Assembly (NCBI GenBank): GCA_964247055.1 | Contig: OZ176054.1 | Coordinates: 12,648,001-12,712,000, forward strand | Length of the DNA: 64,000 nucleotides | DNA from: Paragordius varius | Taxonomy: Eukaryota; Animalia; Nematomorpha | Direction: 5' to 3' | Shown: one piece after another, positions 1-64,000 of the stretch | How positions within the stretch are numbered: the first letter of the stretch is position 1 | How the letters are laid out: the number at the start of each line of letters is the position of its first letter | The notes under the pieces: generated by a model | The model's input: the letters and a program-made list of their open reading frames with translations, nothing else | The model's database searches: none | Told to the model about the DNA's origin: nothing | Made by a program: the position numbers and the translations under genes

Positions 1-299
1 ACTGGGTAACTCCGTTGGTGATAGTTAAGAAGAATAATAATGATTCGCAAATGTAGTGACTCGAAAAACCGTAAAACAATAATATATTGATATAAATTAC
101 AAACTAAACTATATAAAATTTGCGGTGTTTATATACATTTTGTGAATATAATATTTACATGTTAAACCAAGGTAAAATAACGTGTGCAGATACAATAGTT
201 TAATTTAAATACTAAAAGGTCATCAAAGATATATTCAAATCTAATATATAAATTTGTCTGGTCTAAGGTTAGCTAACTGATGTATTAAAATCTAGCACT

Positions 300-1130
300 G
301 CTTCATAACAAAAATGACAAAATTTGCCCATTTTGCTCAATAAAATATTTTTCGTGAAAGCAAAATGCCTTCTTGAAATTACTACTAAAACTACATATAA
401 AGGCAAAACAATATTTTTAAACTATTTTTAGATGTGTAACCATAAGTTCTAAATCGTTTTGCCCTTTTAAAGTGGGCTAAAATAAACGCAAAAATGTCGA
501 GATTGCGCTTAAAAATATTAAATTTTGACATCAAAAAATGATTTTTTCCATAAATTTTTTTATAAATTTTAATTCAGAGCAAAATTTTGTTGAGGCACGA
601 TGCAAACGGAAAAATGCTATAAGATGTTAACACTTTTTCTACATAATTCGATAATGCATTATTACCGAGATTTTTGATTTGAAGGTTCGTTTGCTTTTTT
701 GATAATTTGTTGTAAAAATATTTACATTTAACATAAGTTTACTACGAGCGAATTTTTAAATCAAAATTCTGAGGTGAATATTTGGCTTTTTATACAAAAA
801 GTTTTTAATAATTTTCTTAAAGCGTTAAACCGTTTCATGCCTCAAAATATAATAAAGTGCACTACAACAAAATTTTGTTAAATCATTAAGCAAAATATTA
901 ATTTTCGCAAAAAACTAGTCTCTGCATTCTTCTTTCCCAGTTTAGGGGAAAAAATCGGCATACATGTTTAGCTTTTATATGCAGTTTATGATACAATGAT
1001 ATTTTTGGAATGATTTAGCTTTTACCAAAGCGCAAATTTTGTCATTTTCTAATATGGAATAGTTACCACAAAAGTGTTAACCAAATACAAAATCGCCATG
1101 ATAATTCTGATACATTTCCCTATCAGAATA
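300..1130. repeat. Long imperfect palindromic (foldback-like) interspersed repeat, family D
   Basis: aaaatgacaaaatttgc (~308) is inverted at ~1032 (gcaaattttgtcatttt), and aaaattttgttgaggcacgatg (~582) is inverted at ~835-880. Homologous segments recur at 6040-7010, 8050-9600 and 14860-15170. Boundaries are approximate. Confidence 0.6.
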
Positions 1131-1259
1131 TATATATATATATATATATATATATTTCATCAAGATATTTGTGGATACTGTAGGAAAGCTTCTGAAAGGA
1201 TTTTTAGGACAGCTCAGAAGTTTTTAACATGCTTAGGGCTGCACCTCATGGTAAATTGG

Positions 1260-1494
1260 CATGGGTGTAGCTAGCTCCGTGATGGCGCCCCTTCCCCTCC
1301 ATGCGACCCGTTGCATTTTAAAAAAATATTTAAATTCAAACCGTGGTCTTGATCACTAATAAATGGGTGATTTTTTTATGTATTAATTAAAATAATAATT
1401 TTTAAATACCTATTTTTTTAAAACAAAACTAAAAATTGCTAAAATCCACCCCTTCAACTATGGCACCCGTTTCCCCCCTATTGCTAGGCCCATG
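1260..1494. mobile_element. hAT-like MITE, 235 bp
   Basis: TIRs CATGGGTGTAGCTA / TTGCTAGGCCCATG; flanking 8-mers taaattgg and taacttag match 6/8, consistent with a decayed 8-bp TSD. A related copy lies at 14591-14844 (shared gatggcgcccc...ccatgcg and aactatggc...cc cores). Confidence 0.6.
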
Positions 1495-1640
1495 TAACTT
1501 AGCCTTAAAACATATTGTGTTTGTGACTAAATCATTTTCAGTGTATTGCAGAAGAAAATATATAATCATATTTGCTAATGATAATGTTGAATATATCACA
1601 GCCTGTATTTAAATAAATATGTTGTGCCATATTTGTATAG

Positions 1641-3048
1641 ATATATATTGATGTTTGGGGTCCAAAGTATTACATTGAAAAGGTGTGTGGAACTCGTACC
1701 TTTACGTCAAATATCTTTTCCCACCAGATAAATAGGGAAGAAACTTGTGTGAACATTTCTACCTTGTATGACAACCTGATTGTCCCGAATCTGCGATATA
1801 TACGGGTTCATATTATATATATATAGAGTGAATTGAATAGCGGCAAAACGTATAATTGATTGTTTTACCAATGCTATGATTTTCAGTTTTAAGAATTAAC
1901 CAATGAACAATTCAAATACACTCTCGAACAATCTAATTTCACCATCGAACAATTCATATTCACCCTTATATGTTTTTAGGATTAAATATTATCTATATTT
2001 TTTTTATACTTCTAAAATAAGTATTTAAATAAATAATACTGAAAAATAAAACTATGCTATAAAGATATATTTAATGATTAGTTACAACCATAATTTATTT
2101 TTAGGGTGAATTTGAATTGTTCAAGGGTGAATATGAGTGGTTGTTTCAAATATTCTATATAATTATAATGTTCACTGTAATCTAAATTAAGTATTGTGTT
2201 TTTGGTTTAATACTTTTTATTCAAGAATTGTTGATTCAGCCTAAATTATCTAGTATTTATTTTTATAATTTGGCCAGACTTCTCCCATAAATTTGATTTC
2301 GCATGCCAGCATCGTGATTTTAAATGCGGCCTGTAAAAATGGAAAAATAAAAAATAAATTATATTTTGCAATAATATCATATCTATCAAATCTTAGTTTT
2401 TTGTAAATACTAAAAATATCCTTTTATTTTTTATCATTGAAATATTTTTGTTATGTGTCCTAGGCTTCTCCTAAAAATAACATCTTTTTCAAAAAATTAG
2501 CACTGTTTTTGGTAACGGTATAGTAAGCAATATTTAGTAAAATATATATTAGTTGATTTGTAGTCTTATTTTTTGCAGTCCTATGTCTTAAAGTTAAATA
2601 ATATTGATTTATGTTTTATATTTTTTACATTTATTTAACAATGCGACGCGCTAGATATTTTGAGTTGAAAATGAGGCTCCGAAGCTTTCCCAGTTTAAGA
2701 GTTTAAAATTTAACTAAAAATCTCACAAACAGCTGCTTTTGAATTTAATAAACATTGAATTTTGATAGCAAACATACATTTTGTACATGTGCCTTATGCC
2801 ATCAAATTTGCGAAAAAAATGTTTAATTTTTAAACATAATATACCACGAAAACAATCGATAAAAATATTAAAGTATTACATCTAATTATTACTAGTCGAA
2901 TTATTACATATCAAACGTTTTGTGTGATAAAATATGGAAAAATATAATTGGCCACCTGCTATCTAAAATACTGGGCAGTCAGTTAAATAATAAGATTCTA
3001 AAGTAATCTAAGGATTATATTTGGGTAGGTCATTAGGTTATTGAGATT

Positions 3049-3101
<53 letters not shown>

Positions 3102-3656
3102 TAATATGTAATGCAATCAGGCTTCATATACATTATTAATTTTTATTAAATAATTACTGAAACGTTAGCTCAGAATTATACAAGACTGGCATCGACCGCT
3201 CACTATTTACGAATTGTTTTACAATGCTAAAACAGAATCAGAAGTTTTATTTCAAACTGCAATTGTCCCAAGTTCCATTCATTTTCTGACAAATTTGGTG
3301 ATGAAAATGAATACAACTCATAAATCGGAGCACGGAACAAGCCTTAAAGTTGTGGTATCCAACTGCCAGAAAAATTTAAGTTATCTATTTATTTTTATAA
3401 AAATATAAAATAATATTCAAAAACTAAGAAACGTTTATGCTTATTTTGATTGTTGCATATAAATTAAATGTAGATTTGTCCAAAAATGCTGTGCATGGAA
3501 GAGGTACAATATAAATTGTTTAATCCAATTTTTCTAGAAACATTTATAAATACTAAAAGAATGTGTGAAATTATTTACGAACCTGATACCTACAATTTCA
3601 TTCATCCATCTGTTGAAGGATATATTTACCCAATAAAGTTAATAAGTTTACTGTAA
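1641..3656 (+). CDS. Putative 3' exons of an unidentified upstream gene (exons 1641-1805, 3169-3354 or 3348, 3474-3656)
   Basis: Three relatively GC-rich islands, each preceded by TAG and open in phase 0: IYIDVWGPKYYIEKVCGTRTF...VPNLRYIR, LRIIQDWHRPLTIYELFY...SLKVV, and ICPKMLCMEEVQYKLF...IYPIKLISLL*. No family recognised; the second donor is uncertain. Confidence 0.4.
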
Positions 3657-3753
3657 AAATTTGAATTTTGCTAACAAAAACCAAAAATTAACTGAATAAA
3701 AGAATAGTTACCCTTATTGTTGTATATAACCTAATACAATTATAATATGTATA

Positions 3754-4877
3754 CCAAGTGTGGTCATATCAGTTTTACTGATTTTTTGGATATGATTTTG
3801 AAAAAAATCTTTATCTATTTTATCATAATATTGAACATCGGCTTCTACAAATTTCGCCCACCTCTCAAGCATATGAATTTAGTGCCTGAAAATCTGATTG
3901 CCTTTTGCCGCCATTCATCAAGCCATTTTCCAACATCTTCTAAATTATTGAAGTAATGGTCAGCGAGGTCACATAGATTTAAAGTTGTATTCATCATATG
4001 GCGCGGGTTAGGAGTGTTCAGCGGATGAGAAAAAAACCATACAGGTAATTTCAAGGTTCGCCGATTTTGCTGTAAGAGTTAGAGTATCATCATATATCAA
4101 AATCACTTTACAATGTACTGTCCTTTTCAGTCATTTTTCGATGTATTCGCAATAGCGCTGTGCATTAGAGTTTTACTTAGCTTCGAAAGTTTTTAATGAA
4201 CAATACCGCTATGGTCTCGATAGATACAAAGCTTGGTCTTTTGCCAAAATATTCGGTCTTTGTGTTGATAAACGTTTGACGCAGCCAAATTTTTTTACTT
4301 TGGATTTACAAAATAAAGCCATTTGTGATCACCCGTCTTATTCCGATGCAAAAATGATTTCTTTTGACATCAGAAATTCACAAATCATTTTGTGATTTTC
4401 GATTTACTTTCATTCAAATTATGCCCATTCACCGAATCTTTGGTTTTTACATTGCTCGCAAACATCTATAGATTTTTAGTTATTGAAACATATAATGCCT
4501 CTGTCAATTGTTGTTAAGTTTGAGTTGAATCATCTACAACTCTAGCCCTTTAGCGTCTTCACAGTTGTCTACCAAAGCGTTCTTATTCATTCACATAAAA
4601 TTCGAAACCATGATAAATCGATAGAGCATGTTACCATATGTTTCTGCTAGTAAACCATATTCGGTTTTTTTATTCTGATGCCAATGCCTTACGCAAATGT
4701 TCTTATTATAAGACACTTAATTCGACAAGATGATTGAATGATAAAAATAGGGCGCTAGTTTTTACGAACTTTTGTGTGTGTTTGTCGTTTAATGTTAGAT
4801 CGAAAATGGGATTTGATTGTTAGCGTTTTTTTCGCTTAAGCCTTTCCTTAGTTTAACCGGCAACATATGTATTCTGG
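3754..4877 (-). mobile_element. Decayed near-full-length mariner (Mos1-like) transposon
   Basis: The minus strand encodes frameshifted mariner transposase segments EHLRKAL, LLAETYG, SFLHRxxTGDHKWLYFVNPK, HPLNTP (HPPYSP-like), LADHYFNNLEDVGKWLDEW and ERWAKFVEAD. Both ends start CCA(A/G) and are flanked by TA. Length is 1124 bp. Confidence 0.9.
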
Positions 4878-4882
4878 TATAT

Positions 4883-4885
<3 letters not shown>

Positions 4886-4941
<56 letters not shown>
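4886..4941. repeat. (TA)n microsatellite
   Basis: One of many (TA)n tracts; others are at ~1127, 3053, 18434, 20391, 22066, 32166, 35339, 37139, 49623, 49823 and 52083. Confidence 0.95.
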
Positions 4942-4943
<2 letters not shown>

Positions 4944-5241
4944 ATTCAGTCAAAAGCAACATTTTTTCGACAAATACAATTTTTTCGAGCGAACACTTCA
5001 TCCTCCAAAACGCAAAATTTTTTCAAGCAAAGACATCATTTTTTCAAACAAATTTTTGCAAGCGGGCGCAACTTTCTTCTGCCAAACGCACCATTTTTTC
5101 ATCCAAGGGCCACATTTTTTCGGTTTTTGGATAAAAAACCGGTTTGAGTTCGTTTGGGTAAAAAAGTGTAGCGTTTGGATGAAAAAAACGTTGCTTTTTG
5201 AAAAATGCTGCGTTTGAATAAAAAAATTTGATCAATAATGG
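4942..5241. mobile_element. Foldback element with TATA|CCATT...AATGG|TATA termini and ~21-bp degenerate subrepeats (variant A2)
   Basis: The left arm repeats a unit like caaacgcaccattttttcatc and the right arm carries its inverse (gatgaaaaaa...gcgtttg). Termini match family A, and the element adjoins a (TA)n tract. Confidence 0.65.
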
Positions 5242-6039
5242 TATATAATTGGGTGTTATTTTAAATTTTGCACCCCAAAAATATAGATTTAGTTTATATA
5301 ATCAAACATTAAATAATATGATTGTCATTTATAAAAATTATTTTTTAACATTGATTTAAATTCCATATATATTCCATCAAATTGGATATTATTTAAACAT
5401 TATTGAATAGAAATATTTATGTCGAACGCAACATTAATCCAATCAATTTGGTGTGGATTACGCATGTTAAAAAATATTTTAATTTTACTACAATTCAAAA
5501 GACGGGCAATTCTTCGGAAATATCTTTTATTAATTTGGTTTCGCTAAACAATTTCTTTGGATTATCCTCAATGCAAGTTTATTTGATTAAAAATGTAAAT
5601 ATTTCGTATTTAAGATTTTTTTAAAAAAATAGTATTAATTTAAAAATTTTCAGATATTGAGAGTGAGTTAAACTTAGATTAGATATAAAAAATAAATAGT
5701 AAGGATATAGAAAATAATTCTTATAATAAAACACCATCTATTATCAAAAATAATTTCCCAACATAATTGTTGAATTCAAAACGTAAATTATGTCATTAAA
5801 TTTGAAAAATAAAAGAAGAGGTAAAAATTAATTTAATTCTAATGTCAAAAATTAAGACCAATTTTGGGTTTTTTAAGCCGTTTCAAATAGTTAAATGAAA
5901 AATTACATGACTAAAATTGTTATAGCTGAAAATTAAAAATAGAATATATTTCAAAAACTAGGAGGAAAATAATGAGATAGGAAGTATCAGGATTAGTATG
6001 GTGTTAGGCTCATCCGAGTGGTTTAAGATTACTCACACA

Positions 6040-7010
6040 TTTGTGGTAAATGCTTCAGAGATAAAATGGTAGAATTTGCGCACATTTTGTTAAATTATTT
6101 TTTTGGTAAAAGCGAAGTGCTTCATTCGATAAAATATTACTAAAATATATCTTAAACTATTATATTATTTTATATTTTAGATTAGGGTTCCGAAATTGCC
6201 AATTGTTTTCCCACTTTTAAAATGGGCTAGTTTTCTTAAAATAAACGTAAAAATGCCGAGATTTCACGATAAAAATTTTAAATATATGCTAGAATTGACA
6301 TCAAAAAAGTTTTTGCCAAAAAATGGATATTTTGCATAAATATAATTGGCAAAACTTTGTTGAAGCATGAAAACCCCTAAAAATATTAAAAAACTTTTTC
6401 TATATGTTTCGATGATCCCGAACATTTCTAACGCTATAATTTTAAATTTAAGGTTCTAAATTTGGGTGATTTTTGTAAAAAAATATATTTACATAAATTT
6501 TAATATGAGGTTAAAAAAATTATCAGCTTCATTGATTTATATACACTACGACCGAAATTGGGGGTATAAAAAAATAACCTGATAAGTATATATATTTTGA
6601 TAGGAAAAAGTATCAAACTATTATTTTGCTTTTGGTTTTGGCCTATGCGAATGATATAAAAGTTATTTACAGTTTTATGGTGAGTGATTTGTATGAATGG
6701 TAAAATTTGAGATAAATTAATAAAAAATTTGATGAAAGCTAAATGCTTCATTCCAAAAAATATCATTAAAATATATCATAAACTAACTTAAAAAATAAAA
6801 ACACTATTTTTAAAATATTTTAATTTTCAGATGTGGGCTTCAAAGATCCCAAATTTTTTCGCTCTTCTAAAGTAGGCTAGTAATCTAAAATAAACGAAAA
6901 ATTGCCGAGATTGCGATTTAAGTTTTAGAGTATATGCTATTTTTGACATAAAAAAATATTTTTTTAAAAAATGCATATTTTTACAAAAATATAATTATTA
7001 TTTAAGCGTT
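6040..7010. repeat. Two adjacent partial copies of family D
   Basis: Shares aaataaacg(c/t)aaaaatg(t/c)cgagatt and ttgacatcaaaaaa with 480-540. A second left arm restarts at ~6740. Confidence 0.55.
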
Positions 7011-8669
7011 CATACTATTAAACTAGACAACAAATTTTAACTTTTTTTAACTGCTATTCTTGTAAATTTAAAATTTATTTTATTAAAGTACATAATTAGT
7101 ATATCTGAAAAGAAAATTGGCCCTGCATGCAAGATTTTTTTTATATTAGAGATTATCGATAATTTTTGACCCCGATTTAACATTAAACTCGAAAGCGAAA
7201 ATTAAAAGTTTTAGATATGAAGCCATGTATTTTATATCATTCGAAAGAGTGCAAAAAACTGCATCTTTTAAATGATAGTAAGTCATTTAAATCATTCGGA
7301 TGTAAAAGTTATTTGGATTTAAATGGTCGAAATTCTCAATTCTTAAATAAGTCTAGAATTTTCACAGACAAAGTAATTTGAAAATCATATAAATTATTTT
7401 AATATAATTATTAGGGTTATATTAGTATTTAATTTAAAAAAAAATGTTTGAAAAAGCTTTTGGTTTGCTTTTTTAAAGATTATTATATAATTAATTAACC
7501 TAGTGGATACTAAAATGCATAGTTATAACTGTAAATTTACTACATAATGGCTATAAAAGATCAAAAAGACCTTAAACTTTGTTTTTATATTTAAAATTTG
7601 GAAATTATCAGCCTCGTAAAGAAAATAAATTAATATTGATGAGATGGTAATTTTTAAAAAACAAAAAACTTAAAAATGGCTGTTTTGAGTGACATAAAAG
7701 CAATAAAAAATGTTTTAATCAAAAAATCTTTCTTGTTTTATCTTTTTTGGACATTCGTCACCATCTAAACAAAGTTTGAGCTATTTTTATCCATTAGTTT
7801 TAAAAATATAATAATTAAAAAAAACGCTCTCGCTTCGCGCGTTTGTCGCTCTGTGTGTCCAACATTAACTGTCGATGTAATACATAATAGTATGCTTTTT
7901 ATAGAGTTTTTATTACTCTTTCGAATGATATATTACAAATGGGCATTACTTGTTTATTTTCAAAGAAAAACATTTTTTAGTAAAATTTTGATAAAGAGGG
8001 CGCATAATCAAAAAAATCAAATTATACAAAATTCTTTCAACGAGTTATAATTTTTACTTCAGATTTACTGTTAAAATGATACTAATTATCAGAAAATGCA
8101 AAAAACTCGAGTGGCAGAAAAATTTGTTGTCCAGTGTTATTAGGCAAGAGGAAACGGTATGTAAACGCTTTTGGATATTATAAAAACACTTTTCTATATC
8201 ATATAATGATGCTGAACATTTCTATCGATTCAAAATTTTTAATTTAAAGGTTCATTTACTTTAATTTTTATGAAAAAACACAATTATATTTTACACGAAT
8301 TTGAAGATGAACGATTATTTTAAAATTCTGAGGAAAAAATGATCAGCATCATCAAATTATTTGAAAAAGGTCTTTTTATAAAATCTCAAAGCATAATATC
8401 GTTTCCATCATGCCTATAAATAGAATAAGGTGTGCTTCAACAAAATTTTGCTAAAAATAAGATTTTTGTAAAAAGTATGCATTTTTTAAAAAAATATTTT
8501 TTTATGTCAAAATTTAGCATATATTTAATAATTTTATTGCACATTCCGGGCATTTTTGCAGTTATTTTAAAAAACTAGATCATGTCAGATGTCCCAAAAA
8601 ATTTGGGACTTTCGGAAGCCACATCTAAAAATTAAAATATTTTAATATTGTTTTATTTTTATAGGTACT

Positions 8670-8801
8670 TTATAATATATTTTAGTGATATTTTGGGATT
8701 AGCCATTTTCTTTTCACTAAATAAATTTTATTCCATTATAATATATTTTAGTGATATTTTGGGATTAGCCATTTTCTTTTCACTAAATAAATTTTATTCC
8801 A
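8670..8801. repeat. Perfect 66-bp tandem duplication inside a family D copy
   Basis: ttataatatattttagtgatattttgggattagccattttcttttcactaaataaattttattcca occurs at 8670-8735 and again at 8736-8801. Confidence 0.95.
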
Positions 8802-10587
8802 ATAAAATGTACTCAAATCTTGCTATTTCTTATATGGAGCACTTACCACAAAAGTGTAAAATTCCTCATATTACCCCTAAGGACAAAAACCAAAAGCAAC
8901 ATGATAATCCTGATACATTTTCCTATCAGATTATATGTATATTATTCAACAGCTTTTTCAAAGTGTATATATAAAGCGTTTACTGTTTCCATTATGCCTC
9001 ATAATAGTAAGAAGTAGGCCTCAACAAAATTTAGCTATAAATTAAATTTTTAAGCCAAATATCCATTTTTTTAGAATCCTTTTTTAACGTCAAAATTTAG
9101 CATATAATTAAAATTTTTATTTCCCAATCTCGGCATATTTGCATTTTTTAAGAGAAAAACTCCATTAATGCGAAACTTGAGTGTTCTGAAACGATATCTA
9201 CTATAATTTAAACTTTTGAAAAATATTATTTTATATGTGGTTTATGATATATTTGTGTGCTAGCAAAATTGAGTGATACGCATTGTATATTATGAAATTT
9301 ATTATATATTAAGCTAAAATGCGTATATAATAAAAGTATAATTTTTTATATATCCTCATTTTAGTTTAATATAAATAAATGTTATATTTTAGTGATATTT
9401 GGAATGAAGTATTTATCTTTGAAAAAAAAATTAGTTAACAAAAAGTGCGCAAATTTTGCCTTGTAATATGGAAATTACGACAAAAGTGTAATCACTTTGT
9501 TATATATCTCTCTTAAAGGCCCGAACCAAAAATGATAATCCTCATACATTTTCCTAGCAGAATATATTGTGGACACTCTATAAGATATGTATAAATCATT
9601 TTTAGTTCACTTTGAATATTTCAAATGCTACAATGTGTTATCTGTCAATGATGCAGTTGGTGGAACAATCAATCAATGTATATATGATTCGCCCTTTGCA
9701 AGTATATTATTTAAATTAAATCTATAATTAAATATTTCTTGGCTTAGGGACAATAATCTAGTGTTGAATTAACCTGACTACAAATATTAACCGGTTTGAT
9801 CGCGTATAAGTGCAATTTCACGATCATGAGTAGTTACTTTTATGCTCACGAATTTAAAATATTTGTTGTGACTTAACTAAAAAAATTAGTTAACCGTTAA
9901 AATTGGTATTTATAGTGTCATATACTAGTTACAAATAATGAAATTGGATATAATATTTTTACCATTTTAAGGTTGATATAGATTGTTCGTGAATATTAAA
10001 ATCACGATATCAGCATAAGTTTCAGCATTTTTAAGATTGATTTTTTTTGAGCGCTTACAGTTACGGTATGGGTGATTTATTTTATTGTACGTCAAACACA
10101 ACCTATTCATATCTATGTATTTTAGGTTTTTAAGATACACATCAACACAACTCATATTGTAAGTCATATTAGTGACACAGATGCGTCTTTAAACAAAATT
10201 TGGACCTATAATTTACTATTTAAACTCAAGTGTGTTGGTAATGAAGTAAACATTCGCAGTAACACAGATTTCGTCGATACTTGGATTCAAAAGAGAGTTG
10301 AATTTTGTGGATAATCTATTGCATTGTTTTATATAATATATTAACAAAAATATATCTAATTAATGTCTTAAAATATTACAATATGCATTTCAACGCTGAC
10401 TTATTCCCATTATATTTGGTCAATCATCAAATCAAATGTTGAATAAATCAAAGAAATGAAAATAGCAAAAATTGTTTTAATTTTGTTGTTTTTTTCCATA
10501 CACTACTTGTGTTGCCTTGACCAACTATAATGTAAATGACATAGCATTTATATTAAAACTTGATTACCCTAGTTTTTTTATACTTTT

Positions 10588-10677
10588 TAGGGCTTCGAAC
10601 CGGTAAAAACTGAAACCGAGTTTCTTGACGGTTAAAACTGGAACCGGTTTACTTAGCTATTCCGGTCCGAAGCCCAG
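10588..10677. mobile_element. 90-bp hAT-like hairpin MITE
   Basis: TAGGGCTTCGAACCGG / CCGGTCCGAAGCCCAG inverted termini with internal aaccgg repeats; flanks atactttt and atatattt match 6/8. Confidence 0.55.
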
Positions 10678-12108
10678 ATATATTTTACGGGAAAACTTTA
10701 AGCAAAAAAATTTGACATTTTACACTCCATTTTACGGTTTTTGTGGTTAATTCGATCAAATTTTAACTCCTTAAAAAAGTGAAACGAAAATTAATTATAC
10801 CAAAATACAATCAATTGCAAATCGGTAATTATATCCCATAAAACCCAAAACCACGGTTTCAACTAATTTCATTTTTTAAAATTGTAACAAAACAATTTTT
10901 TATAATTTTTACTTTAGGTCTTCCATTTTTTTAATTTAGAAGGGAAACAACATTTTTATTGTTGTGACAATTTTTTATATCTATAAAAACTAATATTATG
11001 TCTCTTAATAAAATAATTGAATAATTATTCCTATCAAGAATAACAAAATTTAACACTGAATAAAAATTATTTTGAGGAAAATTCTTGGAACTGGAATCAA
11101 AACTAAATTAATAATATAGTTTTTTGAAATTACGAATGTCAACCTTACCTACAAATAGTTTTTGTTTTAACATATAAAGTAAATTTGTATTGTAAAACAA
11201 TGAAAATATTTCTATTATTTAATTGGTAATTAAACTGCACATTACGTTAAAATGCATAGGCTTTTTCTTTAATAAAGCAATATTCACCAAAAAAACCATG
11301 AAGAAAACTCAGTAATTTACGGCAAATTTAAACCAAAGGGATCACAGCATTAAAAAAGTTTCCCTGATTTATCTAATTAATTTAAAACTTTTTTATATGT
11401 ATTTATGAGGCCAATGATAAATTACGATAGCAAAAATAAAGCTTTGTATTTTCATAATTTTTTGCGAAAGCGCCATGTTATTCTGTCACGCCGATAGATG
11501 ATGGGAGTTGTTTAAAAATTAAACTCTAAAATATTTTTTTTTAAAACAAGTCTAAAAAATGTGACAAAAATATAATTATTAGGTAAAATGTTATTGTTAT
11601 AATAATAATTAAATTTGTATTTTCGTTTAAGCTAACAACATTTCGGTAATTTATTACACACTACAAGCTAAAAATTAGTTTTCATTGTCCTACTTTTATT
11701 AAATAATTAATTATAAAACCTAGTTTTTTTGAAATTTCTTTTAATATTTATTAATTTTACTTTTTATTCTGTGAATGTTTATTTTATGTTTCTGCCTCTC
11801 TATTCGGCATAATAAATTGGCTTTGATGTAAAATCGCTAATTGATGTATAATAAAGGTGGTATTTTACGATAATAGATGTTAGTACCAAATCATAGAAAT
11901 ATTTGAATAAAAATATAATGCATATTAGGCCAATCATTAAAAAATAGTATTAGGTGAAATTGACCCAGCTATCCAATAAAAATAATAAAAGATAGATGAT
12001 ATTGCATATGAGTATTTTTAATGCAACTATTGCATCGCAATAGATTTAACATCCATATTGCGCTATGGGACAAAGGGAAAAAATAAACAAAATAATTTAA
12101 GATTTTGA

Positions 12109-12538
12109 GGACAGTTTATGCTGCAGAAAGTTGGACACTAAAACTTAATGTAAAAAAGGATTGCAGCATTTGAAATGTGGTGCTGGAGGAGAATGTTGAA
12201 TATAGGTCTGAAAAGGTTGAAAATGATACAAAAAGTGAAAAATTAAATATTGAGAGCCACTTAATGAGAGCTATAATAAAAAAAAGCTTTACATACATTG
12301 GACACATTTTAGAAGTACATGCCTTGAGGAGGATTTGATTTACGGGAAAGTTGAGGGAAAAAGAAAAAAATGAAGACCTATGTTAAGATGGCTGGACACT
12401 ATAAAGAACTCCGGTAGATGTATAATTGAGTTAAAGGAAATAGCTTGGGAAAGAGACAAGTGGAGAGAACTAGTCATTTTAATTTCCAAGGGTTCGAACT
12501 CGACCTAAAGAATTACCTACCTACCTACCCACCTATCT
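12109..12538 (+). pseudogene. 5'-truncated decayed RTE retrotransposon 3' end
   Basis: Frameshifted peptides YAAESWTL, RIAAFEMWCWRRML, GKVEGK and RPMLRWLDTIK match the C-terminus of the RTE ORF at 48060-48400. Ends in a (TACC)n-like tail. Confidence 0.85.
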
Positions 12539-13324
12539 AATAACAATTTATGAAATAATTTAAATTAAATACCAATGATACACACAGAGCCCCGGCTCTT
12601 AACTTTAAAAATATATTAATTTTGATATAAGCTGTTTGTCACGCATCATTGTCAGTTAGTAATTACCAATCTATAATATATATTCTGTGATAAAAACAAA
12701 AACTCTATATCAATAGTCCATATAATTTATTTTTTGTCAAAAGGCGTATACAAGGAAGGGATTTTATAAAACAACTTTGTAATTTAAACATTAAAAAAAA
12801 ATTTAGATGACCATTAAAAGTATATATTTGAATCTTACTAATATGTGATAATACTAACTTTTTATATTTATTATATATCGGTAATTACTACAAATATTCG
12901 GCCATTTGTATAATATTAGCAAACATCCATATTATTTTTTTATATTTGATTATAAATAGTCGCGAATTTTAAATCCAAAATCCAAATATGCATTTTTTTC
13001 ACCGTTTATAAAGACTAATTTTTTAGCATAAATGTGAAGATTTAGCATTTTGTACTGGTAATAGTCACGCAAGTTTAAACATTGAAATAATCTTATTAAT
13101 TATAAATATCCAACACAAAAGTCGTTTATTTAAAAAGCCTAAATATCTCCGCCTTTTTGTAAGTAGGTAGTGGATGACCACAGTATTCCCTTTTGTATGA
13201 TAGATATCTCTAATTTTACCAGTTATATGAGTTTCCGATTTTAGCGCATATTCTAGGAGTAAATATTATTAGTTTGATAAATAAAACATTGTTTACAAAT
13301 ATAATTCATTAATAAAAGTGATAT

Positions 13325-14457
13325 CATTGTGTGTGAAAAAGAGTTTCATAAAATAGTTTATGACCACCGAATTCATTTGTTGCAAAAAATTTTATTTGTT
13401 GACGACCAAGTTTTTGAAATATTGAAAGAAAATCAAAATTGGGCAAAAAAAGGATAATTAAGGATAATGAAAAAATAATGAATAAACTTGAGATTTTATG
13501 GTTTATCATCATTTTAGCAGATATTTAGAATTTATAAATAGCCTATTTATATAGTCGGGTTTGTATAAAAATCATTTCAAAAAATCGCGTTTTTCTTATA
13601 ACATACTTAAAAGACAAATCTTTTTTCCTTAAATTATATTAAAATAAATTTTACTAGCTAAACTAACTATTAATTTAACATTCATATTTTTTTAAGTAAA
13701 AACTTATATATCAAAATAAAATTCAAAAAATATTGTTTTTTATTTTTCCATTTTTTGTCATCTGGTTTATCATCTGGTTTATGAGTGTATAAAAATTATA
13801 CTGTTTTATTTTGGAATCTTACATGAGTGGTAAGAAAGTATATAATTTTAAGAAAATAGCATTTAAGTGGAATATCAACCAACAATCCATACAAATTCCT
13901 GTAACACGTTTATTTTATAAATTTTTATTTTACTGGAATATGTACGTATTTTTGGTTGATTCCACTATTTGTATTAATTTATATTCTTTATATCCCGCTC
14001 ATGTAAAATTCCAAAATAAAACAATATACACGCACAAAAAAATGGAAAACTAAAAACAAGATTTTTTAAATTTTATTTTAATTACTTTACTGAATAAAAT
14101 ATGATTGTTAAGATTTTAATAGTCAATTTAGCTAGTAATGAAAAAAATATTTTAATATAGCTTCATAAAACTTTTGTCTTAAGTATGATTTAAGAAGAGC
14201 GCGGTTTTTTATACTGAGTATTTATACAAACTCTAACAATGTCATTTTCGGATATTTATAAATTGTAAATATCTGACAAAATGTTAATCTTTTATTATTT
14301 TTTTTGTTATCCTAATTTTCACTTTTTGCCCAATTTTGTTTTTCTCTCACTATTTAAAACTAGGTCGTCAAATAAATTTTTTTACAGTAAATGAATTCGC
14401 TGATCATAGGAGATATTAAAAAAAAAGTTTTTTGTTATAAATTTTTTACACGCAGAT
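13325..14457. mobile_element. ~1.1-kb foldback element with long TIRs (family F)
   Basis: gaattcatttgttgcaaaaaattttatttgttgacgacc (~13374) is inverted at ~14362-14397, and cgcgtttttcttataacatacttaaaagac is inverted at ~14170-14210. Terminus cattgtgtgtgaaaaagag matches the element at 49654. Confidence 0.65.
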
Positions 14458-14590
14458 AATATTCATTAACACATGTTGAAGGCCAATTGTGGATTTGAAA
14501 CAATAAATAATTTATTGTTATACCGGGAAAAAATTTATTGTGATAAAATATATTAATACTCATATAAAATATATCAGAATTTTTCCCGTG

Positions 14591-14844
14591 CAAAGGCGTA
14601 GTTTGCATTTCTGACGCCCGGTGCATGAATCCATGATGGCGCCCCCTCCTACTCCATGCGCCCCTTGCATTTTGTAAATATAATAAAATTAAATCGTACA
14701 TATAAATGGGTATATTTTCAGGTATGATTTAAAATGATAACTTTTAAGTACCTATTTTTTAAATAATTTTTTTAAAATCCGGCCCTGTTTAACTATGGCG
14801 CTCGGTGTATCAGCCCCCCTTTCTCCATTAGGTACGCCTCTCTG
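14591..14844. mobile_element. Second copy of the hAT-like MITE at 1260
   Basis: Inverted ends aggcgta / tacgcct and a shared internal core with 1260-1494. Confidence 0.5.
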
Positions 14845-15179
14845 GTGCTTATGGGGCTTACAGATTAAGAAAATTTTTTGCATTTTGTGGAATGAGAAAA
14901 TATAAAAATATTTTAATCAAATGTGGTAAATGTTAAGCCTCAAATTATAGACAAAGTGTTTTTTAATATCATAAAGTGTCTTAGTTTCCATCATGCCTCT
15001 AAATAGTGCGCTTCAAATAATTACTAAAAATAAAATTGGACATATGCATTTTTTCAAAAAATTTTATTTTTGAGGCCATAATCTAACATAGATAAAATGT
15101 TTTCATAGCGAAATCTGGAAATCAGTTACCGTAGAAGTGTAAGTAGCTTTCTTAACACTTCATGATTTTTTAAGGTAAT

Positions 15180-15560
15180 TTATATCCCGGAGCGATTTGA
15201 TTGATATCATAAAAAGTATTTAAGTTATAAGCCGATTAAAAAATATGTTTTATTTAGCCTTTTAGGCGCATTATATATTTTTAAAATGGGAAAAAAATCC
15301 TCATCTAAAACCTTTTCGCCGTCATTTTTTCATTAAATTATGTTATGACGCTTATGAAACAAGCAAATAATATTATGATTGGAAAATGTAAATAATTAAC
15401 TTTAAGCTTTCTTATTTGAATTTTATTATCAGTTTAATCTAGTTTTAGAGCTGTCTCTATTTTATCTGGGAACACAAAACTGTAAAATAAGCTTTTTTTC
15501 TCTAAAACACTAGAACATGTTGATAATTAAAAAAGTAATAAGGATATAAAGCGTTAAATC
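15180..15560. repeat. Interspersed repeat family E (second copy ~22280-22740 in GLT1 intron 7)
   Basis: Both copies start tatatcccggagcgatttga and share gcgcattata, aaatcctc and aatgt(t/a)aataattaactt. Boundaries are approximate. Confidence 0.6.
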
Positions 15561-16706
15561 CTTTGTACCGGTCAATACCCAAAACATGATCCACATATAC
15601 TATTGTTTTATTAGAATATTTTGTGTCATGTCATGGTGCTTTTATTTTTAAACAATTATTTAATAAACACCAATCATGTTACTCACAATATAAAAACCTT
15701 AAATAAACAATTTATAATTTAAGGAAGAGAGTTTCATAATTATTCGATATTAAATCTATTTGAGCAAGATTTTTTAAAGCGTCAATTCAACCGTTTCATA
15801 AAATATTTTTTTGCATTAACACTTCGATTCAAATTGGGATATCTAAATACCCCAGACTAAATTTATATTAAAATTTTTAAAAAACTACTGAAGGAAACGG
15901 TCCCAATTTAAATTTATGCTTCTATCCTGATAAATATTATATAAATATGCCAAAATATCTTGATAAAATTTTGTTTTGAAAAAAAAGTTCCATCTCACAC
16001 TACTTCGACGCCATTTTTATTTTAAAAAAATTTTGCAAAATATCGTCTTCATTTAATTTTAAGGGTAAAACTAAAGCTTATTTTTTATATAAATTACATC
16101 TAACATTGATAGAAATAGAAAAAGCGGTTTATTTTGTATTATTTTATAATTTTACAATTTGACACATGTCACGTTGATTAAATTTTTACCTTTCAGTTTT
16201 AGCTCAAAATAAGTATTATAAAGTGTTTTTGAATAAATTTTTTTATATATTTCAGTTAATTAATGTTATATAGTGCAAAATTTTGCCATGGTTTCGATTG
16301 CTTCCATACTTTTTGAAGTATTTGATTTTAAACAGGCCTTATCCAACTACCCCAATTTGAATCGAACGACTAAAATGAGTGTGTTGTATCCAAGTGTTAA
16401 AGCCAAGAGTGTCATGATTAATATCCAGATATAATTAAAAAAATTTGTTTAAAATCTATTCAAAATTTTGCTGGTATAAATAATAATTATCCACTATTAG
16501 ATTATTTATCAAAAATGTAAAATAAGACGCAAAAGTATTTTGTATGCTATTTATTTGTTTGCACAATCAGCATTTGACACATTATTTCTTTTGCGTCATC
16601 GCAAAATTTTAATATATCAGTTCTCACTTTTATGCGTTACACATTGCATGTGCCAATTTTAAACAAAAATTATTTCCTAGTGTTTTAACCCAAAAATTTA
16701 TATTAA

Positions 16707-19700
16707 ATGGCTCAGAATATAGAATATTCTAACCAAAACAATCACGAAAAAAACTTTGTTAACCTTTATCCTAAAGAAAGGATAGGTCTGTATGATCCAT
16801 CACAAGAAAAGGATTCTTGTGGTGCCGGCTTCATAGTTAATATGTATGGGATAGCTTCGCACCAAGTTTATTCTACTTTTTACTTAAAAATCTAATTTTT
16901 TTAAAGCTAAAACTTGTGTGTTGCCTTAAATAGATTTTAGAAAAAGCCAGAAATATCTTGGAAAGTATGGAACACCGAGGTGCATGTGGTTGCGATTCTG
17001 ATACAGGAGATGGTGCTGGAGTTATGTGTGCCATCCCATTTAAATTTTATTCTCAAATTTTAAAGTAAAAATTTAAATTTTTTTAATTTTATTTACACAA
17101 TTTTTATTAAGTTTTTTTTATACATGCAACAAAATATAATTAATGATTATGTGGAAACCCGCAGGCGTTTATATATTTTATATAAGTTTAAAAAAAAATG
17201 AACATTACAGTTATGCTTACACTATGTATGTAACAAATGGTCAGACTTACTTAAATTTATACGTATTGTTTTATTCTAAAAAACCATATTTTAAACATTT
17301 TCATTAAATAAATTTTATTTTTTACCATTTAATTACAGAATACATATTTGTGACCGTTGTTAACTTTATGTAAGGTAGTTACGACAATATACCAAAATTA
17401 ATATTACACAGTTTTTCAATATGGAAACAAAAGGATATTTTTCATATTTTTTTTCTGCCTATTTTATTTTATTAAAGTGTCATCAAAATTAAGTAAAAAT
17501 TTGTCTTGAAGTCCTAGCCGTAAAAGTATCTTAAAACTTATATTTTTGAAAAAAAAAATAAATTTAAAAATTTTATATGGTATATTTTTTCATAAAGTTG
17601 TTTTTCACCAAAAAATATAGTCACGCAATAATTTTTAATCGGATTAACTATAGTTATTTCTTTGCATAATAGTATTTTTTGCTCAAATATTGCTATTTTG
17701 GACATTTAGTTTTTTTTTAGCATTTCATTTATCGATTATTAATTAATTGGACAATATAAGAGGCTTGCGCTTGAATGTTGTATTTTAACTTTGCAATCTA
17801 TATATGCTTTAAGATAAGTTTTTATAAATTTTAACTTACATTTTGCACTTTTTTATTATCAGGTGTTTTTTTTCTTTGCATTTCGTTAAACTTAGAGTTA
17901 AAGGATTTTTAAAAAAATAAGTATTTCTATATAAATTTTGAATTCAAATTCACCCATAAACAATTCAAATTCACCCTAAATTAAATTATGTGTTTTTCAA
18001 GATTAAATATTACCTATATTTTTTTTATTTTATCAAAAATTTAATATTGTTTAAAATTAATATACAATACTGAAAAAATAAAAAAAACTATGTATGCCAT
18101 AAGAATACATAATTTATTTTTAGAGGGAATTGAACTGTTCAAGGGTGAATTTGAATCGTTTGAGGGTGAATTTGAACTGTTCGAGGGTGAATTTGAATTG
18201 TAAATGGTATAAAATTTTGAATTTAAAGATTTTTTTTAAATATATTTTAGAGATGAATTTAGTGTTAAATTACCACCAGCCCATGGGTATGCTACTGGCC
18301 TTATATTTGTGGGCGCTTCATGTGCTGAACATTGCAAAGATATTTTTAACAAAATTTGTGAGGAGAGAGGGTTAAAGGTAATTTTATTATAATAAGTTTT
18401 TTATTTTATTATGAGATGATTTTTATAACTGATATATATATATATATATATATATACCATTTACAGTTTAAATTCACCCTTGAACAATTCAAATTTACCC
18501 TAAAAATAAATTATGAATTTTCAAACTAATATAACTCATCATTAGTATGAAATATATCTTTATGGCATAGTTTATTATTTTTTCAGTATTATTTTAATTT
18601 TAAACAAAATTTTATTTTTTTTAAATATGATAAAATATGGGTAATTTTTAATATTAAAAACACATAATTTATTTTTCAGCATGAATTTGAATTGTTCGAG
18701 GGTGAATTTGAATTGTACAAGGGTTAATTTGAATTGTAAATGGTATTTTTAATTCTTTAAATTAAAATCAAAAATGTATGTTATTAAATTTACCTTATTT
18801 TATCATTTAATTCAAAACAGATTTTAGCGTGGAGAAATGTTCCAGTAGAAAGTCATAAAATTGGCAAGTTAGCTCGGGATTCAGAACCCTTGATTTTACA
18901 GGTTTAATTGATTTAAAATTAAAATCTTTTTAAAATTTTAATAAAATTTTATTAATTATTTTGAAATTTTAATAAAATTTTATTTTATTTTTTAAAAATA
19001 AATTCTTATATTTTTATTATATATATAGGTCTTTGTGTCACCAATAGATCCTTCAACCATCACTGAAGATGAATTTAAACGAAAAGTGATTTTTTGCCAT
19101 ACAATTTATATATATATATTGGATTGCAAATTTTTTTTTATAAATTTTTATATAAAAAACCATCATTTTTTATAAGTAGAGTAAAAAATTTTTATGCTTT
19201 AATATGGCTTTTAGAGAGAATTTTATCAATCATTATTAGATAATTTTGTCATTTATATGCAAAAATATATCATCCTTACTACTAAACTTTTTCATTAGTC
19301 TACTTACACAATAGAGGTTTACAGTTAATACCATACTTTACGTTTTTTATTTCAAAAAGCGTACACTTGAAAAAAAGCTTTTAAACTTTATTAGTTTTAT
19401 ATATATTTATATCAATAAGTATTAAATTAGAGTGCAATTACGTTTTTATATAAAAAGAGATAAAATTTTGTATTAGAGATAGAGAATTAGTTAATCAAGG
19501 TCAAAGGCATTAAATTTACTGGTGTTTTCTGCATTTATCCTATTTTTATAATTATATATGTGAATAGCCAATAATGTCAAATCCATTTTATTTTATATTG
19601 AAAATGGAACAATTTTATATATTTTTGTTAACTTTTTTTAAAAAAATTTATATGGCATTAAAATAAAATTTTTATATTGGCTATATATAAATTAAGATTA

Positions 19701-22700
19701 TTATTTTTTCAATAAACTATAAATTTTAATCATGAGTGTACATAGATTTTACCTTATTATTCTTAATGGACATATTTTTATATTAGAAATAAAAACAGTA
19801 AAAATTGAAAAATACGGACAAAACGTAAAAATATAAAGACAAATATTTTTTTCTAAAAGACAACCATACTTTTTATATCTTATTTTATTTAAATATAACC
19901 ATTCTTTTTAATTGAAAATTAAAAAATAAAGAATTATTACTAACACAATCAATTCTATACTTTACAATTGTAACTAAATATCTTATATAGGAATTACATT
20001 TAGGTTTTAAAAAGTAAGTATGGTTGTCTTTTCGAAAAAAATGTTGTTTTTATATTTTTACGTTTTGTCCATAGTATAATTTCAATTTTTATTGTAATCA
20101 ATTAAATATTTTAACATATATTTTGGTTTGATGGAATATAATAAATTAGGAAGGAATTCTATGCAGATAAATACCAAAATTATTAATATACTGACGGAGA
20201 AATAATGGATATTATCATTAAGATTAATATGGTTTTACATTAAAAATTGGAATTATATGGACAAAACGTAAAAATACAAAGACAAATTAAACATTTTTTC
20301 TAAAAAACATCCATATAACACTTTTTCAATCTTGATTTTAACTCAAATTTTAAAATTAATCTGAATTAGAGATGATTGGTAAGACAATCATATATATATA
20401 TATATATATATATACCATTTACAATTCAAAATCACCCTTAAATTCAAATTCGCCCTTTAACAATTCAAATTCACCCTTAAATTCAAATTCATCCTTAAAC
20501 AATTGAAATTCACCCTTAGACTATTCAAATTCACCCTTAAACAATTCAAATTCATCCTTAAACAATTCAAATTCACCCTCAAATAAAATACATGTTTTTA
20601 GATTAAAAATTACCTAATATTTTTATATATTTTTAAAAAAAAATTTTGTTGTAAATTAAAATAATATTGAAAAAATAATAAACTATGCCATAAAGATATA
20701 TTTCTCATTAATAATGAGTTATATTAATTCGAAAACACATAATTTATTTTTAGGGTGAATTTGAATTGTTCGAGGGTGAATTTGAATTGTTCAAGGGTGA
20801 ATTTGAACTGTAAATGATATACTACAATTGTAATTAAAAAATTATTTGGGAATAATATTAAAAAATGTTTTAAAAAGTATGGTTGTCTCTTATGCAAGCG
20901 AAAAATATTTGTTATATGTTTTACATAATTTTGTCCGTATAATTTCTTTCAAATATTTACTGCGTTAATTAATATTGTACAAAACTTTATTTTTTAAAAG
21001 TTTCTGTTTTATGTTTCGTTTTAATATTTATAGGTATATATGGTACGTAAGTATGCGACACACCGAATACCCTCATACAATTTACGATTTTATATTTGCA
21101 GTCTATCCCCCTACTCCATAGTTTATAAGGTTTTTTTTTTCAATTTTATGTATATATAATTTATTATAAGTAAGTATATATACATTGCTAGAAAATTATT
21201 TATTATTGCCAAATAGCATCGTATATAACAAAGGGGGCAGTATTATTGGAATATAGATGTTTTTTCACTTTTTACCATTATTAGCCAATAATAATACTTT
21301 CCTTTGTTGTATTTAAAATTTGACAATAATTAAAAACTTTGTAGGAATATATACTTACTCATGCTATATTATATATATATAACAATTCAAATTCATCCTT
21401 AAACAATTCATATTCACCCTAAAATAAATTAAAGGTTTTTTAAGATTAAAAATTAATTATATAAATAAAATTTAGGTTATAATAAAAATTTTGGTTTAAA
21501 TAAATAATTAAACTATGCTGCAATAAAATATATTTTATATTAATGAGGAGTTATATTAGCTCGACAACATATAATTTATTTTTAGGGTTTTATATTATAT
21601 ATGTTATATATATTTGATTAATTTCAAACTTTTTATTTTAAAAAAAATAATTTTATTACACCGTACATTTTTGCCATTAAACAACATTGTTTAAAGGCAA
21701 TTTATTTTAAAAAACAATTTATTTAATACATTAAAAAAAAGTATTCTTAAATTGAAAAAAAATTTTTTTGCCTCTAAATGTGAAAAATATTTTTTTTGTC
21801 ACTAAATGTCGAAAATATTTCTTTTTTTAATATATATGGTGAATGGATTATGCATAGGGTCAATTCCGCGTAGATCAATTATGGGAATATTTTACGGATT
21901 TGAGGGATGTTAGATTTGAATCTCATTATGCGCTTGTACATAGCCGTTTCTCAACAAACACTTTCCCTAGCTGGGAACGGGCTCAACCATTAAGGTATTT
22001 TTTATATATGAAACAATTAATTACCCTTTAATAAATAAAAAAGGAAAAAAAGAGATTCTAAACTGTATATATATATATATATATATATGTATATAAGCCA
22101 ATTTTTGACGATTTTAAGATTGATTTCCAGTTTTTACTAAGGCGAAAATTGCAACAATTTAACTTGATTTGATTTTATTACGGTTTCTTATAAAGTTGTA
22201 TAAATAAAAATTTAGATATAAATTTTAAACCTAAAAGTATCAAAAATAATTTTAACACTCTCTTACCTTTTGGGGTGGTTTTATATCCCGGAGCGATTTG
22301 AAATTTGAATACAACTTAAATAGTATTTCTAAGGTATTCCAATTTAATAATGTAATATTTTTAACCTTTTAAGCGCATTATACAAAAAAATTTTTCTTAA
22401 AAATGTAAAATTGTGGAAAAATCCTCTTCTCAAACTTTATTGCGCCATTTTTTCCATTTATTTTTTTAAATCGTTAATGCAACAGGCAAATAAATGTATA
22501 TTATGGTAGGAAAATGTTAATAATTAACTTGGAAAAAGCTTTCAGGCTACATTTTACCAGTAGCAAAAACTTGATATATTTTCATTTTAATATCCTGTTC
22601 GTTTTAATCGTTTTTTGGAGCTGTCCCAATTTTAAACTCTAGAAGTCAAAAAACTGTAAAGAAAACCTAACCTTTATCTAATACATGAGAACAATGTTTG

Positions 22701-25700
22701 ATAATTAAATTTTAATCAAAATCACTTTTAAACACTGTAGTTTATTTACAAAATTGAGCTCTGTGATATAAAATTACCACAAAAGGTAAACTAGGACAAA
22801 TATATGAAATAATAATGGTGTGTTAATGGTGTTTAAAACTTTTTTTTCATATAAATCTTGAATTATTATAAAAAAATTAAAATTAATTTATAATTCGGAA
22901 AAAAATAGATAAAATTTAATAAAGGGGGTAAATTTAAAACTTAATTTATTTTATTTTATTTGCCTCCTACATAATAGGCACATTTGTCACAATGGGGAGA
23001 TTAATACGCTGCGTGGTAATGTTAATAATATGTCAGCCCGTGAAGGTATAATGCAATCTCGTACATTTGGAACTGATTTATCCAGCCTTTACCCGGTCGT
23101 TGAAAATGAAGTTTCGGATTCTGGTGCGCTTGATAATGCTCTCGAATTCCTAATGCATGCTGGAGGCAAAAGCTTGCCTGAAGTATTAATTAATATTTCT
23201 TTTTAATTAACTGGTTGTTAACTTTTGTAAAAAGTGATATTTTTTATACTAAATATGAATAATTCAACTACCCTTTGGGTATAGTTATGTTTTTTTAGGG
23301 GACTTTTTTGGATGACATAAGTTTTTTTCTCGTCTTGAATTGCTCCTTTATTTATAAAAAATGGAGGAATGGGGTTTTTATCGAAATCTGTTAGACAAAA
23401 AAACTGGTGCATTTTAAGCGTTTTCTATATTTTTACAGGTGGGGGGGGGGATGTGCAGTTTTTTGTTACGGTTAAAACAAGACGAGGCTCTAAAACATTT
23501 ATTAATATTTTGTTACAGCAAAAATTTATAATTTTAGCCAAATTGTTAAAGACACTTTTAAAAATTTTAAAAAGTCAGCCATATTTTACTAAATCTTGTT
23601 TCCATATATCCATGATTTTATATACACATTCCTATTTATTATTTTTTACCAAAATAAATAAGTTTTAACAAAAAAACTAATTTATAAAAAAATATTTATT
23701 TATAATTTTATTTTTTCTACGAAATAGAGTATAATAAATTTGATCCCTGAGGCGCGTAAACATAATTTCGACGAAGTCAATGAGCCGATTGAAACATCCA
23801 CCCTTCCTGAATACAGTATTAAGGCACCAATGCAACAGCAAAATAATAGTTCCCAAACAAATGAACTTTCTGTTTCAAAAAACGCCACAAACGTTTTAGA
23901 AGTGGTGGGAGGAAGCACTGTTTTTGATTTGGAAAAGTAAGGATTTTAAGTTTTTTTTAAAAAAGAAATTAATAAAGATATGCGGTTGTTTCTCAATGAT
24001 TAAAAATTAATATTTATTTAAAATGTATTTTAAATAATAGAAAATAGATTAAAAACGATAAAATAGATGAATAATATACGATTTGATTGATAAAAATTAA
24101 AAACAAAACAAAAAAGTCAAAGGACCAACTTGAAATGTTCAAGGACCAACTTAAAGTGTTCAAGGACTAACTTGAAATGTTAAAGGACCAACTTGAAGGG
24201 TTTAAGAATACTCTTGAAGTACAAATATTTTATTTTTAGAGTGTTATTTATTATAGAATAAATTAAAACATGAAATGGCCTTTTTATTTGTTATCAGTTT
24301 AAGTATTTTTCATAGCAATTTTAATTTAACCAAGTTAAAAATTTGTGTAGTTAAGTTAAATGAAACTTCCCGATATAATCGTTAGTTATTAATTTCTATT
24401 GTTTGCCATATATGTTTTAGTTACCAAAAACTAATTTAAATAAAAACTATTTTATATTCCTAACATAATTGATGGCAATTTTTGTATTGCCGTTTTTTAC
24501 CTATTGTATTTGAGATTTGTATGTGAATATACCAGATTACTTGCAATTACAGTCATGTATGTTTAGAATTGTCAAACACACGTTTTTAATTGATTTTACT
24601 TTGTTTTTAATTGTTTACAATAAATAGGCTATTATTATTATTCTAAGGCCTGCTAAAAATGCGCATGTTGAAAGTTGTTGACATATGAAACATCATAACA
24701 ATTAAAAAAAAAACAAAGTAAAATCAATTAAAAACGTATGTTTGACAATTGTCTAAACATACATGACTGTAATTTCAATAATGCCAAGAAGATGAATATT
24801 TCATTTTTTCTTATCAATTCTATGATTTATATCTTTTCTAGAAACTATTCATGCGTAAAAATCAGTAAAATCAAGTAAAAACGTATGTTTGACAATTGTC
24901 TAAACATACATGACTGTAATTGCAATAATGCCATGAATAGACGATGAGCATTTCATTTTTTATGATTTATATACTTTTCTTTTCTAGAAACTATTCCTCC
25001 GTAAAAAGCAGCAGTAGGCGTAGGAGACCAGCTTACCCCGTCTCGGCTTACTTTAAATGGTGTGGGGCTTGGATGGAACCTTGGGATGGACCTGCCCTCA
25101 TAGTTTTTGGAGGAGATGGTAGGCATGTTGGCGCTGCTCTAGACCGAAATGGGTTGAGACCAGCCCGCTTTTACCTTACCGCTAAGGGTTTCTTAGTCCT
25201 AGCTAGTGAAGTTGGTGTTTTTGATGTGGACTCTAATGCTAAAAACGATTTCGCTAATGATAATGATTGGATTATAAAAAAGGTATGTATAATTTTTGGA
25301 TATATATGTTTTTTTGGGGGTAGGGGGAGGGGGGGGGGGTCGAGTAGTCTAAAGACAGGTATAAGTATATTTATGAACCGAAATTGAGACTGGCCCGCTT
25401 TTACCTTGCTGCCAAGGTTTTTTTCGTTTATTGCTAAGGAAGTTGGTGTTTTTGATGTGGTTTCTAAGAAAAACGATATCGATTGCAATATTGGTTATGA
25501 TTGGATTATAAAAAAGGTAGAAATAAGTATATTAAAATTAATATCAAACAGTTTTAAAAGAGAGAGGGAAATTGACGACTAACAAAGTTTTGACTGACTC
25601 TAATATTCTTTGTATTGCTGAGGATTGATTGGATTACAAAAATGGCTGAAAATTTTTGGATTGGATTGATAAATTAGGTTTTAAGAGATGTTTAAGTATA

Positions 25701-28700
25701 AATTCTAATGGGCCGAAAATGGTTTGAGACCGTCCAACTTTTGTTTTACTGTTAAGGTTTAGTAGTTCTTAACAGTGAAGTGGTGTTTTCGATGTGGTTT
25801 CTAATGCTAAAAACGATATTGATTGCAATATTGCTAATGATAATGATTGGATTATAAAAAAGGTAGAAATAAGTATTTTATTTTTAAAATTAATATTAAA
25901 CATTTTTTTAAGAGAGAGGGAATTGAATACCAAAGTATTGACTGACTCTAATATTCCTTGTAAGGCTGATTGATGATTGATTGGATAAAATGGTTGAAAA
26001 TTTTTGGATTTATAAATGGGGTTTTAAGAGATGGTTTAAGTATAAATTCAAATGGGCCCAAACTCGTTTGAGACCGTCCAACTTTTGTTTTACTGTTAAG
26101 GTTTAGTAGTTCTTGCCAGTGAAGTGTTGGCGTTTTTGATGTGAATTTTAAATGCTTAAAGCAATATTGCTTGTAAAATTTGTGCCTATAATAATGATGC
26201 TATAAGATTATTAAAATGATAGTAGAAATTTTGGATTGATATACAGTAAATATTGTGTAATTATATGGACAAAACGTTAAAATGTTGAGACACATTTTTT
26301 TAAGACCCCTGTACTTCAAACAAAATTACTCATTGTAAATATTCGTATGAAATAGATATGTATATGTCTATATTTATATTACAATCAATTATGTATTTTA
26401 AAATTGTATCTAATAATTTTCCTAGGAAAAATTACGGAATAAAAAGTATGATTGCTTCCAGAAAAAATATGTGTCTTTTATTTTTACATTCTGTCTGTAT
26501 AAAATTAAATTTTTTTTGGGTATATGGGGGGTAAATAAGATGGGAATACGTATATATTGGTTTTAATACGAAATCATCTAAAAATGAAAAATTGATATAA
26601 TTTATTGGTTGTTCAATAGTGTATCACTGTATAAATTTTTATATAGCCTAAAAATTTAGGTTGCTTATCTATATATACTTATAATAAATTTTTTTGTTTA
26701 AACTGATATATACCATTTACACTTCATCACCCTTAAACAATTCAAATCACTCTTGAACATTCCACACCCTCGAACAATTTAAATTCACCCTAAAATAAAT
26801 TACCTGTTATTTAAGATTAAAAATTAGCTATATTTTTTTATATTTTTAAAAAATAATATTTTGTTTAAAATTAAAATAATACTGAAAAATAATAAACTAA
26901 GTGATAAACATAAATTTTATTAATGATGAGCTATATTAACCGCCCGAAAACACAATTTATTTTTAGGATGAATTTGAATTGTTCAAGGATAAAGAATTGA
27001 AATGGTATAAATAAATATATATTTTCTGCATAATGTTCCCATTGTGCATTTTGTTTTAATACTATTCACTTTTGGCATTATTTTGTAAAAAAATTAATTT
27101 AAAACACAGGGACGTCTAAAACCAGGGAAAATGATTTTAGTTGATACGATTGCACAACGTATGATACCTGATGAGGAAATTAAACTTAAATTGGCCACCA
27201 TGATACCTTATACTTCTTTATTGCATCAAAGAGTAAAATATATTGATAATTTTTTTCTGTTAAATAAAGCTTAGTATTTTTGATTAATTTGGAAATTAAT
27301 TAAAAACATTTGCTATTAACACGTTTTTTATATCTAATTGAGGAAAATATAGATATTTTATTAATTCATTTATATCCCTTTTTTCTTTATATCAAAAATA
27401 AAATTTTTTTTAATTTCATAAAAAAAATGAATGATGTAAAAAACATATAATTTTGGATCTTTCAGAAATGACTTACATATTCTTTTAAACTATTTTGTCT
27501 GTATGGAGGTAAACGTAAATTACAACGGTATATCATAAACTAGGACAAAATTTAGCATATCGAAAAAATTCTTTATGATTCCAAGTTAATTAGTTCTTTA
27601 TAAAGTATAGTAGAGTTAGCTATATTTAATTTTTACAATCTTTAATTTTTCGTTTTAAATTTTACAAACATTAAAAATTTTCAAGATTTTACCATGATAT
27701 ATTATAAATTTATTTATTGTATAGACACTGAAATTGAAAACACTGTATAAAATTTATCATGCACGTCAAAGTACCGAATTAACTAACTCGATTCAAAAAA
27801 TTGGACCTGGTGGGGATAATACTGAACTTGAAACAAATAAGCTTGAACTCCAAAATATGGTAATAATTTTTCCATATTCAATTCCCAAGTTTATTCATAA
27901 AAGCACAATTTTGAATTAAAAAAGTCTAAATACTTTATATTTAACTTTTTTTGGACAATATAATTATTCTTGAAAATTATACGGAGTTGAGCGTTTTTAT
28001 ATCATTATAAAACAATCTTAATCGTTTTTAATTACATATAAACGAATATATCCTTAAAATGTGGAAATTCCTAATTTTTTTAAATTTATTTTTACTAAGC
28101 AAAACTAATTTTTTTTAACATATATATTTTACATCCTTTCCTTTATCTTTTTTGCAAATTTATTCCTTTAATATGTTCAAAATGATAGTCTCCAACGAGA
28201 AAACATATAAATGATTTGAGTGGAAATACGCCCATACCCCATAATACCATACTTAGGGATCGTAGACTTCCTATATTTGGATTTACGGCTGAAACGGTTA
28301 ATTTGCTCGTTCTGCCTATGATTAAACAACGGTTATTTTACAAAAAAAAATTTAGTTTTAATATCATATTTTTTGAAAAATCAAATTTTTTTGCTTTTTA
28401 AAAACTTTATTTATTGAATCGAGATGACTTTTATTATTATTTTAGATCACTATTTTTCAATCATTTTTTTCAACCAATTGTACTCATTTAAATGAGTATT
28501 ATTTTTAACCCCAAAAATGTTTAATGTTAAGAAAAATGTTGCTTTTTATATAAAAATTTTTTTTTAATGAAATTACCATTATTAATTTATTCTCACACCC
28601 CAAAATTTACACAAACACTAAAAAGCATATAAATTCAAAAGTAATTTATGTTTTTCAAAATGTTTATTCACTCACTTTAAAATATTTTACATTTAACCAA

Positions 28701-31700
28701 TAATTCAAATTCAAATTCAAATAAAACTTATTTTTTACTGCTGCGTATTATAGGAAAGAAGCCCTAGGCTCCATGGGTAATGATAGCCCGCTGGCATGCC
28801 TATCGGAATATAATCCGGCCATCTTCGATTACTTTAAACAACAATTTGCTCAGGTTACGAATCCGGCCATAGACCCGTTCAGGGAAAAGAATGTCATGAG
28901 TTTAGCGGTTTGGATTGGTCCAGCTATAGATCCGTTAAATTCCGATCATTACTTGGAAACTACTGCGTTAACTACATCAACTACGCAACAATGTTTGCCT
29001 AAAGGTTTTATTTTTTATTGTTTTAAGGTGTTTAAAATAGAGATGACATATAAACTATTAACTCAAATTTAGTACAACATTTATTAACTGATTGCTTAGT
29101 GGTGGTACAGGTGTATTTATATATTTTAGCACATTTGTATCAAATACAATGTGTCATATAAAATATCCATATATATATAATAGTCATTAGATTACTTAAT
29201 AAATACAATGTTGGCAACTATAAATAGAATACCATTTGTGCAATTTCATATAAATTATATAATAAATAATAATATAACTTAAGGTTATAACCAATTAACA
29301 AAAATGATTTGAGTTTTTTCTTTTTTTGTATAAAAATGATTTTTGATTTTATAAAAGTAAAATTTTGTTCTTTGGGCTTGGAAAAGAATGATTTACCTTT
29401 CCCTGTTGGCTTTTTTGAAATTTATTTTGTTTTGTCTTATAATTTTGGATACGTTGGTAATTTGAGGTTAATTTGTAAGATGATAAACTATTGTATTTTA
29501 CGATATATTTTAAGCAGGGGACAAATTTTTAGTTGTTTAGTATAATTTTTTTAGATTCCAGTATGCATTTTAATGGTTGCTTACTTCACACTATAGTAGG
29601 GCAATTTGCAACACAGTAGTGTATAGAAAAAAGAAAGTAAGTAATTGTTTATATAACATATTGTTGTTTTTAACATACACTACTGTATTGCAAATTTCCC
29701 TACTATAGTGTGAATTAAACAACCATTAAAAAGCATACTTGTAAATTTTACATCGAACCTATCTATAAATTTAATTTATATATTTTAGATACTTTTCAAC
29801 CCAGAGAAACCGCGCCTCGTATATATTTGGAACAACCAGTTTTAAGTTTGAAAGATCTTGAAGTGTTAAAAACTGCGGATTATCGTAGTCTTAAGGTATA
29901 TCTTTTATTGATATTTTATTTTAGTTTCTAAGCTTTTGAAACATTTCTAATTTAATGTTTACAAATAAGGCAAGTTTATTTCCGCTTTTTTATATAATGA
30001 TCATTTGGATATAAATACTATACAAATATCGAAAGTAGATTGTTGAAACCCAAATTTAAAATAATTTATTTTGAAAACTCTAGATGAATATAAAAAGAGT
30101 AATAAAAAATATATTTCGTAAGCCATTGTTTTACTGAACTAATTCTTCTCATTTTACTTAAATCATCAATTATTTCAATATTTTATATACCATTATTTTA
30201 ACACCCGCATATACTAGGCCGAAACAGTTGATTTAATTTATGCTTCTTAAAATGGGTTCCAAAAACCGGTTTTACTTTAAAATATTTTATGATCTTAAAA
30301 AAAATTAAATTGTTTACGGAAATAAAGTGTCCTTTTATTTTTATACAAATAGTATTTTTTTTATCACCCCATTTACCGCAGGCCAAAACAATTTATCTGA
30401 GCTTTCCAGCTTCAGACGGTACGGCGGGCCTTGAGCGAGCCATAGACCGCGTTAGTCTTGAATCCGCTATAGCGGTTGAAAGCGGTTATAACCTGCTTGT
30501 ACTATCCGACCGGTTACCAGAATTCGGTCCTGATCTAGTTCCTATCCCGTCTTTGCTTGCTCTGGGCGCCATTCATCATTACTTGTTGGATAAACGGTTA
30601 AGACTTAAAACTGGCCTCATAGTTGAAACGGGTGCCATTAGGTATACGTTTTTTTTGGTTAATTTTGGAAAAACATTTTATAAATACCATTTGCACTTCA
30701 AGTTAGTCCTTGAACATTTCAAGTTTGTCCTTGAACAGTTCAAGTTTGTCCTTGAACATTTCAAGTTTGTCCTTGAACAGTTCTACTTGGTCCTTGAACA
30801 ATTCAAGAGTGTCCTTACACACTTCAAGTTGATCCTTGTTTAATTTGTATAAATAAAATTTGGCAAAATTTGGTTTTTTATTTAAATAAAATATGCTATT
30901 TAATGGTTGCGGTTATTTCACACTATAGTAGGGCATTTTACAACACATTAATGAATGGAAAAACAATAAAATGTTAAATAAACAATTATTTCCTTTCTTT
31001 TTTCCATACACTAATGTACTGTGTTGCAAATTGCCCTACTATAGTGAGTGTGAATTAAGCAAACGTTAAAATGCATACTGAATATCATTTTTATCTAAAA
31101 CTTTTAAGTAATATATTTTAATTGATTTGGTAATTATCCATAATTGGTTTTTGACATTGGGTTTAACATTAAAGTAGTACTATTGCGTTTGGAACACTGT
31201 TAACTTTGTCTGTAATATTTAAGTAAATTTCATCCTTTTCAATATTTATAAAATAAAAAGGTATGTAATATCATTCTAAATACATTTAGAATTAATATTT
31301 ACTATACCTAATTTCTCATGTCTTACCGCGTTTTGTAAATTTTTCCGTTTAAAGTTGCCAGCTTAAATTTTATTAACTTTTGTAATGCATATTTCATAAT
31401 GAAAAAAAATTTTTGGTTTTTATAAATCAATAATATATCGATCGATGTTTAAAATATACTTTTAGACAAGTTGCCCATATATGTCTCTTGATTGGTTATG
31501 GAGCTGATGCCGTTTGCCCTTACCTTATATATGAACTCGTGTCCGGACTTAGAGATGAAAATTTATTATGGCTTCCTCATGAAAGGAATGTTGGTTCAAA
31601 TGGTATTTTTTTTACTTTTTTATTTTTTCTAAAATAAATTTTATTGGCAGATAATTTTAATATTAGGCTTGTATCATTAGTTTTTAGGGGAAGAATATAT

Positions 31701-32165
31701 AGAAAAAATTTAATATAACAGGAAATTGATTGTGAATTCTAAATACTTTTTATCTGTGGGGAAAGAGCGAATTTTTCATGGGTAACTTTGAATTTTGTTA
31801 AAAGGTGTAGTTTTTTTTAAAAAATATTTTGTTTAAAAAATATTTTTTACCCTTATTTAGTTTTAGAGGTTATTTTTTATATTTTTAGTAAGATGTATAT
31901 GGGTTAATTAATATATGTACCATTTACAGTTCAAATTCACGCTTGAACAATTCACCTTTGACAATTCAAATTCACCCTAAAAATAAATTATGTGTTACTA
32001 ATATAACTCATTTTTAATATGAAATATATCTTTATGGGATAGTTTATTATTTTAATATAAAGGTAATTTTTTAGTCTTAAAAAACATATAATTTATTTGA
32101 AGGTGAATTTGAATTGTTTAAGGGTGAATTGGATTTGTTTAAGGGTGAATTTGAATTATAAATGG

Positions 32166-32197
<32 letters not shown>

Positions 32198-35100
32198 AAC
32201 TATTTTAAAATAATTATCCATTATTTTTTTATTTCTCTCTCTAGAATCTAATACGAATCAATGTACTGAACCATATAACCGAGAAAATTTTAATGAAACC
32301 TTTACGGATGAAATGATTTATGAAAACTTTCGTGATGCGGCTGAGAAGGGGATTAGTAAAGTTATGGCTAAAATGGGAATTAGCACATTACATAGTTATA
32401 AGGTTTTTAATTTTTTATTAAACTATTGTTTTCAAATATAGCTATTTGAGGATAATATCTGTTAAATTGAAAAAAATATGGATTAATTATATAAAAGTTA
32501 ACCATATTTTTAAGCTTATTTCTCAATGTAATAGCATTAGAAATGATAGGATAAAGGATAGTGTAATATATTTCTTAGAAAGGATTTAAAATTTGCAAGA
32601 GTTTATATATAACTATTACAAGCATAAACTTTGTTTTAAGAGTTTTTTGCACCTTTAAAATAAAGATTAAGGATTATAACGCAATTTTTTACCAAATTGT
32701 AGGAGCCCAAATTTTTGAGGTAGTAGGCCTATACTTTATTAACAATCTTTGAATAAAAAATATACTTGGTTTCTATTTTTATAGGGGGGGTTCACATTTT
32801 TCTAGCAGAATATCATATTCATAGGGAGCCCACATTTTTACGGCAGTCGGTCTGGTACCGGAAAAACTTTACAATCATATTTTAATTATTTTTTTCACTA
32901 ATACCAAATTTATCATTTTACTGTATATTTTTTCTTTACAGGGAGCTCAAATTTTTGAAGCAGTTGGCCTCAAAAAAAATTCTTTATAAATTAAATAAAT
33001 TATATATACCTTATTCTGGGTGGAAATCGGGGGGGGGGGCGGTTATAACGCATTTTTCTATAAAAATATTCAACAGTCGGTAACTTTACTATCATATTTT
33101 GATTATTTTTAACTAATACCAAATTTATCCCTTATTACGCGTGTTTTTTTCTTCCTTGTAGGGTGCTCAAATTTTTGAGGCAGTAGGCTTAGGACGTGCC
33201 ATTATTCAAAAATGTTTCCGTGCAACGCCGTCTCGTTTGGGTGGAGTTACGTTTGAAATGATTGCTGGTGAATTGTTAGCCCAGCAATTTAAGGCTTTTA
33301 GCCCGCGGGACAGTGATAATTTGCTATTGCTTGATCCTGGCTTTTATCATTGGCGGGAAGGGGGTGAAAGGTTATAATTTTGGTTTTTTATTTTTTTTCC
33401 AATAATTTTAATTTTTTAGAAATAGATAAGGCTATTGGTGTGAATGTTATAATAAAATGTTTTATAGTGCAAAAACTAATGAAATTTGTTCAAATATTTT
33501 TAATTAGTTTTTTATTTCTACAATCGAGGTCGACTTTTTACTTGTAAATAAAACTTCTCCATAAGTTACGATTTTTTTGAGTTCTGCCAAGGTTGATTGC
33601 TTTCTTATATAGAATATTGTATGCCCATCTACCTTATCCTTCTTCGGCCCCATTTACATGTATCAGTAACTTTACTTCATATCAAAAAATTTTCTAGTAA
33701 GTTTGATCTCATAATGTGGCCAAAGTAGGATAGTTAGCAATGACATATCGGGATCGATTTTATAAAAAAAGGGTTGTTTGTTATTTTATCCGTTCATTTT
33801 ATTGCAAAAATTTTCTCCACATCCAGAGTTCAAAGGACTTTAGTATCCATAGGTAGGATTTTTTTTACAGTCCAACCTTCACACCCGTACAGGAAAATTG
33901 GAAAAATGATTGTATTTGTAGGTCGAATGTTTGTTTTTAAACTATTCTACATTTAACCTCGGGAGTACAATTATTATTATCAATCATCACGTATTGAACA
34001 AACTCCCGAGATATATGTAACTACTTTTGACTGTTTTTCAATAGAATTCTCCTCGTTAACAACATTATTGAAGCGTTTGAAACTTTTGGGTTAATTTGAG
34101 ATTTATCCTTGTTTTTGTTAGATTAATCTGTAATAGCAAAATCTTTTACTCGGAAATGAGTATTGAGGTAAATCTAGTCTAATACCTACCTATTCTAAAA
34201 AAGGAAATGCCGAAATATGTAACAATTATAGAACAATATCTCATCAAATGTAAATCTTTTTCAAAAACGCCTTCAATCTATTTAGTAGAACCAGAAACAC
34301 TCTAGTTTCCAAAAAAGGGCGAGGATGTAGAGATATGTTTGCCAATATGAACTGGATAATGGAGAAAAACACATTACAATTTTAATAGGAATTCTATATG
34401 TGGCTTTGTGAATTTTTCCAAGGCTTTTAATTCCATCCTATTTTCATTCTTAAAACAGGAGTTTCAACTCATTTTATCAACATAATATTATTAATTTATT
34501 CAAGTTCGGGAGTAACTGATCCCTGTATAGTTACTGTGGGGTTACGTCAGGGCTACGTTTTATTACATATTCTGTTTAATGCATAATGAGAAACGCATAC
34601 CCGATTCATTCGGAGTTCAGGTCGGAGACTCTGATCTAACTTTTATTCCTTTTGCAGACGACACGGTTATCTTTGCAGACAATCTAAACCTTATTGACTC
34701 TTATACTACCACATTTTGTAGATGGATGGTATTGAAATATAAATATGGGCTATAAATACTACAATATTTTGTAGATAGGTGGTATCTAAAATATGGGCTA
34801 CTCATTAAATTTAATATTTCCGGAAAATTCCACAATTTATAAAATAAAACAAATAATGTATAGTCAAAACAAAACATTAATTATATTTTAAGGGCTGAAA
34901 TGTATATATAAAAAATAAATTCTCGTGTGATTAGGATTTTGTTAGTTTAATATAATTTAATTTTTTATCATTTTTTATTATTATGTAGACATTTGAATTC
35001 TCCCGAAGCCATAGCCAACTTACAAAAAGCATCAAAACTTAATGATCTTGAGGCTTATGAAAAGTTTCGTGAAGCCAATAATAAGGCTAACGCATACGTT

Positions 35101-37136
35101 ACTCTACGTGGTCAAATGTTGTTTGATTATGAAACATTGTATAATATATATAATTTACGATTAATGCAATTTTTTCATTGCTAAATGTTTTTTTTTAGTT
35201 TTATTCTCGTAAGTAGTTTGAATGTAATTTTTGTTGAAATATACAGTAAAAACTGAAATTATACTATGGACAAAACGTAAAAATAAAGACAAAATTTTTT
35301 TTAAAAGACAACCATATACCTTTTAAATAACCTTGGCATATATATATATATATATATATACTATTAAAAGCATCTAATAACAATCGTTAAATATGTAAAT
35401 GATTGTGTTACCAATATACATCTCTATCTTATACTTTGGGGTTAAAAATGAGTTATATTGAAAAAAATCAAAATATAAAAAGTATTGTATTTTAAAAAAA
35501 AATATTTATCTTTATATTTTCACGTTTTGTCAGTATGAAAACTTTGAATTTGTACGTAAAATTAAATTTCAAAAAACCACCAACTTATAAAAATTTTTTT
35601 ATAAAAAATATTAAGTCAATGTTAAATTTACCACAATTTATATATTTTTTAAAGATGAATCGCACAAAAATGGTTTCATTTTAATCTTATTTTAAAAACA
35701 GTAAATTATCCATTTTTGCCAATATATTATGTTGAAAAAATCAAAAAAAGAACATTTTTTATATAAAGAGTTAAGTATTATTATATTGAATTGTACTTTT
35801 AATGTTTGAAATTCGTTATTAACTTATTTTATGTTACAACAAGTTTAAAGACTCTAATCAATTAACCAATTTTTATGCATCTAAACCTGCGCGTTTCTAC
35901 GAATTTAAATTTTTTCCAAATAGTTATGAAGAATTACCATTAAACAATGATCCTTTGGCTCAAACACAAGTCGGAGTTGGTATTGTCCCTTTGAAAGGCA
36001 CCCTGTCTTCAAGTAAAATATGATTTTTATATTTATTTTAATAGCTTTTTTATCTAAAATTATTAGTTAATAAGTTTCATTTCATTTGATAATCAAATAT
36101 ATGAAGTTTAACATTTTGATTTACCTCATTAAATCAAATATGTTTTATATTTATTTATATTTAAGGATAATTTTTTAATAATTTATATTTAAGGACAATT
36201 ATTTTATGTAAAAACGTTTCCCATTTAAAAACAACTGAATTTATAATGTTGGGATTGATATATTTAAAAAATGTACTTTATCTCTTTAAATGGAAACCAT
36301 ACAGTGAAAATTGAAACTCTACCGACATAACGTAAAAATATTAAAGAACCCCAATTTTTATCTATAAAAAACATTTAATTACAATAGATCTCAAAATATA
36401 TGATTTGTTAATTTACATCTATATATTATACTTTGCAGTTTAAAACAATTAGTTACAAAAATCCAAATTTTAAATGTTTGGCTGTCTTTACGAAAAAATA
36501 TTTGTCTTTATATTTTTTTTGTCCGTATAATTTTAATTTTTGCTGTAAATTCTACAATGTTACCCATTTGTTTCATATCATATGTGTTTTCATAGCTCAA
36601 CCCAATATAATTTCAAATGGGGTAATTAAATCGGTTAATATGAACGGATATCCTGATGATAATTTGATTGATACAAGCGCTATTCCTGGTTCTATCCATC
36701 TCGATATGGTCGAAGACGCTAAAAATATTGTTAAACGGTAAAATTATAATAAATTTTTAAAATTTGATTAAAGACTTCTTGTATTAATTTTGTTTCACTT
36801 TTTTTAATAAACCGTGATTATAAATGGTTTATGTTTAATTAATTTTTAATAAAAATTCAAAATTAAAAAATATTGCCCTATATTTTTCATTTTCTTATTA
36901 CAGTGGACGCCCCCGTGCTCCAAAATGAACAAAATTATAAAAAAAATACATGTCTTAATATCTGCATCATGACTTTTTTCTTAACGATAAATTTAAATTA
37001 AACATTAATATTTTTATTAATTCTTAGTGTTTGATATTATTCTATGGATATATTTATATAAAGTATATTTAATTAAATTTTATATTTTTTATGGTTCATT
37101 GCAATTTAATTGTGAAACCATTATGTATATTGCAAT

Positions 37137-37183
<47 letters not shown>

Positions 37184-40100
37184 ACTTAAAACAATTATAC
37201 AAATACAAAAATCACGTTTAAAATAGTTAATGATCATCAGCATAAGCTTTTTTATCCTAAGAACCGATTCTTTATAATTGCCAATAATAATCCATCGACT
37301 TTATAAGCCGAATAAATAATTTACATTGTGCATTTTAATGGTTGCTTATTTCACACTATATAGTTGGTCAATTTGCAACACAACAGTAGTCAAAGGAAAA
37401 AAGAAAAGAAATAATTGTTTATGCATAAGTTTGTTGTTTTTTCCATACACTACTGTTGTGTTGCAAATTGACCAACTATACTATGGTGTAAAATAAGCAA
37501 CCATTAAAATGCATGCATACTGTAATACGATTCGTTTTATTTTGATGAAAAATGGTTAGGTTAGGATTTAGATCTAATTATTTAATAACTATATATATTA
37601 TCGCCTACTAAATACCTAAAGTGTTTTGCTGTTTTATAACATTTTACCAAAATTTAATCATAAATATCATTATTTTTTATTTTTATTTTTTTCATTTGCA
37701 CAGATTTTGTACTGGGGCCATGTCATTCGGTTCTATATCATTGGAAGCACATAGGACTCTTGCCTTGGCTATGAATGAAATTGGGGGGAAAAGTAATACG
37801 GGCGAAGGCGGAGAGGATCCCACAAGGTATGCACCCCAAGCCCCTGATAGATCCGCCATTAAACAGGTAATATTTATTAAATTATTATGAACGAAAAAAA
37901 GAGAATTACGTTTGCGCGTATAAGAATTTTATAAGGGTGAAAAGTAAGGATTAAGCTAAGTATTACGCGTATATGATCGAAAATTATGGTAAATTTGTAT
38001 TTTAGAGACTTTTAAACAGGATTTTCAATTTAGATAATGTATATGATTGAAATTAGATTTTTATATTTTTTATCAAAAGTAAAATGGCTATTTTGTGTGT
38101 TTATTTTCGTAGATATTTTTTTTAAAAATGGTTGTAAAAATTATAATATGGAAGCATAACGTTATAAATGTTATAATTATCTGACAAGTCGATATTTTTA
38201 TAATAATATTAACTAAAGAAATTTTCCCAAATCAATTTCATTTTGACCCGATGAAGGATTTTTAATAATATTTTACATACATTTTAATAATTAATGTATA
38301 ATTTTCATTTACTATTTTTCCTTAAATTTAAGTTTTATTTTTAAAATAATTTGACTTATGTGTGAACAGATTGCTTCAGGACGTTTTGGTGTAACGAGCG
38401 ATTACTTAACGAATGCCGATGTCCTTCAAATTAAAATAGCTCAGGGCGCTAAACCTGGGGAAGGAGGGGAATTACCTGGCTATAAAGTATAATATTTTAT
38501 AATATAAAATTTGAGGTCTATCAATTAAAATTTTTTAAAACCATTTTTAAATTTTTTTATAAAAACGAAAAATTTTTTTTTGAATTTTATTTTAGAACAA
38601 TATTTTATTCGGGAAAAATATATAGCATTTTAAAATCATTTGTTATTGTTATGATGAAACCTCTTTTTTAAAAAAATATAATGCATTAACTTTAATTCTA
38701 TATTAATGCTACCTTTAATATAGATTTATTATGTACTTTTTTTAGATAATTTAAAAAATTGTTTATACCTCATAAACCAAATAAATTTTTCTCAATAAAA
38801 AAAGTTATTTAATTATATTTATTATCAGCAGCATAGATCACTAATAATTGCATCATATCGGCAAATATTGACCAATTATTTAGTTTAATTTTATCATATT
38901 ATATATATATATATATAACATGACTTATTTTTTTAACATATTAAGTACGATAATAAAAAATATGTATATACCCATATATTAATAAAAATATTTTATATTA
39001 ATCACAAACAAATATATAGGTAACTCATGAGATTGCTAAAACACGTCATTCCATACCTGGTGTTGGTTTAATATCTCCCCCACCGCATCATGATATATAC
39101 AGTAATAAATTTTTCTTTAAAAAATTCAAAAAACATAAAAATCATTTATTTTTAATCAAAAATTGTTTAAATACAACAAAAGAAAATTATATATTTTATA
39201 TTAATTTTTTTCTTTTAAATAAGGAATCGAGTAAATTAATATACTTTTTTAAAAATTTTACTATTTCTAATCATTCACATATAGGTTATAAGAGAGCAAG
39301 GATTGAAATATGGGTTTTTTATCCTAAAAAAATATTAATCTTTTACATTATATTATAATTTTATATTAACAAAGAAGGGAATATAATGAACAGAAAGAAA
39401 GACCTTAACAATATTAATAATATTACAAATTTTTTTCTTATTAACAATACACACATGTTTTTTTAGTTTCATTAAAATTTTTACTTTATAATTTAAATTT
39501 TAGTTTATATTTTAATTTTATTTTTACGTTTGACAAAGATTACTTGTAGTAATCGAAATATTATATTATAATAAATTATATAATTTTTGCTGAATGATTC
39601 CATATATAATAATTTTTTATATGTTGAATTATTTTTTATAAAAAATATTTGATTATTTAAATTTTTCAAAAAAAAAATAATAAAACAGGTGTTGAAGATT
39701 TGGCTGAATTAATCTATGATTTGAAATCGGCAAATCCTTCAGCTAAAATTAGCGTGAAATTAGTTTCTCAAGTTGGGGTTGGTGTCGTGGCCGCGGGTGT
39801 CGCAAAGGTATGACAATCTTTTTTTTATATTTTATTTTATAAAAAATGGTTTATATGGTAGATTACAATGCTTTTTTGGATTATTTGACAGTTTAATGTC
39901 CCTTGAACAATTGAAATTTACCCTTGAACAATTCATATTTACCCTTGAACAATTGAAATTTACCCTAAAATTTAATTATTTGTTTTCGAATTAATATTAC
40001 TCATTATTAATATGAAATCTATCTATCATTATGGCATAGATTATAATTTTTCAGTATTATTTTAATTTAAAACAAAATTTTTATTTTTTAAAAATATATA

Positions 40101-43100
40101 AACATATAGGTATTTTTTATTCCTTAAAAACATATAATTTATTTTAGGGTCAGGGTGAATTTGAATTGTTTAAGGATGAATTTGAATTCTTAATTTTTAA
40201 AAATGTTTGTTTGCTTGTTTTTGAGAGGAAAAACATCTTAGTGATGATTACCTCTATTTTAATTGTGACATCTAAATAAACCAATTATAAATTATATTTA
40301 ATGATTTTTATTTATTTATTTCCAATCGAATCATTAAACAGAAAAAGTTATTATGCGTTAATAAATTAATCCCACGATTGGGGGCTAATGAAAATACCTA
40401 TATTATGATTTGCACTAATATGATCGAATAGTATTTAGAACAACTAAAACTCTTAAACCAAAAAGTAAAATATAATGAGAAAACACCTAAGTTTAAAACT
40501 TTCGTATTACACTTAATTATATACGAACATTTGAACAGAAACATTAGATGTAACAATAAATCCATAATAATTATTTTATATCAACTTCCTTAAATTACTT
40601 TAGTGTTAAGCTGAACACATAACAGTATTTTGGGGGTTTTGATGGTAAAAGAAATTTTATAACAATTTAAATTAAAAGATATTACCTAAAAAACATTTTC
40701 GTTGTCAGTTACAGTTTTACTTTTCATATTTTTTTGTGGCTTTACTTTAATTTTTTTAACAAAGTTTTCAAACAAATCTACTGTTTACAATTCAAATTCA
40801 CCCTATAAAATTCTGTGTTTTCTGGTTAATATAACTCATTATTATGAAATACATCTTTATGCCTTAGTTTATTATTTTTTTGGTATTATTTTAATTATAA
40901 ACAAAATTTCCTTTTTTAAAAATATAAAAAAATATATAGGTAATATGTAATCTTAAAAATAAATAATTTATTTTAGCGTGAATTTGAATTTTTCTAAAGG
41001 GTGAATTTGAATTGTTCAAGGGTGAATTTGAAATGTAAATGGTATATTCCAATATTCTCGCCTAATAGATATATGTATATATTTTATTGTAATTTTTCTG
41101 TACATATTACATAGTGTAAAGCCGAACACATTACAGTATCCGGACATGATGGGGGGACTGGTGCTTCCAGTTGGACAGGAATAAAACACGCCGGTCTTCC
41201 CTGGGAATTGGGTTTAGCGGAAACTCATCAAACGCTTATCCTAAACAATTTACGGTCTCGTGTCATACTTCAAACCGATGGACAAGTTTGATTTATTTTG
41301 CTTAATTTATCATATTGTTTTGAAGTGTAAATAATATCTTATAAAGTTTAGGTTGGTTTTTGAGAAAATGGATATCAAACAGAATTTATCCTTATGAAAC
41401 AAAAAAACTAAAAAAAAACATTGTTTATGAGAATTTTTTTAAATAGATACATCTAATATAACTACTTGGCTTAAAATATAATTTTTGAAAATAATATCTA
41501 ATAAAGTTTAGGTTGGTTTTTAAGAAAATGGAATCAAACAAAAAAATAAAAAAAATTTTAAATGGATTCTTTTTTAAGAGACATACCTAATATTACAAAT
41601 TTACTTGGCTTAAAATATATTTTTTTTAATATAATATCTAATAAAGTTTAATCTGGTTTTAAGAAATTGGATATAAAACAAAAAAAACCATAAATTGTTT
41701 TTTTAGTGCATTTCTTTTCAGCAGACTGAACTAACAAATTTATTGTAAAAGCTACTAGTCGTGTAGAGATTCTTTCTCATACACATAAGAGTTTTCCAAT
41801 ATATTTTCGAGTTGAGTTTTATAGAAATTTTGAGAATTTCTTTTATCAGACTGGGAACATAAAAATTGTTAAAACCTAGTCATGTAGCGATTTTTTCTCA
41901 TATACCTAATCGTTTTCCAATATATTTTTGAGTTGAGTTCTATGAAATTTTTTTAACTCATTTCTTTTCAGCAGACTGGGAACATAACATAACAAATTTA
42001 GTTGTGTAGAGATTCTTTCTCATACATATAAGAGTTTTCCAATATATTTTCGAGTTAAGATTTATGAATTGACTCATTTCTTTTCATCAGACCGGAAACT
42101 TAACGAATATATTGTTAAAAGCTAGTTTTGTAGCGATTCTTTCTCGTATACATTAGCGTTCCAATATATTTTTGAGTTTTGAGATTTATAAAAATTTTTG
42201 ACTGTGTATGTCTATGTATTTAGATTCGAACTGGTCGAGACGTGGTCATTGCAGCCTTGTTGGGTGCAGATGAAGTGGCTTTTAGCACAGCGCCCCTTAT
42301 AACCCTGGGATGTACTATGATGCGAAAATGTCACCTAAACACTTGTCCCGTAGGAATAGCTACTCAAGATCCTGACTTAAGGGCTAAATTTGCTGGGAAA
42401 CCTGAATACGTTATTAACTATCTCTTTATGATTGCGGAAGAGGTATTACGCTTTTTGCAAATTTTTTGAGTTTAATGAAAAATATGGTTAAATAATTTGC
42501 AAATTATGTTTTTATGATATCTAGGTGTATTACATTGTTATGTGAAACTTTTTTTCGTTAAAAATTTTTTAAAACAACATGTAAAATAACGATACAGCTC
42601 TATATAAAATTAGGAGGGCTAGATCAGTCTCACTTTTTAACAACGCATTAAAAGTGTTTTTACGTTTATATATTTTATTACACCTAATACTAACTCAATT
42701 TAATGGCCATTTTCATATTTTGACATAATTGTATATTTGGAAATCTATCGCCTTAAAATACCATATTTATTTATTAATTTATATTCTTTTTTTAAACTTT
42801 ACTCAAAAAAATTTATAAAATATATGAATGAATTTAGGTACGTCAATACATGGCTCGCCTCGGTTTCCGAACCTACGAACAAATGGTGGGCCGAGTTGAT
42901 AAACTCCGACCAAACACGCATAATCCCATAAATAATAAAGCGCGCTCGTTGGATTTATCTGCCATACTTTTACCTGTGGTTGAAACTCCAAAAATTCTAC
43001 ATACCCTACATAAAGGTGGCTCTGTACCCCAAGATTTTGGTCTAGAAAAAAAATTGGTAGATATATTTTAGTTTTTTGTTCAATTTTTTTATTGCGTGTT

Positions 43101-46100
43101 TTCTCCATTAAAATTTTTGAACCATAAGACTTCATTCAGTCCAAATTTAACTAAGAAACGTCAAATTTGAACAACATTGAAAGGCTATCATATTTGTGTA
43201 ACATCCTTATTTATTATAAGCCAATATAATTAGGTTTTTAATGGTTTATTATGGTTGTTTAACTCTATTTATAAGGTATATCGAATCAACACACAAGACA
43301 ACAAAAAGTTAAACATTTTAAATTGCAGCTTTTTAATCAAAATTCTTACTTTATAATTTTACATACTTAACCCATTTTCGTTTTAATATCAAATTATCGC
43401 TAATTTTTTTGTTTGCATGTATAGGAACAAACCATAATGCCACAAATACATGAATACATTCGTGACATAAAAACCGCCACCACCAATGCGAATAATAATA
43501 AAATGACAATTCTCCATGAACTGAATACCTGCTGTGATATATTAAATCTCCATGTCACGATAGCTAATACAGATAGGGCTTTTGGTGCATTAGTTAGTCA
43601 TGTGGTAAGTAAAAATTTTGGTGAAAATGGCCTACCTAGCGGTTATACATTACAGTTAACATGCAGCGGACATGCTGGTCAAAGTTTTGGAGCTTTTCTA
43701 GCCCGAGGGATTAAACTTGAACTCGAAGGTGATGCTAATGATTATGTGGGAAAGGTAAGGAAAACTTGATTGGATTTTTTTTAAACCTTTTTGAATAAAA
43801 TGCGGAATAATTTTCACTCAAAAAACGTGACACGATCATTGTGCGAATAGTTATGTCCAATTAATGATTGGTAGTATATACCTAATTTTTATCTATCTAA
43901 ATATTATTTGCACACATAAAAAGGTAATTTAGGGCCAGGGAAAAAGCAAAAATTTTTGTGGAAATTTTTCTTGTAAAAAACGGTTTAGTGGTTATTGGTG
44001 GTTACAAAAAAATATTATTTTTCAATTATTGTTGTATTGTGCATGATAACTTTGCTTCAATGTATTTTGAGATGTTTGAGTATATTTAAATTATATTATA
44101 TCATAAAATAAATAGGAGCCATTTTAACAAAAAATAATTGCTTACTATATGAATAATATTTAGGATGTTACATTTAGGGTAAAAATATAAAGACAGCCAT
44201 TTCCAATATCTTTTTCAAAACTCACCATATATACTATTTAAAGTTCAAATTCACCCTTGAACAAATTTAATTTCACTTTCGAACAATTCGGATTCACCCT
44301 AAAAATAAATTATGTTTTTTCGAACTAATATAACTCATTAATAATATAAAATATATCTTTATGGCATATTATTTTTTCAGTATTATTTTAATTTAAGACA
44401 AAAAAAAATTTAAAATATAAGTAATTTTTAAATCTTAAAAAACATATAATTTATTTGAGGGTGAATTTGACGTGTAATGGTATATTAAACTTACTTCATT
44501 ATGTTTTAGGGTTTATCCGGGGGTGAAATTATCGTTTATTCACCTAATGTTACTACTACGAAAAAAGAACCACAAAATATTATCGAAAAAATCAATGAGG
44601 GTGAGGATGAAGGAGACCACTTTGAAAGCTCACAAAACATTATAATTGGAAATGCTTGTTTATACGGAGCTGTGAAGGGAAAAGCTTGGTTTGGGGGTCA
44701 GGCCGCTGAACGGTTTGCCGTTAGGAATTCTGGCGCTTTAGCAGTCTGTGAGGGTTGTGGAGACCATGGATGTGAATATATGACTGGTTTTTATTTTTTT
44801 TACGTTTTTAAAATTGATTTTTATAAAAATACTACTTTTTTAGCATTGAAATATTATTTCAATTAATTCGAGGTAATATATGACTCGCCTAAGGTTGGGA
44901 TATCGGTTATAATATGTGTTTTTGCTAAAATTAGGCAATATATGAAATTATAACTAAGATTTTTTGGAGGGATGTTCTATTCTTAAACTTCATAATTGTT
45001 TGGGTAGAGATTTTTGATTTGTCATATTGTTTTGTTAAATTAATATGTTTTATATTTTTTATTATTTGTTGGCAGTATTTGAACATGCTGTAAATTTTAA
45101 CTATTTTTATAAAGAAGATTCATTTGTGTTTGTATTCCTAATTAAATTTACATCACTCACCAACCATATTAATTTACACACATTATATAATCAATTATTT
45201 TTTTTTTCATGCATGAAACCATGTGATTGAAAGCGGGAGGATATTCAAGGATAGTAGTTTTTTATTATATACTATAAATATATTTAAAAAATAGGTTTCC
45301 TTTTAGTAATTATTAATCTTTTTCTTTGTTTTGTAGAGTTTTTATTTTATTTGTATGCTAAGTATGTAATTTAAAGAGTAACATAATTCTTAAGTCATCA
45401 AAAATCATTGTTATACAGATCTCTCTCTTTTTTTTCTCTACTCCTTGGTGCCTAATTATTTTATTTTTACTAGCCTAGCCATAATTTCTTTATATTTTTC
45501 CTTTATGATTGCCAGACAGAGCAAAATATCAATATTTATAATTTATCCAAATTAACAACATTTATAAAGATTACTCTTTAATTTTAATTATTCTAGATAT
45601 TTATTTTTTGTAAAGAGGGTAAGTGAGAGGGAAGGCAATGGCAAACCACCCTCGTTTATTACTGCCAAAAAATAGTTTTACTAAATGAACTTAACAAGAA
45701 TTTTCAAAGTTGGATGCTGGAATGTACGTTCCTTAACATCAACCAAACAGGTGATAATTGAAAAGGAAATGGAAAGATTGAACATAGATATACTGGGTCT
45801 AACGGAAACCAAGCAAAAAGGTAGCGCGAAAGTACTAAACGAAAATTATACATTGTTAAGATCGGGGAGAGATGACCAGAAATCTGAAGGCGTTGCAGTA
45901 TTAATAAAAAACAAATTAAATAAAAGTCTCATTAGTTATACACCATATACACCCAGAATCATGAGTATTAGGCTGAATGCCAAGCCACTTAAATTTACAT
46001 ACATAGTAGTCTATGCTCCTACGTCAAACGCTCCCAAAGAAGACATAGAGGACTTTTATGCAACGTTGCAAATAGTTTTGGATGAAACGAAGAAAGGAGA

Positions 46101-49100
46101 TATGATTATCATAGGAGGGGATTGGAACAGCAAAGTTGGTAGAGGTAGAGTAGATCAAATAGTCGGGCCATATGGATTGGGAGAACGAAACGAGGCCGGG
46201 GAAGCACTGATCAATTTTTGTCAAGAAAATGATATGATGATAACCAACACATGGTTTCCACAACACAATAGGAGGTTATACACATGGACCTCTCCATGTG
46301 GTAAATATAAGAATCAAATTGATTACATAATGTGTCCTCAAAAATGGAAAAGCTCTATAATCGATACCAAAACAAGCAAAAGCAGCGATTGCTCTAGCGA
46401 TCATGAGCTTTTAATAACCAAAATCAAACTTAAAATAATTAAAAATAAGGTTAAACAGATATACAGATATGACACTCGGAACATTCCAAATAGTTTTAGA
46501 ACAGAAACCAAAGATAGATTAGGAAGATTGGACAATGGATGTAGCTCAGAACAATTATGGGGAACGATAAAAAATGTTGTTAATGAAGTGGCAAAAGAAA
46601 AAGTGCAGAGAGTAAAGAGGAAAGATAACAAATGGATATCAGAAAAGAGTATAGAGATAGCAGAAAAGAGGAGAAAAGCTAAATCAAGAGGTGATAATAA
46701 AATGGTAAAATTATATAACAAAGAATTTCAACGACAAACAAGGAAGGATTACGAAGATTTTCTTAATAAACAATGTCTGGAAGTGGAATTAAATAACAAA
46801 AAAGGATTAATGCAACCAATGTTCCAGAAACTGAAGCAAATGACTCACAAACCTTTTATATCATCACAAAAGATTAAAAAAGAGAATGGCACCATATTGT
46901 GCAAACAAACAGAAGTACGAGAAAGATGGAAGGAATACACCCAAAAACTCTATCAGGCTCCTCAAACAAAGGTGTTGCAATTAAAAGAAGAAGAACGTGA
47001 TCCAGATATATTAAGAGAGGAGGTTGAATTAGCCTTAAAACAAATACCTAACAACAAAGCGATGGGATTAGACAATATCCCAATAGAGTTCATAAAAGCT
47101 ATTCCCGTTGAAAAGTTACACCAGTTATGTCAAAAGGTGTGGGAAACATGTGAGTGGCCAAACGATTGGGCATCATCTGTATATCTCCCAATATATAAAA
47201 AAGGAGATGTACTCAAATGCGAGAATTATCGGAACATATCTCTTATTAGCCACGCTAGTAAGGTCTTACTAAAAGTAATACAAAACAGAATGCACAGTAT
47301 CATACAGACAGAAATACCAGAAAATCAAGCCGGATTTATGAAGGGAAAAAGCACAAGAGACCATATCTCAAACATGAGAAGGATAATGGAAACATCAAAA
47401 GAGTTCCAGAAAGAATTATACATGTGTTTTATTGATTACAGACAAGCATTCGATTCAATTAACTATGACTCCTTGTGGGGAACATTAAAGTTAGTAGGGG
47501 TATCGTCTCACTTAATAAGATTGATTAGCTCTCTGTATGTAAAACAAAGAGCGATTATTAGAACACCAGCGGGGGACACAGACGAAATACCAATCTTGAA
47601 AGGAGTCAGACAAGGGTGTTGCTTATCCCCTTATCTGTTCAATATGTGCACAGAAATGATAATGAGGAAGTTGGATGGTAAAAATATTGGAGTAAGAATA
47701 GGAGGGAGAACAATCAATAATTTAAGGTTTGCAGACGATACCACTCTTATAGCTGAAAGTGCAAATGATTTGAAGGAATTGATTGAAGAGATTCGAAAGG
47801 AAAGTTTGAGGTATGGTCTTAGGCTTAATCCTAACAAAACCAAAATATTATGTACAGGAAAAAAGCCTACAATTATAATAGAAGGAGTAGAAATAGAAAT
47901 AGTTAAACAGTTAACGTTTTTGGGCGCAATAATTTCAGAGGATGGGTCTTCAACTCCTGACATCAGAAAGAGAATAGGATTGGGTAGAGAAGCGATGACC
48001 AAATTAATAAAGATTTGGAAAAACAAAAGCGTAGGAGTTGAAACCAAAAAAAGATTACTCTACTGTTTCGTTCTCCCGGTCACCACATATGGATGTGAGA
48101 GTTGGACTCTCAGAAAAAGGGACAAAGAAAGGCTCATGGCTTTTGAAAGGAGCTGCTGGCGTAGGATGCTAGGATACACCTGGAAGGATAAAATTAAGAA
48201 TGAAAGTCTAACTACAGAAATAAAACCTAAAACAAACATCATGGAGATAATTCTAAAAAGAAAGTTAACATATTTTGGTCATGTCATGCGATCGAATTCT
48301 CTGGAGAAAGATACAATGTTTGGGAAGGTAGAAGGGCAAAGGAAACGAGGCCGACCACCGATGAGGTGGTTGGATATGATAAAAGAAGAGACCAAAATGA
48401 CACTGAAAGAGCTCAATATAGCGGTTAAAGATAGAAAAAAATGGAAAGAAATAGTTAAAACTATATCCAAAAAGTCGTTTACGACTTAGGAAAAACCAAC
48501 CAACCAACCATATAATCAATTAATAACTTTATAAAACCACAAAGGTTTTTAAAATTACAATTTGTTACTAAAATTAAACCAAACCAAAATTTAACTTTTA
48601 TAAAATGAAACCAAAAAAACCTATTTTTTTAATCCATATATATTGCTTTGTGGTGATAGGTGGGAGAGTTATCATTCTTGGAATGACTGGTCGAAATTTT
48701 GCAGCTGGTATGTCGGGTGGATTTGCTTATGTGTACGACACAACGCCTAATCAAAAATTCGTAAATTCCCGTTGCAATTTAGCCATGATTGATATTGAAC
48801 GAATTAATGAGTAAATATGTTTTATTTTGCCTTTTTTGTTTTATTATCTTTATAAAATATTGAGGAAATAAAATAGTTTATTGGCATAAATTATATATCA
48901 TTTAAAGTATAAATTTACCCTTGAACGATTCAAATTCACCCTAAATCTAAATTATGTGTTTTCAAACTATTATAACTCATTATTAATATAAAATATATCT
49001 TTATGGCATAGTTTATCATTTATTCCCGTTATATATCATTTATTCGACTTTATTCAAATGAGGATTTTCTCCTTTATATTAACTAACTTAAAGTTTGTTG

Positions 49101-49622
49101 ATGTGTATATTAACTATGACCCTTTGAGATTTTCTTTTTTATTAAATAATACTAGTTTTTTTAATAATATTCTTTACAGATTTTTCTACAAATCTGACTT
49201 TAAGGTGGGATTTATAGGGGTAACTAGTATTTTCTTAATTTCCATAGTATTAATAGTTCTGTCTTTTTCTCTGCCGGTCATTCTGCTCGCTTGAGACTCA
49301 CTAGGTCTTTCCTCTTTCTTACTAGTTTTATTTTACAATAACTACTATAGAGAGAGAATAAAAGACTGGTTACATTAACTATATATCGTTTAGGTTACGC
49401 TTTAAGAGTTATTCAACCTTATAATCTCATTTATAGTCATATATAAAAAAATAATAAAGGACTCAAAAAAGTATGGTTAACTTTATAAAAAAATATTTGA
49501 TAGCCTAATTTTGCAATTTTTATAAACGTCCCCACCTTATCAATCCATTTTAATTTACTATAAGTCACAAGTAAGTTATATACAAAGCATCATATATGTT
49601 TTTTACGAATAATCGTTTAGAA

Positions 49623-49653
<31 letters not shown>

Positions 49654-49820
49654 CACTGTGTGCAAAAAAGAGGGTCATTTTGTTTTAACGAAAAAAATTT
49701 TTTTTCATGAGATAGCTTATGATTAGTCTTACCGCCAAAATTATTATTTGTTGACAACTTAGTTTTTGAAATATTGAGCTCATGAAAAAAAAATTTTTGT
49801 TAAAAATCTTCTTGCACACA

Positions 49821-49859
<39 letters not shown>

Positions 49860-52078
49860 CATACATAATTTAGCTCATCCACCATTGATCACAGTGAAGA
49901 TTGTCAGTTCCTTAAGCAAACTCTGCAAGAATTTGTTGAAAAAACTGGATCTCACATAGCAGCTCGTATCTTGGAACAATGGCCAACGAGTGCCCGCAAT
50001 TTTTTTAAGGTTTTTTTTTAAAAGTATTAAGATTTTATTGTCAAAAATGATTGTGAAATTGGAATAATTACTAACAGTAAAAAACCAGTATTTTTCTAAT
50101 TCAAACATTAACATAAGTATATATATATTCAGTATGGTACCAATTTATATCCGAAAAAAAGATGTTAATTAACATAAATATATATATCAAAAAAGATGTA
50201 AGTTTAATAAATTAAATAAAAGTTATTTAATTTGAAATAGTATTAATGACAATGTAAATTAAATAGCCTTAATATCTTAAATACTATAAAAAATCTGTTT
50301 ATAATTACAAACATATAATATTTTATATAAAATAGATTGGTTAAATTACCTCAAATTTTTTAGAAGTTCTTAATTGGGTTGATTTATTTTTAGGTTTACC
50401 CAAAAGATTATCGAAAAGCTTTGGAAGAAATTAAGCAAAAAGATGAGTTGGAAAGTGCCGGGAAATCACGACAAGATATTTTAAAGGGTTTTATATTTAT
50501 ATAAAAAATGGAACTTGCTATACAAAATAATGTTTTTTTAACTATAACTAAACATATGCATATCATCCTGGATTTTTTCGTAATATTAAAATTAGTTAGT
50601 ACATATTTTAGGTATTTTAACTGAAACCGTTTTTGGATTAGATGTTTTAATTGCATTTTTATTTAGGTTTCGGTATTTTTAATTTAATTTATAAATATAT
50701 AAAAGTAGGAACATCAAATACGTTATATAAAAATTGCCATAAGTCCTTAACAAAATGGGAATATATCTTAAATAAAATAGCTATTTCAAACCGCGGTTTT
50801 GGAACCCGTTTTTTTCAGTCTCACAGTAATCTAAAAATCATGAAAATCTTAAAAATCGCGGATACTATTTCACAAATTTTGTTAAATCATCACTTTCTAT
50901 ATTTCTTTACAGAATTAACGCTTTACAAACAAGAAAGTTTGTTGGAAAATAAGCTGGATGACCCGTATGAGGATGAGGAAGGAACCGGCGTTACTGAAGA
51001 CATTGAAGACGCATCTGGTTTTATGTCACCCCGAACATCATTCTCTGAAAACGTTTTAGCAAAAGCTGAAAAATTGGATTTACAGTAAATAAATTTAAGT
51101 TAATAGTTTTATGCACAAAAAAGGCCAAAAACCGTAATTAAGAAATACATATATTTATTGTTGAAAAATGACTACCATATATATATTTATAGTTTAAATT
51201 TGATGATGTTTTTTATATAAACTACTATGTATATTATAAATTAGTATTAAATATTAGCATATGTGTCCCACCCCCCCCCCCCTTTTTTTAAAATTCGATA
51301 TTAGAAAAAAATGTTTTGTCGTTTTTACGATTTATATTTGCATCAAAATTATATTATATGATACAATTTCTTTGAAAGTCAATAGCCAATACCCTTATAA
51401 TGGTTTATATAACACACATAAAATAGGAATTCAAATGTAAATTGGTACGACACACTCTATTTTCTTTTTAGGAGTGTCATAATAGATCTTTCATATATTA
51501 TATAATATCAACGTATGGTTGTCCTTTGCGTAAAAAAATGATTGCATTTCAGTTTTAAACGTTTCTTTATTTTAATTTTCTTAACTGCATTTTAAGTTTC
51601 CCTTCCACGGCTAAGCTTGCTCCCAATGTTGAAAAATCTGAATTAACATTACCCAAAAATTTATCATTGCATGAACAACAAAAAGCAATAGAAAAAGAAA
51701 ATGAAAAACAAAAAATTATTGCAGAGAACACACAACAAGCCAATTTAGTTATGGAGGAATGTGAACGTGAATTAAGACGCCTTCAAACTTCTACTGTAGC
51801 CAATAATAATAAGAATGTTAAAACAATCGAAAATTATGAAAAAAAGAAAGCCAATATCCCTAATGGTAAATTTTATGCTGTAATTTTATTTATACATTAT
51901 ATCCAACACTTTATGTTGTTGACCAATTGGTGAAGATACAGTACCGTATGAGATAAATTAAATTATGCACATAACAAAAGAATGTAAGATTGACGTAAAA
52001 GTGTTTAATTTCAGCCATTTGTTGTTTTTTATCCATACCCTACTCTATTGTAAATTGGCCAAACATAATAAAAAGTAC

Positions 52079-52135
<57 letters not shown>

Positions 52136-55100
52136 ATGCCTTATATTGGTTGCTTATTATACACTATAGTAGGGCTATTCACAACACAGGAGTGTATGGA
52201 AAAAACAACAAAATGTTGAATAAGCAATTATTTAATTACTTTTTTCCATACACTCCTGTATTGCAAAATGCTTACTGTATATAATTATTTTTCTGTATTA
52301 ATATAGGTTTTGTGCCCCATATAGAAATATCTAAGGACGAAGAAGGCACACCTTTAAATAGCTCCAAAAGCGATGGAAAGCTTGAAAAACAACCTAGTTT
52401 AGATGTTATAGATGATAAAGCATTAGATAAAACACGGTAAAAAATTTGTGTTTAGAATTTACAAAACAGCCTAACTTAAATTAAGGACAAAACATTTAAA
52501 ACATAATTTTAAAACCATTAAATAATGTGGGAAAATGATATTTTCACAAAATAGAACACCATTAGTTTCAAAATAAGTTATGATCAGTCTGGTAACCCCT
52601 TTCTTATATATGACAAATGTAAAAATCAAATAGATATTTTTAATATAAAAAGCATTAAAAAATGTGTTATCTTTAAAAATCTACTTTAATGATATTAATT
52701 AGTTATAAAGACAACAAAAATATAAATAAGACACAAATATTTTTTAATTGTTTTTTATAATCTCTGTGATTACCATAAACTATCCGGAGTAAATAAGGGT
52801 ATTTCTATCAGTTAGAAAATATCAGTCTTTTTTACGTTTTATTTTTTTTCTATTAATTTTTTATTTTAATTTAATACATATTTCCAGAGGTTTCGTTAAG
52901 TACAAGAGACATACAAACCCATACCGATCTCCTCAAGATCGTATCGAGGATTGGGAAGAAATTTATGATTGGAAAAATGTACGCAAAACTCTGCGTGTAC
53001 AAGCAGCAAGGTGAAACATTTTTTTTACCATACATTATATTGTTATGAGATTTTATAGTGTTATCTTTTTGTCATTTTTTTAATTTTTGGGTAAAAAAAG
53101 GCGCGATAGAGGGAATTTTATCGATTCCAAACAAATTTTAGGTTTCTAAGATTTTTTTTACTCTTTTATCCTTATTTCTACAGAAAAATATTTTATCAAA
53201 TAGGTGTTTTTCAAAGATTTGGTTTTGTGCTGCTCTTTACACCCAATATTAAAGCTCCTTAATATTCATGATATAACATATTTTTATAATAATGTAGCTA
53301 ATTTGAAATAGAAATTTATCCGCCTTTTACCGATTCGCACTGTGAACCCTTCATTTATCGCGAGCATTTAATCATCTTTAACAAGAGGCTATCTATCTAT
53401 CATGTTTTAAAAATGAAATTTTACGTCTTTATTTAAATATAACAATTAAACTTTCCTTCAATATTTGAAACGTATTATAAGACCGTTTTTTGATAGTTGA
53501 TTTTCTAAGACACTTTTTGCGGAATTAGTTTAGGGCAAGGGTGTCTAACATGCGGCTTTCCAAGACATTTTTATCCGCAAAAAAGGGGGAAATATATAAT
53601 TTGCAAAACCCTAGGAAATCTCAAGAATGATACTGCTTAAATAATTTTCTTAAATAGGTCTATTCAATTGGCAAGAAGTAGAAAAAAATGTTATATTGCG
53701 TTGCTTATGTTTAAAAATAAATTTGCCCATATGTATTAAAATACGACCCACGAAGCCATTTGTGTTGTACAGACACCCTCAGTTTAGTGTACAGTGCGCC
53801 GATATATCTAAGGCAAAAATTTCGAAATTATATTATTATAAACATTCATTCAAACATTTTCATATTGCCAGATGTATGGATTGTGGGGTACCCTTTTGTC
53901 AAAGCAACAGTGGATGTCCCCTCGGTAACATTATACCCAAATGGAATGATCTCGTTTTCAAATCCAATTGGCGTGAGGCCTTAGAAACATTGCTTCAAAC
54001 CAATAATTTCCCAGAATTTACTGGTCGAGTTTGTCCGGCACCGTGTGAAGGGGCTTGTGTTTTAGGTCTCTTTTTTAATTTATAGGAATACTTTTACGCT
54101 TTCCTCGTTGTATACATTTTGTAATGATTAAACGTTTTAATTTTACTCTTGAAATTTTTAATTTTCCTTAGTATTTTAATTCAGAATATATTGGTCGAGT
54201 GTGTCCGACACCATGGTTTTACCTTTTTTTTAATATAATTACTGTTAATCATTAAATTTCATGATCGCTACTATAATTTTTAAAATCACTCTTTTAGCAT
54301 TGTTCACCTTTGAAACTTTTTTATTAAACACATTCCCTTTAAAAGTATATCGTAAACTTTTAAAATGCCCCCCCCCCCCCCCCTAAGTTAAATTTTACCC
54401 TGAATGATTAATTAATATTTAAAGAATAATATATTTTATTATACACCATTTAAGTTATTTCATTTAAGATTATATAATCATTATTCAAAATTTAGATTTA
54501 TCATAATTACTTTGCTATTTAGGTATCAATGAACCACCCGTCAACATTAAAAACATTGAATGCGCCATCATAGACTATGCCTTTGAAAAAGGTTGGTTAT
54601 TTCATTTTTATTTTTTTATTTGCAAATAGTTAATAACGACACCATATTTTAACTATTCTCATTATTTGAACTAATCAAGTTTTAACTATTTGATTAACCA
54701 ACTTTTTGAACATAAGGATGCGTTTCGTCGGGTTTATTTTATAAATTCATACAGAATTAAAGTGTTTTTGAGTAACCAGTCAAACATGGGAAAATTAATT
54801 TAACATTAAACACAATTTTTTATTTGTTTATATCGATAAAAATTCTTATATATACTCCATTTTAAGTTGTAAAATAATTTCTAGTTTTTTATTCATTTAA
54901 TAGGGTTATTTTTTAAATCTTTTATTATTTGAAATATTTTATGTGTACTGTTAGGTTGGATTAAGCCAAACATACCCTCCTTCAAAACTGGCAAAACTAT
55001 TGGAATCATTGGTTCAGGACCGGCCGGACTGGCTGCCGCCGCTCAACTCAATAAGGTTTATTTCACAAATTCTTTCCGATTTTCAATCATTTGTGGGAAT

Positions 55101-58100
55101 ATAAAATATATTTAAAGTTAAATTTTCTACTTACATTGGTATCTCCTCGTTAGATTGATTAATCACTAAACTTTAATTGATAATTATTTTGTTATGATAT
55201 TTTGAGGTATTAATATCAATATTAGCTCAAGTATGTTGGGACGATTATGCTATTTTTAAATTGTTATTTTAACAAAATTATTGAGGTTACTTTAAAAACC
55301 ACAAAGTTTTTGTTGGAATGTATATATATATATATACCGTTTAAAAATCAATTTCTTATTGGAAAATTAGCTATAGTAGAGTAAATACAGTAAAAATCAA
55401 AATTATACGGACAAAATGTGAAAATATAAAGACAAATATTTTTATCTAAAAGACAACCACACTTTTTAAAACCTAAATGTTTCCCATATAAATAATAGAA
55501 TTGATTGCGTTAGTATTATATTTCTCTATTTCACACTTTGTCAATTAAAACAATGAGTTACTTATATAAATCAAGATTTAAAAAGTATGTTTAGAAAATA
55601 TATGTATATTTTTACGTTTTGCCCGAATAATTTCAGTTTTTACTATAAGTAAGAAAAAGTTTAAAAGTCCCTATTTTTAGAAAAGTATCTAAGAGGTACG
55701 GGACTATTATTGCGTACATAATTTGGAAATCATAAAAGTACAGCTCTATCATTTAATAACCTCCTTAAAATCGCTGTTTTTTACACAAAGCCTTTTTTGA
55801 AGAAAACCGCTTTAATTATAATTATGAGTTAATATCATTATAAAAATTTATTGTTTCTAAACTATTTACTGAATTAATTAACTAAAGGCCGGACACTGCG
55901 TTAAAGTGTATGAACGAAATGACGCCGTTGGAGGCCTACTAAGATATGGCATTCCACCCATGAAACTCAGTAAACGAATCTTACAGCGACGAATTGATTT
56001 GTTACAAGCTGAGGGAGTTGAATTTTTCGTTAATGCAAAGATTGGGACTGGTGAAGGAAATGGTATAATTTATATCTTTAGAGCACACATTTATCTATTC
56101 ACTTAAAACACTGTTGTAAAGCGATAATATCGGGTTAATCTTAAAAGATTTGTAGGGATTTGAGCGAAAAATTAATATATTTTATCCCAAAATTTTGTAG
56201 CGCCTTTGCAGTTTATCGTGTCATTTTTGAGGACTATAGCATATACAATAAATATTTTAACTGAATTTAATGTTTGGTCCAATTTTTTAAATCAAGTCGT
56301 TTTTTAAATGATTAAAACCTACCACTTTTTACACCTTAAAATTCATCATTCATTTGTTTATAGTGTAAATAATCTGTAAAGGTAAGTATAAGTGATATCC
56401 TGAGTATTTTGCAATACTAATTTTCATATTAATTGGTGCAAAGGTCGGTTCCGACTAACTGCATCATTGAAATTATAACTTTTTAAATAAAACTCGATTG
56501 TTTTAATTTGATATTTTATAATTATGGTTTTTTTTGTTATTAGAAAATAATGGGTTATACAGCGATTCAAAAGCAATGCTTGAAAAACATGATGCTATCC
56601 TATTAGCAGCTGGTTCGACTTGGCCTCGAGATCTCCCCATTACAGGTTTGTTTTTTAAAACTAAAGTTTGTATTTGTTTGAAAAAGATGTTTGATTACGG
56701 CATTTTATTAATTAACACAACTCTTCGTTTTTAATATTTTAAAACAGATTAATGTTTTTTAAATATTAAGGATACTTATTGTCGGTTAAACGATGGTATC
56801 GTGTTTAAAGCAAAATTTACTCAATTACATATAACTATTTTAGATGATAGTTTGGTGTGAAATGAGAATTTAAAACATTATTGTGATATTTTTAATAAAG
56901 TGCTATATTTTTACTTTATATATCTTTTCTTTTTCAAAAAAACTTTTATATCAATATTACTATCGGATAAAAAAAGATATTTTTTTAAAAGAGCAAAAAT
57001 TTTAATCATGGAGGTTTATTGTTCACATTTTGGAATTACGTACCTATAAGTATGTTTAAACTACTATTTTCTTATTACCTTTTCGCGACATATAGGTCGA
57101 AAATTGAAGGGTATTCATTTTGCCATGGAATTTCTACAAGATTGGCAACAAGCCTTAGCTAAACATCAAAAGACTCCTGAAACAATTTCAAATACGAAGT
57201 TTGCTCTTTCAAAAGCTGGCAAATTGGCTGTTAAAGGACGCAATGTGATTGTTATTGGGGGAGGGGATACTGGTGTCGATTGTATAGCCACTTCATTACG
57301 ACTCGTATATAAAAAAAATTTTAATTTTTTTATGCAACAAAAATTATTTTAGCGGTTTATATTGAGCATATAAGTATATCATTGTGTTCTTTATAATTGA
57401 TTATTACTCTTCAGATTTTTGCAAATTATGATATATTGTGTTAGTATTAGGATATTAAGACATATAACACTCACAAAGTATATTTTGGACATATATATAT
57501 ATATATATACATATATATGTTACTTTAGCGGTTCTATAATTTCTAAATCATAATTAATTTTATTAATCGTGAAAGTATTTGGCAAGAGTTTATATTAATT
57601 AAGATGCAACACTGATAATAAAACCTTTATAATTTCTTATACCAATTGTTTATATCCTTTATTTAAAAAGACGCGAAGACCTAAAATATATAACAAATAA
57701 AAGGCTAACATAACACATTTTTATTTTATAAAACAAATTTTTACTTTACATTCATAGTTGCTTTATAATTTTTCAAACTGCAAACTATATTACATTCATT
57801 TTTTTCGTAAAGGAAGCCGCAAGCGTAGTAACGTTTGAAATATTGCAAGAACCTCCGAAAGAAAGAGCACCAACTAATCCTTGGCCTGAATGGCCTCGCG
57901 TTTTTCGTGTTGATTATGGACATGGCGAGAGTCTCCTAAGGCAAGGAAATGATCCACGCGTATTTTGTGTTATGAGTAAGGTAAAGTTAGTTTTTTTTCC
58001 ATCAATAGATTTAGGTTTTTGCAATTGTGATTAAAATGAAAACTAAATCTGTTCTGACTGACTGACTGCCTATAAATTTACGGTTAATTAACTCGGTTTA

Positions 58101-60246
58101 AACACTATTTGATAGATAAGATATATTAGTAATGAAATACGAGATAAATACTTGAATTTTTGGTTTTAATAGTGTCATTAAGATTTAAATACCATTATTT
58201 TATTAAATATTACGTAATAATCTTTAAAAATTATTTGCATATTTAAAAGAGCGGTAATTATACTGAATCCGTGTATAGGTGAAATTTATCCCCCTATAAT
58301 TATATTAAAACTATTGATATTGATAGAATAATATAAGCTTTTTTGCCATAATTACAATACTTACTTTATGATTGCGTGTTGGAAATCTAATAATTTTTTA
58401 ATTTCATCTCTTAACTTGCTAGGAGTTTATTGAATCACCAACTGAGCCTGGCCATGTTTCAGGAATATCAACCGTTTTAGTCAATTGGGAAAAAGAACTC
58501 ACAGGCCGTTGGGTAATGAAAGAAAAACCAGGATCTGAAAAGTTTATACGATTTTTATGTTAACACTTCTTATTTTTTGGGTTAATTTTAACCTCAAATT
58601 TTACATATATCGGTTAAAATATCGATAAATTCAAATATAATATTCATATTATTGCCGTCCTGGCACCTCGATATTTTTTTTAAAATAAATGAAAAATAAA
58701 TAATTTCAAACCTTTGGTTGACAATTATTTTCATTTGATTAACTTGAAAATAATTTTAATAAAAACTTTTCATTTAATATTTTTTGATTAAGTTTTATTT
58801 ATAAACCTTTATATTAATATCAATAATTTACAAATTCTAACGCCCGTCTATGACTAAAATAACCTAAAAAATTTATATATAATAAAATCTTTATCGATTA
58901 CTTTTTATATGAAAAAAAAAATACTTTTAAGCTCCCTTATATATATATATATATATATACCGAAACTTTTTATCTATAATATTTTATTTCAGAACATACA
59001 AAGCCGATTTAATTTTGCTAGCCCTGGGCTTTGTAGGCCCAGAGAGACCCTTACTTAATTTCTTTGACCTGGAAACTGATTTGAGGGGGAATGTGGCAAC
59101 ACCCAGGAATAAATATGGCACGGCTAATCCTAAAATTTATGCTGCCGGAGGTTTTTATTTTTGTTTAATAATAATTTAAAATTTTATTCAAATTTATTTT
59201 CGGTTTATACTGTAAAAATTGAAATTATACAGATATGTAACCTAAAAATTACAAGTTAAATATTTTTTATTTTTACTTAAACATAACTCATTGTTTTGGG
59301 CTACGAAACGAGAATTATAGATGTAAATTGCCAATGCAATGTATAATTAAAAGTTGTAATTTTATAGTTTATGTAAGAATATCAATGTTTGAAAAGTATG
59401 GTTGTCTGCTAATAAAAAAAACATTCTTCCAGTTTTTACGTTTTCTCTGGGTAATAATTTATTTTACTGTAAATTTTGTATCACGGTTTTAAAATAATCA
59501 ATCACAATTGATGGCGAGTTTTTATTCTTGACGCCGACATAAAAATATTCTTAAAATATATTTGCATTTACATTGGATGAAATTATTCTCATTTAACAAT
59601 TTTTATAAAATAAATTTTCTATTACAATTGGTAAATCTTTTTGTCAAACGTTGAAAATTAAAAAAAACATGTGCTAAATTAAAAGTGGAATTGAAAGAAA
59701 AACATATTTAATGCTATATTTAAACTAATTTCTTTTTTTTGGGTGAAATTATTCTGATTTAACACAATTTTTATATAATAAATTTTCTCTTACAATTAGT
59801 AGATCTTTTTGTCAAACGTTTTAAATTTAAAAAAAGTATGTAACTAAATTAGAAGTATGAATACTATTTAAACTAATTCCTTTTTTTGGGCGAAATTATT
59901 CTGATTTAACACAATTTTTATAAACTAAATTTTCTATTACAATTATTAAATATTTTTGTCAAACATTACAAAATAAAGAAATATGTAATTAAATTAGAAG
60001 TGGAATTGAAAGAAAAACATATTTAATGCTATATTTAAACTAATTCCTTTTTTTTCCTTGTTCATTATAGATTGTAGGCGTGGACAATCCTTAGTCGTTT
60101 GGGCCATTAATGAAGGTCGACAAGCTGCTCGCCAAATCGATATTGATCTGATGGGTAGGACTTCGTTAGCTGGGCCCGGGGGCATAGTTCATACAATCCC
60201 CAAATATAATAATGGCACTAATAATCCTGCTCTCCTCAATTTTTAA
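16707..60246 (+). CDS. GLT1: NADH-dependent glutamate synthase (GOGAT), fused alpha+beta eukaryotic form, 48 exons, ~2547 aa
   Basis: Exons: 16707-16865, 16934-17064, 18251-18377, 18821-18901, 19029-19085, 21034-21129, 21858-21994, 22978-23182, 23728-23936, 24988-25282, 27110-27232, 27725-27859, 28189-28331, 28754-29004, 29789-29895, 30382-30641, 31466-31602, 32245-32402, 33162-33370, 34989-35138, 35924-36012, 36596-36737, 37704-37866, 38370-38486, 39020-39101, 39689-39807, 41115-41285, 42224-42442, 42838-43056, 43425-43754, 44510-44786, 48660-48810, 49874-50009, 50394-50487, 50913-51084, 51597-51865, 52307-52436, 52888-53010, 53872-54065, 54523-54591, 54955-55055, 55888-56062, 56544-56645, 57096-57304, 57813-57980, 58423-58541, 58993-59150, 60071-60246 (sum 7644 nt, all GT-AG, phases consistent). 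Motifs: [11 protein letters not shown]|CGAGF (Ntn cysteine after propeptide), [61 protein letters not shown] [3Fe-4S], GXGXG repeats, CMDCGVPFC and CPAPCEGAC [4Fe-4S], [25 protein letters not shown]. Confidence 0.97.
17940..18207. mobile_element. Family A foldback MITE (21-bp subterminal arrays)
   Basis: aattcaaattcaccc arrays on the left, gggtgaatttgaattgttc arrays on the right, ending aaatgg|tata. Confidence 0.75.
18457..18743. mobile_element. Family A foldback MITE, complete copy
   Basis: (TA)n|CCATTTACA...TGTAAATGG|TA termini, 21-bp subrepeats, and a conserved core ataactcat...atatctttatggcatagttt. Confidence 0.85.
19796..20094. mobile_element. Family C Tc1/mariner-like MITE
   Basis: ~80-bp TIR CAGTAAAAATTGAAA...GGACAAAACGTAAAAATATAAAGACAAAT...GACAACCATAC. 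Other copies at 20240-20960, 26243-26500, 35244-35555, 36302-36545, 55388-55645, 59210-59469 and a right end at 51510-51590. Confidence 0.75.
20415..20817. mobile_element. Family A foldback MITE with an expanded left array, nested in a family C MITE
   Basis: About 8 left subrepeats versus 3 on the right; family C arms lie at 20240-20330 and 20870-20960. Confidence 0.8.
24114..24225 (-). repeat. 21-bp tandem array, variant A1 (aaggaccaacttgaaatgttc)
   Basis: About five units; reverse complement of the array at 30687-30840. Confidence 0.8.
24540..24785. mobile_element. Palindromic MITE-like element in GLT1 intron 9
   Basis: gcaattacagtcatgtatgtttag...gattttactttg is inverted as caaagtaaaatc...ctaaacatacatgactgtaatt; the right arm is duplicated again at ~24866-24930. 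Confidence 0.7.
24835..24875 (+). pseudogene. Duplicated acceptor and first codons of GLT1 exon 10
   Basis: ttttctag|aaactattcatgcgtaaaaatcag versus the real ttttctag|aaactattcctccgtaaaaagcag at 24988; part of a ~147-bp tandem duplication. Confidence 0.85.
25375..26215 (+). pseudogene. Three degenerate tandem copies of the 3' half of GLT1 exon 10
   Basis: Copies start at ~25377, 25711 and 26055. Two retain gattggattataaaaaag|gt donors (25517, 25863); all contain indels. Confidence 0.9.
26713..27005. mobile_element. Family A foldback MITE
   Basis: tata|CCATTTAC ... aaatgg|tata termini with degraded arrays. Confidence 0.75.
29559..29740. mobile_element. Family B palindromic MITE (CAGTATGCATTTTAATGG termini, Tc1/mariner-like)
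   Basis: An almost fully self-complementary ~180-bp element. Other copies at 30890-31080, 37326-37523, 52135-52280 and a fragment at 10490-10545. Confidence 0.85.
30687..30840 (+). repeat. 21-bp tandem array, variant A1, starting with a family A terminus
   Basis: ta|CCATTTGCAC followed by ~7 units of ttcaagtttgtccttgaaca(t/g). Confidence 0.85.
30890..31080. mobile_element. Family B palindromic MITE
   Basis: tatttcacactatagtaggg ... ccctactatagtg...aaaatgcatactg. Confidence 0.8.
31920..32165. mobile_element. Family A foldback MITE
   Basis: ta|CCATTTACAG ... TAAATGG|(TA)n. Confidence 0.8.
32700..32975 (+). pseudogene. Tandem copies of the acceptor and first 10 codons of GLT1 exon 19
   Basis: AG followed by [10 protein letters not shown]-like codons at 32702, 32825 and 32942, plus a weaker trace at ~32784; the real exon starts at 33162. 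Confidence 0.9.
34150..34745 (+). pseudogene. Decayed RTE reverse-transcriptase fragment in GLT1 intron 19
   Basis: Frameshifted motifs [55 protein letters not shown] and [10 protein letters not shown] (34651). Confidence 0.85.
37326..37523. mobile_element. Family B palindromic MITE
   Basis: gcattttaatggttgcttatttcacactata ... aaataagcaaccattaaaatgcatgcatactg|ta. Confidence 0.8.
39895..41042. mobile_element. Two further family A copies (39895-40190 and 40782-41042)
   Basis: 21-bp arrays, conserved core, and an aaatgg|tata terminus at 41042. Confidence 0.7.
41333..41700. repeat. Tandem repeat, ~3 copies of ~150 bp
   Basis: aatatct(t/a)ataaagtttaggttggtttt and tacttggcttaaaatatat recur at ~41333, 41491 and 41633. 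Confidence 0.8.
41710..42200. repeat. Tandem repeat, 4 copies of ~120 bp
   Basis: Units start tttcttttcagcagactg-like at ~41710, 41836, 41960 and 42076 and share gtgtagagattctttctcata...ttccaatatatttt. Confidence 0.9.
44234..44480. mobile_element. Family A foldback MITE
   Basis: Arrays plus core; ends aatgg|tata 29 nt before the exon 31 acceptor. Confidence 0.75.
45627..45666 (+). other. Predicted RNA pseudoknot in the RTE 5' leader
   Basis: GAGGG(45627-31) pairs with CCCTC(45649-53), TGG with CCA around a CAAA loop, and GGCA(45634-37) with TGCC(45663-66). Confidence 0.6.
45685..48489 (+). CDS. RTE retrotransposon ORF: APE endonuclease plus reverse transcriptase, 934 aa
   Basis: [30 protein letters not shown] and SDHEL (APE); [32 protein letters not shown] and LRFADDT (RT); [15 protein letters not shown] and [10 protein letters not shown] (RTE C-terminus). 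No stops or frameshifts. Confidence 0.97.
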   Translation: MNLTRIFKVGCWNVRSLTSTKQVIIEKEMERLNIDILGLTETKQKGSAKVLNENYTLLRSGRDDQKSEGVAVLIKNKLNKSLISYTPYTPRIMSIRLNAKPLKFTYIVVYAPTSNAPKEDIEDFYATLQIVLDETKKGDMIIIGGDWNSKVGRGRVDQIVGPYGLGERNEAGEALINFCQENDMMITNTWFPQHNRRLYTWTSPCGKYKNQIDYIMCPQKWKSSIIDTKTSKSSDCSSDHELLITKIKLKIIKNKVKQIYRYDTRNIPNSFRTETKDRLGRLDNGCSSEQLWGTIKNVVNEVAKEKVQRVKRKDNKWISEKSIEIAEKRRKAKSRGDNKMVKLYNKEFQRQTRKDYEDFLNKQCLEVELNNKKGLMQPMFQKLKQMTHKPFISSQKIKKENGTILCKQTEVRERWKEYTQKLYQAPQTKVLQLKEEERDPDILREEVELALKQIPNNKAMGLDNIPIEFIKAIPVEKLHQLCQKVWETCEWPNDWASSVYLPIYKKGDVLKCENYRNISLISHASKVLLKVIQNRMHSIIQTEIPENQAGFMKGKSTRDHISNMRRIMETSKEFQKELYMCFIDYRQAFDSINYDSLWGTLKLVGVSSHLIRLISSLYVKQRAIIRTPAGDTDEIPILKGVRQGCCLSPYLFNMCTEMIMRKLDGKNIGVRIGGRTINNLRFADDTTLIAESANDLKELIEEIRKESLRYGLRLNPNKTKILCTGKKPTIIIEGVEIEIVKQLTFLGAIISEDGSSTPDIRKRIGLGREAMTKLIKIWKNKSVGVETKKRLLYCFVLPVTTYGCESWTLRKRDKERLMAFERSCWRRMLGYTWKDKIKNESLTTEIKPKTNIMEIILKRKLTYFGHVMRSNSLEKDTMFGKVEGQRKRGRPPMRWLDMIKEETKMTLKELNIAVKDRKKWKEIVKTISKKSFTT
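49654..49823. mobile_element. 170-bp MITE embedded in (TA)n, deletion derivative of family F
   Basis: CTGTGTGCAA / TTGCACACAG inverted ends, internal inverted ttaac...ttttcatgag, and tttgttgac...gtttttgaaatattga shared with ~13395. Confidence 0.75.
54181..54215 (+). pseudogene. Degenerate copy of part of GLT1 exon 39
   Basis: tcagaatatattggtcgagtgtgtccgacaccatg versus the exonic ccagaatttactggtcgagtttgtccggcaccgtg at 54011. Confidence 0.8.
59579..60050. repeat. Tandem repeat, 3 copies of ~150-165 bp, ending at the last GLT1 acceptor
   Basis: gaaattattct(c/g)atttaac, tttgtcaaac and tttaaactaatt(t/c)cttttttt recur at ~59579, 59745 and 59892. Confidence 0.9.
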
Positions 60247-61676
60247 TTTAGAAAGCTGGAAAAAAAGAGGACTTTTTATAACCCGCCCCCCCCCCTTACA
60301 TTATTTTTACTGCTTTTTTGGAATGTGAATTTATGTGATTAGCATAATCAAGGATACAACATGGTGGGTCAGAACCACGAAAACTCTACGAAACTAATGA
60401 CTAACATACATTTTACTGCTGTTTGTTTTGCAATACAAATTTCATTACAGAAAAAGTTTACATCAAAGAAAACATAAATTTGAATTGTGATGATATGTTT
60501 TAAACTCTTTTATATTGTACAATATGAGTAGATTTGCATTGCTAATTTTTTTGTGAAATTATATTTGGAGAAATATTATTAGTTTGAAAATCCTGAACGC
60601 TTTATTTGACATAAAAACTAGCATTACATTTCACTCAAACTATGTATTAATCATGGTCATAATTTTAACCTAATATTTCATATATATGGTAATACTGCTG
60701 TTATATCATTTGCAATATTTATTTTGTGGCACATAATACTGTAGTTAACGCACAAAAAAATTCTTTCTTCCTCTTAAAGAGTTTAGTTTATATGTTTCTA
60801 ATTTAATTTCTTTATACTATTTTTAGTAGAATATTTAATTTTTTTACTTGAAATTTTGCCATTATAGACTATACATCTACTACTTTTAACCTGGATATTT
60901 TTAGTATATCGCTAAGAAAATGTTTTTTATATTTACAACACTTTTCTTATAAGTTTATAATTATTTTATAAAATTTTTGATTTTTACATGGCCGCTCCAT
61001 ATAATTTTATGTTAGTTGTGCATTAGTTTAGTTTCAGCATAAAATGAATTAGCTAATGATATTTTATTTATCCTACTATTAATAATTAATTTTTCATAGG
61101 ACTGGCTTGTTACATGCATTTTCATCATTGATAATGAATGACTCTTTAGTACTTTTTTCTTAATTTATAGGTCAGTATAATAAATATCAAATCTTTATTA
61201 ATAAATTACACGACGATTTTATGAAATGTTTGTTTTATTGATTGATCCCTTATTTTGTTTTTGAATCAAAATTTTTATTATGTTAGTCTTTCAAACTGTA
61301 TACTTTGTCCCCAAATCCATATTTAACATATATCAACTTTTCAGGGGTCGGGCCTTTTTTTCATTTTGTTTTAGCACATTTGTGTTGGGAATCCCTCAAG
61401 ACGTATATTTTTCATTCAATTACGTTATGACTGTCATCCTAATGTTACGAGGGCGAAAATGCAAGAAACGCAATAAATTACCACTAATTTTGAGTCATAT
61501 AAATATGAATAAAACGTTATTTACCATATTAATCGAGATAATTGAATGTTCACTGTTTTAGAATTTTATCAAATAAATAATATTTTATAATCCAAGTTTA
61601 TTATATATATATTGTTTAACTTTTTACTTTTGCGTTTTTACTTTAGTTTTTGTAGGTTTTAATTTTCCTAACTAGA

Positions 61677-62443
61677 TTAGGCAAAAACATTGTTAATAAT
61701 TTTTTCCCAAAAAATTAATTTTGCCGGCTTAAAAAAATCTTTGGTCGTCATAAATTTTCTATAATATTTAAAATTTTATTCTGTAGATTTTCATAAATTC
61801 AGGTCAAGACCTTTTATTAGGGATAGATGCATCTGCCAGCACCATACTTGTAATTCCATTATTTTAGCATGAATGATGGTGAATTATTTAACTAAAATAT
61901 TGATGACGGAATCGTATAATCCTATATTTTTTTAAAAAAACCAAAGGCAATAGGTATGATTTTAAACCATAAAACAGATCCTACAATCCCTACTTTGTAG
62001 AATAATCATTTCATTAGGATATTCAATACCCCCCCCCCCCTTCGCAGTGTAATTATTGCATAAGTTTATTCAAATAAAGAGTAAATATTAGTTTACAATA
62101 TATATTGTGTTAATAATTTAACCTTAACCATGCTTGGTATTATTATCAGATTTTGTTATGATTTGGAAAAAATATAAATGGTATAACACTTTTGTTAAAA
62201 TATTTTAATTGCATTATTAATATTTAAACCAAATCTCGGTCGTCTTTCCAATAGGCGACAAACTGCAAATCGGTGATTACACTATTATAATTTGTTAGCG
62301 TTTTTCATACCCTTATGTTTAAATGTGATAAAATATTTATTAATGCCCATATATTTTTGCAATAAAGCCAACCGGTAATAAAAATTATAAGTGCAACCCG
62401 TAAAGCTGCCCTTTGTGTTGAAGGCCCCATGTATGATTTTCAT
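61677..62443 (-). CDS. Possible small spliced gene, divergent from NSDHL; product unknown
   Basis: Relatively GC-rich islands with open frames and GT/AG borders, e.g. MGPSTQRAALRVALIIFITGWLY (62430-62311), 62281-62230, 61980-61942, 61846-61811 and 61758-61677 (KFMTTKDFFKPAKLIFWEKIINNVFA*). Several mutually incompatible models are possible. Confidence 0.3.
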
Positions 62444-62658
62444 CTGAAACTTATATAACATTTATTAAATTATAAGCTGAAATGCGTATCCTAATCACAC
62501 TATATAAGGCATCTTATTAAGTTATAATTCATTAAAAAAATTTTCACAAAAAAAGCCGAAAATTAAAATTTTATTCAACTTATTTTATAAATTTTACAAT
62601 ATATAATGCGTTTTTGTTATTTTAACATATTGGTCACCATTTTATTATATGGTAAGCC

Positions 62659-63671
62659 ATGTGCTCTACTAAAAATATTTTAGTAATTGGAGGCAATGGA
62701 TTTTTAGGAAAGCACATTGTTGAATATTGCTTAAAAAATAATTTTAAAACATCGGTTTTAGACATTAATCCACCACTAAATAAACATCCAGATGTTGAAT
62801 ACCATGTTGGATCACTGTGTGATGAATCAGTATTTAAAATATAAATAGTTTTAGATTTTAAATTCCTGCTTACCTAATCAATGCTTGGTTATTCATTGCG
62901 CTTCCCCACCAGAATATCTCAATGATTATGATTTATTTGTATCAGTAAATGTCACCGGAACGAAAAATCTTATTAAATGCTGCATAAATAATAAAGTTAA
63001 AGTATATATTTTTATGAATACCATTTCCTAGTTTAGTTCCCAAATTATTATTAATATTCATGAAATTTATCTATTTTAAAATATTTTTTTTTAATTTAAG
63101 CATTTTAACTATACTTATTAACATAATTAATAAATGGGATAAAAATTTAAAAAATTTACCATTGTAAAATTAATTTTTAATTTATATTGTTTCATTAAAG
63201 TGTGTAAGGATCAATTAAATCAAAAAGATCAAAAAACCAATTTTATCTGTTTGAACCAACTTTATGGTGATCCGAATTTTTAAATTAAAGATTCTTAATG
63301 TGATAAAACACTCTTTGAAACATCAAAAAATTGTTAATTGATAAATTTGGAATGTTGTAGAATTGACTTAGTTATTATTGAATAAATCAAAGTGCATATA
63401 GCTAATTTTAAATGTTTAGGGACAAAGCCTAAATAATTTGAAGGTTAATAGATAAAAAAAAGTTTTGATGACCACTAATATAAAGTGTTTGAATACAAAC
63501 TGAAATGTACATTGTTGATTATAAATATTATTTCATGGGTAGAAAATAATTCTGGTAAGTTCAGCCAGTGTAGTTTATGAAGGCACCGACATACTAAATG
63601 GTAAAGAAACGCTCCCCTATGCAACTCATTACATTAGTCCCTACGTGCAAACTAAGATTGAACAAGAGAAG
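62659..63671 (+). CDS. NSDHL: Sterol-4-alpha-carboxylate 3-dehydrogenase (NSDHL/ERG26, extended SDR), first three coding exons; gene continues beyond the window
   Basis: Exons 62659-62829, 62855-63001 and 63543-63671. VIGGNGFLG (Rossmann), [27 protein letters not shown] and catalytic YVQTK (YxxxK). Confidence 0.9.
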
Positions 63672-63693
63672 GTTGATTACTCATGATTATATA

Positions 63694-64000
63694 CCATTTA
63701 CAATTCATATTCACCCTTGAACAATTCAAATTCACCTTTGAACATTTCAAATTCAAATTCACCCTAAAAATAAATTATGAAACTTCGCTCTAATATAACT
63801 CATTATTAAAATTAAATATATTTTTATGGCAAAGTGTTTATTATTTCTTCAGTATTATTTTGATTACATACAAAAATTCTTTTTTTATAAATATAAACAA
63901 AATATAGGTAATATATAATCTTAAAAAACACATAATTTATTTTAGGGTTAATTCGAATTGTTCGAAGGTGAATTCGAATTGTTCGAAGGTGAATTCGGAT
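63694..64000. mobile_element. Family A foldback MITE, running off the window end
   Basis: tata|CCATTTACAATTC, 21-bp arrays, conserved core and start of the right array. Confidence 0.85.

What the first reader, a model, noticed from the sequence alone, without database searches (positions are those of the whole stretch)
62830..62854. A 25-nt intron at a conserved position in NSDHL
Exon 1 ends ...GSLCDES, and unspliced read-through hits TAA after four codons. Removing GTATTTAAAATATAAATAGTTTTAG (25 nt) gives [26 protein letters not shown], which aligns without gaps to human [26 protein letters not shown] as I recall it. The next two exons are 147 and 129 nt, the sizes I recall for the corresponding human exons, so the intron position looks ancestral. 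All 47 GLT1 introns are 68-3873 nt, so this one is a strong outlier. Introns this small are known mainly from ciliates, nucleomorphs, microsporidia and dicyemids (established). Coexistence with kb-scale introns would imply an unusually flexible spliceosome (inference).
Basis: partly seen in the sequence, partly recalled or inferred. Interest (0 to 1): 0.8.

Follow-up and report, generated by a model that had tools for sequence, protein, structure and literature searches.

The report
Tiny 25-base intron in NSDHL
A sterol-synthesis gene (NSDHL) of this very AT-rich horsehair-worm genome is interrupted by an intron of only 25 bases, below the roughly 30-base floor long assumed for animals, at the exact spot where a sponge and a brachiopod have an ordinary intron; no RNA was available to show the cut.

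Summary
Window 62830-62854 is a 25-nt GT..AG segment with stops in all three frames. It lies between two coding blocks of an NSDHL gene with six exons and 369 codons.

Removing exactly these 25 nt joins the blocks without a gap against human NSDHL (PDB 6jkg) and 27 other homologues.

The site is an old intron position. A brachiopod (Lingula, 373 nt) and a sponge (Halichondria, 136 nt) have a phase-0 intron at the same codon, followed by exons of 147 and 129 nt, as here.

An inverted paralogue 138 kb away keeps a 25-nt segment with the same ends. The two copies give dN/dS 0.13, so the frame downstream is translated.

Short-read contigs from three samples contain the 25 nt, so it is not an assembly error.

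I verified further tiny introns of 26, 27, 28 and 36 nt in chaperonin (CCT) genes of this genome. U1 and U2 snRNAs are canonical. The mitochondrial contig has the coding palindromes typical of Nematomorpha.

What is missing is RNA: the runs I could lay were DNA-like.

The scan has reported this intron class before, on other DNA of this genome. The only animal introns under 30 nt that I found published are in dicyemids and myxobolid myxozoans.

The parts
62659..62829 (+). NSDHL exon 1 (171 nt, 57 codons, starts at ATG, ends in phase 0)
   Evidence: Translation. Matches Pfam Epimerase/3Beta_HSD. Best PDB match is human NSDHL 6jkg, chain 8-57.
62830..62854 (+). 25-nt GT..AG micro-intron: 5' GTATTT, 3' TTTTAG, no C at all, A-rich middle
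   Evidence: stops in all frames. Gapless junction. Same codon and phase as Lingula and Halichondria introns. 25 nt with the same ends in the paralogue. Present in read contigs.
62855..63001 (+). NSDHL exon 2 (147 nt, phase 0 to 0)
   Evidence: All 8 differences from the paralogue are synonymous. Same size as the matching exon in Lingula and Halichondria.
63002..63542 (+). intron 2 (541 nt, GT..AG)
   Evidence: The position is shared with Lingula and Halichondria.
63543..63671 (+). NSDHL exon 3 (129 nt), carrying the SDR catalytic Y-x-x-x-K
   Evidence: Same size as in Lingula and Halichondria.
63672..64000 (+). start of intron 3 (407 nt in all), holding a palindromic MITE-like repeat. The gene runs on beyond the window: exon 4 at L004 2079-2227, exon 5 at 3114-3231, exon 6 at 3858-4253 (L004 position + 62000 = window numbering).

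Best explanation
Window 62830-62854 is a real U2-type (GT-AG) spliceosomal intron of 25 nt. It is the first intron of a working NSDHL gene (sterol-4-alpha-carboxylate 3-dehydrogenase) in a nematomorph genome. It descends from an ancient metazoan phase-0 intron that has shrunk to about the smallest size this animal's spliceosome accepts. The four downstream introns of the same gene stayed at 407-886 nt.

Inferred mechanism: the intron is recognised as a unit across its own length (intron definition). U1 pairs weakly with GTATTT. U2, whose GUAGUA box is canonical, pairs with a TAAAT-like branch site about 9-11 nt upstream of the AG. A four-T run serves as a minimal pyrimidine tract.

Shown here: the anatomy, the homology, the conserved position, the selection on the downstream frame, the presence in genomic reads, and the existence of other tiny introns. 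Inferred: the excision itself, the branch point, and the mode of recognition.
For: (1) Removing exactly 25 nt joins exon 1 and exon 2 without a gap against human NSDHL. It also does so against 27 of the 76 full-length homologues aligned exon by exon.
(2) Lingula anatina has exons of 21, 159, 147, 129, 137, 103 and 333 nt. Halichondria panicea has 27, 159, 147, 129, 137, 103 and 327 nt. Their intron after GNLCQTE / GDLCNKE (phase 0; 373 and 136 nt) is at the same codon as GSLCDES here. All five introns of this gene coincide with introns 2-6 of those animals.
(3) The inverted paralogue has intact exons and a 25-nt segment with three substitutions, no indel, and the same GT, AG and last 11 nt. 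All four long introns differ by indels.
(4) Between the copies dN/dS is 0.13 (dS 0.167). Exons 2-4 show 19 synonymous changes and 1 non-synonymous change. The frame that is reached from the start codon only if those 25 nt (or another 3n+1 nt) are removed is therefore under purifying selection.
(5) A 111-nt contig of run X1 spans L004 807-917 with no gap. Contigs of X3, X4 and X5 also cover the segment.
(6) Other tiny introns in the same genome show exact profile contiguity: CCT-gamma 27, 28 and 36 nt (TIGR02344 positions 1-26 | 27-43 | 44-64 | 65-96) and CCT-delta 26 nt (positions 37 | 38).
(7) The best U2 and U1 snRNA genes carry the canonical GUAGUA and ACUUACCUG.
Against: No RNA evidence. 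The one reads call returned DNA-like contigs only, and no contig skipped 829 to 855 among the joints listed.

The inside of the intron changes at about the synonymous rate (3 of 25 against pS 0.15). Apart from the length and the two ends, nothing shows constraint. With only 25 nt, the lack of an indel is not significant on its own.

The 5' splice site pairs with U1 at only about 4 of 9 positions.

A donor at 62806 (49-nt intron) would also keep the frame.

Partial retention of the intron, giving a 61-residue product or a decay target, cannot be excluded.
Confidence: 0.87

Rival explanations
1. The intron is 49 nt. The donor at 62806 is used with the same acceptor, and the eight codons VGSLCDES are not part of the protein.
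For: 62806 begins with GT and 49 nt keeps the frame. Donors in this gene are weak in general (GTATAT, GTTGAT, GTGGGA, GTTTTT), so donor strength does not decide.
Against: The eight residues align with human NSDHL (hvgslcd on flgdlcs). They also align with the end of the 159-nt exon of Lingula and Halichondria. Dropping them would open an 8-residue gap against the homologues that now abut exactly. Introns of 24-29 nt exist elsewhere in the genome.
Confidence: 0.05
2. The 25 nt are not removed, or only rarely. The gene is dead or decaying, or the retained segment is a switch that truncates the protein after 61 residues.
For: No RNA was seen. There are two copies, so one could be redundant.
Against: Both copies have six intact exons, intact splice ends and intact catalytic motifs. 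dN/dS is 0.13, with 19 synonymous changes to 1 non-synonymous in exons 2-4. The segment sits exactly on an ancestral intron position, which a random disruption would not.
Confidence: 0.04
3. Assembly or sequencing artefact: the real intron is longer and was collapsed, or the 25 nt are spurious.
For: The genome is very AT-rich and repeat-rich.
Against: Logan contigs of run X1 span the place without a gap. Contigs of X3, X4 (another sample) and X5 (another study) cover it too, and no length difference is listed there. The paralogue has the same 25-nt length.
Confidence: 0.02
4. Removal or skipping without the spliceosome: an IRE1/RtcB-type cut like the 26-nt XBP1 intron, a U12-type intron, or ribosomal bypassing.
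For: The size is close to the 26-nt XBP1 intron (my own knowledge).
Against: The segment contains no C, so the CNGCNGN loop sites of IRE1 substrates cannot be present. The 5' end is GTATTT, not the U12-type RTATCCTT, and there is no TCCTTAAC box. The codon before the gap (TCA) has no matching landing codon, as bypassing would need. The position is that of an ordinary spliceosomal intron in other animals.
Confidence: 0.01

Closest known systems
Ultra-short introns of Dicyema japonicum and myxobolid Myxozoa (PMC13644364; Lu et al. 2019, cited there)
   Same: Animal GT-AG introns under 30 nt in parasites. Splice signals are reduced to about GTA...AG, with a few A residues upstream of the AG as the likely branch site. 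U2 is canonical. The introns sit at conserved intron positions between conserved exons.
   Different: In those genomes the median intron is 22-27 nt, so tiny introns are the rule. Here one of five NSDHL introns is tiny and the rest are 407-886 nt. The tiny introns I found all lie in the first ~75 codons of their genes. The lineage (Nematomorpha, Ecdysozoa) is not mentioned in the main text of that paper's 51-genome survey.
Tiny introns of ciliates (Paramecium about 25 nt, Stentor 15-16 nt) and of microsporidia
   Same: Similar length, AT-rich, GT-AG, removed by a conventional spliceosome (stated in PMC13644364; the rest is my own knowledge).
   Different: In ciliates nearly all introns are this size. 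Those organisms are not animals.
The orthologous intron of NSDHL in Lingula anatina (373 nt) and Halichondria panicea (136 nt)
   Same: Same codon, same phase 0, same flanking exon sizes downstream (147 and 129 nt).
   Different: 5 to 15 times longer. Those genes have one more intron after codon 7-9, which this gene lacks. The tardigrade Ramazzottius has lost this intron altogether.
Unconventional 26-nt intron of XBP1 (IRE1/RtcB)
   Same: The size only.
   Different: No twin stem-loops with CNGCNGN loops are possible, because the segment has no C. Here the ends are GT-AG and the position is a spliceosomal one.

Membership tests
U2-type GT-AG spliceosomal intron | GT at the 5' end and AG at the 3' end | tested here: met
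   62830-31 is GT and 62853-54 is AG. The paralogue has the same ends.
U2-type GT-AG spliceosomal intron | Removal restores a continuous reading frame that is colinear with homologues | tested here: met
   Junction falls on 6jkg chain 59/60. Zero-residue junction in 27 of 76 homologues.
U2-type GT-AG spliceosomal intron | Position and phase shared with introns of orthologues | tested here: met
   Lingula and Halichondria have a phase-0 intron at the same codon.
U2-type GT-AG spliceosomal intron | Branch-site-like motif and pyrimidine run upstream of the AG | tested here: inconclusive
   TAAAT lies at about -9 to -11 and TTTT at -6 to -3. Similar TAAT-like motifs occur in the other tiny introns. 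There is no statistical test and no lariat data.
U2-type GT-AG spliceosomal intron | Excised from the transcript | not testable with these tools
   The single read-laying run returned DNA-like contigs only. The runs guessed to be RNA held none of the words.
Ultra-short (<30 nt) animal intron class (dicyemid / myxobolid type) | Length under 30 nt with reduced splice-site motifs | tested here: met
   25 nt, and only GTA of the 5' consensus is kept. Others in this genome measure 24-29 nt.
Ultra-short (<30 nt) animal intron class (dicyemid / myxobolid type) | Tiny introns are the majority (median 22-27 nt) | tested here: not met
   Four of five NSDHL introns are 407-886 nt. CCT genes have introns of about 0.5-1.2 kb. 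The sample is small and there is no genome-wide histogram.
U12-type intron | 5' RTATCCTT and a TCCTTAAC branch box | tested here: not met
   The 5' end is GTATTTAA and there is no C in the segment.
NSDHL (sterol-4-alpha-carboxylate 3-dehydrogenase, 3beta-HSD family) | Best match to NSDHL, 3Beta_HSD domain, GGxGFLG and YxxxK motifs, NSDHL exon structure | tested here: met
   Best PDB hit for exons 1 and 2 is 6jkg. PF01073 positions are colinear across exons. The motifs are read. The exon structure equals that of annotated Lingula and Halichondria NSDHL. Enzyme activity was not tested.
Pseudogene | Relaxed selection (dN/dS near 1), broken frames or broken splice sites | tested here: not met
   dN/dS is 0.13, and all exons and splice ends are intact in both copies.
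Nematomorpha (identity of the genome) | Long perfect palindromes in the mitochondrial genome, and a very AT-rich nuclear genome | tested here: met
   Contig C44 is 15,693 nt. Its cox1 uses TGA as a sense codon. It has perfect inverted repeats with arms up to 208 nt, as published for the phylum (PMC6649704). I did not check that the repeats lie inside coding genes. Nuclear GC is about 25%, against 26.9% in Gordionus. No rRNA or multigene phylogeny was made.

The most novel reading that the evidence does not exclude
Horsehair worms are a third, independent animal lineage with introns under 30 nt, and with a different layout from the two published ones. Old introns near the 5' ends of genes have collapsed to a floor of about 24-29 nt, while introns further down the same genes stay at hundreds to over a thousand nt. 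If so, an animal spliceosome with canonical U1 and U2 handles a distance of only about 15 nt between the 5' splice site and the branch point alongside ordinary introns. Standard gene finders and read aligners, whose minimum intron is set at 20-60 nt, would then mis-annotate the starts of many genes in this phylum.
Probability: 0.75. Interest if true: 0.65.

Novelty: new member of a known kind. Interest (0 to 1): 0.55.

Why it matters
Introns under about 30 nt were long held to be absent from animals. As of September 2026 they are published only for dicyemids and myxobolid myxozoans, where they are the norm in very reduced genomes (PMC13644364).

This is a clean, homology-anchored case in an ecdysozoan phylum. 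It sits at an intron position that goes back at least to the sponge-bilaterian ancestor, inside a gene whose other introns are ordinary. That makes two questions testable in one organism: how short an animal intron can be, and what decides which introns shrink.

There is also a practical side. Annotation pipelines that forbid such introns will truncate or frameshift genes such as this one.

Tried and rejected
RNA evidence:
- The one run search listed no holder recorded as RNA. The one reads call (X1, X3, X4, X5) gave DNA-like contigs that also cover the introns. No joint 829 to 855 was among the 15 joints shown out of 529.

Close relatives:
- Word searches with exon 6 and exon 1 found nothing within the length limits.
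- The full HMMER search with exon 6 gave at best 46-52% identity. The best full-length hits are intronless genes on protist or metagenome contigs.
- An unnamed eukaryotic contig (L013) shares introns 4 and 5, but its exons 1-3 lie beyond the 10 kb I could fetch. I did not pursue it.
- P0262 (Asterias) is not on record, and P0011 was withheld.

Methods that did not work:
- A blind scan for GT..AG of 18-40 nt between open frames does not discriminate: 200 on the sense strand against 142 antisense and 273 with scrambled signals. Only cases anchored by homology were kept.
- The short upstream flanks of the CCT-alpha, CCT-theta and first CCT-delta tiny introns gave no PDB or NCBIfam match. Those three rest on the motifs read across the junction.

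Other points:
- No retrocopy of the spliced gene turned up in the genome search.
- A 19-nt variant using the AG at 62847-48 was rejected because the next in-frame codons are TTT TAG.
The joined protein was never sent to any search or fold, and that step is left out.
- I took no contig for human, and no human DNA was used.

Full report
WHAT IS THERE

The window is G000:C5:12648001-12712000 of a 110.6-Mb assembly in 44 contigs, with about 25% G+C. From the ATG at 62659 an open frame of 57 codons ends in ...GSLCDES at 62829. The next 25 nt (62830-62854) begin with GT and end with AG. They contain no C and have a stop in every frame. Unspliced read-through ends after four codons. From 62855 a second block of 147 nt reads ILNSCL...HCASPP..., and a third block of 129 nt follows at 63543-63671.

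With 10 kb fetched beyond the window (L004) the gene is completed by exon 4 (L004 2079-2227), exon 5 (3114-3231) and exon 6 (3858-4253). That makes six exons and 369 codons. The introns measure 25, 541, 407, 886 and 626 nt, and all are GT-AG.

The exons match Pfam 3Beta_HSD colinearly. For exons 1 and 2 the best solved structure is human NSDHL, 6jkg. The NAD-binding GGxGFLG and the catalytic YxxxK are present.

IS EXACTLY 25 NT WHAT MUST GO?

Against 6jkg, exon 1 residues 5-55 lie on chain 8-57 and exon 2 residues 10-44 on chain 69-103. The last residue of exon 1 and the first of exon 2 therefore fall on chain 59 and 60. I aligned each exon separately to 76 full-length homologues from the HMMER search. 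In 27 of them the two pieces abut with nothing missing or extra. The rest are proteins whose N-terminal part aligns poorly or carries insertions of its own.

Two alternatives were considered. A 19-nt intron using the AG at 62847-48 runs straight into TAG. A 49-nt intron from the GT at 62806 keeps the frame, but it removes eight residues that align in all good homologues.

The joined protein was not sent to any tool.

THE POSITION IS ANCESTRAL

A word search with an amphipod NSDHL (P0049) gave annotated animal orthologues. I fetched three gene loci and rebuilt their exon chains so that they translate exactly to the annotated proteins.

- Lingula anatina has exons of 21, 159, 147, 129, 137, 103 and 333 nt.
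- The sponge Halichondria panicea has exons of 27, 159, 147, 129, 137, 103 and 327 nt.

Their second intron (373 and 136 nt, phase 0) lies after GNLCQTE and GDLCNKE. This is the same codon as GSLCDES here, and it is followed by exons of the same 147 and 129 nt. All five introns of the gene coincide in position and phase with introns 2-6 of those two animals. The tardigrade Ramazzottius has lost this intron.

The recalled human exon sizes were not checked.

A PARALOGUE AS A NATURAL EXPERIMENT

The gene lies in an inverted segmental duplication. The second copy is about 138 kb away on the other strand. It has the same six exons, all open, and the same splice ends.

Its first intron is also 25 nt. 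It shows three substitutions and no indel, with the GT, the AG and the last 11 nt unchanged. All four long introns differ by indels, with 32 to 192 gapped columns.

Over the coding sequence dS is 0.167 and dN is 0.022, so dN/dS is 0.13. In exons 2-4 there are 19 synonymous changes against 1 non-synonymous, and all 8 changes in exon 2 are synonymous. The reading frame downstream of the 25 nt has therefore been under purifying selection in at least one copy, and probably both, since the duplication. That frame can be reached from the start codon only if 3n+1 nt are taken out.

NOT AN ASSEMBLY ARTEFACT, BUT NO RNA

The run search listed ten runs, none recorded as RNA. I laid X1, X3, X4 and X5. 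All four behave as DNA, because their contigs also cover the long introns. A 111-nt contig of X1 spans L004 807-917 without a gap. Contigs of X3 and X4 (another sample) and X5 (another study and label) cover position 841, where they read G as the paralogue does. No length difference is listed in the segment. So the 25 nt are in the DNA, but the excision itself was not observed. This is the main weakness of the case.

IT IS NOT ALONE

To test for myself whether such introns exist elsewhere, I searched the genome with the chaperonin family PF00118 and fetched nine CCT/HSP60 loci.

A blind scan for short GT..AG between open frames was useless: 200 hits against 142 and 273 in controls. Homology picked out clear cases.

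- In CCT-gamma (L024), three introns of 27 nt (451-477), 28 nt (529-556) and 36 nt (620-655) separate exons that fall on positions 1-26, 27-43, 44-64 and 65-96 of the NCBIfam model TIGR02344. The fit is exact.
- In CCT-delta (L020), a 26-nt intron (562-587) joins model positions 37 and 38 of TIGR02342.
- Three more cases rest on the motifs read across the junction, because their upstream flanks are too short to score. These are a 25-nt intron in L020 (484-508), a 24-nt one in CCT-alpha (L023 4669-4692, minus strand) and a 29-nt one in CCT-theta (L025 219-247).

All of these lie within the first ~75 codons. Most start with GTAT or GTTT, end in TTTAG, TATAG or TTAAG, and have a TAAT-like motif about 7-12 nt before the AG. 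The same genes also have a 71-nt intron (L023). Gaps of about 1.2 kb separate hits that adjoin in the profile (L022 567 to 1754).

MACHINERY AND ORGANISM

The best U2 snRNA gene (177.7 bits) carries the canonical GUAGUA branch-point box. The best U1 (124 bits) carries ACUUACCUG. Nothing points to an unusual spliceosome. The 5' end GTATTT pairs with U1 at only about four of nine positions, which is the reduced signal described for dicyemid and myxozoan tiny introns (PMC13644364).

The assembly's 15.7-kb mitochondrial contig has a cox1 with TGA as a sense codon. It also has perfect inverted repeats with arms up to 208 nt. This is the hallmark published for Nematomorpha (PMC6649704), though I did not check that the repeats lie inside coding genes. 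The nuclear G+C is close to the 26.9% of Gordionus. The genome is thus not a myxozoan or a dicyemid.

COMPARISON WITH WHAT IS KNOWN

A paper of September 2026 states that animal introns under 30 nt are known only from myxobolid Myxozoa and Dicyema. Its main text does not mention Nematomorpha. No paper in the library links hairworm genomes with short introns.

The kind, an ultra-short GT-AG intron, is therefore known. This case is a new member in a new lineage. It differs in that tiny and ordinary introns share one gene, and in my small sample the tiny ones are all near the 5' end.

Earlier agents of this scan reported the same class on other DNA of this genome. One note says RNA showed such cutting in another gene; I did not test that.

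VERDICT

It is unproven at the RNA level. Interest is moderate to high: it would surprise by the textbook rule, it is no longer unique among animals, and this scan has already seen the class repeatedly.

Noticed in passing
window 62004-64000 and on to L004 ~5093, against G000:C5:12562001-12574049 (minus strand): The whole NSDHL gene lies in an inverted segmental duplication about 138 kb apart (dS 0.167). This copy carries about 3.5 kb more downstream, with a 1070-residue open frame on the minus strand (L004 5119-8331) that looks by eye like a retrotransposon reverse transcriptase. The paralogue lacks this insert.
   Followed up: partly
paralogue, reverse complement of C5:12562001-12574049, positions ~1497-1575 (intron 2): Intron 2 of the paralogue holds a tandem copy of the 3' end of exon 2 together with its donor site. 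This resembles the 'introns built from exon-edge repeats' of note s1-252849.
   Followed up: no
window 63688-63996 (intron 3) and L004 ~2584-2955 (intron 4): A repeat of about 300 nt is present in more than 40 copies at 85-92% identity. It matches on both strands, so it is palindromic and MITE-like. It gives contig-depth spikes of 10^5-10^6.
   Followed up: no
L024 451-477, 529-556, 620-655; L020 484-508, 562-587; L023 4669-4692 (minus); L025 219-247: Seven more tiny introns (24-36 nt) lie in four CCT chaperonin genes, all within the first ~75 codons. Four of them were verified by exact contiguity in NCBIfam profiles.
   Followed up: yes
G000:C44 (L011, L012): The 15,693-nt mitochondrial contig has perfect inverted repeats with arms of up to 208 nt and no spacer. 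It also has an array of 49-52-nt palindromic units at L011 6752-7451.
   Followed up: partly
G000:C5:12727253-12788030 and C3:257000-527000; C6:565000-634000: There are many U2 snRNA matches (46), in clusters. One cluster starts about 15 kb beyond this window. U1 copies are clustered on C6. Many copies score low and may be decayed or interrupted.
   Followed up: no
run X5 ('organism B', study P2): Low-depth contigs that are 100% identical to this locus sit under another organism label. This could be the same species filed differently, or a host sample that carries the worm.
   Followed up: no
G000:C1:2737277-2738757: A second gene of the 3beta-HSD family has long open exons (176 and 215 codons) and is not NSDHL-like in structure. 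NSDHL itself is kept in two copies, although ecdysozoans such as insects and nematodes do not make sterols (my own knowledge). Tardigrades keep NSDHL too.
   Followed up: no
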